Part shown: positions 1-43,336 of the stretch, piece by piece | How positions within the stretch are numbered: position 1 is the first letter of the stretch | How the letters are laid out: every line of letters begins with the position of its first letter | Source: a virus | Lineage: Duplodnaviria > Heunggongvirae > Uroviricota > Caudoviricetes | Virus record (IMG/VR): IMGVR_UViG_2554235189_000011 | Location: 1 to 43,336 of that record | Direction: 5' to 3' (one strand) | DNA length: 43,336 nt | The notes under the pieces: generated by a model | Told to the model about the DNA's origin: nothing | The model's input: the letters and a program-made list of their open reading frames with translations, nothing else | Database searches by the model: none | Made by a program: the position numbers and the translations under genes

Positions 1-293
1 CGCAAAATAAGCGGAAGCCTGGCGAAGGATATCGTTACTGCGGCGCAGTTCACGATTTTCACGTTCCAGCTCTTTCAGACGCTGACGTTCAGCGGTGGTG
101 AGTCCACCATCACCACTCCCGGTATCCCGCTCATGCTGGCGAACCCAGACACGCAGAGTCTCCGGCGTACAGCCAATCTTTGGGGCAATGGAACAAATTG
201 CCGCCCACTGTGAGTCATATTCATCCTGACTTTCCAGAACCATACGAATCGCCCGCTGACGGACTTCGGGGGAAAAACGAGTATTTTTAGTCA
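1..293 (-). CDS. IS3-family transposase OrfA (helix-turn-helix), C-terminus off window
   Basis: Revcomp of 241-293 translates [18 protein letters not shown]..., characteristic IS629/IS3 OrfA N-terminus; ATG at 293. Confidence 0.8.
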
Positions 294-348
294 TCCTGTT
301 TACCTCTTTCTCAGGGAGTTTAGTCTCCAGGATTTCCGGGGCGGTTCA
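1..348 (-). mobile_element. IS3-family insertion sequence (IS629-like), partial; element continues beyond window start
   Basis: Minus-strand orfA plus terminal inverted repeat (revcomp of 317-348 = TGAACCGCCCCGGAAATCCTGGAGACTAAACT) ending near 348; family name from memory. Confidence 0.8.
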
Positions 349-398
349 GTCGCCAGAAAATGAAATTAGGCAGCAAACCACTGTATGAGAGGTGAGAT

Positions 399-722
399 AT
401 GGAAGCATTAGTAGTAGAGCGAAGCGAGGATGGCTACTGGACGCACCCAGAATACGCCAACCTGTTTGGGGATAGAGAGGCAATTTCAGCTGATGAGTTC
501 AGATCTTTCTGCAAGCAGCATGGCATTGAATCATCAATTGTTGAAATGGAAAACGACAACAATCAAACGGTAATTGACGCGTATTTTGAAGATGGGAATC
601 CAAACATCAGTGGATGGGAGCCAAGCATGCCAGATGGAAAAGGATGGTTTGTCGGTTCGATTCACGATACAGAAGACGGTCCGATCTGCGTTTGGTTCAG
701 GAATGTAGATAAGGCCGCATAG
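399..722 (+). CDS. hypothetical protein (early-left operon, position of lambda N-ral region)
   Basis: 107-aa ORF preceded by GAGGTGAGAT RBS; no recognised motif. Confidence 0.55.
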   Translation: MEALVVERSEDGYWTHPEYANLFGDREAISADEFRSFCKQHGIESSIVEMENDNNQTVIDAYFEDGNPNISGWEPSMPDGKGWFVGSIHDTEDGPICVWFRNVDKAA

Positions 723-785
723 TCGGCCTTTATTTTTGGCATAAACAAGAGAATAAACACTGCACTGAATTATTTGAGGTGAGAT

Positions 786-1256
786 ATGACAAAATCATGG
801 AGCGTACCTTTTCCTGAATCAGAAACTGAACATGATGGAATGCCTGTTTTCTGGAGATTCCAAGCGACAGTTGAAGAAGATGGAATCAAAATATTCGCAC
901 TTCAATATATAGCTTTTCATCAGACAGAGCATTATGCATGGTTGGTTCCTTCGCATTGGATTGTTAATTTTAAACCAGCACCAAATCAGTGGTTACAGGA
1001 ATGGAAACAAAGGAGAAATAGATATGCAATTAAGAAAGTAGCAAAAAATGCAGAAAGATCTTTTGCATTCCCGACGAAGAAACTTGCCATTGAAAGTTTA
1101 TTGCGCCGGAAGAAATACCATTTGATGAGAATCAAACAAGATTTGGCTGTTGTATCAACTCTTGTTGATGGGATGAAGAATATTGATACATCAACACCAG
1201 ATATTGAATATAACTTTGGACACAACCAAGAAACAGAAAATTGGGTGTTTTATTAG
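786..1256 (+). CDS. hypothetical protein
   Basis: 156-aa ORF with the same GAGGTGAGATATG initiation region as the upstream gene. Confidence 0.55.
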   Translation: MTKSWSVPFPESETEHDGMPVFWRFQATVEEDGIKIFALQYIAFHQTEHYAWLVPSHWIVNFKPAPNQWLQEWKQRRNRYAIKKVAKNAERSFAFPTKKLAIESLLRRKKYHLMRIKQDLAVVSTLVDGMKNIDTSTPDIEYNFGHNQETENWVFY

Positions 1257-1360
1257 TACGAATAAGCACTGTGTATTCATTCCAACGAGTGAATACACGG
1301 AGCAATGTCGCTCGTAACTAAACAGGAGCCGACTTGTTCTGATTATTGGAAATCTTCTTT

Positions 1361-1388
1361 GCCCTCCAATGTGAGGGCGTTTTTTTAT
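1361..1388 (+). terminator. rho-independent terminator candidate
   Basis: GCCCTCCAATGTGAGGGC hairpin followed by TTTTTTTAT. Confidence 0.6.
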
Positions 1389-1406
1389 CTATGAGGATAT
1401 GAATAG

Positions 1407-1775
1407 ATGTCAAACATCAAAAAATACATCATTGATTACGACTGGAAAGCATCAATAGAAATTGAAATCGACCATGACGTAATGACAGAGGAAAAACTTC
1501 ACCAGATTAATAATTTCTGGTCAGACTCTGAATACCGACTCAATAAACACGGCGCTGTATTAAATGCTGTATTAATCATGCTGGCGCAACATGCTCTGCT
1601 TATAGCAATTTCGAAAGACTTAAATGCATATGGTGTTGTTTGTGAGTTCGACTGGGATGATGGAAATGGTCAGAAAGGATGGCCTCCAATGGATGGTAGT
1701 GAAGGAATAAGAATTGCCGATATCGATACATCAGGAATATTTGATTCAGATGATATGACTATCAAGGCCGCCTGA
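1407..1775 (+). CDS. ea10: lambda Ea10-like protein
   Basis: 122 aa, MSNIKKYIIDYDWKASIEIEIDHDV...; size and position upstream of cIII match lambda ea10. Confidence 0.75.
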   Translation: MSNIKKYIIDYDWKASIEIEIDHDVMTEEKLHQINNFWSDSEYRLNKHGAVLNAVLIMLAQHALLIAISKDLNAYGVVCEFDWDDGNGQKGWPPMDGSEGIRIADIDTSGIFDSDDMTIKAA

Positions 1776-1847
1776 GTGCGGTTTTACCGCATACCAATAA
1801 CGCTTCACTCGAGGCGTTTTTCGTTATGTATAAATAAGGAGCACACC

Positions 1848-2012
1848 ATGCAATATGCCATTGCAGGGTGGCCTGTTGCTGGCTGCCCTTCCGAATCTTT
1901 ACTTGAACGAATCACCCGTAAATTACGTGACGGATGGAAACGACTTATCGACATACTTAATCAGCCAGGAGTCCCCAAAAATGGATCAAATACTTATGGC
2001 TATCCAGACTAA
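1848..2012 (+). CDS. cIII: CIII (FtsH protease inhibitor)
   Basis: 54 aa MQYAIAGWPVAGCPSESLLERITRKL...; AAGGAG RBS upstream of ATG at 1848; the ORF-track entry 1776-2012 is an upstream extension. Confidence 0.85.
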   Translation: MQYAIAGWPVAGCPSESLLERITRKLRDGWKRLIDILNQPGVPKNGSNTYGYPD

Positions 2013-2124
2013 ATTCACTATCGCCACTTTTATTGGCGATGAAAAGATGTTTCGTGAGGCCGTCGACGCTTATAAAAAATGGATATTAATACTGAAACTG
2101 AGATCAGGCAAAAGCATTCACTAA
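1981..2124 (+). CDS. kil: Kil (host-killing / FtsZ-inhibiting peptide)
   Basis: 47 aa [47 protein letters not shown]; overlaps cIII by 32 nt as in lambda. Confidence 0.8.
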
Positions 2125-2199
2125 TCCCCTTTCCTGTTTTCCTAATCAGCCTGGCATTTCGCGGGCGATATTTTCACAGCCATTTTCAGGAGTTCAGCC

Positions 2200-2496
2200 A
2201 TGAACGCTTATTACATTCAGGATCGTCTTGAGGCTCAGAGTTGGGCGCGTCACTACCAGCAGATCGCCCGTGAAGAGAAAGAGGCAGAACTGGCAGACGA
2301 CATGGAAAAAGGCCTGCCCCAGCACCTGTTTGAATCGCTATGCATCGATCATTTGCAACGCCACGGGGCCAGCAAAAAAGCCATTACCCGTGCGTTTGAT
2401 GACGATGTTGAGTTTCAGGAGCGCATGGCAGAACACATCCGGTACATGGTTGAAACCATTGCTCACCACCAGGTTGATATTGATTCAGAGGTATAA
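2200..2496 (+). CDS. gam: Gam (RecBCD inhibitor), short-form ORF only
   Basis: 98 aa [21 protein letters not shown]...; the long-form start MDINTETEI at 2079 is in another frame and terminates near 2231. Confidence 0.85.
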
Positions 2497-2501
2497 AACG
2501 G

Positions 2502-3287
2502 ATGACTACAGCACTCGCAACGCTGGCTGGGAAGCTGGCTGAACGTGTCGGCATGGATTCTGTCGACCCACAGGAACTGATCACCACTCTTCGCCAGACG
2601 GCATTTAAAGGTGATGCCAGCGATGCGCAGTTCATCGCATTGTTGATCGTCGCCAACCAGTACGGCCTTAATCCGTGGACGAAAGAAATTTACGCCTTCC
2701 CTGATAAGCAGAACGGCATCGTTCCGGTGGTGGGCGTTGATGGCTGGTCCCGCATCATCAATGAAAACCAGCAGTTTGATGGCATGGACTTTGAGCAGGA
2801 CAATGAATCATGTACATGCAGGATTTACCGCAAGGACCGTAATCATCCGATCTGCGTTACCGAATGGATGGATGAATGCCGCCGCGAACCATTCAAAACC
2901 CGCGAAGGCAGAGAAATCACCGGACCGTGGCAGTCGCATCCCAAACGGATGTTACGGCATAAATCCATGATTCAGTGTGCCCGTCTCGCCTTCGGATTTG
3001 CTGGTATCTATGACAAGGATGAAGCCGAGCGCATTGTCGAAAATACTGCATACACTGCAGAACGTCAGCTGGAACGCGACATCACTCCGGTTAACGATGA
3101 AACCATGCAGGAGATTAACACTCTGCTAATCGCCCTGGATAAAACATGGGATGACGACTTATTGCCGCTCTGTTCCCAGATATTTCGCCGCGACATTCGC
3201 GCATCGTCAGAACTGACACAGGCCGAAGCAGTGAAAGCTCTTGGATTCCTGAAACAGAAAGCCACTGAGCAGAAGGTGGCAGCATGA
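2502..3287 (+). CDS. bet: Bet (Red-beta single-strand annealing protein)
   Basis: 261 aa, near-identical over its length to recalled lambda Bet. Confidence 0.92.
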
Positions 3288-3964
3288 CACCGGACATTAT
3301 CCTGCAGCGTACCGGGATCGACGTGAGAGCTGTCGAACAGGGGGATGATGCATGGCACAAATTACGGCTCGGCGTCATCACCGCTTCAGAAGTTCACAAC
3401 GTGATAGCAAAGCCCCGCTCAGGAAAGAAGTGGCCTGACATGAAAATGTCCTACTTCCACACCCTGCTGGCTGAGGTTTGCACCGGTGTGGCTCCGGAAG
3501 TTAATGCTAAGGCGCTGGCCTGGGGAAAACAGTACGAGAACGACGCCAGAACCCTGTTTGAATTCACTTCCGGCGTGAATGTTACTGAATCCCCGATCAT
3601 CTATCGCGACGAAAGTATGCGCACCGCCTGCTCTCCCGATGGTTTATGCAGTGACGGCAACGGCCTTGAGCTGAAATGCCCGTTTACCTCCCGGGATTTC
3701 ATGAAGTTCAGGCTCGGTGGTTTCGAGGCCATAAAGTCGGCTTACATGGCCCAGGTGCAGTACAGCATGTGGGTGACGCGAAAAGATGCCTGGTACTTTG
3801 CCAACTATGACCCGCGTATGAAGCGTGAAGGCCTGCATTATGTCGTGGTTGAGCGGGATGAAAAGTACATGGCGAGTTTTGACGAGATGGTGCCGGAGTT
3901 CATCGAAAAAATGGACGAGGCACTGGCTGAAATTGGTTTTGTATTTGGGGAGCAATGGCGATGA
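3284..3964 (+). CDS. exo: Exo (Red-alpha 5'-3' exonuclease)
   Basis: 226 aa [40 protein letters not shown]...; start overlaps bet stop. Confidence 0.92.
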
Positions 3965-4143
3965 AGCATCCTCACGATAATATCCGGGTAGGCACGATCA
4001 CTTTCGTCTACTCCGTTACAAAGCGAGGCTGGGTATTTCCCGGCCTTTCTGTTATCAGAAATCCACTGAAAGCACAGCGGCTGGCTGAGGAGATAAATAA
4101 TAAACGGGGGGCTGTATGCACAAAGCATCTCCTGTTGAGTTAA
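3955..4143 (+). CDS. lambda orf60a-like small protein
   Basis: 62-aa [16 protein letters not shown]... immediately after exo. Confidence 0.6.
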
Positions 4144-4307
4144 GAACGAGTATCGAGATGGCACATAGCCTCGCTCAAATTGGAGTCAGGTTTGTGCCAA
4201 TACCAGCAGAAACAGACGAAGAATTTCATACGTTAGCCACATCCCTTTCACAAAAGCTGGAAATGATGGTGACGAAAGCAGAAGCAGATGAGAGAGACCA
4301 GGTATGA
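4116..4307 (+). CDS. lambda orf63-like small protein
   Basis: 63-aa ORF in conserved position. Confidence 0.55.
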   Translation: MHKASPVELRTSIEMAHSLAQIGVRFVPIPAETDEEFHTLATSLSQKLEMMVTKAEADERDQV

Positions 4308-4383
4308 CAACCACTGAATGCATTCTTCTGGCAGCGGGCTTCATATTCTGTGTGCTTATGCTTGCCGACATGGGACTTGTTCA

Positions 4384-4599
4384 ATGACACCTCAGCAGGA
4401 AAACGCCCTTCGCAGCATTGCCCGTCAGGCTAATTCTGAAATCAAAAAAGCCAGACAGAAGTTTCCGGATAAAAACGTCGATGACATTTGCCGTAGCGTA
4501 CTGAAGAAGCACCGCGAAACGGTAACGCTGATGGGATTCACACCGACTCACTTAAGTCTGGCAATCGGTATGTTAAACGGCGTCTTTAAGGAACGGTGA
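4384..4599 (+). CDS. lambda orf61-like small protein
   Basis: Internal start MTPQQENALRSIARQ... of ORF 4318-4599; overlaps preceding small ORF as ATGA. Confidence 0.5.
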   Translation: MTPQQENALRSIARQANSEIKKARQKFPDKNVDDICRSVLKKHRETVTLMGFTPTHLSLAIGMLNGVFKER

Positions 4600-4697
4600 A
4601 CATGAAAAGCAAAATCATCAGGGAGCTACAGGCTCCTTTTTTATTATTCGCATTCACCCTCAAGCGTATTAACCAACAATTCAGGGATTAATGAAAG

Positions 4698-4919
4698 ATG
4701 GCAGATATCATTGATTCAGCATCAGAAATTGAAGAATTACAGCGCAATACAGCAATAAAAATGCGTCGCCTGAACTACCAGACTGTATCCGCAACTCATT
4801 GTTGTGAGTGTGGCGATCCGATAGATGAACGAAGACGCCTGGCAGTTCAGGGTTGTCGGACTTGTGCAAGTTGCCAGGAGGATCTGGAACTTATCAGTAA
4901 ACAGAGAGGTTCGAAGTGA
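4698..4919 (+). CDS. TraR/DksA-family zinc-finger protein (lambda orf73-like)
   Basis: 73 aa with CxxC...CxxC (CCECGDPIDERRRLAVQGCRTCASC). Confidence 0.75.
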   Translation: MADIIDSASEIEELQRNTAIKMRRLNYQTVSATHCCECGDPIDERRRLAVQGCRTCASCQEDLELISKQRGSK

Positions 4920-5383
4920 GCGAAATTAACTCTCAGGCACTGCGTGAAGCGGCAGAGCAGGCAATGCATGACGACTGGGGATTTGACGCAGACCTTTTCC
5001 ATGAATTGGTAACACCATCGATTGTGCTGGCACTGCTGGATGAACAGGAAAGAAACCAGCAATACATCAAACGCCGCGACCAGGAGAACGAGGATATTGC
5101 GCTAACGGTAGGGAAGCTGCGCGTTGAGCTTGAGGAGACAAAATCAAAACTCAACGAGCAGCGCGAGTATTACGAGGGAGTTATCTCTGATGGGTGCAAG
5201 CGTATTGCTGAACTGGAAGCGCGGGAAGTTCAATTACCGACTCGCTACGACCTTCGATATGGACACCCGATAAATGCAGATGAGCGACAAGTCATGATAC
5301 CTAAAGAAAATGGCAGTTGGCTTTACCTGATTGACCTAGAACACGCATTACGCGTCGCTGACATTCGCATCAAAGGAGAGTGA
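4916..5383 (+). CDS. hypothetical coiled-coil protein
   Basis: 155-aa ORF, charged and helical-looking; translationally coupled. Confidence 0.55.
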   Translation: MSEINSQALREAAEQAMHDDWGFDADLFHELVTPSIVLALLDEQERNQQYIKRRDQENEDIALTVGKLRVELEETKSKLNEQREYYEGVISDGCKRIAELEAREVQLPTRYDLRYGHPINADERQVMIPKENGSWLYLIDLEHALRVADIRIKGE

Positions 5384-5384
5384 T

Positions 5385-5900
5385 ATGGCGTTAACACACC
5401 ACGAACTCTGTCAGATTGCGTACAAGTTCCTTAAGCGCAACGGGTTCAAGGTTTGCTTTCATGACCGCTTTGTTGCTGTAACCAGTACCGGAGAACAGCC
5501 AGATGCTATGGGATTCAGAAATTCAGCATCATGCCTGATAGAGGCGAAGTGTTCTCGTGCTGACTTGTTGGCAGATAGAAAAAAGCGTTTCCGTAAAAAT
5601 CCCTCACTTGGCATGGGCGACTGGCGATTCTTTATTAGTGAGCCGGAAATTATTTCAGTTGAGGATTTACCTCCCGGCTGGGGATTACTTCACGTTGTTA
5701 ACGGAAGAGTACGGAAAGTACATGGATGGCCCAGGGGTAATTGCTGTTGGGGTAATCCTGACGATAAGCCATTTACCGGGAATAAGCAGGTTGAATGCGA
5801 TTACATGTTATCTGCATTAAGGCGCATGGAGTTGAGAGGGCACCTTAATGAAATATATGACGGTGTGATTGTTAATAAGAAAGAAGGAAACGCGGCATGA
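5385..5900 (+). CDS. hypothetical protein, possible PD-(D/E)xK nuclease fold
   Basis: 171 aa; PD...EAK arrangement (PDAMGFRNSASCLIEAK) is suggestive only. Confidence 0.5.
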   Translation: MALTHHELCQIAYKFLKRNGFKVCFHDRFVAVTSTGEQPDAMGFRNSASCLIEAKCSRADLLADRKKRFRKNPSLGMGDWRFFISEPEIISVEDLPPGWGLLHVVNGRVRKVHGWPRGNCCWGNPDDKPFTGNKQVECDYMLSALRRMELRGHLNEIYDGVIVNKKEGNAA

Positions 5901-6400
5901 TCACTATTACCAAAGGGCGACTGCTGACAATCAAGCAGTGGCGCGAAACATACGGACCGGGTAGCAACGTTGTACTGCCAGCAGAAGAAGCGGAAGAACT
6001 GGCAAGAATTGCGCTGGCATCACTGGAAGCAAAACCAATAGCGTGGGAATGCGGCGAAAACATAATCCTGTTTAATCCTGACACAGTTGAAGCATACGCA
6101 AAACGTGCGGAGGTATCACCTAAACCACTATATGCCGCGCCGCCAGTTCCGGTAACTCCGGATGGTTGGATAAGCTGTAGTGAGCAAATGCCAGAAATGG
6201 GAGAGCGACAATGCTATGTGTTAGCGGCTGACTTTAAAAACAACTACCCGCCAAACATCCCCAACACTCAGGTCGGCGTATATGGCGACTGGTTTAATGA
6301 TGGCAATCCCACTTGGGATGACGGTGATGGCGAAGACCTGTATCTCAAAGAGGTAACCCACTGGATGCCGCTACCGGAACCGCCGCAGGAGGTGAAGTGA
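5897..6400 (+). CDS. DUF551-like prophage protein
   Basis: C-terminal ...EVTHWMPLPEPP signature typical of DUF551. Confidence 0.7.
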   Translation: MITITKGRLLTIKQWRETYGPGSNVVLPAEEAEELARIALASLEAKPIAWECGENIILFNPDTVEAYAKRAEVSPKPLYAAPPVPVTPDGWISCSEQMPEMGERQCYVLAADFKNNYPPNIPNTQVGVYGDWFNDGNPTWDDGDGEDLYLKEVTHWMPLPEPPQEVK

Positions 6401-6483
6401 TGAATTGGCCTGAAGCATTCACCGCTGTAGGAGTTGCAATAGCGGTGGCATTTATTCTGTATTCGCTTTTCCGCTGGGGATAA
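6400..6483 (+). CDS. small hydrophobic peptide (27 aa)
   Basis: MNWPEAFTAVGVAIAVAFILYSLFRWG; strong CAGGAGGTGAAGTG RBS; start overlaps upstream stop. Confidence 0.4.
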   Translation: MNWPEAFTAVGVAIAVAFILYSLFRWG

Positions 6484-6487
6484 AGGA

Positions 6488-6730
6488 ATGTTCGCTCTGA
6501 TTCAACGTGGTCAGATATACACCGATAGCGCCGGCTATCCGATAAAAATTCTTCGCTGCATAAACAACACTGTGTTGTACAGAAGAATGGATGGGCGAAC
6601 ACAGTCGGTAAAAATAAACGATTTTAATGAACTGTTTGAACGGATTGATCACCAGGAATACCGACAAATTCTGGCAGAAACAGAGCAGGAAGCTCATCTG
6701 AAAAAATTACGAGCCATGAAAAGGAAGTAA
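6488..6730 (+). CDS. hypothetical protein
   Basis: 80-aa ORF in operon context. Confidence 0.5.
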   Translation: MFALIQRGQIYTDSAGYPIKILRCINNTVLYRRMDGRTQSVKINDFNELFERIDHQEYRQILAETEQEAHLKKLRAMKRK

Positions 6731-6888
6731 AGAATGAATAAAGCATTTGAACGATTGGTCCACCAACGTTACGGCAATCACTATGACCTGACGCGAGATG
6801 GTGACGGTTTCTACTGTCGTGAAGTTGTGAAGCGAATGTTTGACGTGTGGTGCCACTGCCGTGGGCTGAGTGTTGTGTGAGGTGATGT

Positions 6889-7098
6889 ATGGGGCTGGAT
6901 TGCGTGCCTATATCAACCTACTGCCGCGACGCGGGAGAAACGGTTGATGCCGTTAACAAACGGATACAAAGAGGAATATGGAAAGAAGGGGTTCATGTAT
7001 TAAAAGTCGATGGAGTTAAAGAACGCTGGGTCGACTTAATAGAGGTTTCAAAATGGGCAAGAAAGAACAAGGATTATTATCTCTGCCAAGAGGAGTAA
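6889..7098 (+). CDS. xis: excisionase-like DNA-binding protein
   Basis: 69 aa immediately upstream of and overlapping int; ...RIQRGIWKEGVHVLKVDG... Xis-like motif. Confidence 0.65.
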   Translation: MGLDCVPISTYCRDAGETVDAVNKRIQRGIWKEGVHVLKVDGVKERWVDLIEVSKWARKNKDYYLCQEE

Positions 7099-8231
7099 CT
7101 ATTCGTAAGCATAAAACTGCTTCAACACTAGTTATCACTTTCACATATAAAGGGGTTCTTTGCAGGGAGCCCCTGTCTCGGCTTGAGGCAAATACACGTG
7201 GTATTAAATATGCTGAGCGCCTGCTAGGGGAGATACAAAATCAGATCGCCAGCGGAACGTTTGAATATGCGAAATATTTCCCCAGTTCCAAAAAACTGGA
7301 GTTATTCGGTATAGTAAAGAAAACCAAAAATATTAAGTCCTATCTTGATGAATACCTGAAAATTTGCATGAACCGCAATCTGTCGCCGTCAACCATTGGC
7401 GGTTACGAAAAATGTATATCAGCACTATCAGAGCTACATAAACTACATGTAACAGAATTGACGCCTGCGGTACTAAAAAATTGGATAGCCAGCCGAAAAA
7501 CTAAGCTGAAAACAATCAGGAATAACCTGTCATTTCTGCGCAGCGCCATTGATGAGGCTGTAACTGATGGCCTGTTGACTATTAACCCGGTAACTCTTGT
7601 CAGCGCCAGCCGGTATCACGTGGTCGACAGTAAACCGAACGCCGACGATTACGAAGTTGATCCGTTTGCGCCTGCGGAAACCAGTGCCATATATCAGCAC
7701 TGCAAGTATCAGGAATGGCAGAATCTGTTCCGCTTCGCCTTCAATACAGGGCTACGCAGCTCTGAGCTATGCGCATTACGTTGGACCGATATCGACTTTA
7801 TAGGTAATACAGCGCACATACAGGCGGCCAGTGTCGTAGGGGTACTTAAAGGCACCAAGACAAAAGCCGGTACCCGTAAGGTGGAGCTGAACAGTGAGGC
7901 TCTGGCGGCCCTGCAGGCGCAGAAGCAATACACCTTTATGAAAAGTGAGTTCATATTCAGCGATCCGAAAACGGGAGATCCCTGGACGAACGCCGACGCT
8001 ATCCGTAAAAAAGCATGGGTGCCGACCCTAAAAAAAGCTGGTGTGCGCTACCGTAACCCGTACCAGACGCGCCACACATTCGCCACCAGACACATTAGCC
8101 AGGGTGTAAACCTTTTCTGGCTTGCCGGGCAGATGGGGCATAAGGGGCCGGAAATGCTGTTCCGCAATTACGGTAAATACCTGGCTGAATACGACGGGAA
8201 AACCGCAATGGAAGCTGGAATGAAGAATTGA
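7053..8231 (+). CDS. int: tyrosine integrase
   Basis: 392 aa; C-terminal catalytic region with R...HxxR...Y (RHTFATRHISQG...GHKGPEMLFRNYGKY). Confidence 0.9.
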   Translation: MGKKEQGLLSLPRGVTIRKHKTASTLVITFTYKGVLCREPLSRLEANTRGIKYAERLLGEIQNQIASGTFEYAKYFPSSKKLELFGIVKKTKNIKSYLDEYLKICMNRNLSPSTIGGYEKCISALSELHKLHVTELTPAVLKNWIASRKTKLKTIRNNLSFLRSAIDEAVTDGLLTINPVTLVSASRYHVVDSKPNADDYEVDPFAPAETSAIYQHCKYQEWQNLFRFAFNTGLRSSELCALRWTDIDFIGNTAHIQAASVVGVLKGTKTKAGTRKVELNSEALAALQAQKQYTFMKSEFIFSDPKTGDPWTNADAIRKKAWVPTLKKAGVRYRNPYQTRHTFATRHISQGVNLFWLAGQMGHKGPEMLFRNYGKYLAEYDGKTAMEAGMKN

Positions 8232-8244
8232 TTTGAAGAAAAAA

Positions 8245-8267
8245 CCCGGCAAATGCCGGGTCTTTTT
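8245..8267. terminator. bidirectional rho-independent terminator between convergent int and 8273-9040
   Basis: CCCGGCAAATGCCGGG hairpin flanked by A-tract and T-tract. Confidence 0.7.
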
Positions 8268-8272
8268 GATGG

Positions 8273-9040
8273 TTATTCTGTCGCGCCACCTATCGAAACA
8301 TAATCATGAAATTGATCGTCAATGAGTCGGTCCTTACAGATAACATGTACAATGTGACGACAACAGTTTTCATCATCATACGCACGACCCCAGCGAACAA
8401 TCTCATCTACAGACAGATCATTCGCACTCCATGGCAAAGTACCTGAAACACCACGCGCACCTGGACCAAGTATGTCCATAAATTTCTTCGTGCGTGAATT
8501 GTAGATCCGTACCTCGGCAATTCGAATGATGCTACTAGCCCAAAGAGCACCACCGGCAATACTTTGAATGTTATCGCAGATGAGAAACTCATGCTTTCGC
8601 GCAAGCATTTTATAGATCTCACGCGCCAAACCTGCTGATTGGAAATCCTGTGCGATAACAGCGCTTTTCACTTGCTTTCCGGTCATCATCTGACCGTTCT
8701 CTTCGATAAAATTAAAGTCGTTGAACTGTATACGACCTATTCTTATCGTTTTGTTATCGTCTACCATATCAAGACCCAAGAGGGTATTGACCAGATCCTG
8801 CATTGGAACCTTCGAATCAAGAAGGTCACTGCCATAGTCTAAAAAAAAGTCGTCGGTGGAACATCCCAGTTGATACACATCCAAGTAGTACTGAAACTCA
8901 CCAGAACTGACAATGTACTCATCAGCCCTCAGTAAGCCAGCCTCGGCAGTGAAAAAATAGAATGACTCAATAAGACGTTTTTCGCCAAATGGCGTGATGT
9001 TCAAGTCCTTGTTATATGAAGGTATTAACGCAGGAGCCAT
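8273..9040 (-). CDS. hypothetical protein (distal gene of int-att cargo operon)
   Basis: 255-aa ORF; no confident motif; lower GC than phage core. Confidence 0.6.
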   Translation of the reverse strand: MAPALIPSYNKDLNITPFGEKRLIESFYFFTAEAGLLRADEYIVSSGEFQYYLDVYQLGCSTDDFFLDYGSDLLDSKVPMQDLVNTLLGLDMVDDNKTIRIGRIQFNDFNFIEENGQMMTGKQVKSAVIAQDFQSAGLAREIYKMLARKHEFLICDNIQSIAGGALWASSIIRIAEVRIYNSRTKKFMDILGPGARGVSGTLPWSANDLSVDEIVRWGRAYDDENCCRHIVHVICKDRLIDDQFHDYVSIGGATE

Positions 9041-9051
9041 TCAGCAACCTT

Positions 9052-9393
9052 TTAATGGTAGTTAATTTCCCTGTAGTTCTTCTGCATGTATAGAGCAATT
9101 GCCGCTTCAATTTTCTTCAGCAGATTACTGCTTACATACTGAGGATACTGATCTGCTGGCTTCACAACATAGCGCAATTTTTCTTTGTTCATGGCGATCT
9201 CAGCGAACGGGATCACGTCACCGTCACGAACCTCATTGTTCAATGTCACAATAAACAGCTGACGTGCCGGGGAGACACGATCACTCAGTCTTCTCACGAA
9301 GAACTCGTTTGCTGTGTTTGAGTCAACAAAAGAACTGACGAGTTGAGTCCGACGCTCAATCGTCTGTATCGATCTTCTCGCTACTGTTCTCAT
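9052..9393 (-). CDS. hypothetical protein (proximal gene of int-att cargo operon)
   Basis: 113-aa ORF 11 nt upstream of 8273-9040, same strand. Confidence 0.6.
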   Translation of the reverse strand: MRTVARRSIQTIERRTQLVSSFVDSNTANEFFVRRLSDRVSPARQLFIVTLNNEVRDGDVIPFAEIAMNKEKLRYVVKPADQYPQYVSSNLLKKIEAAIALYMQKNYREINYH

Positions 9394-9721
9394 GCTAGTC
9401 TCCTCAACACTTCACTAGCTGTGCAGTGAAGGTACAAAAAGCCACTGATGATAACAGCGTCATCAGTGGCCCTTGATGGTGATAACCGCAGTTATCTAAA
9501 TAGTATGATATTACCTTACGGGTAATTCTTCAACGATTGCTCTGAATTGAATAGTCTTGAAGTGCTATGAACAGCACAAAACAGCGCTAATCACCGCCCC
9601 AGTGGCGCCTAAACACTTCAAAATGTTGGACAGAATCAGGACGTTAGAAGCACTACAATATGCACGTAAAATGCACGTGAGGTATTTTAAATTAGAAAAA
9701 TCATTAATATTCAATTGGTTA

Positions 9722-9763
9722 AGAATTTTTCGGATACGGGTTCAACTCCCGCCAGCTCCACCA
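9722..9763 (+). other. att core: partial copy of the ssrA (tmRNA) 3' end
   Basis: AGAATTTTTCGGATACGGGTTCAACTCCCGCCAGCTCCACCA matches the recalled E. coli ssrA 3' end with a few mismatches; no tmRNA body upstream. Confidence 0.75.
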
Positions 9764-9893
9764 ATCATGATTGGACGGTGTAAGGACAACACCAACAAAA
9801 ACAGGAAGTTAGCAGTCTCAGCAGGACACCGACCAGACGGTGAGGAGACAAAAAAGGATACGCAAAGGAGCCGCGGCTCTCAAGTGTGAAAGA

Positions 9894-9928
9894 AGCCCGC
9901 AAATTGCGGGCTTTTTTATTGATCAGTC
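9894..9928 (+). terminator. rho-independent terminator
   Basis: AAGCCCGCAAATTGCGGGCTT hairpin followed by TTTTTTATT. Confidence 0.7.
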
Positions 9929-9972
9929 AACAATAAACAGTAACCGAATGAGAATTTAATAAGGATATTCAT

Positions 9973-11004
9973 ATGGAAGCTACTGTGGATTCGATTGATT
10001 TTCTGATCCGTAGTGAAGATGATTTTCTAAACTTTCTGGAAGAAATGAAAGCCCGAGAGGGGCTTGATTCTAAAGAGTTTATTTTCCCTAACGTAAAGTT
10101 TGCAGGCTGGCCATCCTTAGACATAAATGTTAAAGGAGAGCGGTATCATTCATCAATTACATCAGCAATGTTGTTTGGTATGTCAATGCTCAACGAGGAG
10201 ATACAGCGGGCGTTTGCAACCATACGATACGGATCGCAGAATCTTCAACGCTTGACTAATGAAGACAAGCAACGACTTGATATAAATTTTAAAATTAGCG
10301 AAGGTTCTAGTGATGCGGAAGGCACCACTGACAAGATCATCAACGCAGTAACTGATTTTTTGCGAGATACTATGTCTGGACTGAACGGCTGGCAGAAAAT
10401 GCTTGTTATAATCACAATGGTTGGCGCGGCCAGCACATGTGGTTATCACTACATTTCAGAAAATGCCGTAACAGAAAGACATGCAACTGATCGGCAGGTT
10501 GAAATTGCGAAAACCACATCCGATGGCATAAACAAAGCCATAGAAGCAACATTAGATTATAAAATCTATGGGAAATCAGCGATTAGCGATAAAGTTACTA
10601 GTCACGGACAAGCAGGTAAAAGTGCTTTAGTGAAGCAATTAGCTGCTGATCCTACTGTCGAAACCGTGACTTTAGGAAATGAGAAACTAACACGACAAGA
10701 CCTAAATACCTACAACAGCCGACAATCTGTAGATAGAGAACGTAAAGAACGAACTGATATATTTTCCATCAAAGGTGTAACCAGAACAGGGCCAACAAAT
10801 CAGGATATTAATATTAACGTTGTTAGGGTCTCTAATGACGAATGCTTCACAATCAAAGCTTCAGCTGATGTTATCACCCAAGATGAGTTGACAGCTATTG
10901 TTGACGCTTTGTCAAACAACTCTCATATTAAAATCAGTTACTTAGAGGTAATTGAAAAGGGTGCTGTTTCTATAGGTCAGTTCAACACTATTGTTTCAGA
11001 ATAA
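9973..11004 (+). CDS. hypothetical protein with central hydrophobic segment (low-GC cargo)
   Basis: 343-aa ORF; AAGGA RBS; hydrophobic stretch WQKMLVIITMVGAASTCGYHYI. Confidence 0.6.
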   Translation: MEATVDSIDFLIRSEDDFLNFLEEMKAREGLDSKEFIFPNVKFAGWPSLDINVKGERYHSSITSAMLFGMSMLNEEIQRAFATIRYGSQNLQRLTNEDKQRLDINFKISEGSSDAEGTTDKIINAVTDFLRDTMSGLNGWQKMLVIITMVGAASTCGYHYISENAVTERHATDRQVEIAKTTSDGINKAIEATLDYKIYGKSAISDKVTSHGQAGKSALVKQLAADPTVETVTLGNEKLTRQDLNTYNSRQSVDRERKERTDIFSIKGVTRTGPTNQDININVVRVSNDECFTIKASADVITQDELTAIVDALSNNSHIKISYLEVIEKGAVSIGQFNTIVSE

Positions 11005-11055
11005 TCACTTAACCCCATTTATGTAGGTTGAGGTTATAAGTCACGGAGACCAGAT

Positions 11056-11400
11056 ATGTCCTTAAAGTATGCACATGAAAAATTTCATACTGCAGTACTT
11101 ACTCTTGCGGGCCATGGAAGTATTCAAGAACGCTTGATTAATTCGTATGTTTTTAGCCTTGGGCATCTTAAAACAGCCGATGATATTCCAAATGCCTTAC
11201 AAAGCAGGTTCGATGAATTATGTAAGGAACTGACTAAGTTTGATGCCACTGGCGATGAGGGGCGAGTTCAAGCAACAGTATCAAAACTTAACGATTTCGA
11301 GATCAATAAACTGATCGAAGATATTGTCAGTCTTAACGATGATATTTGCATGAAATTGGCTCTGACGGATGAGACTTACCAAGACATACACCAAAGTTAA
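11056..11400 (+). CDS. hypothetical protein (low-GC cargo)
   Basis: 114-aa ORF downstream of 9973-11004. Confidence 0.55.
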   Translation: MSLKYAHEKFHTAVLTLAGHGSIQERLINSYVFSLGHLKTADDIPNALQSRFDELCKELTKFDATGDEGRVQATVSKLNDFEINKLIEDIVSLNDDICMKLALTDETYQDIHQS

Positions 11401-11484
11401 TTGATTAAATTCAAAAAGTTAACGTTCAACCTGCCAGTTTTTGGCTGGTTTATTGTCTTATAATATTCTTGCTCGAATGATGCA

Positions 11485-11697
11485 CTATTTATGATGTAAT
11501 CCGGACATCAGTTCATGGACAAGATTATCTCTTTCATTGTGTTGCAACCGTAAATGCATAGCAAAAAGGTGAGCACTATCCTCATTCCTCTTCAAGCCAT
11601 GCTGTTCAAGATACCCGAAAAAACGGCTTCTCTTATCCGCTATTTCCTGAGTCTGACGTGCAACATTTACCAAATTTTCTAGCGTTTTTCTTGGCAT
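11485..11697 (-). CDS. hypothetical small protein
   Basis: 70-aa ORF with strong AGGAGG RBS. Confidence 0.55.
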   Translation of the reverse strand: MPRKTLENLVNVARQTQEIADKRSRFFGYLEQHGLKRNEDSAHLFAMHLRLQHNERDNLVHELMSGLHHK

Positions 11698-11895
11698 ACT
11701 ATTTCCTCCTGAAATTGTTGTAATTCACTAGGATATTCATTTTAATTTGTATCATTTAGTACCAAAACCGCTATCAATTAACAAAGCCATCGTTGTGGTT
11801 TACCTTGCAGCCGTTTTTTGTCATTGACTCTATGTGAAAATAATGAATCATCATGAGATTGGCTCACACGTTCTTGAATTCGACGAGCTGTGTCT

Positions 11896-12450
11896 TTATT
11901 TATCTCCTGCCGGAAACCTCTGATACAAAGTCGATACGCCAACATCATAGATAATCGCAACTTTCTGGCGCGGAACTCCTGATGCAATTAATCGTCCGGC
12001 TTGTGCCCATTGTTCTGGTGTAAGTTTGGGACGACGTCCACCAATTCGTTCCTGTGCGCGAGCAGCTTCCAGTCCAGCTTTTGTTCGTTCAACAATCAGT
12101 TCTCGTTCCATTTCAGCCAGGGCCCCCATCACATGAAAGAAAAAGCGCCCCATTGGGGTACTGGTATCAATTGAATCCGTCAGACTACGAAAGTTGATGC
12201 CTCGTTCGCGCAACTCCTCCACCAGCACGACAAGATGCCGCATACTGCGCCCCAGCCGGTCCAGTTTCCAGACCACCAGCGTGTCACCTGCCGATAATGT
12301 CCTGAGCAGTTTTTTCAGTCCCGGCCTTTCGGACTTTGTACCGCTTATCTTGTCTTCAAAAATCAGCTCGCATCCTGCACAGTTCAGCGCATTACGTTGT
12401 AGATCTGTGTTCTGGTCATTTGTTGATACGCGTACATAGCCAATAAGCAT
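11896..12450 (-). CDS. pin: serine recombinase, DNA invertase (Pin/Gin/Hin/Cin family)
   Basis: Internal start MLIGYVRVSTNDQNTDLQRNAL...; 184 aa; close to recalled e14 PinE. Confidence 0.9.
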   Translation of the reverse strand: MLIGYVRVSTNDQNTDLQRNALNCAGCELIFEDKISGTKSERPGLKKLLRTLSAGDTLVVWKLDRLGRSMRHLVVLVEELRERGINFRSLTDSIDTSTPMGRFFFHVMGALAEMERELIVERTKAGLEAARAQERIGGRRPKLTPEQWAQAGRLIASGVPRQKVAIIYDVGVSTLYQRFPAGDK

Positions 12451-12504
12451 GGTAGATCCCCCTGACAAAAGCAGGAATGATGCCATTTGCTCGTTATTTC
12501 TGCA

Positions 12505-12530
12505 TTTCCATAAACGTTGGTTTGGGAGAA
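12505..12530. repeat. invertase crossover site (pix/gix-like), pin-proximal
   Basis: TTTCCATAAACGTTGGTTTGGGAGAA; 15 nt of its reverse complement are identical to the site at 14396-14421. Confidence 0.7.
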
Positions 12531-12998
12531 GGCTCTGCATTACCTGTTGGTGTGCCTGTTCCATGGCCTTCAGCCACACCGCCAACAGGCTGGCTGAAAT
12601 GCAACGGTGCGGCATTTTCTGCTGAAGAATACCCGGAACTGGCAAAGGCTTATCCAACAAATAAATTACCTGATTTACGCGGTGAGTTTATTCGTGGCTG
12701 GGATGACGGGCGCGGTATTGATGCAGGACGTGTTTTATTGAGTATTCAGGCCGGAATGCTGGAAAAGCACCGTCATCCTGTTGTCGCCAACGATGGGTAT
12801 GACTCAAAAGAGGAATGGGAACTGGCGACAATCTTCAGAAGAGCATATACGCAAGGCAGGGGGCTTGATGCTGCCGCTGCCGGAGGGAGTCTGATCCCAT
12901 CACCGACACTTCATTCACGAGGGAGTATCGGTAATACTGGCGGGAGTGAAACCCGTCCACGAAATATTGCATTTAACTATATCGTGAGGGCTGCATAA
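12531..12998 (+). CDS. alternative tail-fiber C-terminal variable segment, currently silent
   Basis: Start-less ORF beginning at the crossover site (...GLGE GSALPVGVPVPWPSATPPTGWLKCNGAAF...). Confidence 0.7.
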   Translation, partial: GSALPVGVPVPWPSATPPTGWLKCNGAAFSAEEYPELAKAYPTNKLPDLRGEFIRGWDDGRGIDAGRVLLSIQAGMLEKHRHPVVANDGYDSKEEWELATIFRRAYTQGRGLDAAAAGGSLIPSPTLHSRGSIGNTGGSETRPRNIAFNYIVRAA

Positions 12999-13708
12999 TG
13001 GATAACGCCGTATTAAATAGCGAGCTTATTACCACGAAGGCGGGGAATATTACCGTCTATAACTATGATGGTGAGACGCGGGAATATATTTCTGCATCAA
13101 CTGAATATCTTGCAGTGGGTGTCGGTATTCCAGCATATTCCTGTTTAGACGCTCCTGGTACATCTAAGGCTGGTTATACAATTTGCCGTTCTGTGGATTT
13201 AAAATCATGGGAATATGTGTCAGACCATCGCGGTGAAATCGTCTATAACACCGAAACGGGAGATGCCAAAGAAATCACAGCACTAGGCGACTATCCCGAA
13301 AATACAACCACTATCGCCCCGTTAACGCCATACGATAAATGGGATGGTGAAAAATGGGTGACAGATACTGAGGCACAACACGGTGCCGCAGTAGAAGCGG
13401 CAGAAGCACAGCGCCAGTCACTGATTGATGCAGCAATGGCTTCCATCAGTCTGATTCAACTGAAATTGCAGGCCGGACGTAAACTGACGCAGGCAGAAAC
13501 AACCAGACTTAACGCTGTGCTGGATTACATTGACGCGGTGACGGCAACAGATACCAGCACCGCGCCGGATGTCATCTGGCCTGAACTGCCGGAGGCGCAG
13601 GCCATTCAATATCTGGCGCACTGGAGGAATCAACCAGTTCCAGTGCGTCCAGATAATCCAGCCACAAATTATATTGCGCCAGTTCATCATCTTTCAGACG
13701 ACCAATAG
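12998..13708 (+). CDS. tail fiber assembly protein (alternative)
   Basis: 236 aa; conserved Tfa C-terminal motif ...LDYIDAVTATDTSTAPDVIWPELP. Confidence 0.75.
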   Translation: MDNAVLNSELITTKAGNITVYNYDGETREYISASTEYLAVGVGIPAYSCLDAPGTSKAGYTICRSVDLKSWEYVSDHRGEIVYNTETGDAKEITALGDYPENTTTIAPLTPYDKWDGEKWVTDTEAQHGAAVEAAEAQRQSLIDAAMASISLIQLKLQAGRKLTQAETTRLNAVLDYIDAVTATDTSTAPDVIWPELPEAQAIQYLAHWRNQPVPVRPDNPATNYIAPVHHLSDDQ

Positions 13709-14024
13709 CGGCTTTACCGGGCCATTGCTTACTGTTCATGTATTCGTTGGCTTGGTTAATTAGTAGCTGTCTTTCTGATTCAGTAATTTCAATAAGTTCT
13801 TCATGCGTGGGTGGAGGAATCTCTGCCCACGCAGGCAGCCCATCATCTCCGGCAATACGGATTTTTCCTTGTGGCGGTTCAGCCATAAACTCACTGATAA
13901 TATTTTGATTTACTTCCTTAGCGTCTGATAAATCCCATCCCTCTGATTTATATTTATCAATCATATCCACAGGGAAAAAAGCATTATGCCTTGCGCTATA
14001 AACATATTCGTTCATATAAATCAC
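13572..14024 (-). CDS. tail fiber assembly protein (expressed orientation)
   Basis: 150 aa; ...LDYLDALELVDSSSAPDIEWPAPP motif; convergent with the alternative tfa. Confidence 0.75.
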   Translation of the reverse strand: MIYMNEYVYSARHNAFFPVDMIDKYKSEGWDLSDAKEVNQNIISEFMAEPPQGKIRIAGDDGLPAWAEIPPPTHEELIEITESERQLLINQANEYMNSKQWPGKAAIGRLKDDELAQYNLWLDYLDALELVDSSSAPDIEWPAPPAVQAR

Positions 14025-14035
14025 CCTGAATAAAA

Positions 14036-14698
14036 TTACTCACCAACAGCCCACCAACTGTAATTCATCGATACCGTGTCGCTGGTTGATGACGTTCTGT
14101 AAGCAGAATTAAAGCCGGTTAACGTTGGGCCTTCTGCAGTCATCACGGACCCTCGCCCAGCGCCTAAAGGCGCACCGCCATCACCAGAATGAGTAAGCAT
14201 GGCGCAGTCCGCTTTTTTGGGGAAAGGGATGCTAAATGTAATTCTCATTGTTTGCGTCGATAATGTCGGCGTAACCGCACCACGACCATATTGCAGGATT
14301 TTCCCGTTGGGTAATTTCATCCATCCATCACCACTGGCAAAAGAGGCCATGTCCGGTATCTGATTTTCCCCTGTCCCTACATCCCGTTTTGCCGCTTCTC
14401 CCAAACCAAGGTTTTCGAGAGCCGTTTTCACCGTGCCATCCGATTTGATATCGCCAAACGGATTCTTGCGGCTTAACAGCAGCGCGCGAAGCGCGGTAAG
14501 TAGCTGGTCGTGCCGCCCCTTCTCCAGGCTGGCACCGGACGCCTCCACAACGCTGCAAAGCTCCTCCTGCAACATGTCAAAGTAGTCATCATCCAGATCG
14601 GTGGCAGGCGTGCCGGTCTGGGGGTTACCACGGGTAAAACCGTTCTTACCCGCGCCGAACTTATCCTTCTGCGCGGTTTTCGTGTCTATACGATGCAT
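14036..14698 (-). CDS. tail fiber protein (short constant N-terminus plus variable C-terminus)
   Basis: 220 aa; contains the crossover site at ENLGLGE. Confidence 0.75.
14396..14421. repeat. invertase crossover site (pix/gix-like), inside tail fiber gene
   Basis: TTCTCCCAAACCAAGGTTTTCGAGAG; close to the recalled gix consensus. Confidence 0.7.
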
Positions 14699-14701
14699 GG
14701 A

Positions 14702-15286
14702 TTACTCCGGATATTTAAAAATTACGTAGGTATGCGACGGGCAGAGTTTGTTAAGCACACATTCGACAACTGTGTCGCCCCAGATACGCAGTGCGGAATC
14801 ACAGGGATCGCCACATGTCATCCAGGTGGTGTTGGTGGCGGCTGGCATGTTGACCTGCCAGTAATACCGCCATTCAGGCGCGTTCACAGCGTCAGTACAG
14901 GCCGATGAGCAGGTGAACGTGCTTTTGTCGTATCGCGCGATGGTGGCATCTGGTCTGCCCAGGGCAGCAAGCTGTGCAAGATAAAAATCCTCGTTGATGC
15001 CGCCCGCCAGGTTAACCTTCGCATCCAGCCGTTGCTGACGCTGGCGAAGGGTCTGTGTCCCTGCGGGAATACATTCATCCGGCAGGCCGCACAGACGCTC
15101 CCAGCGATTTATCAGTTCGGTGGTGGTGCGCGGATCCAGCTCCCGCATCAGGGCATCCGCACGCTGATGAACGCGGGTTAATGACGGTGCCGCACCGGCA
15201 ATCGCCGGATCGCTGGCTGACCACGCCGGACCGGGGGGCAACAGTGCCGACAACAGACGGATGTAATCATCGTTTGTCACGTCCAT
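14702..15286 (-). CDS. Mu gp48-like baseplate/tail protein
   Basis: 194 aa, position between baseplate J and tail fiber. Confidence 0.7.
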
Positions 15287-16335
15287 GAAATCGTCCCCAG
15301 TACCGCCAGTTCATTTTTTGCAATGGAGATATTGTCTGCCGGTGCAAGCAACTGATGGCTGTATTCCCCGTTCGCACCGGAAATCGCCTCACTGATACGC
15401 GACACCTTCAGTTCTCCCTGCGGATAACCATCACGCAGCAGGAACGAACGCAACTCGGCGGTGATGGCAGCCCGTATTTCCGGTGTGTCCGGCGTCACGC
15501 GGATATGAAAATCCACTTTATGCGCCACCGGCCTGAATACATACAAATCAGAGCCTGCCACCGGGGCCAGTGGCTCAATGTGTTGTCTTGCCGCCGTTTC
15601 CGTTGATTCTTCCGGAATGGGATTAATCAGGTCACTGCTGGCAATCATCACACCGACAGTTCCCGTTCCCATCCAGTGACGGTATGTCCATGCGCGGGTA
15701 ATGCCGGGCACTTCTTTAGCCCAGACAACATAGTCCCCGTCAGCCCCGCCCTGAGGCGTCCAGTAATACCGCTCAATGACGCGGGCGCGCCACGTTTCCA
15801 GATCTTCAGTATCGAATCCGCCAGTCAGGGTATCTGCAACACCGGAAGACGGCAGACCATTCACCGGCGTGACCAGGATTAATGCCGTACCGTCGTCAGC
15901 GTTACCGACCGCGCCTGCACTTGAGCAGGCGATCGGCACGCGCAGGACACCACCGGAGCTGGTTGCATCAGCAGTTGCCGTGTACTGAACCAGGTCATCG
16001 CGCTGAATCACGCTCCCGGCGGTCACCTTCAGGCCATCGCTGACACCTTCCCAGCGCATATACCCGCTGGCAGCCGTGGCCCCCTTGCGCGGACACCGTT
16101 TCATCGCAGCATGTCGCGCCAGCCAGGACTCATCGCACAGGTCAGGCAGCATGTTCATTGCCAGATAATCGATGTAACCGTAAACCGTATGCAGCGCCGC
16201 CGCATACACCTTTGCCCGCACGTCTTCATCCATGCGCCGGAGCGTGTCGCTGACGTCCAGCCTGGCGAATAAATCGTTACGGAGCATACTGATATTTTCT
16301 GCCAGCGTCGGGCGCTGAAATTCACTGTCCGCCAT
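15277..16335 (-). CDS. baseplate J-like protein (Mu gp47-like)
   Basis: 352 aa in Mu-like baseplate gene order. Confidence 0.75.
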
Positions 16336-16750
16336 GCGTTATCGCACTCCACAGATCATCAAAAGAAATCATTACTGGTCCATCGCGACGCCAGAGGGTG
16401 ATACTGTTACCCAGCTCATTAATCCCGGTGCGGCGGATATCCAGATCAATACGGGACACCACGCCGTCATCAATCATCCATTGCAGGCATTCGCGGATAT
16501 ACCCCCTTACCGTCTGCACCAGCTGATTGGTCAGTTTGCTGCGCTGAAGCAGCCACAGCCGGGAGCCGTAACGATCATTCTGTACCGCAGGCCAGGTATC
16601 CCCCCACCATCCCATCGGGACGTCGGCATTGTCATCAGGCTCCGCCCGCCGCCAGGTGAACAGGGAAATCACCACGGCGCGGGTCAGCGGATCCAGCGGT
16701 GCGCTGGCGCAGGTGCGTTTACCGTTCACCGTCAGCCACAGTTCCATCAT
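16322..16750 (-). CDS. Mu gp46-like baseplate protein
   Basis: 142 aa, synteny. Confidence 0.7.
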   Translation of the reverse strand: MMELWLTVNGKRTCASAPLDPLTRAVVISLFTWRRAEPDDNADVPMGWWGDTWPAVQNDRYGSRLWLLQRSKLTNQLVQTVRGYIRECLQWMIDDGVVSRIDLDIRRTGINELGNSITLWRRDGPVMISFDDLWSAITHGGQ

Positions 16751-17295
16751 GCCTCCATCGCTTTATCAGGTTTGTCGGTGTTACTGCCCTGACCGTTTTC
16801 TCTGTGACGATGCCCGTTATAGGCAAGCCGCATCGCTGACATGGTGGTGCCGCCGGAGTCGCACAGGTCTTTCACCTGTCCGGTCACTTCCAGGTCCATT
16901 TCAAAACGTGCTTCAGGTGCATTGCGAAACGTGATCGTTTTACCTGCACCGTCCACCACGATCCCCTCCCGGGTCAGCGTCACAGACTGCCCCTGATCGT
17001 CATAGACAGCCACCTCACCCGTCTGCAGCCCTTTCAGGCGGTAGCGCCGGTCCGACACCGTAACAACCACCGCATGAGAACGGTCGCCATCCGGAAACAA
17101 CACCACCGCTTCCGCACCGCTGTTTGCCCTTGCGGTAAAACCGTAGGGTTCAAGATGTTCAACCCCGGCTTTGGGTTCACCGGCAATCAGGGACACATCC
17201 ACGGTCTGACATTTCGTGGCGGCACTGATGCTTTTCACCACTGCCCGCCCAATCAGGCCGAGAAGTTGTCGCTGCATGGCTTCAATCGTCCTCAT
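16747..17295 (-). CDS. baseplate assembly protein V / spike (Mu gp45-like)
   Basis: 182 aa, synteny and gpV-like middle region. Confidence 0.7.
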   Translation of the reverse strand: MRTIEAMQRQLLGLIGRAVVKSISAATKCQTVDVSLIAGEPKAGVEHLEPYGFTARANSGAEAVVLFPDGDRSHAVVVTVSDRRYRLKGLQTGEVAVYDDQGQSVTLTREGIVVDGAGKTITFRNAPEARFEMDLEVTGQVKDLCDSGGTTMSAMRLAYNGHRHRENGQGSNTDKPDKAMEA

Positions 17296-18374
17296 CAGAA
17301 CGGGTCCTCCTGTACTCTGGCTTTTTTCTTTTTCCGCGCGCCGGGGTCTTCGGGTTCAGGCAGATAAGCATCAGGCGGGCCGACACGGATTTCCGTCAGG
17401 GTGCCGTTCTGGTCCTGAGTAAACGTGACTTCCGAAACAAGCAGTTCGGTATTGTCGAAACCACAGACCGGATCAAAGACAATCACCCGCTGGTTGGGCT
17501 GCCACAGCGTACCGTTACCCTGTCGCCAGCCCTGCACCACATAGGTGGTTTCATCCGTCCGCGCCGCCCGTTGCCGGGCTTCAAAGTCAGCACGCGCAAT
17601 ACAGCCAGCCCCCGTGGCCTGCCCTGTCTGCCTGATATACATCGGACGGTAACGGGCAATAAATGCGTCCTCTGTGCGGGCCCGCAGCGCGGTGGTGGTG
17701 GCCTCACCGAAATCATCGTCGTTTCCGGCACGCTGCCCCGCCACCTGGTAAACTGAAAACCGCTCCCGGATACTCTTCTCCGTATCGCAGGAAAGGATGT
17801 TTTCCCCAAGTACCAGCGCGGTATGTGCCCGCGTTGAGCCAATACCGCCAATCACCAGCCTGCCGTGCGGATCGTCGTAAGCCAGTGCCTGCTGCTGACC
17901 GAGTATTTTGTTGATCACCTCGATCACCGTTTCACCGTGATCAGGCTGGACATCAGGAATAACACCCGACGGCGCACCGCTGTTCACCACCTCAATGCCG
18001 AAAGGCGCAGTAAGCGCCTGCGCAATCTGTACCAGCGATCGTCCGTTAAACTGTGTCGGTTCGGCTGCACAGTCAATCAGGTCAGCGGTCAGACTGCGTC
18101 CGGCAATACCGGTGCTGACCGAACGGGCATCGTAACGAACGGGAGTCGCCTCCACCCAGCCGGTGATCACCAGCTCATCACCAATCAGCACTTCCACTTT
18201 TGAACCGTTTTTAATGCGCGGCTGAAGCGTGGTGATACCCTCATCTCCCGGCCACTGGCGGGTGATCTCCACACTGAAATCCCGCGCCAGCCGTTCAATA
18301 CCGGCACCGATGCGCACCGATGTCCAGCCATTCCACTCCCGGCCATTTACCCGTAGCGTGACGTTATCGTTCAT
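17295..18374 (-). CDS. Mu gp44-like baseplate hub protein
   Basis: 359 aa, synteny. Confidence 0.7.
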   Translation of the reverse strand: MNDNVTLRVNGREWNGWTSVRIGAGIERLARDFSVEITRQWPGDEGITTLQPRIKNGSKVEVLIGDELVITGWVEATPVRYDARSVSTGIAGRSLTADLIDCAAEPTQFNGRSLVQIAQALTAPFGIEVVNSGAPSGVIPDVQPDHGETVIEVINKILGQQQALAYDDPHGRLVIGGIGSTRAHTALVLGENILSCDTEKSIRERFSVYQVAGQRAGNDDDFGEATTTALRARTEDAFIARYRPMYIRQTGQATGAGCIARADFEARQRAARTDETTYVVQGWRQGNGTLWQPNQRVIVFDPVCGFDNTELLVSEVTFTQDQNGTLTEIRVGPPDAYLPEPEDPGARKKKKARVQEDPF

Positions 18375-19705
18375 TGCACTGGCACCTTCAGAGGGATCAC
18401 CGGCACAAAGCCGGGATGCGTAATGGCATTACGCCGGATAATGTCCGCGTCACGCGCCGCGTTATCAAACCAGGTCGCCGCCAGCACCAGCGCGGGTAAA
18501 ACCTCATCCGGTGTGCGCTGAATGATCCGTGCAGACTGTTCAAGGCGCGTGTTGATATCCGCATTCAGATCTGCTTTCACCCGGCGCAGCGCCAGAAACA
18601 GCGCATCACTGGTTGTACGGGACAACTCCTTATCAATTGCCGTATTCAGTGTGTCGCGAATGTCAGTCAGTTCTTCCCACGTCGGCAGATCAACCGTGTT
18701 TTTCACCGCCGGTGCATTGTTCAGTGCCGGATGCGTGACGGAAGGCCAGCCGGTGCTCTGCGCAGCTGTTGTTGCCTGCCCCACTGCGGCATTCTGCATC
18801 ACCGCGGAAGTTGTTGGCGCAGGCAATCGGGTGACGGCATACGCCGCTTCGCTGATTGCGGTCGTACGAAGGGTGCTGGCAACCACGTTACGCTGCTGCG
18901 TCGCCGTGGCGGTGGTTTTACTGTCCGTTTTCCAGACGCCGCGCGGTTGCAGATCGCTGCCGAGGCTGACACCGGAAAGCGTTTTGATCATGGTGACCAG
19001 GTCGCTGGCGTTACCATAAAGGCGTTTCCCGGTACGCCACATTTTCTGCACCTGCTCAACGAAATTTTTGCCTGACGATGGTGGCGGCAGAAGTACCGAG
19101 ATATCCCCCTGCAACAGCCTGGCAGCATCCGATACGGCAGAATCCACCACTTTCATCGCATCAGAAACATACCCAAGCATTGTGCTGGCATTACCGATAA
19201 CGTCGTTCTGCACAAAATCCGCCACGCCATCGATACTGAAACCGCTGAAGCTGTCACTGATGCAGTTATCCAGTGCAGAACAGGATGACATCAGCGTCTG
19301 CGCCGTCGCCGCACCTGATGTGGGGTAAGAGAGTTCTCCTGCTTCGACAAACTTCAGGTCAAAGCGGACAATACGCCCTTCACTTTTCGATGTGCTGACC
19401 CGAACTTCCCCGTCAACACAGACTTTCAGCTCACCGTATGTCGGATGGACAAGCGTGCCGGGACCGGGTTTATTCAGCGCGTCAATCAGGCGATCGCGCT
19501 GGTCAAAGCAGTCATCTCCCACCACATAAGCCGTGATGGACGGGCGAAAAGTGATTTTCCCCAGGTCTTCGGTATAGGGTTTGTCGCGGTTCGGGTATTC
19601 ATGTGTTTCCACACGGCGACCGGTTCCCGCACTTTCTTCTTCAACCTTAAACGGCACACCTCGAAATGACGCATCCTGAAGCCTGTCTTTCCACGTCATA
19701 TACAC
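18371..19705 (-). CDS. Mu gp43-like DNA circulation protein
   Basis: 444 aa; position after tape measure. Confidence 0.7.
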   Translation of the reverse strand: MYMTWKDRLQDASFRGVPFKVEEESAGTGRRVETHEYPNRDKPYTEDLGKITFRPSITAYVVGDDCFDQRDRLIDALNKPGPGTLVHPTYGELKVCVDGEVRVSTSKSEGRIVRFDLKFVEAGELSYPTSGAATAQTLMSSCSALDNCISDSFSGFSIDGVADFVQNDVIGNASTMLGYVSDAMKVVDSAVSDAARLLQGDISVLLPPPSSGKNFVEQVQKMWRTGKRLYGNASDLVTMIKTLSGVSLGSDLQPRGVWKTDSKTTATATQQRNVVASTLRTTAISEAAYAVTRLPAPTTSAVMQNAAVGQATTAAQSTGWPSVTHPALNNAPAVKNTVDLPTWEELTDIRDTLNTAIDKELSRTTSDALFLALRRVKADLNADINTRLEQSARIIQRTPDEVLPALVLAATWFDNAARDADIIRRNAITHPGFVPVIPLKVPVQ

Positions 19706-19719
19706 TCCGAAAATAAAAA

Positions 19720-19750
19720 AGCCACCTATTAGAAGGTGGCCTTGTAATGA
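19720..19750 (-). terminator. rho-independent terminator downstream of moron 19761-20291
   Basis: GCCACC-TATTAGAA-GGTGGC hairpin followed on minus strand by TTTTTTATTTT. Confidence 0.65.
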
Positions 19751-19760
19751 ATTTTATTAA

Positions 19761-20291
19761 TTAGCGAGTCAGAAACAACGAATCTTTATACTTTTGCTGT
19801 TGTTCATTTAAATACTTAGCTGTTTCATCGCTGGCAAATGGAAATATTACCGTATTTTTAGGCATGGTAATTTCTTTTTTGTCCAGCGTCAGAGTAAACA
19901 TAGGAACATACTGAGCAGAGTAACGCACCGCAGAAACGAGCTCTAGTTTAGACTCTTCAATAACACTTAAATTATCCAGGCTAACTTTCTCTTCATCTTT
20001 TTTCTTTGACGCATTTAAAGTTTTTATTACTTTATTTAATTTCTCCTGAAAATCCTCCTTAAAGTTTTCAGGATTGCCGTCGACAACAAGAATCTGTTCA
20101 CCCTGATTATCTGGAAAAATAATCTTTGCACTTATCAATTTATTTTCTTTATAAACATCACCAAGTTTTATGGCTCCTCCAGATAACTGAATAATATGTT
20201 CATCTTTAAAGGAGATGTTGCCAGAGATTATGAGAGATGAAAAAATAGCCGCTGCTCCAAGAATTACACTTGCTGTGATATAGCCTTTCAT
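19761..20291 (-). CDS. moron: secreted or membrane-anchored protein of unknown function
   Basis: 176 aa, N-terminal signal-like MKGYITASVILGAAAIFSSLIISG, very low GC; inserted between tape measure and gp43. Confidence 0.65.
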   Translation of the reverse strand: MKGYITASVILGAAAIFSSLIISGNISFKDEHIIQLSGGAIKLGDVYKENKLISAKIIFPDNQGEQILVVDGNPENFKEDFQEKLNKVIKTLNASKKKDEEKVSLDNLSVIEESKLELVSAVRYSAQYVPMFTLTLDKKEITMPKNTVIFPFASDETAKYLNEQQQKYKDSLFLTR

Positions 20292-20326
20292 TTTTCGCCT
20301 ATTAACATTTTTCTAAATGTGCATTA

Positions 20327-20354
20327 ATTCTATCACTCTATTTATGACTTACAA
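20327..20354 (-). promoter_or_regulatory. sigma70-like promoter candidate for the moron
   Basis: Minus strand TTGTAA-16 nt-TAGAAT upstream of 20291. Confidence 0.45.
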
Positions 20355-20382
20355 CCAGCAATACCTGTGAGGGGAATCCTGG

Positions 20383-22214
20383 CTACCAAAATCGGGTATA
20401 GCCAACATCGTGATTTATATCAATGCCACTGGAGCGTGTTTCCGTAACCCGCATACCTGATGGCATATTTATAAATGATACCTTGATCTCACCATCAACT
20501 TTTGGCGCGGTAGCTTTATTAATCATGAAAGGATTCGGGCCTGTGGCACCGGAGGCGTTGTTTGCCTGAGCCGGATCCACCTCCGGATAAGGAGTGTATC
20601 CCCGTGGCGGTATTCCCGTCCCATAAGCATCATAAGCACCCGCGCCCCACTGCGCCGAGTTAATGGCATCGACCGTGTCACCGGAACTGTCGGTAAACCA
20701 TTCAATAATCGGCTTCAGCTTATCCCACATATCCTGAAACCACTTAACAACCGGTCCCCAGTTATTGATCACCATCCCCAGCGGCGACCAGGCAAAAACC
20801 TTCTTCAGAAGTTCCCAGCCAGCCTCAAAATAAGGACTAATGGTTTCCCAGAGTTTCTTAAAATAAGGTCCGACAACATCCCAGTTAGTGATAATTAATC
20901 CCGCAGCCAAGGCAATCGCCGTCGCAATCATGCCAATCGGCGTCATCGACATGATCCTGCTGACGATACTGATGGCACTGCCCACGCCCATCAATCCCAG
21001 TTTCAGAATCGCAAGACCGGCAGCAAGCCCGACGACGCCGCGAATAACCCGGGGATTTTCATCCGCAAACTTCGTGAATTTTTCCCCTAACTCCCCCAGC
21101 CATTGCGTGATATTTTTGGCGTCACCAGAAAATGCGCCGCCAATAGCCGCAAGGCCGTTAGTTGCGGTCCCCGTCATTGCCTCCCACAGGTTGGACAGCG
21201 TACCAAGCTGTGCCTGAACACGTTTATTCAGGCTGGCCTGTTTATTCATCTTCTGCTGGATCTGATCGTAGCCATCCTTTCCTTTATCGATCAGCGCATT
21301 GACCACCTGAAGGGTTTCGGCATCATCACCAAATATTGCCTTAAGTACACCAGTTCGTTTAACGTCGGTCAGTTTTCGCAGCTTTGCCAGTTGCCTGAAC
21401 ATGTTATCAAGACCGCCAAAACTCCCTTTGCCGTCAGTAAAATCGAGCTGTACCCCGAGTTTCTGGCGGGCCATGATTTTATTGACGTCCCTGATTTTCT
21501 TAACGCTTAATCCGGACTGGATAACTTTTCGCAGGGCGTTACCTGCCGACTCCCCGTTCATCCCCATCTGATCCATCATGACGCTGATGGGGCAAGGCTC
21601 TGTGCAGCCTGAAGACCGTCCTTGTTCACCATCTTCAGAACAGAGCTGGTTTTAGTGAAGAATGACAGCATGTTGGTGTCGTCAACGCCCAGATAAAACG
21701 CCTTCTGAATTGTGTCGAACAGCCCCATCATGTCTTCTGAGGCCGTTCCGGTAGCATCCTGCATCTTTGCGGCAAACTCGGCAGCCGCTTCCGGTGTTTT
21801 TTTCAGTTGTACCGCAAGATAAGCTGTCGCTTTACCCACACCACCCAGAATGTTTTCTGCCGGGATCCCCTGACGCACCAGCATCTGCATCATGTTCTGG
21901 AAATCAGCCGTTGTACCGGGTAGCTGGTTACCCAGGCCAATAGCCAGTTTATTGATGTCCTGAAAGCTCTTTCCAACCTCGCCGTTCGCATCCATCATGG
22001 CGACTTTCAGCCCGGTAGCGGCGTTTTCCTGATCGGCATAAGATTTCAGGGAAAGCGTCAGCCCCGCTGCCAGTCCGCCACCAAGCGCCAGCCCAGCCTG
22101 TGACGCTTCTTCCGCCTGGCGTTTAAATCCCCGGATTTTCTTTTGCATTTTCGACAGCGCGGGAGAAAGCCTGTCGACACCGGTGATCAACGCCTTAAGC
22201 TCAAATTCAGCCAT
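20383..22214 (-). pseudogene. tail tape measure protein, split into two ORFs by an apparent 1-nt frameshift
   Basis: N-terminal ORF 21576-22214 (212 aa) and C-terminal ORF 20383-21579 (398 aa) overlap as TCATGATG; reading through in the second frame gives ...SLAPISVMMDQMG...; G4 run at 21589-21592. Confidence 0.7.
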
Positions 22215-22389
22215 GTGTGCGTTTCTCCTGCTCTATCCTGTTTGCCTGACTGACCAGCAAGGGAATTTCACTGATCGGCATATTCAGCAATTCGAAGGGA
22301 TTAATGCGCCAGTAGCTGGCGCAGTCAAAGAAGCGATCAGTGAGGTATTCAGCCGTCAGGCCTGGAGGAAAAAACCAGCCACAAGCCAC
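22207..22389 (-). CDS. -1 frame extension of tail assembly chaperone
   Basis: Overlaps the chaperone 3' end; slippery heptamer T-TTT-TTC (revcomp of 22368-22374) sits in the overlap. Confidence 0.6.
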   Translation of the reverse strand: MACGWFFPPGLTAEYLTDRFFDCASYWRINPFELLNMPISEIPLLVSQANRIEQEKRTHG

Positions 22390-22625
22390 GCCGCTGCATT
22401 CAGGTCTGCCGGAGACATCTGGTCGACAGAGCTTTGCGGCACTTTCGCCAGCCGCACAATGTATTTCGACACCACATGCGCCAGAAGTCTGACGGACTCA
22501 TCCTGATTCATCTGGTAGGGATACCCCAGCTCGCGGACATCCTTCCCGGTGGGTTCATCAAACTCCAGTACGGAGAGTGTCTCACCATGAGCGATAATCG
22601 GTTTCTTTAACTCAAGCTCTTTCAT
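22356..22625 (-). CDS. tail assembly chaperone
   Basis: 89 aa between tail tube and tape measure. Confidence 0.7.
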   Translation of the reverse strand: MKELELKKPIIAHGETLSVLEFDEPTGKDVRELGYPYQMNQDESVRLLAHVVSKYIVRLAKVPQSSVDQMSPADLNAAAWLVAGFFLQA

Positions 22626-22981
22626 TACTGGTAATCCCCTTCTTCACCGTGGAACTCAAGATCAACCGTGCCTTCTTCGGCATTATGGTTCGCTTCGCCG
22701 TGCAGCCAGGCGGACGACAATACATAGACCTGACCGTTCGCCAGCTCGGCAGTGATGGTCATCTCATCAGACGAGGTGATTTTGCTCACCGGAAAATTCT
22801 TCGGCACCTTGAAGGTCCCTTTGACATAAGGCGCACGGTGAGTTTCCTTGCGGTCCACTGAACCGTCCAGGCCGATGATGTCATCATTGACCGTCCTGTT
22901 CATGGGCACCTCAATGCCGCCGGTCAGCGATAGCTGCTGACCGTCAATTTTGAAATAACAGGTTCCCCCGATACGGGCCAT
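22625..22981 (-). CDS. tail tube protein
   Basis: 118 aa directly after sheath. Confidence 0.75.
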   Translation of the reverse strand: MARIGGTCYFKIDGQQLSLTGGIEVPMNRTVNDDIIGLDGSVDRKETHRAPYVKGTFKVPKNFPVSKITSSDEMTITAELANGQVYVLSSAWLHGEANHNAEEGTVDLEFHGEEGDYQ

Positions 22982-24477
22982 TATGCAGACTCCTCTGAAT
23001 ACTGAAGACGGAACTGGTTAACCACGGCAAAAACACGCAACTGGTTAACATAGTCAGGCGGGAACAGCGTGTTCAGGCGGTTCGGATCGCTGGCATCACG
23101 CTCAACAACCAGGTACTGCTTAAACAGTTCGTAGTTTTCCACGATCCCCGCACGCTCAAGCTGACGGTAGGTTGCCAGCAGTTCCCCTTTGATTACCGCC
23201 GGGGTGACAATCGCCTGACCGGGACCAAAGCGGGTACCGTCGCTGGCAAGCTTGTGACGCCCGTACTTACTGGTAATGACGGATTTCAGTTTGCGCAGTA
23301 CATACGCACTGGTATGCAGCGTCTCGCTGTCGAGGTAGCTGTTATCCGCAACCCCGTAAGCATTTTTCCTGTACGTGGTGACATCACGCTGAATGCGCAG
23401 CCCCCCGCTTTCGACATACGCCGTTGCCACGCCATGAGACAGCAGGGTCTGCTGCTCGGTCATCGTGAACCGTTTCCCCTTCGGCGCAGGCAGCATACCC
23501 ACCAGCTCACCGGTCTGCGTGGGACGTGCCGGATCGTTGCGGATAAACACCGCTGCGCGGGCGGTACGGCTTGCCGCCAGCTCGTCGGCAGGCGTCTGGG
23601 TCTCTTTTTCGTACCCCGCCAGGGTGATGTGCTGCTGGTTAAACTGGTCACCTGCGTTCACCAGTTCTGACAGTGTGCCGGTCTTTGCCGTATACACATG
23701 ACCATACAGCTGACGCGCATAGCTCCAGCGACCGCTGGTATCGTTCATCTCGGTCACCAGCGTGTTAACGGAGGCCGTGTCGTTGAACGGCAGACCGATA
23801 TAATCAAACGGCTCATCCGCCATTGCAGCCACCGCGCCGGTGAGAACCGGAGCGCCCGTTCCGGCGGTCCCCGTCGCCACGGCAATCTGTACGCCCGCTG
23901 GCAGCACTTCACCCCCACCGAAGCCGTAGTAATTGAGGCTGACAGGAATTTCATTCCCGCAAAGCCCCTTATGACGCGCGGTCAGCGTGACAACACCAGC
24001 CGAAGATGAAGCTGTAAACGGCAGAGTCGGAACGGCATTGATGGCATCCTGGATACTGCTGGCAATCGTCGTGACGTTATCGCCGTTGGTCACCGGAGCC
24101 TGCACGCGGGTACGTCCCACATAGACATTCACCGTGCCGCTTTCGGTTGCTTCCCCGGTCACCGTCAGCGTAACCGTTGCCGCCGCGCCTGTGGATTCAG
24201 GAACGGCAATCACATACAGCTCGCCAAACGGGTCAGTCTGGCGATAAGCCTCGACCATACGCGCCAGCTGACTTCCCGCACCACAAATCTGGCGTGCATA
24301 GTCTGCCGACGGCATCAGTACCAGACTGTTGGCAACAATCTCTGCACCGTTATTGGCATGACCAATCAGCAGCGATGCTCCGCTGTCCTGTGCAGTATTC
24401 GCCGCCTGGTTATCCATTTCCGCATAAAACAACGGAACCAGCGTATTCGACGGAATGGTGTTAAAGCTTATCGTCAT
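22981..24477 (-). CDS. contractile tail sheath protein
   Basis: 498 aa, sheath-tube-chaperone-tape measure order. Confidence 0.8.
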   Translation of the reverse strand: MTISFNTIPSNTLVPLFYAEMDNQAANTAQDSGASLLIGHANNGAEIVANSLVLMPSADYARQICGAGSQLARMVEAYRQTDPFGELYVIAVPESTGAAATVTLTVTGEATESGTVNVYVGRTRVQAPVTNGDNVTTIASSIQDAINAVPTLPFTASSSAGVVTLTARHKGLCGNEIPVSLNYYGFGGGEVLPAGVQIAVATGTAGTGAPVLTGAVAAMADEPFDYIGLPFNDTASVNTLVTEMNDTSGRWSYARQLYGHVYTAKTGTLSELVNAGDQFNQQHITLAGYEKETQTPADELAASRTARAAVFIRNDPARPTQTGELVGMLPAPKGKRFTMTEQQTLLSHGVATAYVESGGLRIQRDVTTYRKNAYGVADNSYLDSETLHTSAYVLRKLKSVITSKYGRHKLASDGTRFGPGQAIVTPAVIKGELLATYRQLERAGIVENYELFKQYLVVERDASDPNRLNTLFPPDYVNQLRVFAVVNQFRLQYSEESA

Positions 24478-24631
24478 CGGTGTTCACCTTTTTATTCACG
24501 CGCCGGATATCACCCGCTGCTTCACGGCGCAGCCAGTAGTTGTTCTCGTCAACATTTCGCCCTTCGGCGGGCAAAAGGTCGCCGCGGGCAGGGTCAGGCA
24601 CTGACCGCCCTTTAACAGGTTTGACAAACAT
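24461..24631 (-). CDS. small protein upstream of sheath (56 aa)
   Basis: MFVKPVKGRSVPDPARGDLL...; stop overlaps sheath start; missed by the 60-aa ORF track. Confidence 0.5.
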   Translation of the reverse strand: MFVKPVKGRSVPDPARGDLLPAEGRNVDENNYWLRREAAGDIRRVNKKVNTDDDKL

Positions 24632-24639
24632 GAGGATCC

Positions 24640-25200
24640 TCAGGAAGGAAGGGTTATTTCGGTGTGATGTTCGATATCGCCGTCAGGCCCGTTACCGGGA
24701 TCGAGATAATCAACATCAATCGCCAGCGTTCGCAGTTCATCCAGACTGTTCAGCTCATCCTGCTGGCGGGTATCGTCTTCGGTCAGCTCGCTGATGACCG
24801 AAAAATCGAACTGATAAATCAGCTCATGACGATTCAGATCCAGCAGCGTGCCGCCGTCATAGGTAATCGGGTTACCGCACGCTTCCGGGTTCCAGCCCAG
24901 CAGGGCCTTAAAGAGCATCTGCCGGACATCGTCCACCACATCATACGAAGCAAACTGACCGCGCTCATCACGCCCGTTACTCAGTATGACAACCACGGAG
25001 AAGCCCTCTTTCAGCTCCTGCCAGTAGTCGGTCTGGCTTTTGTTTTCTCCCGGAGAATCATCCCCCGGTACCACATATGCCGCCGGGAGTTTCAGCTTTC
25101 CGACCTCCGGCAGATTTTTGAACTGGGCCGCGCCTGCAACCCGGTTTTCAAAATACTGACAGCGGGCACGCAGTGCAGCAATAACAGGCGTCAGTTTCAT
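24640..25200 (-). CDS. tail completion / tail-associated protein (Mu gp37-like)
   Basis: 186 aa, synteny. Confidence 0.6.
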   Translation of the reverse strand: MKLTPVIAALRARCQYFENRVAGAAQFKNLPEVGKLKLPAAYVVPGDDSPGENKSQTDYWQELKEGFSVVVILSNGRDERGQFASYDVVDDVRQMLFKALLGWNPEACGNPITYDGGTLLDLNRHELIYQFDFSVISELTEDDTRQQDELNSLDELRTLAIDVDYLDPGNGPDGDIEHHTEITLPS

Positions 25201-25703
25201 CTGTGTCGTCGCTCCGGCTTCAGTGATTTACGCAATTCCCGCGCCAGAAAATAGCGTGTCCAGCTGCGGTTCTTTTCAAGCGTTTCCACCATGAAGTTAT
25301 TACGTGGAGCCAGTCGCCAGCCGCTGCCACCGGATGCACCACGATGATGACTACGACGACGTCTTGCTCCTCCCCGGACACCAAAAAACAGAAACGCCGG
25401 ATAGAAGTCACCAGAGATCATCCGGTTCCCCTTCCCGTTGTGCTGGTTAGGGGCAATGCGTGTCATAAAACCGGCTCGCTTTTTACTGGCTCTGGGTACC
25501 ATGTAACCAATCGAACGAGCCAGGCGTCCGGTCTGATAACCGGGGTTTTCACCCGGTGCCGACCGCGCACGGCGCATCACCAGCCGACGGGCATCACGCA
25601 TATGACGCTGACCAATCGTGACAAACGCCCGCCGGACACGGGCGCGGTTAAAGCGCATCTCCGCGGGCTGCTGAAAATCAACGTGCAAAAAGGAAGTCGT
25701 CAT
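25197..25703 (-). CDS. virion morphogenesis / neck protein (basic)
   Basis: 168 aa Arg-rich protein between head closure and tail genes. Confidence 0.6.
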   Translation of the reverse strand: MTTSFLHVDFQQPAEMRFNRARVRRAFVTIGQRHMRDARRLVMRRARSAPGENPGYQTGRLARSIGYMVPRASKKRAGFMTRIAPNQHNGKGNRMISGDFYPAFLFFGVRGGARRRRSHHRGASGGSGWRLAPRNNFMVETLEKNRSWTRYFLARELRKSLKPERRHR

Positions 25704-26088
25704 TGTTGCCTCCGTGACTCTGCCTACATTCGCCCAGCTCCGTACACTCCAGCAGCAGAAAGCGCCGCGCCCCGTTCAGATCGCGCTGACGTTTCACCCG
25801 GTACACACTGTCATCACAGACCACCTCATAATCAGCAGTGATCCCCCGGCGGTAGCGAATGGTGATGTAATGGGTGATGGCGTCTCCGGTCTGCGCGGTT
25901 TCCTGCCAGGTGGTGGCACTGGTCTGGATAACCCTCGCCCATGTCCGGAACATAACCGGGTATTGAGGCTCCACGCCAAAGTTATCCGCGGGCATATCCA
26001 CCCGCTGGCGGATCAGGACGCGTTTATTCAGTTCGCCGGGGTCCGGCAGAATGTAGGTTGCGCTGGTCTGCGCCTGACGAATTTTCAT
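25678..26088 (-). CDS. head closure / head-tail joining protein
   Basis: 136 aa, synteny. Confidence 0.6.
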   Translation of the reverse strand: MKIRQAQTSATYILPDPGELNKRVLIRQRVDMPADNFGVEPQYPVMFRTWARVIQTSATTWQETAQTGDAITHYITIRYRRGITADYEVVCDDSVYRVKRQRDLNGARRFLLLECTELGECRQSHGGNNDDFLFAR

Positions 26089-26408
26089 TGCGGAAAGTAC
26101 CTGTACGGGCCAACAAGCCAGCCAAAACTCTGCGGCATGTCGAGTTTCTCCACTTCCGTAACCGACGAGCGGTTTTCGTAAAAATGGCTGATAAGCATCA
26201 GCATCCCCAGGCGAATATCATCCGGCAGGTGCAGTCCGTCCGGATCGCTGTCCGGAATGGTTTCATCCGGTGCATAGAGCTTCCGGTTCAGATACGTTTC
26301 CGTCCGCTTTTGCGCCGCACAGGCCAGCAGTTGCAGATGGCGGTCATCAGCATCGAAATCCTCATCCAGCCGGAGTTGGGCTTTAATCTCTTCCATTGTC
26401 AGAAGCAT
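26085..26408 (-). CDS. head-tail connector protein (gp6-like)
   Basis: 107 aa directly after capsid genes. Confidence 0.6.
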   Translation of the reverse strand: MLLTMEEIKAQLRLDEDFDADDRHLQLLACAAQKRTETYLNRKLYAPDETIPDSDPDGLHLPDDIRLGMLMLISHFYENRSSVTEVEKLDMPQSFGWLVGPYRYFPQ

Positions 26409-26410
26409 AC

Positions 26411-26611
26411 TCAGCCCTCTTTACTGGCCGTGGCTTTTTTCTCTTTTGCCGCTTTACTGCTTTTTGCACTGGTTCCGCGCTCTGCTAAACCGGCCTGAAG
26501 TGCAATCTCCTGCACCCGGGCAGGAAGCGCCCCGTCGTCATACTCACCGGCCCGAATGACCTCAACACGCATACCGTCCGGTGACCATTTCAGATCTTGT
26601 TTCAGGATCAT
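26411..26611 (-). CDS. small head-associated protein
   Basis: 66 aa, Lys/Ala-rich C-terminus, just downstream of major capsid gene. Confidence 0.5.
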   Translation of the reverse strand: MILKQDLKWSPDGMRVEVIRAGEYDDGALPARVQEIALQAGLAERGTSAKSSKAAKEKKATASKEG

Positions 26612-26660
26612 GATTCTTCACCCGTCAGAACAGGGGGCGCGGTTCCGCGCCCCTGAGTGA

Positions 26661-27866
26661 TTACGCCGCTGCAATCTTCAGCAGTTTGATGGCCTGCGAA
26701 TCGACCAGCATCCCGCCGGTGCGCTTGGTGGTATAAAAACCGACAAACGGTTTATTGGTGTACGGGTCACGCAGAATGCGGGTGCCGATACGGTCAACGA
26801 TGGTGTAACCCCGTTTGAAGTTACCAAATGCAATGGCTTTCGCATCAGCGGCGATATCCGGCATCTGTTCGTTTTCAGCGATACCGTAACCCGCCAGAGA
26901 GGACGGCTGCCCCAGTTCCAGCCCCGGACGCCACAGATAGTTACCCTCGGTGTCTTTCAGCAGACGGATGGCAAACAGGCTGTTGTTGTTCATCATGAAC
27001 TTCGCGCCAGTGCGGTGTGCCTTACGCAGCGTGTAAATCAGTTTGATAATGGCGTCTGCGGTCACCGCGGTCGCTTCGCCGGATACAATATGCTGAAGTT
27101 TGCCGAACGCCCGGACCTTGTCGGTTTCATCAGTGGATTCATACGCCAGGAACCCTTTCGGCTTCTTGGTGCCATCGCCTGAGGTAAAGGCAATTTCTTC
27201 CTGTTCGGCAAATTCGGTTGCCAGCTCGCTGTTGATCCAGGCCTCCACGTTGAAGAAGGCATCGTCCAGCATTTTCTGGGTAGCCTGCGGGTTGCCGTAA
27301 ATTTCCCCCATGAGAGGTTCAATCAGCTCCAGTCTGGAGGTGGCAGTCTGGGATCGCGTATCCGTTTCCCCCACCCATCCGGAAGCCGTACCGCCCAGAT
27401 TCACCAGTTTTTTGTAGTCGGAACCGCCAACGGTGATCACCGTGGCTTCCTGACGCATCACCACTTCATCTTTCAGCAGGTTAAGAATGTTGCGATCCAG
27501 TTCTTCCGGCACGGCGTAGCCACCGTCTTCATCGGTACCCACCTGCAATGCCTTACGCTCCAGATCGCGCAGACCGTCTTCACGGCCTTTACGCAGGAAG
27601 CCCACAAACGCCTCTTTATGCTCGGTGGCCAGTTTATTTTGCGCTCCACCAGCCGGACGTTTCAGCTCAAGCAGCTCTTTTTCAAGGTCGCTTTTGAGAT
27701 TTTCCAGCTCGCTGAGTTTCCCGTTCAGGGTTTCCACCTGCCCGGCAAGCTTGCCTTTTTCCTGCTCAATCGCATCCACGCGCTTGTCGTTCTTTGCTTT
27801 GAAGTCGTCAAACTTCTGCTGCAGCTCCTGCGCGACCTGTTCGACATCTTTAATATCAACCGCCAT
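26661..27866 (-). CDS. major capsid protein (HK97 fold) with N-terminal coiled-coil delta domain
   Basis: 401 aa; coiled-coil N-terminus then capsid-like body; follows prohead protease. Confidence 0.85.
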   Translation of the reverse strand: MAVDIKDVEQVAQELQQKFDDFKAKNDKRVDAIEQEKGKLAGQVETLNGKLSELENLKSDLEKELLELKRPAGGAQNKLATEHKEAFVGFLRKGREDGLRDLERKALQVGTDEDGGYAVPEELDRNILNLLKDEVVMRQEATVITVGGSDYKKLVNLGGTASGWVGETDTRSQTATSRLELIEPLMGEIYGNPQATQKMLDDAFFNVEAWINSELATEFAEQEEIAFTSGDGTKKPKGFLAYESTDETDKVRAFGKLQHIVSGEATAVTADAIIKLIYTLRKAHRTGAKFMMNNNSLFAIRLLKDTEGNYLWRPGLELGQPSSLAGYGIAENEQMPDIAADAKAIAFGNFKRGYTIVDRIGTRILRDPYTNKPFVGFYTTKRTGGMLVDSQAIKLLKIAAA

Positions 27867-27880
27867 CGTATTTCTCCTGA

Positions 27881-43336: not shown

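Follow-up and report, generated by a model that had tools for sequence, protein, structure and literature searches.

Organization of the Locus

Within the window, as we call the whole 43,336-nucleotide stretch of viral DNA that was analyzed, two closely spaced genes lie on the strand opposite the integrase gene of a lambdoid prophage, between that gene and an ssrA-type att core. The region contains the following features:

7053 to 8231, plus strand: tyrosine integrase gene (int) of a lambdoid prophage, included as context (open reading frame and RefSeq annotation)
8239 to 8266, both strands: bidirectional intrinsic terminator, serving int on the plus strand and the cassette on the minus strand
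8273 to 9040, minus strand: open reading frame for a 255-aa protein with a predicted GNAT fold (RefSeq WP_000035091.1; phrog_3307)
9041 to 9051, minus strand: intergenic spacer of 11 nt with a Shine-Dalgarno-like AAGG (sequence)
9052 to 9393, minus strand: open reading frame for the small partner, 113 aa (RefSeq WP_001261060.1; phrog_2594)
9672 to 9763, plus strand: phage-borne 3' part of ssrA with the att core (partial Rfam tmRNA match, E 5.5e-5)
9739 to 9763: att core of the ssrA type, an exact match to the ssrA 3' end

An earlier note on this DNA had described a 113-aa and a 255-aa reading frame in this position, and their coordinates are confirmed here, with the two genes set 11 nt apart. 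The bidirectional terminator that it had placed near 8245-8267 is likewise real, its two 13-nt arms (8239-8251 and 8254-8266) being 92% complementary and flanked by an A-run and a T-run. Both reading frames are more than chance occurrences, because they match PHROG families (E-values of 1e-59 and 9e-26), are conserved at the protein level across tens of homologues, and are annotated in RefSeq. The ssrA 3' end, GGTTCAACTCCCGCCAGCTCCACCA, has a single occurrence, at 9739-9763, where 0 would be expected by chance. The cassette is a property of the phage, because isolated PhiR12 phages carry it as far as the att site with 99.2% identity. The PhiR12 genome end coincides with the att core region at 9672-9763, and the sequence to the right of the core matches the attP flank of phage LLS; this region is the junction with a second prophage on the right.

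The Larger Gene Product

The 255-aa protein is acidic (pI 4.8) and belongs to a uniformly acidic family (pI 4.2-5.9) whose members measure 240-255 aa. Its model displays the GNAT core in the order β1-α1-α2-β2-β3-β4-α3-β5-α4-β6-β7, with a pyrophosphate-binding motif A loop of the form Q/R-x-x-G-x-G/A between β4 and α3. The earlier note had ventured a speculative GNAT assignment from a QxxGxA motif in QSAGLAREI, a stretch that we now place at residues 134-142, and that guess is upheld by the fold, by the position and conservation of the motif, and by weak profile links to Pfam GNATs. Motif A reads Q134-S-A-G137-L-A139, for which the close-family consensus is R-G-A-G-L-A, and QSAGLA falls between predicted β4 and α3; motif B reads S160-x-x-G163-x-x-L166-W167. 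The protein has thus kept both signatures of cofactor binding. Neither G137 nor L138 varies among 29 close homologues. In a whole-library search the family profile reaches Pfam Acetyltransf_1 proteins with E-values of 1e-5 to 1e-4 over profile positions 91-190, and hhalign gives the link to the GNAT family a probability of 89%, with SDNxQ[ST]xxGxxLWA as the common motif. The 255-aa sequence itself has no match to Pfam, including the Acetyltransf_* models, at E ≤ 1, and sequence searches of solved structures with the profiles of both protein families returned nothing meaningful.

From the structural model we regard it as highly probable that this gene encodes a GNAT-fold enzyme, with activity predicted, and we infer a highly divergent GNAT-type acyltransferase that would use an acyl-CoA donor. 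The motif A glycine is retained in about two-thirds of distant members and substituted in some distant clades, and acyl-CoA use is thus not certain family-wide. The enzyme's N-terminus (M1, P3, K11, L13) is strongly conserved yet disordered in the model. A Cys/His metal site was considered and rejected: the residues concerned (C60, C155, C227, and H229) do not vary within the close family but are not kept in the wide one. Toward TacT/AtaT-type toxins the 255-aa protein shows no sequence match and similarity at the level of the fold only. tRNA-acetylating toxins use basic surfaces, and the acidity of the present family therefore makes a TacT-like tRNA target doubtful.

The Small Partner and Its Linkage to the Enzyme

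The 113-aa protein is basic (pI 9.8) and is modeled as five antiparallel strands forming a β-meander, followed by a long C-terminal helix. Its family shares the motifs R-S-x-Q-T-I, FIVT, P-F-A-E, and Q-Y-P and has no invariant lysine. Searches with this protein gave no match in Pfam and none in BFVD by Foldseek at E ≤ 0.001, and among known antitoxin folds it corresponds neither to RHH/DUF1778 nor to Xre nor to any other. An internal duplication, in which the small protein would be homologous to part of the large one, was rejected (hhalign probability 0.7%). Two-domain or pseudo-dimeric GNATs such as Hat1, with its N-terminal domain and GNAT domain, FemX, MshD, and ATE1 offer a structural comparison, although here the parts are separate polypeptides without detectable mutual homology. 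The small protein matches some region of Hat1. A description of the partner as partly GNAT-like, within the new two-component family proposed below, may conceivably hold.

The two genes are consistently linked. In all complete loci examined, whose identities range from 100% to about 22%, the small gene immediately precedes the GNAT gene, and the pair occurs in some 50 loci, always together and always with the small gene first. The divergence of the two genes is correlated, and in distant homologues (L049, L051, L054, and L059) their coding regions share 16-29 nt, suggestive of translational coupling. Loci in which the small gene seemed broken beside an intact GNAT gene (45 aa in L011/L012, 81 aa in E. 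coli M8) were dismissed as gene-calling artefacts, because DNA alignments show intact genes. It is very likely, then, that the pair is an obligate two-protein unit, and its products would presumably form a physical complex.

The small-first order matches that of the GNAT/RHH type II toxin-antitoxin systems TacAT, AtaRT, ItaRT, and KacAT, from which the pair otherwise departs. Toxins of those systems measure about 160-180 aa, whereas the enzyme here has 240-255 aa, N- and C-terminal extensions, and an acidic character; their antitoxins are RHH/DUF1778 proteins, whereas the partner here is a β-meander with a helix; and the present leader holds a terminator and a hairpin masking the Shine-Dalgarno sequence. 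A canonical GNAT/RHH system was accordingly rejected, there being no Pfam GNAT or DUF1778 match, the wrong partner fold, and the wrong size.

The conservation and decay of the two genes are unequal. The small protein is the better conserved of the two in several comparisons (for example, 68% against 48% for the enzyme), a pattern that antitoxins do not usually show and that counts against a toxin-antitoxin reading of the module. Decay was traced to one tract in the enzyme gene:

8841 to 8848, minus strand: T8 homopolymer at codons 65-67 (F-F-L) of the GNAT gene (alignment, T-run lengths, split tblastn)

In PhiR12 phages and two IMG/VR contigs this tract reads T7, which shifts the frame, as seen in the alignment with PhiR12_5 and in T-run lengths across loci. 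The GNAT gene is thus disrupted in the viable PhiR12 phages and in these contigs although the small gene is intact, and the reverse is never seen; an error in sequencing the homopolymer, or one mutation inherited by all of them, could also account for the frameshift. These observations bear on a reversed, type VII-like arrangement, where the small basic protein would be the toxin and the GNAT an enzymatic antitoxin acylating it. Enzyme antitoxins exist in type VII systems, and a highly conserved basic small protein beside an acidic enzyme would suit such roles, but an intact toxin gene next to a frameshifted antitoxin gene should be lethal to the phages and lysogens that carry it, and the lack of an invariant lysine in the small family also speaks against it. 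We consider this arrangement very improbable.

Promoter and Structured Leader

Upstream of the small gene lies a compact regulatory region:

9505 to 9533, minus strand: sigma-70-like promoter, TTGAAG-17-TATCAT (promoter scan, 9/12 match)
9511 to 9525: inverted repeat TTACC-N5-GGTAA inside the promoter spacer
9481 to 9496, minus strand: perfect 16-bp palindrome GATAAC-N4-GTTATC, just downstream of the -10 element
9436 to 9470, minus strand: intrinsic-terminator-like hairpin in the operon leader, with an 11-bp perfect stem, an 8-nt loop, and T5
9400 to 9431, minus strand: Shine-Dalgarno sequence GAGGAG (9405-9400) and hairpin CTTCACT...AGTGAAG (9431-9410) (sequence)

The -35 and -10 positions are conserved among cassettes from unrelated phage contexts. 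The stretch separating the leader terminator from the start codon was considered as a promoter site and discarded, the room there being too small and a conserved -10 element absent. Palindromes equivalent to ATAAC-N4-GTTAT recur in homologous leaders, symmetrical changes such as ACAACC..GGTTGT included, and the one at 9481-9496 could act as an operator or as a 5' RNA hairpin. The terminator-like element, with arms at 9441-9451 and 9460-9470 and T5 on the minus strand, lies about 45 nt before the start codon; it is conserved in 17 diverse leaders, with compensatory changes in 4 of its 11 pairs and a T-run in nearly all, and is limited to the close clade, the leaders of SSU5-type elements being without it. 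When homologous leaders are folded one by one, most show a hairpin between the T-run and the Shine-Dalgarno sequence, and it frequently pairs with the latter; in the window an upstream CCTTC is able to pair with it alternatively. Rfam returned just subthreshold terminator-type matches for the leader, besides the partial tmRNA.

Judged from the conservation of these elements, the cassette probably has its own promoter and leader locks, and its expression appears to be tightly restrained by the promoter, the leader terminator, and the hairpin masking the Shine-Dalgarno sequence. The earlier note had registered hairpins at 9410-9431 and 9442-9468 as an upstream bracket of the pair; they do exist, and they are more than a bracket, being part of a conserved promoter and structured leader of the cassette. 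A type III toxin-antitoxin system of the ToxIN kind was also rejected, as the leader has a terminator but only distinct palindromes and no tandem repeats.

Restraint of this kind recalls the com-mom operon of phage Mu (PF25680; PDB 8bv8), whose expression is likewise heavily restrained at transcription and translation and which likewise combines a small upstream gene with a GNAT-fold enzyme of about 240 aa near the phage genome end. Mom is a GNAT that uses Gly-tRNA (PMC13219725). The pair could by analogy carry out nucleic-acid modification for restriction evasion, with a small regulator and an enzyme taking an aminoacyl-tRNA or another non-CoA donor to modify DNA. Gene sizes, gene order, end-of-genome position, tight control at both levels with a masked start region, and the degenerate motif A of some distant clades would all agree with this. 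It is nevertheless hardly probable: an hhalign comparison between the family and Mu Mom yields a probability of 1%, Pfam PF25680 finds Mu Mom at 2e-75 and not the 255-aa protein, the partner has no Com-like zinc finger, and an acidic enzyme fits DNA or tRNA binding poorly. The protein does not conform to the Mom model (R111, S124, D149, R151, HTH-like insertion), and membership in that family was rejected. In sum, the two systems have no sequence or specific structural relationship, the partner here is no zinc-finger translational activator, and the pair, differing in this from com-mom, also resides on nonphage plasmids.

Distribution and Mobility

The cassette occupies a variable slot, delimited by comparison with sister prophages:

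8204 to 9616, no strand: exchangeable cargo segment of the prophage family (blastn against sister prophages L055 and L056)

When positions 7000-10000 of the window are aligned with these two genomes by blastn, homology stops at 8201/8203 and restarts at 9617/9656. The sister E. coli prophages share an int gene that is about 93-94% identical and the same att flank, with unrelated cargo replacing 8204-9616: either a DUF4760 gene or a trio of HATPase_c_2-like, STAS-like, and 189-aa genes. This bears out the proposal that the pair is extra cargo between int and att. The alternative cargo has no match in PADLOC, and the "defence hotspot" part of the proposal is for that reason not directly demonstrated.

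Beyond this slot, Yersinia and Pantoea prophages carry the pair at moron sites of the tail and baseplate, and its insertions span the tail modules of siphoviruses, the baseplate modules of myoviruses, and phage-plasmids. In SSU5-type phage-plasmids and in L054 it directly precedes parA; it resides on 6-10-kb Acinetobacter Rep_3 plasmids, including A. baumannii pMMD, and is recorded on 375 plasmids in PLSDB; it also occurs in an integrase island together with a Zeta toxin gene and at one phage-free chromosomal site. With its own promoter and terminator, its replacement within a slot, and its presence in unrelated phages, the two-gene operon of about 1.4 kb is an autonomous, exchangeable unit of the moron kind that moves between phages and plasmids. 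Like phage morons (lambda bor and lom, the P2/P4 defence hotspots), it is a discrete promoter-gene-terminator unit between conserved phage genes of several unrelated phages; it differs from them in the terminator inside the leader, after the promoter, and in its residence on small plasmids and phage-plasmids. The int-att slot, moron sites, parA neighbors, plasmids, the island with the Zeta toxin gene, and the phage-free chromosomal site are contexts typical of toxin-antitoxin or defence cargo.

The cassette could alternatively be beneficial cargo, namely a resistance or immunity GNAT that acylates and thereby inactivates a small-molecule toxin (an aminoglycoside, streptothricin, or a microcin C-like or other peptide-nucleotide antibiotic). 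This is quite unlikely, as matches to such GNATs score no better than those to any other GNAT, NCBIfam with its AMR models has no match, and the PLSDB prediction on pMMD flags blaOXA-24 only and not the pair; moreover, known resistance GNATs work by themselves, unlike this one with its strict linkage to a partner, and the strong expression locks are unlike a constitutive resistance gene.

A further reading is a nontoxic two-subunit acyltransferase that modifies a specific host or phage protein for lysogenic conversion, superinfection exclusion, or counter-defence, with the small basic protein as its substrate-recognition or adaptor subunit and the prophage leader terminator limiting expression to the late phase through antiterminated read-through. 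A model would be the GNAT anti-CRISPR AcrVA5, which reportedly acetylates Cas12a; it too is a GNAT of a mobile element in phage-host conflict, although it is a single small protein, has no sequence similarity, and is absent from the structure matches listed. A GNAT fold with intact motifs is what such an enzyme would need, and its conserved but modeled-disordered N-terminus suggests a docking motif. In every tail-module context and in SSU5, the cassette points in the same direction as the late genes, and in the window circularization across attP would place it downstream of the late operon; frameshift loss of the enzyme is, furthermore, tolerated. Set against this, the tiny Rep_3 plasmids, par neighbors, and phage-free chromosomal site fit a selfish or addiction function better than a phage-specific late one, the cassette has its own promoter in every context, the SSU5-type leaders dispense with the terminator, and similarity to known anti-defence proteins is absent. 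We hold the nontoxic acyltransferase to be possible but rather unlikely.

A Candidate Conflict Module

In light of the GNAT fold and motifs, the obligate pairing, the cargo contexts, the restrained expression, and the asymmetric decay, we propose that the module is a new GNAT-effector system of the toxin-antitoxin, addiction, or abortive-infection-like type, to which we assign a probability of roughly 40%. The toxin-antitoxin or defence reading, drawn from context and architecture only, is put forward as a candidate. In such a system, the operon would be driven by its own sigma-70-type promoter and held down by two leader locks, the intrinsic terminator and the hairpin masking the Shine-Dalgarno sequence, which would possibly be opened only by antiterminated late transcription. 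The GNAT would serve as effector, acylating an essential cellular or phage target, while the small protein, made first and translationally coupled, would bind the GNAT and neutralize or regulate it, and might also autoregulate the promoter via the palindromes. The module would thereby stabilize its carrier phage or plasmid, abort infection by other phages, or both.

Defence-model profile searches, which the earlier note had named as a check on its suggestion of defence or toxin-antitoxin cargo, lent that suggestion no support: neither protein has a match in PADLOC, Pfam, or NCBIfam, the toxin-antitoxin families of the latter two included, and with the PADLOC-DB v2 models 0 families were hit at E ≤ 1. 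Literature searches on PhiR12, the protein accessions, the PHROG identifiers, the SSU5 locus tags, and the pMMD open reading frames found nothing. More tentatively still, the pair may found an unrecognized family that combines an acidic, extended GNAT effector with a conserved basic partner, is kept almost silent, and acts in addiction or abortive infection on a target other than the aminoacyl-tRNAs of TacT/AtaT.

If the module is indeed a GNAT toxin-antitoxin or abortive-infection system, it would give the acetyltransferase toxins a partner fold that is new to them, and probably a new target as well, and would provide a concrete candidate cargo for the int-att hotspot of ssrA-integrating lambdoid prophages. 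It would also account for a conserved "hypothetical" gene pair that sits beside the partition locus in SSU5-type phage-plasmids, a group often met in clinical Klebsiella, Enterobacter, and E. coli, and that recurs on Acinetobacter OXA-24 plasmids. With a terminator and a masked Shine-Dalgarno sequence placed after its promoter, the leader would be a compact example of the near-silencing of a potentially harmful enzyme by mobile elements. Even if nontoxic, the pair would represent a GNAT subfamily that is new and whose members have an obligatory accessory subunit.

Locus organization and the exchangeable int-att slot

The window is part of the E. coli JNE132847 chromosome (100% match), and in it two minus-strand ORFs, spaced by 11 nt, sit between the integrase gene and the ssrA 3' end:

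7053-8231, plus strand: tyrosine integrase gene int (ORF and annotation)
9040-8273, minus strand: 255-aa ORF, GNAT-fold protein (RefSeq hypothetical protein WP_000035091.1)
9393-9052, minus strand: 113-aa ORF, small partner (RefSeq hypothetical protein WP_001261060.1)
9672-9763: partial tmRNA match covering the ssrA 3' end
9739-9763: ssrA 3' end, exact core (exact sequence match)

The bidirectional terminator proposed in the earlier note is present at 8239-8266, between the 3' ends of int and the 255-aa gene. PhiR12 isolates, phages that carry the same cassette, share the segment at 99.2% identity up to the att site, and both genes are thus owned by the phage and not by the host. A 110-aa ORF across the att core and ssrA fragment (9557-9889, plus strand) shares its sequence in part with the tmRNA-derived stretch and is therefore almost certainly spurious.

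Of the complete E. coli genomes, 5,426 in number, only 10 have the cassette, every copy at 99.5% identity or above; many others have close relatives of the integrase and att flank. The earlier idea of an exchangeable cargo slot is borne out by two sister E. coli prophages, L055 and L056, in which homology ends at 8201/8203 and restarts at 9617/9656 and the same flanks hold other genes: in E. coli O55:H7 CB9615 a single gene for a 307-aa DUF4760 protein (L056, 3231-4154), and in E. coli A41 three genes encoding HATPase_c_2-like, STAS-like and 189-aa proteins (L055, 2722-4544), a set that resembles partner-switching modules. PADLOC models returned zero matches for either of these alternative cargoes.

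Two further features of the surroundings were recorded. The early-left region of the lambdoid prophage contains an inserted IS3-family transposase (window ~3154-4367; 8154-9367 in locus L001), which adjoins a truncated regulator gene; since the annotation lists several nearby genes as frameshifted or partial, this prophage may be defective. Another prophage, Mu/P2-like and of myovirus type, starts immediately to the right of the att core (9764-43336), so that two prophages lie in tandem at ssrA; the genes of this second one include 9973-11004, 11056-11400 and pinE (~11897-12451), beyond which come minus-strand genes for tail and baseplate. The first two past the junction (343 and 114 aa), which occupy the att-adjacent cargo position of this second element, have no match in Pfam or PADLOC. 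Phages LLS and Ayreon have an attP/tmRNA-pseudogene flank similar to the stretch 9737-9920.

A GNAT-fold enzyme with an obligate small partner

Neither cassette protein matches any Pfam, NCBIfam or PADLOC model, and nothing on either was found in the literature; the 255-aa protein belongs to phrog_3307 and the 113-aa protein to phrog_2594, both PHROGs of unknown function. GNAT motif A (Q/R-x-x-G-x-G/A) lies between β4 and α3, and the QSAGLA stretch that had been flagged speculatively as GNAT-like occupies that place (residues 134-139), with G137 and L138 invariant in close homologues. Searched against 1.84 billion representative proteins, the family profile retrieved only 56 relatives, the weakest of them genuine members of Pfam Acetyltransf_1 whose alignment covers the motif A/B region, and hhalign of the family against two Acetyltransf_1 proteins gave 89% probability and a common motif, S/C-D-N-x-Q-S/T-x-x-G-x-x-L-W-A, which we read as GNAT motif B. 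Across the wide family, down to ~22% identity, Q123, Y143, D156, Q159, W167, Y180 and W204 are invariant; the extreme N-terminus (M1, P3, K11, L13) is nearly so, yet disordered in the model, and the protein is acidic family-wide (pI 4.2-5.9). The 255-aa protein is an enzyme of the GNAT fold, and its cofactor motifs are plausible.

The same profile search also returned two very large multidomain proteins, P0110 (1884 aa) and P0114 (1429 aa), with a GNAT domain carrying the SDxxQTxxGxxLWA motif of the cassette family and, in one of them, an additional weak ParB-like nuclease match; they may represent related effector domains within the polyvalent proteins that mobile elements encode.

In all complete loci examined, be they identical copies or the remotest homologues, the small gene directly precedes the GNAT gene, and the two diverge in parallel: the small protein is an obligate partner of the enzyme. 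The following contexts contain the pair:

Siphovirus-type prophage tail modules, mostly Yersinia: between the major tail protein and tape-measure genes
Pantoea myovirus: within the baseplate module
Phage-plasmid SSU5 and E. coli relatives: 3' of the lysis genes, directly before parA
Metagenomic contig: adjoining a ParA-like gene
6.2-kb Rep_3 plasmids and the 10-kb A. baumannii OXA-24 plasmid pMMD: pair carried
Integrase-adjacent locus: Zeta toxin gene ~3 kb downstream
Pseudescherichia-type chromosomes: bare insertion between pgl and ybhC/bioA

In PLSDB, 375 plasmids, mostly non-mobilizable and of 100-120 kb, carry distant homologues of the GNAT gene.

A structured leader travels with the pair

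Alignment of leaders from unrelated insertion contexts reveals that the cassette carries its own upstream region, with these minus-strand elements:

9533-9505: sigma-70-like promoter TTGAAG-17-TATCAT, hexamer positions conserved across leaders
9511-9525: inverted repeat in the promoter spacer
9481-9496: 16-bp palindrome GATAAC-N4-GTTATC, just 3' of the -10 element
9470-9436: terminator hairpin and T-run
9431-9410: third hairpin, abutting the GAGGAG Shine-Dalgarno (SD) sequence

Both hairpins noted earlier are present in the sequence, and the one at 9441-9470, followed by T5, forms a perfect intrinsic-terminator-like element on the minus strand. Its stem is kept across 17 diverse leaders, where 4 of 11 pairs show compensatory changes, and the majority of leaders have a hairpin 3' of the T-run that frequently pairs with the SD; no credible promoter was found between terminator and start codon. 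Transcripts from the cassette promoter would mostly stop after ~60 nt, and translation of the read-through mRNA would be damped as well. The pair is an autonomous, mobile and tightly controlled operon.

In prophage contexts the cassette and the late genes share one orientation, and in the window, judging from annotated gene orientation, the cassette would come to lie downstream of the late operon after phage circularization across attP; antiterminated late transcription could, speculatively, therefore override the leader terminator. SSU5-type leaders have three conserved hairpins and no T-run, which makes a structured leader family-wide and the terminator specific to the clade of the window cassette. 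Seen in the distant homologue loci (L045 ~3410-3594, L054 1-95, L059 ~2960-3133), they differ from the window type, their hairpins being short and GC-rich (e.g. CTCGTAGCC..., CCCCGATGGGG, GCCG...CGGC) and directly preceding the SD AAGGTGGA; such a leader could be a distinct cis-regulatory RNA.

Allelic variation and proposed role

A homopolymer at 8841-8848, T8 in the window, is T7 in each of the five PhiR12 phages and in two IMG/VR contigs; with T7 the GNAT reading frame shifts after residue 66, and the small gene remains intact. No locus has the opposite pattern, a broken small gene beside an intact GNAT gene. Short small genes in three records were considered as real disruptions and rejected as annotation artefacts. 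The T7 pattern is consistent with an enzyme that can be dispensed with or is selected against, as a toxin would be, and argues against a reversed, type VII-like module in which the small protein is a toxin neutralized by the GNAT protein, one of the less likely readings. The tract could be a slippage-prone on/off site, or T7 could be a homopolymer sequencing error.

We propose, at a probability of roughly 0.4, that the cassette is a toxin-antitoxin-like module serving addiction or abortive infection, in which the GNAT protein is the effector, and for which GNAT toxins provide a precedent: such two-gene units typically combine this gene order and expression restraint with the contexts seen here, namely plasmid rep/par regions, prophage moron slots and integrase islands. 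Confidence is held down by three points: the fold of the partner is that of no known antitoxin, the enzyme is acidic and no toxin-antitoxin or defence model matches. The closest functional likeness would be to GNAT/RHH toxin-antitoxin systems, but the partner lacks DUF1778/RHH and the enzyme any Pfam GNAT match. The main rival to an addiction or abortive-infection module, itself rather unlikely, is a non-toxic two-subunit acyltransferase whose modification of a protein of host or phage would serve exclusion or counter-defence; an antibiotic or microcin resistance determinant is less likely. So is a Mom-like DNA modification system: the organization is somewhat similar to Mu com-mom, but the enzyme has no Pfam Mom match and no specific structural closeness to Mom. 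The cassette presents a clean and widely distributed case of a GNAT-based two-gene mobile module whose function we infer.

Follow-up and report, generated by a model that had tools for sequence, protein, structure and literature searches.

The window analysed here comprises 43,336 nt of a viral record (positions 1 to 43,336 of IMG/VR IMGVR_UViG_2554235189_000011; Caudoviricetes). A short segment that resembles the 3' end of the tmRNA gene, ssrA, lies at 9722-9763, with lambda-type early genes on its left (prophage 1) and an SfV/SfII-like myovirus on its right (prophage 2). At the left end lie 348 bp from the terminus of an IS3-family (IS1203/IS629-like) element (1-348, − strand), which are 95-96% identical to IS3-family ends of JNE132847 and E110019; the features under these matches are annotated as IS3 or IS1203 family transposase. 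This IS1203-like end cuts prophage 1 upstream of its pL operon, and the match to the corresponding prophage of E. coli O55:H7 CB9615 begins at 349. The insertion at 348/349 has probably disabled prophage 1. The IS/prophage junction itself is absent from 5,426 complete E. coli genomes and from the GTDB representative genomes.

Early genes of the prophage 1 pL operon occupy 349-6888 (+ strand). They comprise DUF2528, cIII, kil, gam (2200-2496, +), bet (2502-3287, +), exo (3284-3964, +), traR/dksA-like, ea22-like, DUF551 and DUF4222 genes, and the cIII thermoregulator is recognized at 1835-1893 (+) by the Rfam model Lambda_thermo with 88.5 bits. The region is 97% colinear with the annotated prophage of CB9615, whose match stops exactly at 9763. 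The excisionase gene xis (6889-7098, +; phrog_2917, E = 2.5e-41) overlaps the start of int (7053-8231, +), which encodes a tyrosine integrase with the Pfam domains Arm-DNA-bind_2, Phage_int_SAM_5 and Phage_integrase and reads towards the att site, 1.5 kb away. The left element thus shows the gene order by which lambdoid prophages are recognized, cIII-kil-gam-bet-exo ... xis-int, together with the cIII thermoregulator, and the first-pass annotation was right in placing lambda-type early genes ending in xis-int on this side of the segment.

Between int and the att site, prophage 1 carries a two-gene cargo (moron) slot (8273-9393, − strand). The first gene of the pair encodes a small protein of 113 aa (9052-9393, −), and the second a protein of 255 aa with a GNAT-like fold (8273-9040, −). 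The cargo genes gave no Pfam, PADLOC or NCBIfam match, and their PHROG matches are to families that lack an assigned function. PDB sequence searches with the 113-aa protein and with the family profile of the 255-aa protein returned nothing significant, and an acetyl-CoA-binding motif was not confirmed in the latter, in which the relevant loop is modelled with low confidence. The GNAT-fold protein and its partner could be a new toxin-antitoxin-like or defence pair. Next comes the P arm of the prophage 1 attR (9394-9736, +), which includes a tandem motif at 9660-9679 and a degenerate ssrA-like stretch at 9722-9736. Integrase, cargo and P arm are shared with the phages PhiR12_1 to PhiR12_5 (PV340549-54; hosts K-12 MG1655 or E. 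coli C), to which window 6802-9764 is 99.2% identical at the DNA level. The PhiR12 records start or end at the att site. A literature search on these phages found nothing relevant.

The segment at 9722-9763 reads AGAATTTTTCGGATACGGGTTCAACTCCCGCCAGCTCCACCA. When the full-length ssrA gene of E. coli (363 nt, from JNE132847) was compared with the whole window by BLAST, the sole significant match paired ssrA nt 328-363 with window 9728-9763 (34 of 36 positions, E = 2e-10); the four remaining matches were 11-15 nt long, with E = 2.9. The two mismatches fall at 9735-9736, where the window has TA and ssrA has CG, and lie immediately 5' of an exact block of 27 nt (window 9737-9763, + strand; ssrA nt 337-363). 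This block contains four of the five bases of the T-stem 5' strand, the T-loop, the T-stem 3' strand, the acceptor 3' strand and CCA. Upstream of 9728 the likeness to ssrA is loose, with two extra T residues in 9722-9727, and the ssrA-like segment that had been reported as 42 nt long is therefore slightly shorter, the part that aligns being 9728-9763. A 26-mer of the core, GGGTTCAACTCCCGCCAGCTCCACCA, has a single occurrence in the window when up to three mismatches are allowed, and none in 100 shuffles.

The lack of a tmRNA body upstream of the segment was borne out. ARAGORN found no tmRNA and no tRNA gene in the window, and Rfam gave no match to the tmRNA model (RF00023) at the gathering score. 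In a relaxed search the model reached 18.6 bits against a cut-off of 47, at 9672-9763, with its 3' end only. A functional tmRNA gene is full-length and has a tRNA-like domain, pseudoknots and a tag reading frame, and nt 328-363 are all that aligns here. However, the absence of a body does not by itself justify the conclusion drawn earlier, that the segment must be a phage-borne core: the displaced 3' fragment of any element integrated at ssrA also lacks one. Within the segment, the only part that can be shown to be DNA of phage 1 is 9722-9736; the 27-nt core is the same in all partners, and no origin can be assigned to it. An open reading frame of 110 aa that overlaps the ssrA fragment (9557-9889) was regarded as spurious because it has no family match and crosses the att boundary.

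To the right of the core lies the P' arm of prophage 2, on its attL side (9764-9925, +). It is identical to the sequence that directly follows intact ssrA in E. coli NWU_3, and its first 160 bp or so (9764-9923) are 91% identical to the annotated attP, or 'tmRNA pseudogene', of the free phage LLS. A strong terminator, a hairpin followed by a T-run, is found at 9889-9917 (+) and matches the terminator part of the Rfam model Thr_leader. Other Rfam matches at 9777-9930 (PrrB_RsmZ, Trp and Thr leaders, STnc320, isrK) are weak and all below threshold, and the two alignments displayed, Thr_leader and STnc320, cover the terminator hairpin alone. In other strains, 9764-9925 presumably terminates the intact ssrA gene; in such lysogens, ssrA transcription would run into a trailer supplied by the phage. 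A P' layout of about 160 nt ending in a terminator is common to prophage 2, LLS and, more distantly, prophage 1 and PhiR12, as seen when window 9764-9925 is set beside 5920-6090 of locus L003 and 3028-3190 of locus L008.

The att-proximal cargo of prophage 2 (9973-11697, mixed strands) consists of three genes without family matches or phage hallmarks, encoding proteins of 343 aa (9973-11004, +), 114 aa (11056-11400, +) and 70 aa (11485-11697, −). The homologues of the 343-aa protein are hypothetical proteins and belong to Enterobacterales wherever the source names the organism. In three Enterobacter loci (L010-L012), a prophage likewise has the homologous gene (P0039) as the first one at its tail-fibre end, close to dinI. 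For the 343-aa protein, the AF2 model is weak (pLDDT 64), with confidence restricted to a beta-rich C-terminal domain of about 90 aa, which may tentatively be described as OB-like.

Beyond the cargo is pin (11896-12450, −), a Gin/Pin-type serine DNA invertase gene (Pfam Resolvase, E = 8e-51, plus HTH_7) that is named pinE in relatives. It adjoins a tail-fibre segment of 1903 bp (12512-14414) bounded by 20-nt inverted repeats (12512-12531 and 14395-14414, 95% complementary). The segment is flipped with respect to both JNE132847 and NWU_3, to which it is 99.7-99.9% identical. An invertase next to a segment that is bounded by inverted repeats, encodes alternative tail-fibre C-termini and assembly proteins, and is found in both orientations is what defines a Gin/Pin-type switch, and since the orientation is opposite to that of near-identical relatives, the Pin switch has been active recently in the lineage. 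The late module ending in tail fibres and pin that the first-pass annotation recognized on this side of the segment is indeed there.

The rest of prophage 2 (14415-39361, −), identified from the JNE132847 annotation, is colinear with NWU_3 up to 39361. It encodes baseplate, tape measure, sheath and tube, head, portal and terminase proteins, lysis functions, an antiterminator, DUF968, KilA-N, RusA and a truncated methylase; neither a repressor, replication genes, int nor attR is present in the window. This stretch of prophage 2 has 97% identity to vB_EcoM-689R6 (89% coverage) and likewise to SfII, SfI, SfIV and SfV, which are Shigella phages.

A complete IS3 of 1258 bp (39362-40619, +), 99.9% identical to the IS3-plus-flank region of PS1Thumoskin9, cuts prophage 2 within its methylase gene, and the match to E110019 resumes at 40620. 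With the IS1203-like end at 1-348, this bears out the view that both flanks decay into IS elements. The regulatory and replication genes of prophage 2, its int and its attR were lost through an IS3-associated deletion at 39361/39362. A 150-bit Rfam match to isrC (39430-39552) lies wholly inside IS3, over the 5' end of the transposase orfA, and is a marker of the IS3 copy, not a separate sRNA gene. From 40620 to 43336 (−), the annotations of JNE132847, E110019 and PS1Thumoskin9 identify a truncated remnant of the autotransporter gene ypjA, which adjoins IS3, a fragment of a pinH-like recombinase gene and ypjCB remnants. This stretch of the chromosome separates the island hotspot at ssrA from ileY; in E110019, a tRNA-Ile gene comes next. 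The IS3/ypjA junction (40619/40620) is identical in the window, JNE132847 and PS1Thumoskin9, and the other side of IS3 abuts differing points of prophage 2, the methylase gene in one case and ymfQ in another (39361/39362 in the window; 14657-15906 of locus L006). This variation suggests repeated IS3-adjacent deletions that erode prophage 2. In JNE132847, an IS30 is inserted into the same IS3. Altogether, both prophages of the window look defective.

Related genomes show what the window lacks. Of the 5,426 complete E. coli genomes, JNE132847 alone covers most of the junction, and its identity to the window across it is 99.9%. Its gene order is smpB, intact ssrA, dinI, nleG7, lambda-type tail, head and terminase genes, Q, replication genes, cII, cro, cI, int, the two cargo genes, the ssrA fragment and prophage 2. 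The intact ssrA gene (3111556-3111918, +) and the fragment (+) are about 53 kb apart, the fragment being downstream, so that intact ssrA lies one whole lambdoid prophage upstream and the junction is internal to a polylysogenic array, as had been proposed. On the left, JNE132847 departs from the window: its IS3 is positioned elsewhere and 349-4420 are missing. In both of its prophages, the P' end adjoins ssrA and int is at the far end, and this common polarity makes the arrangement a tandem array. The CP4-57 island of K-12 is another ssrA-integrated element, in which the P4-type integrase gene adjoins intact ssrA and is not at the far end. In the window, the intact ssrA gene and the distal attR of prophage 2 are absent, and the complete array is visible only in relatives. 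We infer from JNE132847 that an intact ssrA gene would also lie one prophage upstream in the window's own genome.

Each of the two prophages exists independently, alone beside ssrA. At least 15 complete genomes of E. coli (NWU_3, EC1515 and XH990 among them) have the sequence from 9764 onward directly after an intact, annotated ssrA gene, and matches to genomes with intact ssrA begin at window 9728. In NWU_3, the repressor and replication genes of prophage 2 are present and are followed by an integrase of its own, an ATPase and a methylase, and the element ends at a second ssrA fragment (9964-9989 of locus L002). The sequence after this fragment, which we take to be the one that follows ssrA in K-12, contains a further integrase gene, presumably of the P4 type. 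The NWU_3 prophage 2 integrase is 68% identical to the prophage 1 Int protein. The NWU_3 genes between integrase and P arm (10069-14006 of L002) encode an AAA-family ATPase and a DNA adenine methylase, possibly a defence module; they occupy the same position between int and att as the cargo of prophage 1 and are deleted in the window.

Other relatives contain related, decayed versions of the array. PS1Thumoskin9 has a different lambdoid prophage (88.7% DNA identity in the int region, with a DUF4760 cargo gene) upstream of the same fragment, and it keeps a shorter remnant of prophage 2 than the window does. E110019 has prophage 1 and only 160 bp of the prophage 2 P' arm (9764-9923), and then goes straight into ypjA. 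The PhiR12_1 record ends with the intact 3' end of ssrA, followed by a P' arm that differs from 9764 onward and by dinI. The same arm, CTTT..GGACT..., and then dinI follow intact ssrA in JNE132847. The PhiR12_1 arm is homologous to the JNE132847 attL1 and not to the right flank of the junction, and it is the true P' arm of phage 1.

When eight att sites were aligned, the 27-nt core was invariant in all of them. The left arm of the window agreed with the PhiR12_5 attR and with E110019 (9690-9736 show one mismatch to the attR side of the former and none to the latter, and are unlike ssrA upstream of 9728), and the right arm agreed with the NWU_3 attL2 and with PS1Thumoskin9, besides its 91% identity to the LLS attP. 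We are therefore highly confident that the ssrA-like segment is the internal att scar left where tandem prophages are inserted at the tmRNA gene. Given the gene order of JNE132847, the site is the attR of prophage 1 joined to the attL of prophage 2, and since the true phage 1 P' arm diverges from the sequence at 9764 onward, it reads P(phage 1)-core-P'(phage 2). Since prophage 2 is truncated at 39361 by IS3, the window as a whole represents a decayed tandem array.

The site might also be read as the attP of one phage, whether from an excised circle, from a concatemer or from a tandem duplicate of one prophage, so that both flanks belong to a single genome. Its layout (int, cargo, core, cargo, tail fibres) does resemble the attP of a circularized temperate phage. 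However, PhiR12_1, which has the same int and P arm, continues into a different P' arm and then dinI, and prophage 1 of JNE132847 has lambda-type J and tail-fibre genes at its other end. In turn, the window shows a separate antiterminator, RusA and lysis genes for the right element, which in NWU_3 also has an integrase and an attR of its own, and the two halves match unrelated groups, lambdoid phages and SfV-like myoviruses respectively. We consider this explanation extremely improbable. Of the topologies listed in the first-pass annotation, two tandem prophages in the same orientation stood; the concatemer and the excised circle did not, because of the differing arm of PhiR12_1 and the integrase and second fragment that the right element possesses in NWU_3. 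Likewise, the site can be described as an attP-type junction in the sense of a chimera, to which phage 1 contributes the P arm and phage 2 the P' arm, and not in the sense of a single-phage attP.

A simpler possibility is that the site is just the attR of one lambdoid prophage, in which case 9764 to about 11800 would be host DNA or DNA of an old island, and the myovirus would merely be located nearby. In favour of such a reading, the genes at 9973-11697 have neither phage hallmarks nor family assignments, and E110019 retains only 9764-9923 before ypjA. Against it, the interval between ssrA and the next fragment in NWU_3 holds the sequence from 9764 onward in one piece with the myovirus and the integrase of the latter, and the 343-aa gene has homologues in Enterobacter that likewise lie at prophage ends. 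In addition, the sequences after the core differ in CB9615, in PhiR12_5 and after the second fragment of NWU_3, and 9764 onward is therefore not conserved chromosome. The 91% identity of 9764-9920 to the annotated attP arm of a free phage indicates, furthermore, that the DNA abutting 9763 is a phage P' arm and not host sequence, and the element contains no intact ssrA gene. A simple attR is thus very unlikely.

If the segment is the internal scar of a tandem array, its formation can be envisaged as follows. The attP of each phage would hold a copy of the ssrA 3' end, and the integrases of the two phages, which are related, would recombine within the 3'-terminal 27 nt of the gene. Integration would rebuild an intact ssrA at the prophage end far from int, using the P' arm of the phage, which brings a terminator, and would push the previous 3' end, plus whatever followed it, to the int-proximal end. 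Two phages inserted at one site would then leave a middle junction made of the P arm of phage 1, the common core and the P' arm of phage 2. For prophage 1 to excise, just attL1 and the window junction would be required, both of which retain phage 1 arms, although the IS at 348/349 has probably disabled this prophage. Prophage 2 cannot excise, since its int and attR have been lost.

Strand exchange most probably takes place in the T-arm, and we infer that its simplest site is the 7-nt T-loop, flanked by the inverted halves of the T-stem. Identity to ssrA starts exactly at the T-stem CGGG in four of five independent P arms (those of the window, CB9615, PS1Thumoskin9 and the NWU_3 attR2). Integration of tyrosine integrase elements at the T-loop is reportedly one of the sublocation classes of tDNA described by Williams in 2002. 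Candidate arm-type sites for integrase binding may be the ATGCACGT repeats at 9660-9679 in the prophage 1 P arm, where they form the tandem 20-mer ATGCACGTAAAATGCACGTG. The PhiR12_1 attL contains this 20-mer in its P' arm, and the JNE132847 attL1 contains a variant of it; the 20-mer was not found in the right flank of the window. The underlying motif, AYRCACGTR, shows no enrichment across the window (3 matches, with 2.5 expected), and such a role is suggested solely by the fact that it stands in tandem in the P arm and recurs in P' arms of relatives.

Prophage 2 was probably the first to integrate, with the lambdoid phage entering the regenerated ssrA gene afterwards. Prophage 2 is found alone beside intact ssrA in the genomes mentioned above, it is the more decayed partner, and its IS3/ypjA junction is common to PS1Thumoskin9, which has a different lambdoid upstream of the remnant. 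In the alternative order, the lambdoid would have been resident first and phage 2 would have integrated into the lambdoid attR. Both routes yield the same final sequence, and the junction alone cannot therefore discriminate between them; moreover, the mosaicism of lambdoid phages could also account for the upstream phage of PS1Thumoskin9.

A speculation that we find very unlikely is that the junction works as a hybrid att site on which both integrases, cross-reacting, can act, allowing co-excision or Int-mediated swapping of cargo. If this were true, both prophages could leave as one unit, or a lambdoid siphovirus and an SfV-like myovirus could exchange their att-proximal cargo slots.

Comparison with the att site of lambda reveals both likenesses and differences. 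An arm-binding integrase, an xis gene that overlaps int and transcription of int towards att are shared, and so may be the repeated arm-type sites in P and P', if the ATGCACGT pairs have the role proposed above. In contrast with lambda, the phage here targets not an intergenic site but an RNA gene, whose 3' end it has to rebuild, and prophage 1 has a variable cargo slot between int and the P arm. Among the free ssrA phages, LLS (PQ299149) has the same 27-nt core in its attP and the related P' arm with its terminator; the difference is that P and P' of such phages come from the same genome, whereas those of the window come from two.

A regenerated tDNA with a displaced 3' fragment, and tandem arrays built in this manner, are said to be dealt with in a 2003 article by Williams, 'Traffic at the tmRNA gene'. 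As seen in JNE132847, where the target gene is intact on one side and a 3' fragment of like orientation lies at the int-proximal end, with one fragment per member, the locus resembles the elements of the Islander database, which is based on regenerated target genes and displaced fragments, tandem arrays included (Hudson/Williams 2015, PMC4383910). The tmRNA gene is the most enriched integration target in that database (PMC4383910). As in Islander elements, the tyrosine integrase of prophage 1 lies inside the element (int, 7053-8231). The second member differs in that the window contains neither its integrase nor its fragment, because the IS3-associated deletion removed them; in NWU_3, prophage 2 has the integrase and tDNA fragment of its own that each member of a tandem array should have.

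ssrA is also a documented integration site for lambdoid Stx phages in O111 (PMC2323221), and tandem prophages that share an attB have been described in STEC and EPEC (Nakamura et al. 2021, PMC8112680). The latter arrays resemble the present one in having two prophages at one locus through the same att, IS-mediated decay and an upstream lambdoid with cargo encoding T3SS effectors (nleG7 in JNE132847). The focus of that study, however, was prophage-in-prophage integration at ompW, ydfJ and mlrA, and the case reported here is a classical side-by-side arrangement at ssrA that involves a lambdoid and an SfV-like myovirus.

Tandem prophages at ssrA are an ordinary, well-known arrangement in pathogenic E. 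coli, and our observations do not challenge current understanding. The junction is a clean example of a known phenomenon; the pairing is rare (one of 5,426 genomes) and not conceptually new. For annotation, its value is that an ssrA tail without a body pinpoints where one prophage ends and the next begins, and prophage callers should therefore split the region at 9763/9764, neither merging both sides nor calling the site an attP. The window also illustrates the ssrA hotspot of pathogenic E. coli, where elements are stacked and then undergo IS-associated erosion.

Follow-up and report, generated by a model that had tools for sequence, protein, structure and literature searches.

The lambda operon cI-rexA-rexB confers abortive infection, and RexAB and BstA are both abortive systems that occupy the slot downstream of cI. 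HK97 gp15, a prophage-expressed inner-membrane protein, is proposed to act at genome entry. In the K-12 prophage e14, mcrA is flanked by pinE on one side and by the att remnant of icd on the other. P22 SieA is an inner-membrane superinfection-exclusion protein (PMC10883804), and SNIPE (PD-lambda-1), a nuclease bound to the membrane, cleaves the DNA of phages as it is injected (PMC13190303).

The window, i.e., the whole stretch of 43,336 nucleotides that was analyzed, contains an island of three ORFs, here called A, B, and C, at one end of a P27/e14-like E. coli prophage. The island (9973-11697) and its borders comprise the following features:

9672..9763, plus strand: 3' fragment of ssrA (tmRNA), Rfam tmRNA match with E 7.7e-5; left border of the slot
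9889..9917, plus strand: hairpin of an ssrA-type terminator with its T run (inverted repeat I5, whose 14-nt arms are 93% complementary), 55 nt upstream of where A starts
9973..11004, plus strand: gene A, 343 aa, the main island gene, an uncharacterized predicted membrane protein
11056..11400, plus strand: gene B, 114 aa, acidic (pI 4.9), an orphan with GGAG 7 nt before its ATG, starting 51 nt after A
11433..11449, plus strand: terminator-like hairpin with a T run, after B and between the convergent B and C
11485..11697, minus strand: gene C, 70 aa, basic (pI 9.4), an orphan whose ATG follows AGGAGG by 7 nt, on the same strand as pin and downstream of it
11808..11895, strand not assigned: remnant of ~84 nt that resembles a part of yedL, a GNAT acetyltransferase gene, with 76-82% identity to yedL in >1200 genomes
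11896..12450, minus strand: pin, a pinE-type serine invertase (Pfam Resolvase 2e-50 plus HTH_7); right border of the slot

The sequence-only reading had described three ORFs of markedly low GC at these coordinates, and the measurements agree: GC is 0.391 in the island vs 0.496 in the whole window and 0.549 in the structural module (14.5-32.5 kb), and only 2.8% of windows of island length are equally AT-rich. The AT-rich codon usage that it reported relative to the adjacent phage genes was also recovered, with a GC3 of 0.34-0.37 in A, B, and C vs 0.44-0.51 in pin and the neighboring integrase. An independent transposed islet was rejected, as a search for direct repeats flanking the island found none.

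The proposed placement between att and the invertase was correct, with the ssrA 3' fragment on one side and pin, annotated pinE in near-identical genomes, on the other. The ssrA fragment is the att site common to two tandem prophages. Its last 25 nt are exact at 9739-9763 and occur as a single copy in the window; ARAGORN found no tRNA or tmRNA gene, only the ssrA 3' fragment being there, and intact ssrA occupies the corresponding place in 45 other genomes. The segment 9766-9923 is ~89-91% identical to the post-ssrA sequence of ~4170 E. coli genomes. In this window, the interval from the ssrA terminator to A yielded no sigma-70-like promoter.

The pin-adjacent slot is a cargo hotspot. The analogy drawn earlier with e14, where mcrA sits between invertase and att, is confirmed by the K-12 gene order; among other E. 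coli prophages, the slot holds a GIY-YIG protein in A38 and EDL933, a GIY-YIG protein together with a type II R-M system in one further strain, and different cargo elsewhere. The yedL-like remnant beside pin is the scar of earlier cargo. Like mcrA, the A-B-C island lies in the slot from pin to att of related P27/e14-like prophages, but McrA is an HNH type IV restriction enzyme, whereas A, B, and C lack any nuclease signature. Non-defense genes, e.g., those for virulence or envelope factors, are carried in these prophage slots as well.

An ORF of 343 codons, as in A, is far beyond chance. The hydrophobic segment claimed for its product is present at residues 143-161 as the only one (Kyte-Doolittle 19-residue mean 1.41), and homologs have it at the same position with a mean of 1.76, a second segment never reaching 1.6; across 71 members its position is kept, its sequence is not. 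The predicted layout consists of an N-terminal domain (8-135), a membrane helix (~139-161), a disordered linker, a helical hairpin (180-224), and a C-terminal OB-fold (256-340), the last of which forms in the predicted structure the five-stranded beta-barrel with a helix between strands 3 and 4 that is the criterion for this fold. In the A family, the net charge flanking the membrane segment is +0.5 on the N side and -1.3 on the C side, and an N-in/C-out topology fits these charges of a conserved hydrophobic segment. [quoted passage not shown] The single membrane segment thus passed the topology check, and the orientation is a prediction from flank charges rather than from a dedicated predictor. 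The architecture, family, genomic positions, and mobility of A come from prediction or comparison.

Conservation is highest in the N domain and lowest in the ectodomain. A G-[S/C]-[S/T] motif in the N domain is nearly invariant across the A family, residue 112 being S or C in 136/137 representatives and G111 being kept in 134/137. The N domain gave no fold match, and its stand-alone model was poor (pLDDT 64). The OB-fold is a generic one and is acidic here (pI 5.5), which says nothing specific.

Searches of Pfam, PADLOC, NCBIfam, and PHROGs returned nothing for A, B, or C beyond phrog_6191, the only library match, whose function is unassigned, and 40 distant relatives of A were likewise without a match in the profile libraries. 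PDB sequence searches with A, B, C, and the family profile gave noise only. Among it was a MotB-like match (E 0.005) covering the membrane helix and linker. Foldseek against the viral structure library BFVD found only two full-length matches, in Leptospira phage LE1 and in a Myoviridae contig, both uncharacterized. The judgment that no function is recognizable from sequence held in Pfam, PADLOC, NCBIfam, PHROGs, and PDB. The depositor's label "T2SS GspM" on the PhiR12 homolog was rejected, since a Pfam scan of the PhiR12, phi458, and JNE132847 homologs with E up to 10 gave no T2SSM match.

The family of A is large and unnamed, with 839 representative clusters, nearly all of 320-350 aa. In E. 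coli, A is carried by 46 of 5426 complete genomes, all copies being at least 99% identical; E. coli 042 is one of the pathogenic strains among them, and Salmonella and Citrobacter are further named sources. As an accessory gene, A is thus rare and has spread recently. A CI repressor gene (HTH plus Peptidase_S24) lies directly upstream of the A-family gene and on the same strand in 14 of the 15 tested loci. Among sequenced lambdoid phages, phi458 has cII, cI on the opposite strand, and then the A-family gene, and PhiR12 has cro, cI on the opposite strand, the A-family gene, and N further on. The paper on phi458 covers the whole prophage, not its A-family gene.

These A-family genes after cI are single genes. 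Elsewhere, the family member is flanked by att and integrase, for example in the order icd, A, int, or by ssrA and either pin or tail fibers. An A allele group (at least 90% identical) is found behind several different cI alleles, and A occurs in unrelated phage types, lambdoid siphoviruses as well as P27/e14-like myoviruses. In the two non-prophage contexts examined, distant relatives of A lie amid defense-type genes with no recognized phage genes adjacent. A core regulatory gene would not be distributed in this way; the pattern is one of exchangeable cargo.

A published prediction points in the direction of defense. Table S10 of DefensePredictor, a 2026 machine-learning screen, lists the cluster WP_021530618.1 as a predicted, unvalidated defense gene, one of 1,041 uncharacterized E. 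coli clusters, with a mean log-odds of 6.86 for the listed member and no homolog among known systems (PMC13092281). In the parts of the supplement searched, this cluster is not among the validated systems (PMC13092281). WP_021530618.1 is 100% identical to A and is annotated in one locus (L002) where A matches 343/343 residues. DefensePredictor uses genomic context and is therefore not fully independent of positional arguments. A literature search by accession gave nothing on A beyond the DefensePredictor table, and no published protection by A against phage was found in the literature searched. The case for defense is circumstantial, each argument being positional or predictive.

On its position, its neighbors, and the published prediction, A is probably an anti-phage gene. 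Our preferred reading, to which we give a probability of roughly 0.55, is that A is a stand-alone moron expressed in the lysogen as an inner-membrane anti-phage protein. The earlier description of the island as candidate defense or exclusion cargo accordingly suits A, on the same three grounds, and not A, B, and C as a unit. In the mechanism proposed, the periplasmic OB-fold module would recognize, at the inner membrane, some component of the apparatus with which an incoming phage delivers its genome, and the conserved cytoplasmic domain with its G-[S/C]-[S/T] motif would then carry out the effect, by which genome entry may be blocked or the entering material acted on, as in entry-step exclusion. 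For A, we infer the topology, the expression in the lysogen, any anti-phage activity, and the step of action.

SieA and HK97 gp15 are, as A would be, single prophage-expressed inner-membrane proteins proposed for genome entry; they represent a functional class, not a sequence family, and no homology between them and A was found. A differs in that folded domains are predicted to flank its membrane helix on either side and in that its N domain, with an invariant Ser/Cys, is widely conserved, and its family of 839 representative clusters is far broader. SNIPE offers the logic proposed for A, that of a single-pass inner-membrane defense protein whose cytoplasmic domain acts at the entry site. However, the N terminus of SNIPE is periplasmic and its DUF4041 and GIY-YIG domains are cytoplasmic, whereas A is likely oriented the opposite way with its OB-fold outside and has no nuclease or DUF4041 match.

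If A is protective, this would name and explain a family without annotation, of all 839 clusters, which has a PHROG without function and no Pfam family and is found repeatedly in the rexAB place next to the repressor of lambdoid phages. The predicted layout of A, in which the inner membrane separates two folded parts, is unusual compared with the single-gene defenses considered here, and its almost invariant Ser/Cys is explained by no known fold. The case is directly testable, as A is one 1-kb gene that stands alone in many contexts and has a well-studied natural carrier in E. coli 042. A wider claim, doubtful when taken as a whole, is that the family forms a new class of single-chain transmembrane immune receptor and a one-gene replacement of rexAB, in which a variable periplasmic OB-fold would sense the ejection apparatus of an incoming phage and activate a conserved cytoplasmic domain with the motif's Ser/Cys as catalytic nucleophile, an enzyme fold without known relatives; the family would be widespread in Proteobacteria and their phages.

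Abortive infection is the strongest competitor, possible although unlikely. Here, the small-residue-rich helix of A would oligomerize after a phage cue and collapse the membrane potential like RexB. G/A/S/T residues abound in the membrane helix, where 99/137 members have Gly at position 155, and the juxtamembrane Met137 is conserved in 130/137; relatives of A that follow cI hold the same place as rexAB, after cI and before N (phi458, PhiR12, and 14/15 tested prophage loci). A is, by prediction, also membrane-associated. RexAB, however, is encoded by two genes downstream of cI, whereas A is one gene with one predicted membrane helix as against four in RexB, and the copy of A in this window adjoins ssrA and pin, not cI. 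Neither A, B, and C nor the 40 distant relatives of A had a RexA or RexB match in PADLOC, Pfam, annotated PHROGs, or NCBIfam, and A had no BstA match in PADLOC or Pfam; PADLOC presumably contains models of both Rex and BstA. A also shows no similarity to any PADLOC effector. An abortive mode of action would leave the two folded domains flanking the membrane without a role, and the nearly invariant Ser/Cys suggests chemistry over a simple pore. Exclusion and abortive infection by A are not separable from sequence.

Somewhat less probable is that A is a lysogenic-conversion factor whose OB-fold binds a ligand, metal, or envelope component and thereby alters fitness, stress tolerance, or virulence. 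Accessory genes for lysogenic conversion are also found in prophage-end slots, and the carriers of A include pathogens such as E. coli 042. The conserved part of A, however, is the N domain, which is probably cytoplasmic, and not the OB domain, and identity to SilF is only 13%. The repeated occurrence of A relatives right after cI in the rexAB place and of two distant relatives near defense-type genes points to phage conflict instead.

It is improbable that A serves the cycle of its own prophage through repressor stability, induction, lysis, or the entry of its own kind. In many relatives, the A-family gene is likely co-transcribed with cI, the gaps between the two genes being 26-188 nt. Against a role of this sort, the family is also found in att- and pin-adjacent slots far from the immunity region, in lambdoid siphoviruses and P27/e14-like myoviruses alike, and, for the two distant relatives, amid defense-type genes where no phage genes are recognized.

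The three genes had been read as one cargo unit, which was not upheld, as relatives of A in other genera and phages lack an adjoining B or C. B and C occur only with A, in E. coli, where the three are always together in the 46 genomes; this co-occurrence is attributed to one recent cassette that is at least 99% identical. Outside E. coli-like genomes, neither B nor C was found adjacent to relatives of A, and both are additions specific to this lineage that A does not require as partners. A toxin-antitoxin or addiction pair of A and B (or B and C) that stabilizes the prophage end, suggested by the adjacency of A and B on the same strand, by a small acidic B and a small basic C, and by their constant company in E. 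coli, is very improbable: B and C have no detectable family, A-B persists in locus L014 where C is truncated, and the A-B pair was rejected on the lack of co-occurrence among relatives.

C had been described as a convergent gene with a strong RBS. The RBS is present, but the gene is not an isolated convergent one, as pin precedes it on its own strand. Only 3 clusters were found for C, all at least 95% identical, and it has no match in phages. Its strong RBS and RefSeq annotation weakly support C as a real gene, and it is short enough for a chance ORF. B starts 51 nt after A and is therefore probably co-transcribed with it. In 5.8 billion proteins, B has only 6 clusters, with full-length matches of 84-99% identity, and it has no match among 50,697 phage records. 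B is under purifying selection, with a dN/dS of 0.15 against an 87%-identical copy.

The sequenced DNA derives from E. coli and is 99.9% identical to strain JNE132847 along most of its length. The low-GC island lies at the end of a P27/e14-like myovirus prophage, in the following order:

Features of the island and its borders
9672-9763, ssrA 3' fragment (Rfam tmRNA match), left of the island
9889-9917, ssrA-type terminator hairpin, after the ssrA fragment
9973-11004, plus strand, gene A, ORF of 343 aa
11056-11400, plus strand, gene B, ORF of 114 aa
11485-11697, minus strand, gene C, ORF of 70 aa
11896-12450, pin, right of the island

The sequence-only reading had placed three ORFs between att and pin. 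All three are present as called, and the placement is correct because the ssrA fragment, which includes the exact final 25 nt of ssrA (9739-9763), lies on the left and pin on the right. Past pin follow the invertible tail-fibre segment and then the tail, head and lysis genes of the prophage, which bears ymfQ, ymfR and a P27-family small terminase. Forty-five other complete E. coli genomes have A-B-C-pin directly 3' of an intact ssrA; only a fragment adjoins the island in the window and in JNE132847 because a second, lambdoid prophage (integrase at 7053-8231, then two genes of unknown function) entered the same ssrA site.

The lambdoid prophage represents a tandem integration at ssrA. Its two minus-strand genes between the integrase and the att fragment (within 7053-9393) encode 255 aa (phrog_3307) and 113 aa (phrog_2594), and this stretch is another att-adjacent cargo slot. 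Positions 9400-9765 are 98.6% identical to the ends of PhiR12 phages. The next 158 nt past the ssrA core, terminator included (9766-9923), are at least 99% identical in 47 carriers of the island versus 89-91% in approximately 4170 E. coli genomes, which suggests that the prophage brings an ssrA trailer of its own.

The island has a GC content of 39.1%; the window as a whole has 49.6%, and its phage structural genes (14.5-32.5 kb) have 54.9%. The GC3 of the island genes is 0.34-0.37. These values are in line with the contrast to adjacent phage genes first drawn by eye. Of stretches this long, only 2.8% are equally AT-rich. Gene B starts 51 nt past the stop codon of gene A, with GGAG 7 nt 5' of its ATG and a hairpin plus T run 3' of the gene, while AGGAGG precedes the ATG of gene C by 7 nt. 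Gene C is indeed convergent with A-B, yet it is not isolated, as pin precedes it on the same strand. In the window, the 55 nt separating the ssrA terminator from gene A showed no promoter-like site; gene A may be expressed there from a weak AT-rich promoter or by ssrA read-through.

Five further E. coli genomes that carry related prophages were compared for their cargo on the same side of pin.

Pin-side cargo of related prophages
K-12 e14: mcrA, then the icd remnant
Strains A38 and EDL933: LEM-3-like GIY-YIG protein and AraC regulator
Strain 2018-06-4CC: GIY-YIG protein, cytosine methyltransferase and type II restriction enzyme
Isolate 127: 215-aa hypothetical protein

The analogy with the e14 accessory slot is sound, since related prophages hold mcrA (beside pin and before the icd remnant in K-12) or other cargo in this place, and several of the alternatives are nucleases or restriction systems. 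Gene A is a candidate accessory defense-type cargo in a prophage hotspot. In the DefensePredictor study (PMC13092281), 1,041 E. coli protein clusters contain a predicted, uncharacterized defense protein. One row is the cluster WP_021530618.1; its listed member, WP_001272876.1 (348 aa), scores a mean log-odds of 6.86 and has neither a homolog nor a structural match in known systems. WP_021530618.1 is the product annotated at a locus that matches A in all 343 residues. The listing is a prediction drawing on genomic context and not a validation, and no experimental work on the A family was found in the accessible literature. We put the probability that A is a prophage-expressed, inner-membrane anti-phage protein at roughly 0.55. 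The earlier proposal of defense cargo is partly supported: it holds for gene A as a candidate, through its position and the published prediction, but not for A-B-C as a system.

Seventy-six close clusters of A, all from Enterobacterales, are each named "hypothetical". A profile search of 1.84 billion representatives retrieved 839 proteins at E ≤0.001, 498 of them at E ≤1e-10, and nearly all are 320-350 aa long. Neither A nor 40 distant relatives had a match in Pfam, PADLOC, NCBIfam or PDB sequences, and A falls in phrog_6191 (unknown function) of PHROGs, in agreement with the first impression that no function is recognizable.

Predicted features of protein A (AlphaFold, pLDDT 75.8)
Residues 8-135, alpha/beta N domain
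Residues 139-153, helix
Residues 156-187, disordered stretch
Residues 180-224, helical hairpin
Residues 256-340, beta-barrel (OB-fold) with a helix between strands 3 and 4

The central hydrophobic segment noted in the 343-aa protein recurs across the family. In each of 71 members a single 19-residue window is strongly hydrophobic; it always starts at residues 125-159 (mean Kyte-Doolittle 1.76, the second-best window never reaching 1.6), and its sequence is poorly conserved. The N-side flank carries a net charge of +0.5 and the C-side flank one of -1.3 (Wilcoxon p 1e-6, a value inflated by kinship of the sequences). Together with the lack of a signal peptide before the 135-residue N domain, these charges would place that domain in the cytoplasm, and the model would then put the hairpin and OB-fold in the periplasm. 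Identity to distant members is 28% in the N domain, the best-conserved part, 19% in the OB domain and 9-13% in the linker and hairpin. Nearly invariant among 137 representatives are G55 (133), G111 (134), M137 (130) and L94 (128), and a Q74-equivalent, Y86, K/R99 and E103 are also conserved. At residue 112, likewise nearly invariant, 120 of the 137 have Ser and 16 have Cys, and the next residue is Ser or Thr in 130. The Ser/Cys alternation is the pattern expected of a nucleophile, which we regard as a lead rather than a finding.

In the reading we favor, the variable OB-fold of A, on the putative periplasmic side, would meet the genome-delivery machinery of the incoming phage, and the conserved, putatively cytoplasmic domain would carry out the effect at the entry site. 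We hold these specific steps with much less confidence than the anti-phage role, which, like the topology and the expression in lysogens, we infer. The proposed logic is close to that of P22 SieA (PMC10883804) and of SNIPE (PMC13190303), but there is no homology to either. Abortive infection through the membrane helix of A is an alternative that seems unlikely.

The neighborhood of A relatives was assessed at 49 loci (26 groups at 90% identity). Most commonly, a co-directional gene of 215-268 aa ends 26-188 nt 5' of the A-family gene, with a short divergent gene before it. Fourteen of 15 upstream genes tested contain HTH and Peptidase_S24 domains (Pfam), a pair that identifies them as LexA-like CI repressors. 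The sequenced phage phi458 is annotated as cII, cI and the A-family gene, and PhiR12 as cro, cI, the A-family gene and, further on, N; in both, cI is on the opposite strand. Phage lambda rexA-rexB occupies the same place next to cI. A second, full-length family member in JNE132847 (profile E 2.8e-82) lies directly 3' of the LexA-family repressor of the neighboring lambdoid prophage, so that this strain has two members in two different slots. This paralog (332 aa, WP_000406300.1; 3861-4859 of its locus, L001) lies outside the window. The PhiR12 homolog is labeled "T2SS GspM containing protein" in GenBank; Pfam did not reproduce the match, and the assignment was dropped.

A single A-family allele group follows several different cI alleles, and another is found both after cI and elsewhere. 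Further members lie between an attachment site and an integrase (icd, A, int in Scandinavium, and four viral contig ends) or between ssrA and pin or tail fibers. These positions show A as an exchangeable single-gene module in slots for genes that temperate phages express in the lysogen. A conversion factor without a link to phages is slightly less probable than abortive infection, and a role in the prophage's own cycle is improbable. The family is large and has no characterized member, its predicted two-sided membrane architecture is unusual, and the gene type is widespread and already flagged by DefensePredictor.

Among 5426 complete E. coli genomes, 46 carry gene A, each time at least 99% identical and with B and C. 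Protein records identical to A also bear the names Salmonella Derby and Citrobacter portucalensis, and those identical to B the name Klebsiella; A-B-C is one recently spread cassette. Neither B nor C was found beside A relatives in Mangrovibacter, Photorhabdus, Serratia, Citrobacter, Scandinavium, Pseudoalteromonas and Pseudomonas or in 42 viral contigs; the island, taken as a set in the sequence-only reading, is not one conserved system. A toxin-antitoxin pair is very improbable.

For gene B, 5.8 billion proteins yielded only six clusters, with full-length matches 84-99% identical, and for gene C only three were found, all at 95% identity or above; neither matched any of 50,697 phage records. 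The B copy in L014, a diverged cassette, is 87% identical (25 synonymous and 18 non-synonymous changes), and the resulting dN/dS of 0.15 argues that B is a real gene. Homology to L014 stops within gene C, and an SRAP/YedK-like gene comes next (L014 896-1276); gene C is therefore dispensable for A-B. An 84-nt yedL-like remnant lies between gene C and pin (11808-11895). As yedK and yedL adjoin each other in K-12, the remnant and the L014 gene hint at a common older neighborhood. The island region is a mosaic.

Public assemblies include contigs of approximately 2.6 kb holding only terminator-A-B-C-pin, namely NZ_CP148395.1 (a 2637-bp "plasmid") and L013 (2676 bp), which corresponds to 9850-12523 and has a frameshift in gene A. 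Probably, these are assembly-graph fragments delimited by the ssrA trailer, a repeat, and by the crossover site of pin.

The P27-like prophage is a remnant, as the window holds neither an integrase nor a second att copy for it. At 39704-43336, its early region is cut off by IS remnants, beyond which lie a recombinase fragment and the pseudogenes ypjA and ypjC; JNE132847 has approximately 1.2 kb with an IS30 transposase gene in this region, which the window lacks. Two further low-GC patches were seen. One (0.38, approximately 32795-33800) holds two plus-strand hypothetical genes between HNH/terminase and lysis genes, which run against the phage genes around them and are possibly another accessory pair; the other (0.35, approximately 19761-20261) holds a hypothetical gene between the tape-measure and DNA-circularization genes. 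The segment beside pin (12512-14414), with genes for tail-fiber C termini and assembly, has the reverse orientation in JNE132847 (99.9% identity) and is bounded by 20-nt inverted repeats, AAAC(G/C)TTGGTTTGGGAGAAG, at 12512-12531 and 14395-14414; it is the segment that pin inverts, and the two genomes show it both ways round.

Follow-up and report, generated by a model that had tools for sequence, protein, structure and literature searches.

The P segment and the invertase PinE of e14, a defective prophage of E. coli K-12, were reportedly described by Plasterk and van de Putte in 1985. Both orientations of this K-12 homologue were later found to coexist by whole-genome sequencing and PCR (Goldberg 2014, PMC4272514), and qPCR measurement showed that the segment is inverted by PinE and PinQ (Kirigo 2025, PMC12529663). 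The locus analysed here lies in a stretch of 43,336 bp (the window, meaning the whole DNA that was studied). A reading of its letters made beforehand (the sequence-only reading) had pointed to e14 as the system to compare with, and the likeness was clear: the gene order (ymfQ-stf-tfa-tfa-stf'-pin) and the fibre N-terminus are the same, Pin is identical to K-12 PinE at 179 of 184 residues (97%), and the crossover sites are nearly identical. Since a PinE orthologue, pix sites and the same gene order are found together, we assign the locus to the classical e14 P-segment system. With a probability of about 0.93, we regard the locus as a site-specific DNA-inversion switch with two states, which belongs to the Hin/Gin/Cin/Pin family and represents an allele of the e14 'P segment'. 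It is an ordinary, intact copy of a long-known system and adds no new mechanism to it.

The two loci differ, however, in several respects. Different alleles are present for the variable tips and for one chaperone N-terminus, with identity falling sharply after GLGE; the segment measures 1797 bp in K-12 and 1893 bp here, and one of the tfa genes in the window has lost its stop codon. The e14-type switch is housed here in a related but different prophage, which lies by an ssrA att core, whereas e14 resides at icd. This prophage has retained genes for head, tail and lysis, and unknown cargo genes take the place next to pin where e14 has mcrA. For these cargo genes, PADLOC, Pfam and NCBIfam returned nothing, and PHROGs only a family of unknown function.

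With the G segment and Gin of Mu, the locus shares the layout (Sc, Sv-U / U'-Sv', invertase), the half-site pattern of the 26-bp sites, and a spacer of 54 bp between site and start codon; Gin is 78% identical to Pin. In contrast, Mu has a far longer fibre of about 504 aa (CDS 31458-32972 of the Mu record), its sites have another central dinucleotide, and U and U' do not overlap. The C segment of P1 encodes a Cin that is 83% identical, its annotated crossover point is the central TT of cixL, and the cin enhancer (nt 19-90) is homologous to nt 19-90 of pin, but the cix site closest to cin is found at the 3' end of that gene and not upstream. P2-like phages such as Escherichia phage pro483 match 79% of the query at ~90% nucleotide identity, and the match spans the invertase, both tfa genes and the fibre tips; their cassettes, however, sit on a P2-type phage backbone with another constant fibre part. 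The Hin/H segment of Salmonella relies on a recombinase of this family and on sites and an enhancer that work by the same logic (PMC3798978), but what it flips is a promoter that controls flagellin genes, and no coding 3' ends of a fibre gene are exchanged. The features of the locus are collected in Table 1.

Table 1. Features of the locus, with coordinates in the window
Feature	Position	Strand	Description
pin	11896-12450	-	184-aa serine DNA invertase, adjoins the segment; catalytic Ser9 in motif YVRVSTNDQ
Predicted Fis-dependent recombinational enhancer	12361-12432	-	pin nt 19-90, by homology
Spacer, pin ATG to crossover site	12451-12504	-	54 bp; pin ribosome-binding site GGGGGA
Pin-proximal crossover site (pix-type)	12505-12530		Central dinucleotide 12517-12518; TTTCCATAAACG TT GGTTTGGGAGAA
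Invertible segment	12517-14409		1893 bp, central dinucleotide to central dinucleotide
Sv', silent alternative fibre C-terminus	12531-12998	+	155 aa, tail-collar type
tfa', chaperone for Sv'	12998-13708	+	236-aa ORF, homologous end 13597; PF02413 at residues 78-199
tfa, chaperone for currently expressed tip	13572-14015	-	147 aa; PF02413 (7e-31), phrog_188
Sv, currently expressed variable C-terminus	14036-14395	-	119 aa, gp53-like
Fibre-proximal crossover site	14396-14421		Central dinucleotide 14408-14409; TTCTCCCAAACC AA GGTTTTCGAGAG; inside codons for ...ENLGLGE
Sc, constant fibre N-terminus	14410-14698	-	Outside the segment, with start codon; 101 codons with the site codons (...ENLGLGE), 14396-14698
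ymfQ-like baseplate gene (Mu gp48 family)	14702-15286	-	Directly upstream of the fibre gene; PF10076

Fibre tips and carrier prophage

The constant part of the fibre is near-identical to K-12 StfP over its first ~100 aa, with 1 difference, and matches phrog_1396 (tail fibre N-terminus). As the ymfQ-like gene lies directly upstream, the switch comes last in the late tail operon. In the fibre encoded at present, residues 128-219 correspond to PF21882 (Gp53-like_C). In-silico inversion at the central dinucleotide converted this 220-aa protein with a gp53-like tip into an in-frame 256-aa fibre with a collar-type tip; the junction reads ...ENLGLGE-GSALPVG..., which is the fusion that had been proposed from the letters of the window. 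The fused Sv' protein carries PF07484 (Collar, 2e-15), matches phrog_523 (tail collar fibre) and is 62% identical to K-12 StfE. The alternative C-termini, each with its Tfa chaperone, join the constant N-terminus in frame, and the exact fused proteins were found in public data on 17 contigs (220 aa) and 108 contigs (256 aa). The alternative segment had also been called start-less. The silent cassette can indeed be fused in frame; however, an ATG exists at 12477/12480, in the spacer, on the strand opposite to pin and upstream of the site, and from it a small ORF, annotated by PGAP as a gene, reads through the site.

This ORF bears on the role of the switch, whose main present function might be the anti-phage defence of the host and not the host range of virions, a reading that we consider unlikely. 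Through the left site, the ORF captures the cassette that is not attached to the fibre: its computed product is a 173-aa collar-type protein in the present orientation and a 137-aa gp53-like protein after inversion, and a 136-aa form is annotated by PGAP and occurs on 99 contigs. The ORF is analogous to K-12 StfE2, a protein with a gp53-like C-terminus that is reported to arise by inversion of the e14 P segment and to block T2, at adsorption, and other phages (Kirigo et al. 2025, PMC12529663). The state of the carrier also makes a virion host-range role doubtful. IS elements interrupt the early region of the prophage, the window contains a tape-measure gene that is split, and the prophage appears to be truncated or defective, so virions with a changeable host range may never form. 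Of ssrA, the window contains only the 3' end, as the att core (9728-9763) by which the prophage lies, and ARAGORN found no tmRNA in the window. Against a defensive role, the gp53-like tip has diverged so strongly from K-12 StfP after the GLGE motif that the K-12 result is not transferable, the ATGs stand at 0 to 3 nt from the AGGA motif, a poor spacing for initiation, and the scan found no promoter. A defensive role is compatible with the main explanation, as it concerns the role of the switch and not its mechanism.

By analogy, one could go further and suppose that the switch, in a prophage that has probably lost the ability to form virions, is kept for the benefit of the host, although we judge this to be quite unlikely. 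The spacer ORF would free the unjoined tip, giving rise to two receptor-masking, superinfection-exclusion states, and the strongly structured tfa junction could insulate the late transcript in either orientation.

Invertase, predicted enhancer and crossover sites

Pin is built like the small serine recombinases, with a resolvase catalytic domain at its N-terminus (PF00239 Resolvase, 8e-51) and an HTH at its C-terminus (PF02796 HTH_7). The comparison with the structure of Mu Gin (3UJ3) gave an E value of 2e-92, and Ser9 aligned with the catalytic position of Gin in 3UJ3 and 4M6F. The Q-x-x-R-L motif and the basic residues of helix B are conserved among the Fis/enhancer-dependent invertases Hin, Gin and Cin (PMC3798978). 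Pin carries these residues specific for Fis/enhancer activation (basic helix B, and Q-x-x-R-L of HTH helix 1): its K46, K47, R50 and QAGRL align with K46, R47, K50 and QAGRL of Gin.

An enhancer is predicted by homology in the 5' part of pin. In the P1 record, nt 19-90 of cin are annotated as the enhancer, and the corresponding interval of the window agrees with K-12 pinE at 72/72 positions, with P1 at 57/72 and with Mu at 55/72; nt 1-110 of pin are 100% identical to K-12 pinE. Two Fis-like 15-bp cores (12414-12428 and 12366-12380) have their centres 48 bp apart. A degenerate double-Fis pattern hit the expected place (12366-12428), but it gave 3 matches versus 3.1 expected and is no rarer than chance; homology to the enhancer annotated in P1 was used for the prediction instead. 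The spacer upstream of pin, equal in length to the gixR-to-gin spacer of Mu in L004, presumably holds the pin promoter. No sigma-70 promoter for pin passed the consensus scan, and a weak hairpin behind the minus-strand tfa was all that the terminator scan revealed.

Aligned as inverted repeats, the two 26-bp sites agree at 20 of 26 positions and contain the 15-nt identical core (12517-12531 and 14395-14409) that had been noticed earlier. The central dinucleotide is common to both, being AA in each when they are written in the same polarity. We scanned both strands of the window with the Gin/Cin/Pin crossover consensus, TTNTCNNAAACCNNGGTTTNNGANAA, allowing up to 3 mismatches, and checked the outcome against 100 shuffles. 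Exactly two matches were obtained in the 43,336 bp, and they are these sites; since the shuffles gave an expectation of 0.02 matches and none of the 100 contained two or more, this is more than chance would produce. The 14-nt core alone is weaker evidence (8 of 100 shuffles had at least two matches at up to 2 mismatches). On the fibre side, the site has the same 26 letters as in K-12 e14, and on the pin side the two loci differ by 1 nt (25 of 26 positions agree). The supposed resemblance to gix/pix was borne out, as the sites match those of K-12 (pix), Mu (gix) and P1 (cix), and AAAC occupies positions 8-11 in all 14 half-sites compared. Because the window holds no further consensus sites at up to 3 mismatches, the locus is best described as a simple two-state switch. 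A multi-inversion system like Min of p15B was ruled out on the same two-site result.

The mechanism that we propose follows that of the family. The fibre gene is split: the start and the first 101 codons lie outside the segment, where the late tail operon ends, and two alternative C-terminal receptor-binding cassettes are arranged head to head within the segment, each with an assembly chaperone of its own behind it. Pin dimers would bind both 26-bp sites, while Fis would bind the enhancer in the 5' end of pin. Cleavage of the central dinucleotide, rotation and religation would then flip 12517-14409. The orientation of the window provides the 220-aa fibre with a gp53-like tip and the 147-aa Tfa, and the inverted state the 256-aa fibre with a collar-type tip and the other Tfa. 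A population of lysogens would therefore carry both fibre types. The dependence on Fis and the enhancer, the central 2-bp cleavage and the consequence for host range are likewise expected from the related systems.

Flipping could also be carried out mainly by another Pin-family invertase acting in trans and not by the adjacent pin. It is established knowledge that Pin-family invertases cross-complement. In K-12, inversion of the e14 segment by PinQ, from the prophage Qin, is stronger than that by PinE (PMC12529663). However, the adjacent pin is full length, has its catalytic serine and is 97% identical to the PinE that inverts the K-12 segment, a K-12 pinE mutant is locked in one orientation (PMC12529663), and the other pin-like sequence within the window is only a short remnant (41321-41578). 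We therefore consider an invertase in trans improbable as the main agent.

Overlap of the two chaperone genes

Both convergent genes in the segment belong to the tail-fibre assembly family Caudo_TAP (PF02413), as had been claimed. An overlap of about 137 nt between them had been reported as well. The ORFs do overlap by 137 nt (13572-13708), but the figure is inflated by the loss of a stop codon. In K-12, NJS001 and TUM1880, the protein has 200 aa and the overlap measures 29 nt. At 13598-13600, the stop codon TAG of tfa' has become CAG (CTA vs CTG in the alignment with K-12), which adds 36 codons antisense to the other tfa. The codon is also CAG in NWU_1 and JNE132847, and TAG in NJS001. PGAP flags the gene with 'missing C-terminus'. 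The 137-nt overlap thus results from a single-base change on top of a conserved overlap of 29 nt; it is a secondary effect and no design feature. The loss of the stop codon might impair the collar-type state.

That the antisense overlap is a designed arrangement of overlapping genes would be in line with its extent, with the 236-aa form being stable enough to occur on 139 contigs, and with the strong structure of the junction RNA on both strands. We rejected this as highly improbable on the 29-nt overlap of the relatives, the loss of the stop by one base and the end of the Pfam domain at residue 199, and PGAP, moreover, calls the gene incomplete.

Orientation of the segment in natural isolates

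The sequence-only reading had proposed to look for both orientations in sequence data, and both were seen, in near-identical strains as well as among complete genomes. This evidence consists of comparisons between the assemblies of different strains and not of reads of the source strain. Over 9201 bp, NWU_1 and NWU_3 differ by nothing but one exact inversion: to make their loci identical, an interval has to be inverted whose ends fall within 12517-12532 and 14394-14409, and no breakpoint was outside these limits. The breakpoints are thereby inside the core of the sites. In JNE132847, the flanks are 99.96% identical to those of the window and the segment is inverted; when the window was inverted in silico, it matched JNE132847 over its full length, at 100.0% as reported. 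Among clonal cattle isolates, 113, 114 and 118 have one orientation and 119-140 the other, and the complete E. coli genomes divide into 61 and 70 by orientation. These comparisons indicate that the segment inverts between the two sites. The invertase, the sites, the two fibre ends with their chaperones and both orientations were all found, which upholds the earlier claim of a Pin-type invertible tail-fibre switch.

A fossil switch, in which inversion has ceased and the repeats merely mirror a conserved G-L-G-E motif of the fibre, is scarcely credible: the prophage is probably defective and one tfa gene has lost its stop codon, but Pin and both sites are intact, the otherwise identical loci of sister strains differ by exact inversions, the window and JNE132847 have opposite orientations at such high flank identity, and complete genomes are split roughly evenly.

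The two-state inversion switch explains why the assemblies of near-identical strains differ at this locus, and it accounts for the 'start-less' fibre fragment and the 'partial' chaperone gene of annotation pipelines. The value of the finding lies mainly in annotation, as the switch shows which proteins are alternative products of one locus, and the sister strains, with 0 differences outside the flip, provide a clean natural example of Pin-mediated inversion.

Organization of the invertible segment and its crossover sites

The proposal of the sequence-only reading, that this locus is a Pin-type invertible tail-fiber switch, was upheld by the presence of a PinE-like invertase, paired crossover sites, an in-frame fusion and the occurrence of both orientations in sister strains. 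The two 26-bp sites, which had been described as inverted and sharing an identical 15-nt core, ranked first among the inverted repeats reported by the repeat finder (20 nt, 95% complementarity), and the pairwise comparison agreed with that description. Written in one polarity they read TTCTCCCAAACC AA GGTTTTCGAGAG and TTCTCCCAAACC AA CGTTTATGGAAA, with 20 of 26 positions in agreement, an identical 15-nt core and the same central dinucleotide. With up to three mismatches allowed, the palindromic family consensus TTNTCNNAAACCNNGGTTTNNGANAA matched only these two sites in the 43-kb window, against 0.02 matches expected, which argues that the pair is real and not due to chance.

Features of the switch and its surroundings
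Feature	Coordinates	Strand	Remarks
pin (invertase) ORF	11896-12450	minus	555 nt
Fis-like cores	12414-12428; 12366-12380		15 bp each
Spacer between pin and site			54 bp
Pin-side crossover site	12505-12530		26 bp
Fiber C-terminus ORF	to 12998	plus	
tfa-like ORF	12998-13708	plus	
tfa-like ORF	13572-14015	minus	
Fiber ORF	14036-14698	minus	220 aa
Fiber-side crossover site	14396-14421		26 bp, inside the 220-aa fiber ORF
Small ORF	12477-12998		ATG at 12477/12480
Cargo genes	9973-11004; 11056-11400; 11485-11697		343, 114 and 70 aa
Upstream prophage	1-9760		
Tyrosine integrase	7053-8231		
att core	~9728-9763		ssrA 3' end
Transposase sequence	~39700-40611		IS family
pin-like remnant	41321-41578	minus	

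The suspected resemblance to gix/pix sites was also evident, as both sites align with those of K-12 e14, with gixL and gixR from the Mu record, and with P1 cixL, the central TT of which is marked as the crossover in the P1 record; AAAC at positions 8-11 is common to all 14 half-sites compared. In Mu, too, the spacer between the site and the start codon of the invertase has a length of 54 bp. The suggested comparison with the e14 invertible segment of K-12 revealed an identical gene order (ymfQ, stfP, tfaP, tfaE, stfE, pinE) and near identity of the constant fiber part, both crossover sites, the joined tfa 3' ends and pin, whereas divergence affects the fiber tips and, in one chaperone, the N-terminal part; judged from sequence, this divergence is typical cassette mosaicism. 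A large part of the cassette, invertase included, is shared at ~90% identity with P2-like phages (for example, pro483), and HK97-type side fibers carry the collar-type tip with its chaperone.

Fusion of the fiber gene and evidence for inversion

Upstream of the fiber gene lie ymfQ (Mu gp48 family) and the genes for baseplate J, gp46 and gpV, so that the fiber gene closes a Mu-like tail operon. The expressed 220-aa fiber joins a tail-fiber N-terminus to a gp53-like C-terminal domain, and the silent cassette encodes a phage tail-collar domain. In silico inversion of 12517-14409 reproduced the claimed in-frame fusion of ENLGLGE to GSALPVG: the ORF stays open, and its product, MHRID...ENLGLGE (101 aa) followed by GSALPVG...IVRAA, has 256 aa instead of 220. 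Exact copies of both fused proteins are found among public sequences: 17 contigs carry the 220-aa form and 108 the 256-aa form. The window half-site GGTTTGGGAGAA encodes G-L-G-E, and the corresponding half-sites of Mu (GGTTTACAGGAA) and P1 (GGTTTAAGAGAA) encode G-L-Q-E and G-L-R-E, indicating that the three switches all cut in the same conserved fiber motif.

To count orientations, 5,426 complete E. coli genomes were searched, and a genome was counted if at least 80% of the query was covered in one piece. The window arrangement was found in 61 and the inverted one in 70, so that both orientations are represented in sequence data. Strain JNE132847 matched the inverted query best (full length, 100.0% as reported); it shares 99.96% identity with the window in the flanks, but its segment aligns on the opposite strand. 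Among three sister strains, NWU_1 has the orientation of the window, and NWU_3 and NWU_4 have the other; once one interval is inverted, NWU_1 and NWU_3 show zero differences over 9201 bp. The ends of this inversion may lie anywhere within 12517-12532 and 14394-14409, a range that falls within the identical core and has the central dinucleotide as its outer limit. Clonal cattle isolates are also split by orientation (113, 114 and 118 versus 119-140). For the K-12 homologue, whole-genome sequencing and PCR showed that both orientations coexist in clonal cultures (PMC4272514), and both PinE- and PinQ-mediated inversion were quantified by qPCR (PMC12529663).

A small ORF that starts in the spacer beside pin runs through the pin-side crossover site and has 173 aa in the window orientation and 137 aa, with the gp53-like tip, after inversion; its ribosome-binding-site spacing is poor. 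Its predicted product, the analogue of StfE/StfE2 of K-12, would bear the unattached fiber tip. StfE2 was reported to block T2 adsorption and an anti-phage role was claimed for it (PMC12529663), which makes such a role of the small ORF a possibility by the same analogy.

The invertase and the chaperone genes

pin encodes a small recombinase of the serine family that contains a Resolvase and an HTH_7 domain. Its alignment to the solved Mu Gin structure covers the full length (E 2e-92) and puts Ser9 at the catalytic position. The protein is identical to K-12 PinE in 179 of 184 residues; for P1 Cin the identity is 83%, and for Mu-type Gin it is 78%. Residues conserved among Fis/enhancer-dependent invertases have been reported for Hin, Gin and Cin (PMC3798978); of these, K46, K47, R50 and QAGRL are present in Pin according to its alignment to Gin. 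In the P1 record, nt 19-90 of cin are marked as the Cin enhancer; over this stretch pin is identical to cin at 57/72 positions and to gin at 55/72, and nt 1-110 of pin are identical to K-12 pinE. Two Fis-like cores were located with their centers 48 bp apart. The degenerate double-Fis pattern, with 3 matches in the window and 3.1 expected, is no rarer than chance, so the Fis-dependent enhancer predicted within the 5' end of pin is placed solely by positional homology. A remnant of a second pin-like serine recombinase gene, which matches pinE at ~85% of nucleotides along a 141-nt stretch, is annotated as a partial recombinase in JNE132847; its neighbors are IS fragments and a truncated autotransporter.

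The two convergent tfa genes, said to overlap by about 137 nt, both encode Caudo_TAP tail-fiber assembly proteins, and the overlap is present; in K-12, NJS001 and TUM1880, however, the plus-strand gene has 603 nt (200 aa) and overlaps its partner by only 29 nt. The excess comes from codon 13598-13600 of the tfaE-like gene, CAG in the window and a TAG stop in those three strains, which extends the ORF by 36 codons antisense to the partner tfa and changes Thr to Ala in the partner protein. In the plus-strand chaperone, the Pfam domain stops at residue 199, and in NWU_1, NWU_3 and JNE132847 the gene is labeled partial ("missing C-terminus") by PGAP. Its presence on 139 public contigs marks the 236-aa form as a lineage polymorphism rather than a sequencing error. 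Unusually strong RNA folding was observed on both strands of the tfa/tfa junction (13490-13700; z -5.2 and -4.6), with a weak terminator-like hairpin after the minus-strand tfa stop (13568-13554). Whichever way the segment is oriented, this predicted structure could shield pin and the silent cassette from transcription reading through from the late operon.

The carrier prophage

The window comprises two prophages in tandem that meet at the att core, the upstream one being lambdoid and ending with a tyrosine integrase; no intact tmRNA gene is present anywhere in the window. The switch-bearing prophage has head, tail, lysis and antitermination genes, and its early region is cut off by transposase sequence. 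There, JNE132847 has an extra IS30 copy that the window lacks, which indicates that the window is close to, but distinct from, that assembly. Single bases present in JNE132847 are missing from the window in an A run and a G run (20240 and 21589); the second of these 1-nt differences splits the tape-measure gene into two ORFs (20383-21579/21576-22214). The cause is either homopolymer sequencing error or true inactivation. From the interrupted early region and the split gene, the prophage is probably defective, like e14.

Three cargo genes lie between pin and the att core, a slot occupied by mcrA in K-12 e14 and by a GIY-YIG protein in NJS001. They gave no Pfam, PADLOC or NCBIfam match, the sole match being phrog_6191 (unknown function), and may be uncharacterized accessory or defense genes; the 343-aa protein is found on at least 1000 contigs.

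The system is already known, with pinE annotated in RefSeq relatives and experimentally characterized in K-12, and the locus is an allelic form of the classical Pin/e14 P-segment switch.

Follow-up and report, generated by a model that had tools for sequence, protein, structure and literature searches.

Gp15 of phage HK97, the first moron to be described, is encoded beside the tape-measure gene (PMC3594210; Juhala et al. 2000; Cumby et al. 2012). The protein is inserted in the inner membrane and prevents genome entry, with a specificity set by the tail region (PMC3594210). SieA of P22, with 162-164 aa close in size to the protein analyzed here, and the Gram-positive Sie2009 and Ltp proteins act similarly to gp15 (PMC10883804). 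Tape-measure-adjacent morons are represented by one well-studied example, HK97 gp15, to which the locus described below adds a different and much larger predicted periplasmic family. What is new in the present analysis is the junction between tape-measure and hub genes as a slot for multiple cargos, together with the outline of an uncharacterized family of putative periplasmic proteins. The main functional reading considered for the gene, by analogy to gp15, is that of a superinfection exclusion protein expressed in the lysogen and acting at the DNA-entry step, to which a probability of about 40% was assigned.

The locus and its coding region

The window analyzed (the whole stretch of 43,336 nucleotides) is the genome of a temperate E. 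coli phage of the SfV/SfI/SfII type, based on megablast matches to SfV, SfI, SfII, SfIV and SKA5 and on the Pfam and PHROG assignments of the neighboring genes. Phage regulation is lambdoid, while the contractile tail module is Mu-like and located on the minus strand, as are all the window features for which coordinates are given below. Within this module, an ORF of 176 aa (19761..20291, ATG start), belonging to PHROG 5485, lies between the tape-measure gene and a gene similar to gp43 of Mu; the preliminary description had reported a low-GC ORF of this length between these two genes, and both its coordinates and its description proved accurate. As read from the sequence, the ORF is preceded by a weak Shine-Dalgarno-like AGGCG (20296..20300), with the AGG (20298..20300) located 6 nt before the ATG. 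The GC content is 34.3% (30% at third codon positions), and windows of 400 nt over the ORF reach only 33-34%, compared to 52-62% in the structural region (14.4-32.4 kb), being the sole strong GC dip within these 18 kb. The flanks of the ORF have 52-60% GC.

The upstream flank is the tape-measure gene (20383..22214; PF10145, phrog_17727/28), which is split in the window: a 1-nt deletion with respect to strain EC1515 and SfV, located in a C-run near 21588, results in two ORFs of 212 and 398 aa, both matching PF10145. The downstream flank (18371..19699; PF07157, DNA_circ_N, E 6e-34; phrog_184) encodes a Mu gp43/N-like baseplate hub or DNA circularisation protein, its start likely being the ATG at 19699, which is preceded by GGAG and annotated as the start in other records. 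Homology to SfV, SfII and SKA5 ends in the alignment at the tape-measure stop codon and restarts at TTTTTTAT. The accessory cassette was delimited at 19720..20382, beginning just past the tape-measure stop and ending at the T-run that precedes the gp43-like gene; it takes the place of a spacer of approximately 43 nt in SfV and SfII.

The deduced protein matched phrog_5485 from end to end (E 3.8e-108), residues 1-176 aligning with profile positions 1-176. When 1.8 billion representative sequences were searched with a profile, 79 family clusters were recovered, with members mostly of 170-195 aa, and the motifs G.V.LG.VY.E and Y.SE..P.F.L.L were common to the clusters. Among 75 near-identical copies in IMG/VR, polymorphic sites included 14 synonymous and 9 non-synonymous changes, the latter mostly conservative, and a single copy was frameshifted. 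These polymorphisms indicate purifying selection on the gene. A chance ORF was ruled out by conservation, coding constraint and the confident predicted fold.

The tape-measure/hub junction and its cargos

The flanking genes are adjacent, without any cassette, in SfV, SfI, SfII and vB_EcoM-689R6. The junction was found in 1093 of 5426 complete E. coli genomes (~20%), and the 176-aa cargo in 175. The cargo census was based on an evenly spaced sample of 48 E. coli junctions with both flanks, of which 28 (~58%) were empty, with a span of 681 bp. The type present in the window, with an N-terminal membrane helix or signal, was the most frequent cargo (10/48), followed by an OB-fold or tRNA_anti-like protein (PF12869; 5/48), which has an N-terminal membrane segment and is encoded on the opposite strand. 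Less frequent were a 125-aa bPH_1 protein (PF08000; 2/48) carrying no export signal, a 225-aa lipoprotein with lipobox LLGGC (2/48), and a 170-aa secreted protein with a signal peptide (1/48) of the type found in phage SKA5, where an unrelated 170-aa gene (phrog_8976) occupies the same junction. Export or anchor signals were thus present in four of the five cargo types, and the GC content of all of them was low (31-42%). None of the four other types had a match in PADLOC. The E. coli strains with cargo-bearing prophages come from many different animal and clinical sources.

These results depart from the preliminary description, which considered this a position without accessory genes: it is instead a polymorphic slot with at least five alternative, unrelated single-gene cargos in this phage group. 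The same description had proposed a moron rather than a tail component, and here the data agree with it: the gene is an add-on to the tail operon, absent from SfV, SfI, SfII, vB_EcoM-689R6 and the more than half of sampled junctions that are empty, and deviant in GC content. Most E. coli prophages of the SfV-like type appear to lack it. Nucleotide diversity of the cassette within E. coli was 0.36%, approximately six times less than in the adjoining 900 nt on either side (2.3-2.4%), and the cassette therefore has a younger common ancestor than its flanks and a separate history. Of the features used by Hendrix and Juhala to recognize morons, which also include an own promoter and expression from the repressed prophage, three were found at this locus, namely absence between the same genes in relatives, deviant composition and a terminator, and a single-gene accessory cassette, a moron in the sense of Hendrix, is the best explanation for it. 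That the locus is an accessory cassette encoding an envelope protein is considered highly probable.

At 52-59% identity, homologues fill this slot in Leclercia, Lelliottia and Citrobacter prophages as well as in metagenomic contigs, and others with 30-41% identity were found there in Mangrovibacter, Lonsdalea, Edwardsiella and one unassigned contig. Cargo identity was 53-55% where the sheath protein was 75% identical, and 30-37% where the sheath was 62-68% identical. The cargo thus tracks the divergence of tail proteins between genera, indicating that in some lineages it is an old resident of the slot, and not only a recent insertion; there it evolves faster than most structural proteins. The GC content of the ORF at homologous loci was 34-42%, vs. 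51-57% in the flanks, and was low in every context examined. The family is not tied to the slot between the tape-measure and gp43-like genes: in a prophage of Citrobacter farmeri a member is found between the Q antiterminator and the holins, right behind Q, the classical position of lambdoid morons, and in another contig a member is embedded in the hub and spike gene region of a different myovirus-type tail. A conserved partner gene was not found, the neighbors in the Lonsdalea, Citrobacter and L016 loci being mutually unrelated. Searches of IMG/VR with single distant family members as queries yielded no related loci, and a second, word-indexed protein search with a broad alignment recovered few distant members.

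An essential tail component was ruled out by the absence of the gene from viable relatives and by the export signal. A non-essential accessory of tail assembly or of the virion, acting for instance with the tape measure or the hub, would account for the tape-measure-adjacent position, which several genera maintain with the strand unchanged and the gaps short, as well as for the co-divergence with tail proteins and the family member found next to hub and spike genes in a different tail. Such a role is nevertheless very improbable, given that plaque-forming SfV, SfI and SfII do without the gene, as apparently do most prophages of this type, that one relative follows Q outside any tail module, and that unrelated exported proteins are interchangeable with it at the slot. 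Moreover, the export or anchor signal and the existence of a lipoprotein relative would locate the domain outside the compartment of tail assembly, the cytoplasm.

The predicted protein and its expression

An N-terminal hydrophobic helix was predicted at codons 3-22 (20226..20285) based on hydropathy and on the AlphaFold model, and could act as a signal anchor or as a Sec signal, cleaved or not. The mean Kyte-Doolittle value was 2.1 over 19 residues, with Lys2 before the hydrophobic stretch. All of the 39 aligned family members showed exactly one such N-terminal stretch and none a second one, and in 36 of them a Lys or Arg came before it. No Cys is present in the window protein, which hence has no lipobox; hydropathy, modeled helix and absence of Cys are in line with the signal or anchor sequence without lipobox read by the preliminary description. 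The 24-residue segment, with I-S-G before Asn25, would allow N-terminal cleavage, although the hydrophobic core is long.

The AlphaFold2 model, obtained from the 39-sequence alignment, had a pLDDT of 89.8. Helix 3-22 and a short linker lead into a beta-hairpin and two strands; a long helix, two long strands and another long helix complete the domain, in this order, and the predicted fold is an alpha/beta sandwich, not a beta-barrel. The sole significant structural match (E 2e-6) was to a lipoprotein from ventosus, a virulent Pseudomonas phage; in this lipoprotein the lipobox Cys directly precedes the family motif, and its gene lies in a non-structural region. The same domain carried on a membrane helix or on a lipid argues for a periplasm-facing location with a very short tether. 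The gene product is thus predicted to be a protein of approximately 20 kDa with a compact alpha/beta domain (residues ~28-176) at the periplasmic face.

Regarding sequence databases, the window protein had no Pfam match at E <= 0.1, the Pfam and PHROG scans pointing to families of unknown function only, while a Pfam scan of the 39 relatives gave scattered single matches (E <= 0.01) and no common family. No match to the window protein was found in NCBIfam, in PADLOC-DB 2.0 (E <= 1) or by tblastn against 50,697 phage genomes, and sequence and profile searches of the PDB yielded no relative. PHROG 5485 has no Pfam model, and no literature was found on the RefSeq accession or on the slot. The lysis genes of the window are located at 33.8-35.2 kb; an Rz-type i-spanin, with its Cys-containing coiled coil in the periplasm and a gene paired with Rz1 in the lysis cassette, was discarded, as it would have only the anchor in common with the protein, which differs in its mixed alpha/beta fold, its lack of Cys, its tail-operon location and the presence of separate lysis genes.

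An envelope-targeted protein of this kind might also be a lysogenic-conversion factor, contributing to envelope physiology, stress tolerance or host interaction in the manner of Bor or Lom, with no relation to exclusion. Besides the envelope targeting itself, the variety of animal and clinical sources of the host strains and the absence of similarity to known defense proteins are compatible with such a role. It was judged improbable, since across Enterobacterales the family is found almost only in phage late or tail modules and co-diverges with the tail, since a virulent phage such as the one carrying the ventosus relative gains nothing from host virulence traits, and since there is neither homology to Bor or Lom nor a lipobox.

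As for transcription, an intrinsic terminator is located at 19708..19743, consisting of a 10-bp stem (19743..19718) and a 6-nt loop, with UUUUUUAUUUU after the stem. The hairpin had a free energy of -15.6 kcal/mol (z = -5.8), and none of 200 shuffled sequences folded equally well. The terminator that the preliminary description placed directly after the ORF is thus real and well above chance, yet it is not specific to the cassette, as equivalents exist in empty junctions. A hairpin with a T-run directly precedes the gp43-like start codon in the empty junctions of SfV and SfII, being annotated as a putative rho-independent terminator in the SfII record, and also follows the SKA5-type, bPH and lipoprotein cargos, so that hairpins accompany four of the five cargo types, the 176-aa one included. 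In these junctions the hairpin is followed by TTTTTTAT-N4-5-GGAG before the gp43-like start codon, and the stem sequences differ from one junction to another. Judged from these sequences, the hairpin terminator belongs to the junction and not to the 176-aa cargo specifically. A strong downstream hairpin with a U-run was also present at the family loci examined, except for the Citrobacter locus between Q and the holins and for Lonsdalea. Rfam returned nothing but sub-threshold leader-like matches due to the terminator hairpin.

The window encodes a Q-type antiterminator (35778..36572; PF03589, E 5e-54), as does the EC1515 prophage. Q likely lets late transcripts read through the cassette hairpin, whereas transcripts that are not antiterminated would stop there.

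The candidate sigma-70 promoter on which the preliminary description based the claim of independent expression (TTGTAA-16-TAGAAT with a TG extension, 20327..20354) is indeed present, with a 9/12 match, but such motifs are about as frequent as expected by chance, and this one lacks conservation. A scan of 1.5 kb found 3 promoter-like sites vs. 2.5 expected, equally good matches appeared in ~30% of shuffled 130-nt upstream regions, and the motif occurred in three of nine family loci, which is the chance rate, without conservation among homologues. At locus L017 the upstream gap is merely ~34 nt. The gene might therefore be transcribed as a late gene only. AT-rich genes of E. coli are often silenced by H-NS, which would limit expression in the lysogen.

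Taken together, several of these observations would also fit a protein with the same envelope location and the same block of entry or re-adsorption, but expressed as a late gene only and without function in the lysogen. Such a protein would keep the producing cell from being superinfected, or keep progeny from being wasted on infected or lysed cells, as T5 Llp or T4 Imm and Sp do. The gene is always on the operon strand, both in tail modules and in the Q-holin context, no terminator was found between the tape-measure gene and the ORF in the window scan, the promoter motif is unconserved and at chance level, and the space available upstream at L017 is short. In addition, the relative in a virulent phage lies in a non-structural region, and the Citrobacter copy, just downstream of Q, would be transcribed upon antitermination. 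On the other hand, low GC content together with a strong terminator fits independently expressed morons, and the antisense OB-fold cargo must have its own promoter, indicating that the slot hosts autonomous units. The broken tape-measure gene beside an intact cargo ORF in the window is a further, weak sign of retention at the level of the host. Exclusive late expression was regarded as rather unlikely. It is the main alternative, and the host-fitness and tail-accessory explanations are weaker than this one.

Possible function and comparison with described systems

Returning to superinfection exclusion in the lysogen, the N-terminal helix would insert the protein into the inner membrane or export it across, and the periplasmic domain would bind a component of the incoming injection apparatus (tape-measure or hub proteins as they leave the tail tube) or a host factor on which this apparatus depends. 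Such binding would block genome entry, resulting in superinfection exclusion after adsorption. During lytic growth the gene would be part of the Q-antiterminated late transcript, since no terminator precedes the ORF, while in the lysogen transcripts starting inside the AT-rich cassette would stop at the hairpin, leaving the baseplate genes silent. Co-divergence with the tail is in keeping with a protein adapted to the tail type that it accompanies, and the enrichment of exported proteins at the slot and the relative in a virulent phage also fit exclusion. When exclusion in the lysogen and during late infection are considered together, a role in phage exclusion is somewhat favored over the remaining possibilities.

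Second copies of the junction were present in two of the ten sampled genomes with the 176-aa cargo vs. 4 of the 38 two-flank matches without it, thus giving no sign of exclusion between like prophages, in a small sample with uncertain order of acquisition.

At a more general level, the tape-measure/hub junction might be a dedicated hotspot for single-gene, envelope-targeted anti-phage cargo, with the 176-aa family as a new class of entry-blocking proteins, a proposal that is tentative and should be taken as doubtful. Its members would then rely for anchoring on a transmembrane helix in temperate phages and on a lipid in the virulent one, and would co-evolve with the tail module because they would target the tape measure or hub that belongs to their own type of tail. 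The slot sits in a prophage type carried by about one fifth of complete E. coli genomes, and its alternative cargos are mostly exported; if they block entry, the slot would offer new exclusion proteins in a compact form that is easy to clone, and would bear on the prediction of host range for phage therapy and on the passage of contractile-tail phages across the periplasm. If they do not, the gene would be an ordinary hypothetical prophage gene.

Compared to lambda Bor and Lom, Cor of HK022, N15 and phi80, and T5 Llp, of which Cor and Llp exclude phages, the locus is also an accessory gene for an exported envelope protein. However, the window protein lacks Cys and so cannot be a lipoprotein like Bor, Cor and Llp, and its predicted fold is not a beta-barrel like that of Lom. 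The relationship to Bor, Lom or Cor raised by the preliminary description was not borne out, no homology to them being found in Pfam or PHROG. Furthermore, on a short inner-membrane tether the protein could reach receptors in the outer membrane only after cleavage and release.

P22 SieA, lactococcal Sie2009, T4 Imm and Sp, and P1 SimC are likewise small envelope proteins that stop DNA entry after adsorption, and Sie2009-type proteins consist of an N-terminal anchor and an external domain. Their genes are located in early or immunity regions, whereas that of the window is in the tail operon, and three transmembrane segments are predicted for SieA vs. one here. No homology to exclusion families (Imm, SieB and those annotated as exclusion in PHROG) was found in the Pfam and PHROG scans, and hhalign of P1 SimC against the family profile gave a probability of 0.2, i.e. 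no relationship. Membership in the YebO/gp15, Bor, Lom, Cor, Imm, SieB, SimC and PADLOC families was discarded, there being no profile matches.

The closest parallel is with HK97 gp15, likewise a single-gene add-on to the tail operon, adjoining the tape-measure gene, with deviant composition and a terminator after it, and a membrane protein with one N-terminal hydrophobic segment, which is here predicted. Gp15 is much smaller than the window protein. It belongs to the YebO family, from which the window protein, with no Pfam match, was set apart by the Pfam scan, and its gene lies upstream of the tape measure of a siphovirus, while the present one is downstream and associated with a contractile Mu-like tail. 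Exclusion and expression in the lysogen have been demonstrated for gp15, and would extend to the window protein by analogy. A folded periplasmic domain of ~150 aa is predicted for the latter, while gp15 has been called a "small protein" (PMC3594210).

With respect to the organization of the locus, its fixed junction with alternative, unrelated low-GC cargos in otherwise similar prophages resembles the P2/P4 hotspots. These are cargo or defense hotspots of temperate phages, reportedly described by Rousset and colleagues in 2022. Unlike at these hotspots, matches to known defense systems were absent from the tape-measure/hub junction, whose cargos are small single genes, mostly targeted to the envelope, and inserted inside the tail operon.

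Cargo genes at and around the tape-measure junction

The junction between the tape-measure gene and the Mu gp43-like gene (encoding a DNA_circ_N domain) was found to hold four further types of cargo in junctions from E. coli prophages and phage SKA5 (loci L021, L022/L024, L023 and L001). These encode a 125-aa bPH_1 protein, a membrane-anchored 148-aa OB-fold protein (PF12869) in antisense orientation, a 225-aa lipoprotein, and, from phrog_8976, a 170-aa secreted protein; none of the four types had a match in PADLOC.

Extra genes were also detected next to this site. In Leclercia-type prophages, a pair of ORFs of 503-507 and 94 aa, with no Pfam match for either, lies between the DNA_circ_N and gp44-like genes (L004:8013-9808, L011:8012-9819 and L005:8013-9820), and this junction is an additional cargo slot, one gene downstream of that between the tape measure and gp43. 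In the Lonsdalea locus (L015:6637-7330), two small ORFs, one of 119 aa (phrog_4293) and one of 83 aa (XhlA/hemolysin-like), are located between the gene of the 176-aa family and the DNA_circ_N gene.

In the window, the tape-measure gene (20383..22214, minus strand) is divided into two ORFs of 212 and 398 aa, while the tape measures of strain EC1515 and of SfV are single ORFs of approximately 611 aa. The split results from a 1-nt deletion in a run of C near 21588, relative to EC1515 and SfV, and reflects either a defective prophage or a homopolymer sequencing error. The adjoining cargo ORF is intact.

The slot between Q and the holin gene, and relatives of the 176-aa protein at other positions

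A second low-GC slot (39-41% GC) was identified in the window between the antiterminator gene Q (35778..36572) and the holin gene (34800..35204), occupied by a 111-aa ORF on the minus strand (35257..35592; phrog_13663, function unknown) with no Pfam match. In a Citrobacter farmeri prophage, the same position is taken by a gene whose product is distantly related to the 176-aa protein (L014:6001-6540). A 144-aa lipoprotein of the virulent Pseudomonas phage ventosus (MG018930.1, 51995..52429, equivalent to L020:1995-2429, minus strand) has the same predicted fold as the 176-aa protein and carries the family motif; its gene belongs to a non-structural part of the genome, close to a putative anti-sigma factor.

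Other variable regions of the window

Between the lysis and terminase genes, a segment of 37% GC (32775..33801) contains two plus-strand ORFs, 117 and 209 aa long, that run antisense to the late operon; neither had a Pfam match, and the segment is probably another autonomous cargo unit. In SfV-type phages, O-antigen-modifying gtr genes adjoin the integrase. The corresponding region of the window (8273..11400, next to the integrase at 7053..8231) contains four low-GC ORFs with no Pfam match: two on the minus strand (255 and 113 aa) and two on the plus strand (343 and 114 aa). Finally, the region 11896..14024 encodes a Gin/Pin-type serine invertase (Resolvase and HTH_7 domains), adjacent to tail-collar and tail-fibre-assembly genes in opposite orientations, and is an invertible host-range switch similar to the G segment of Mu.
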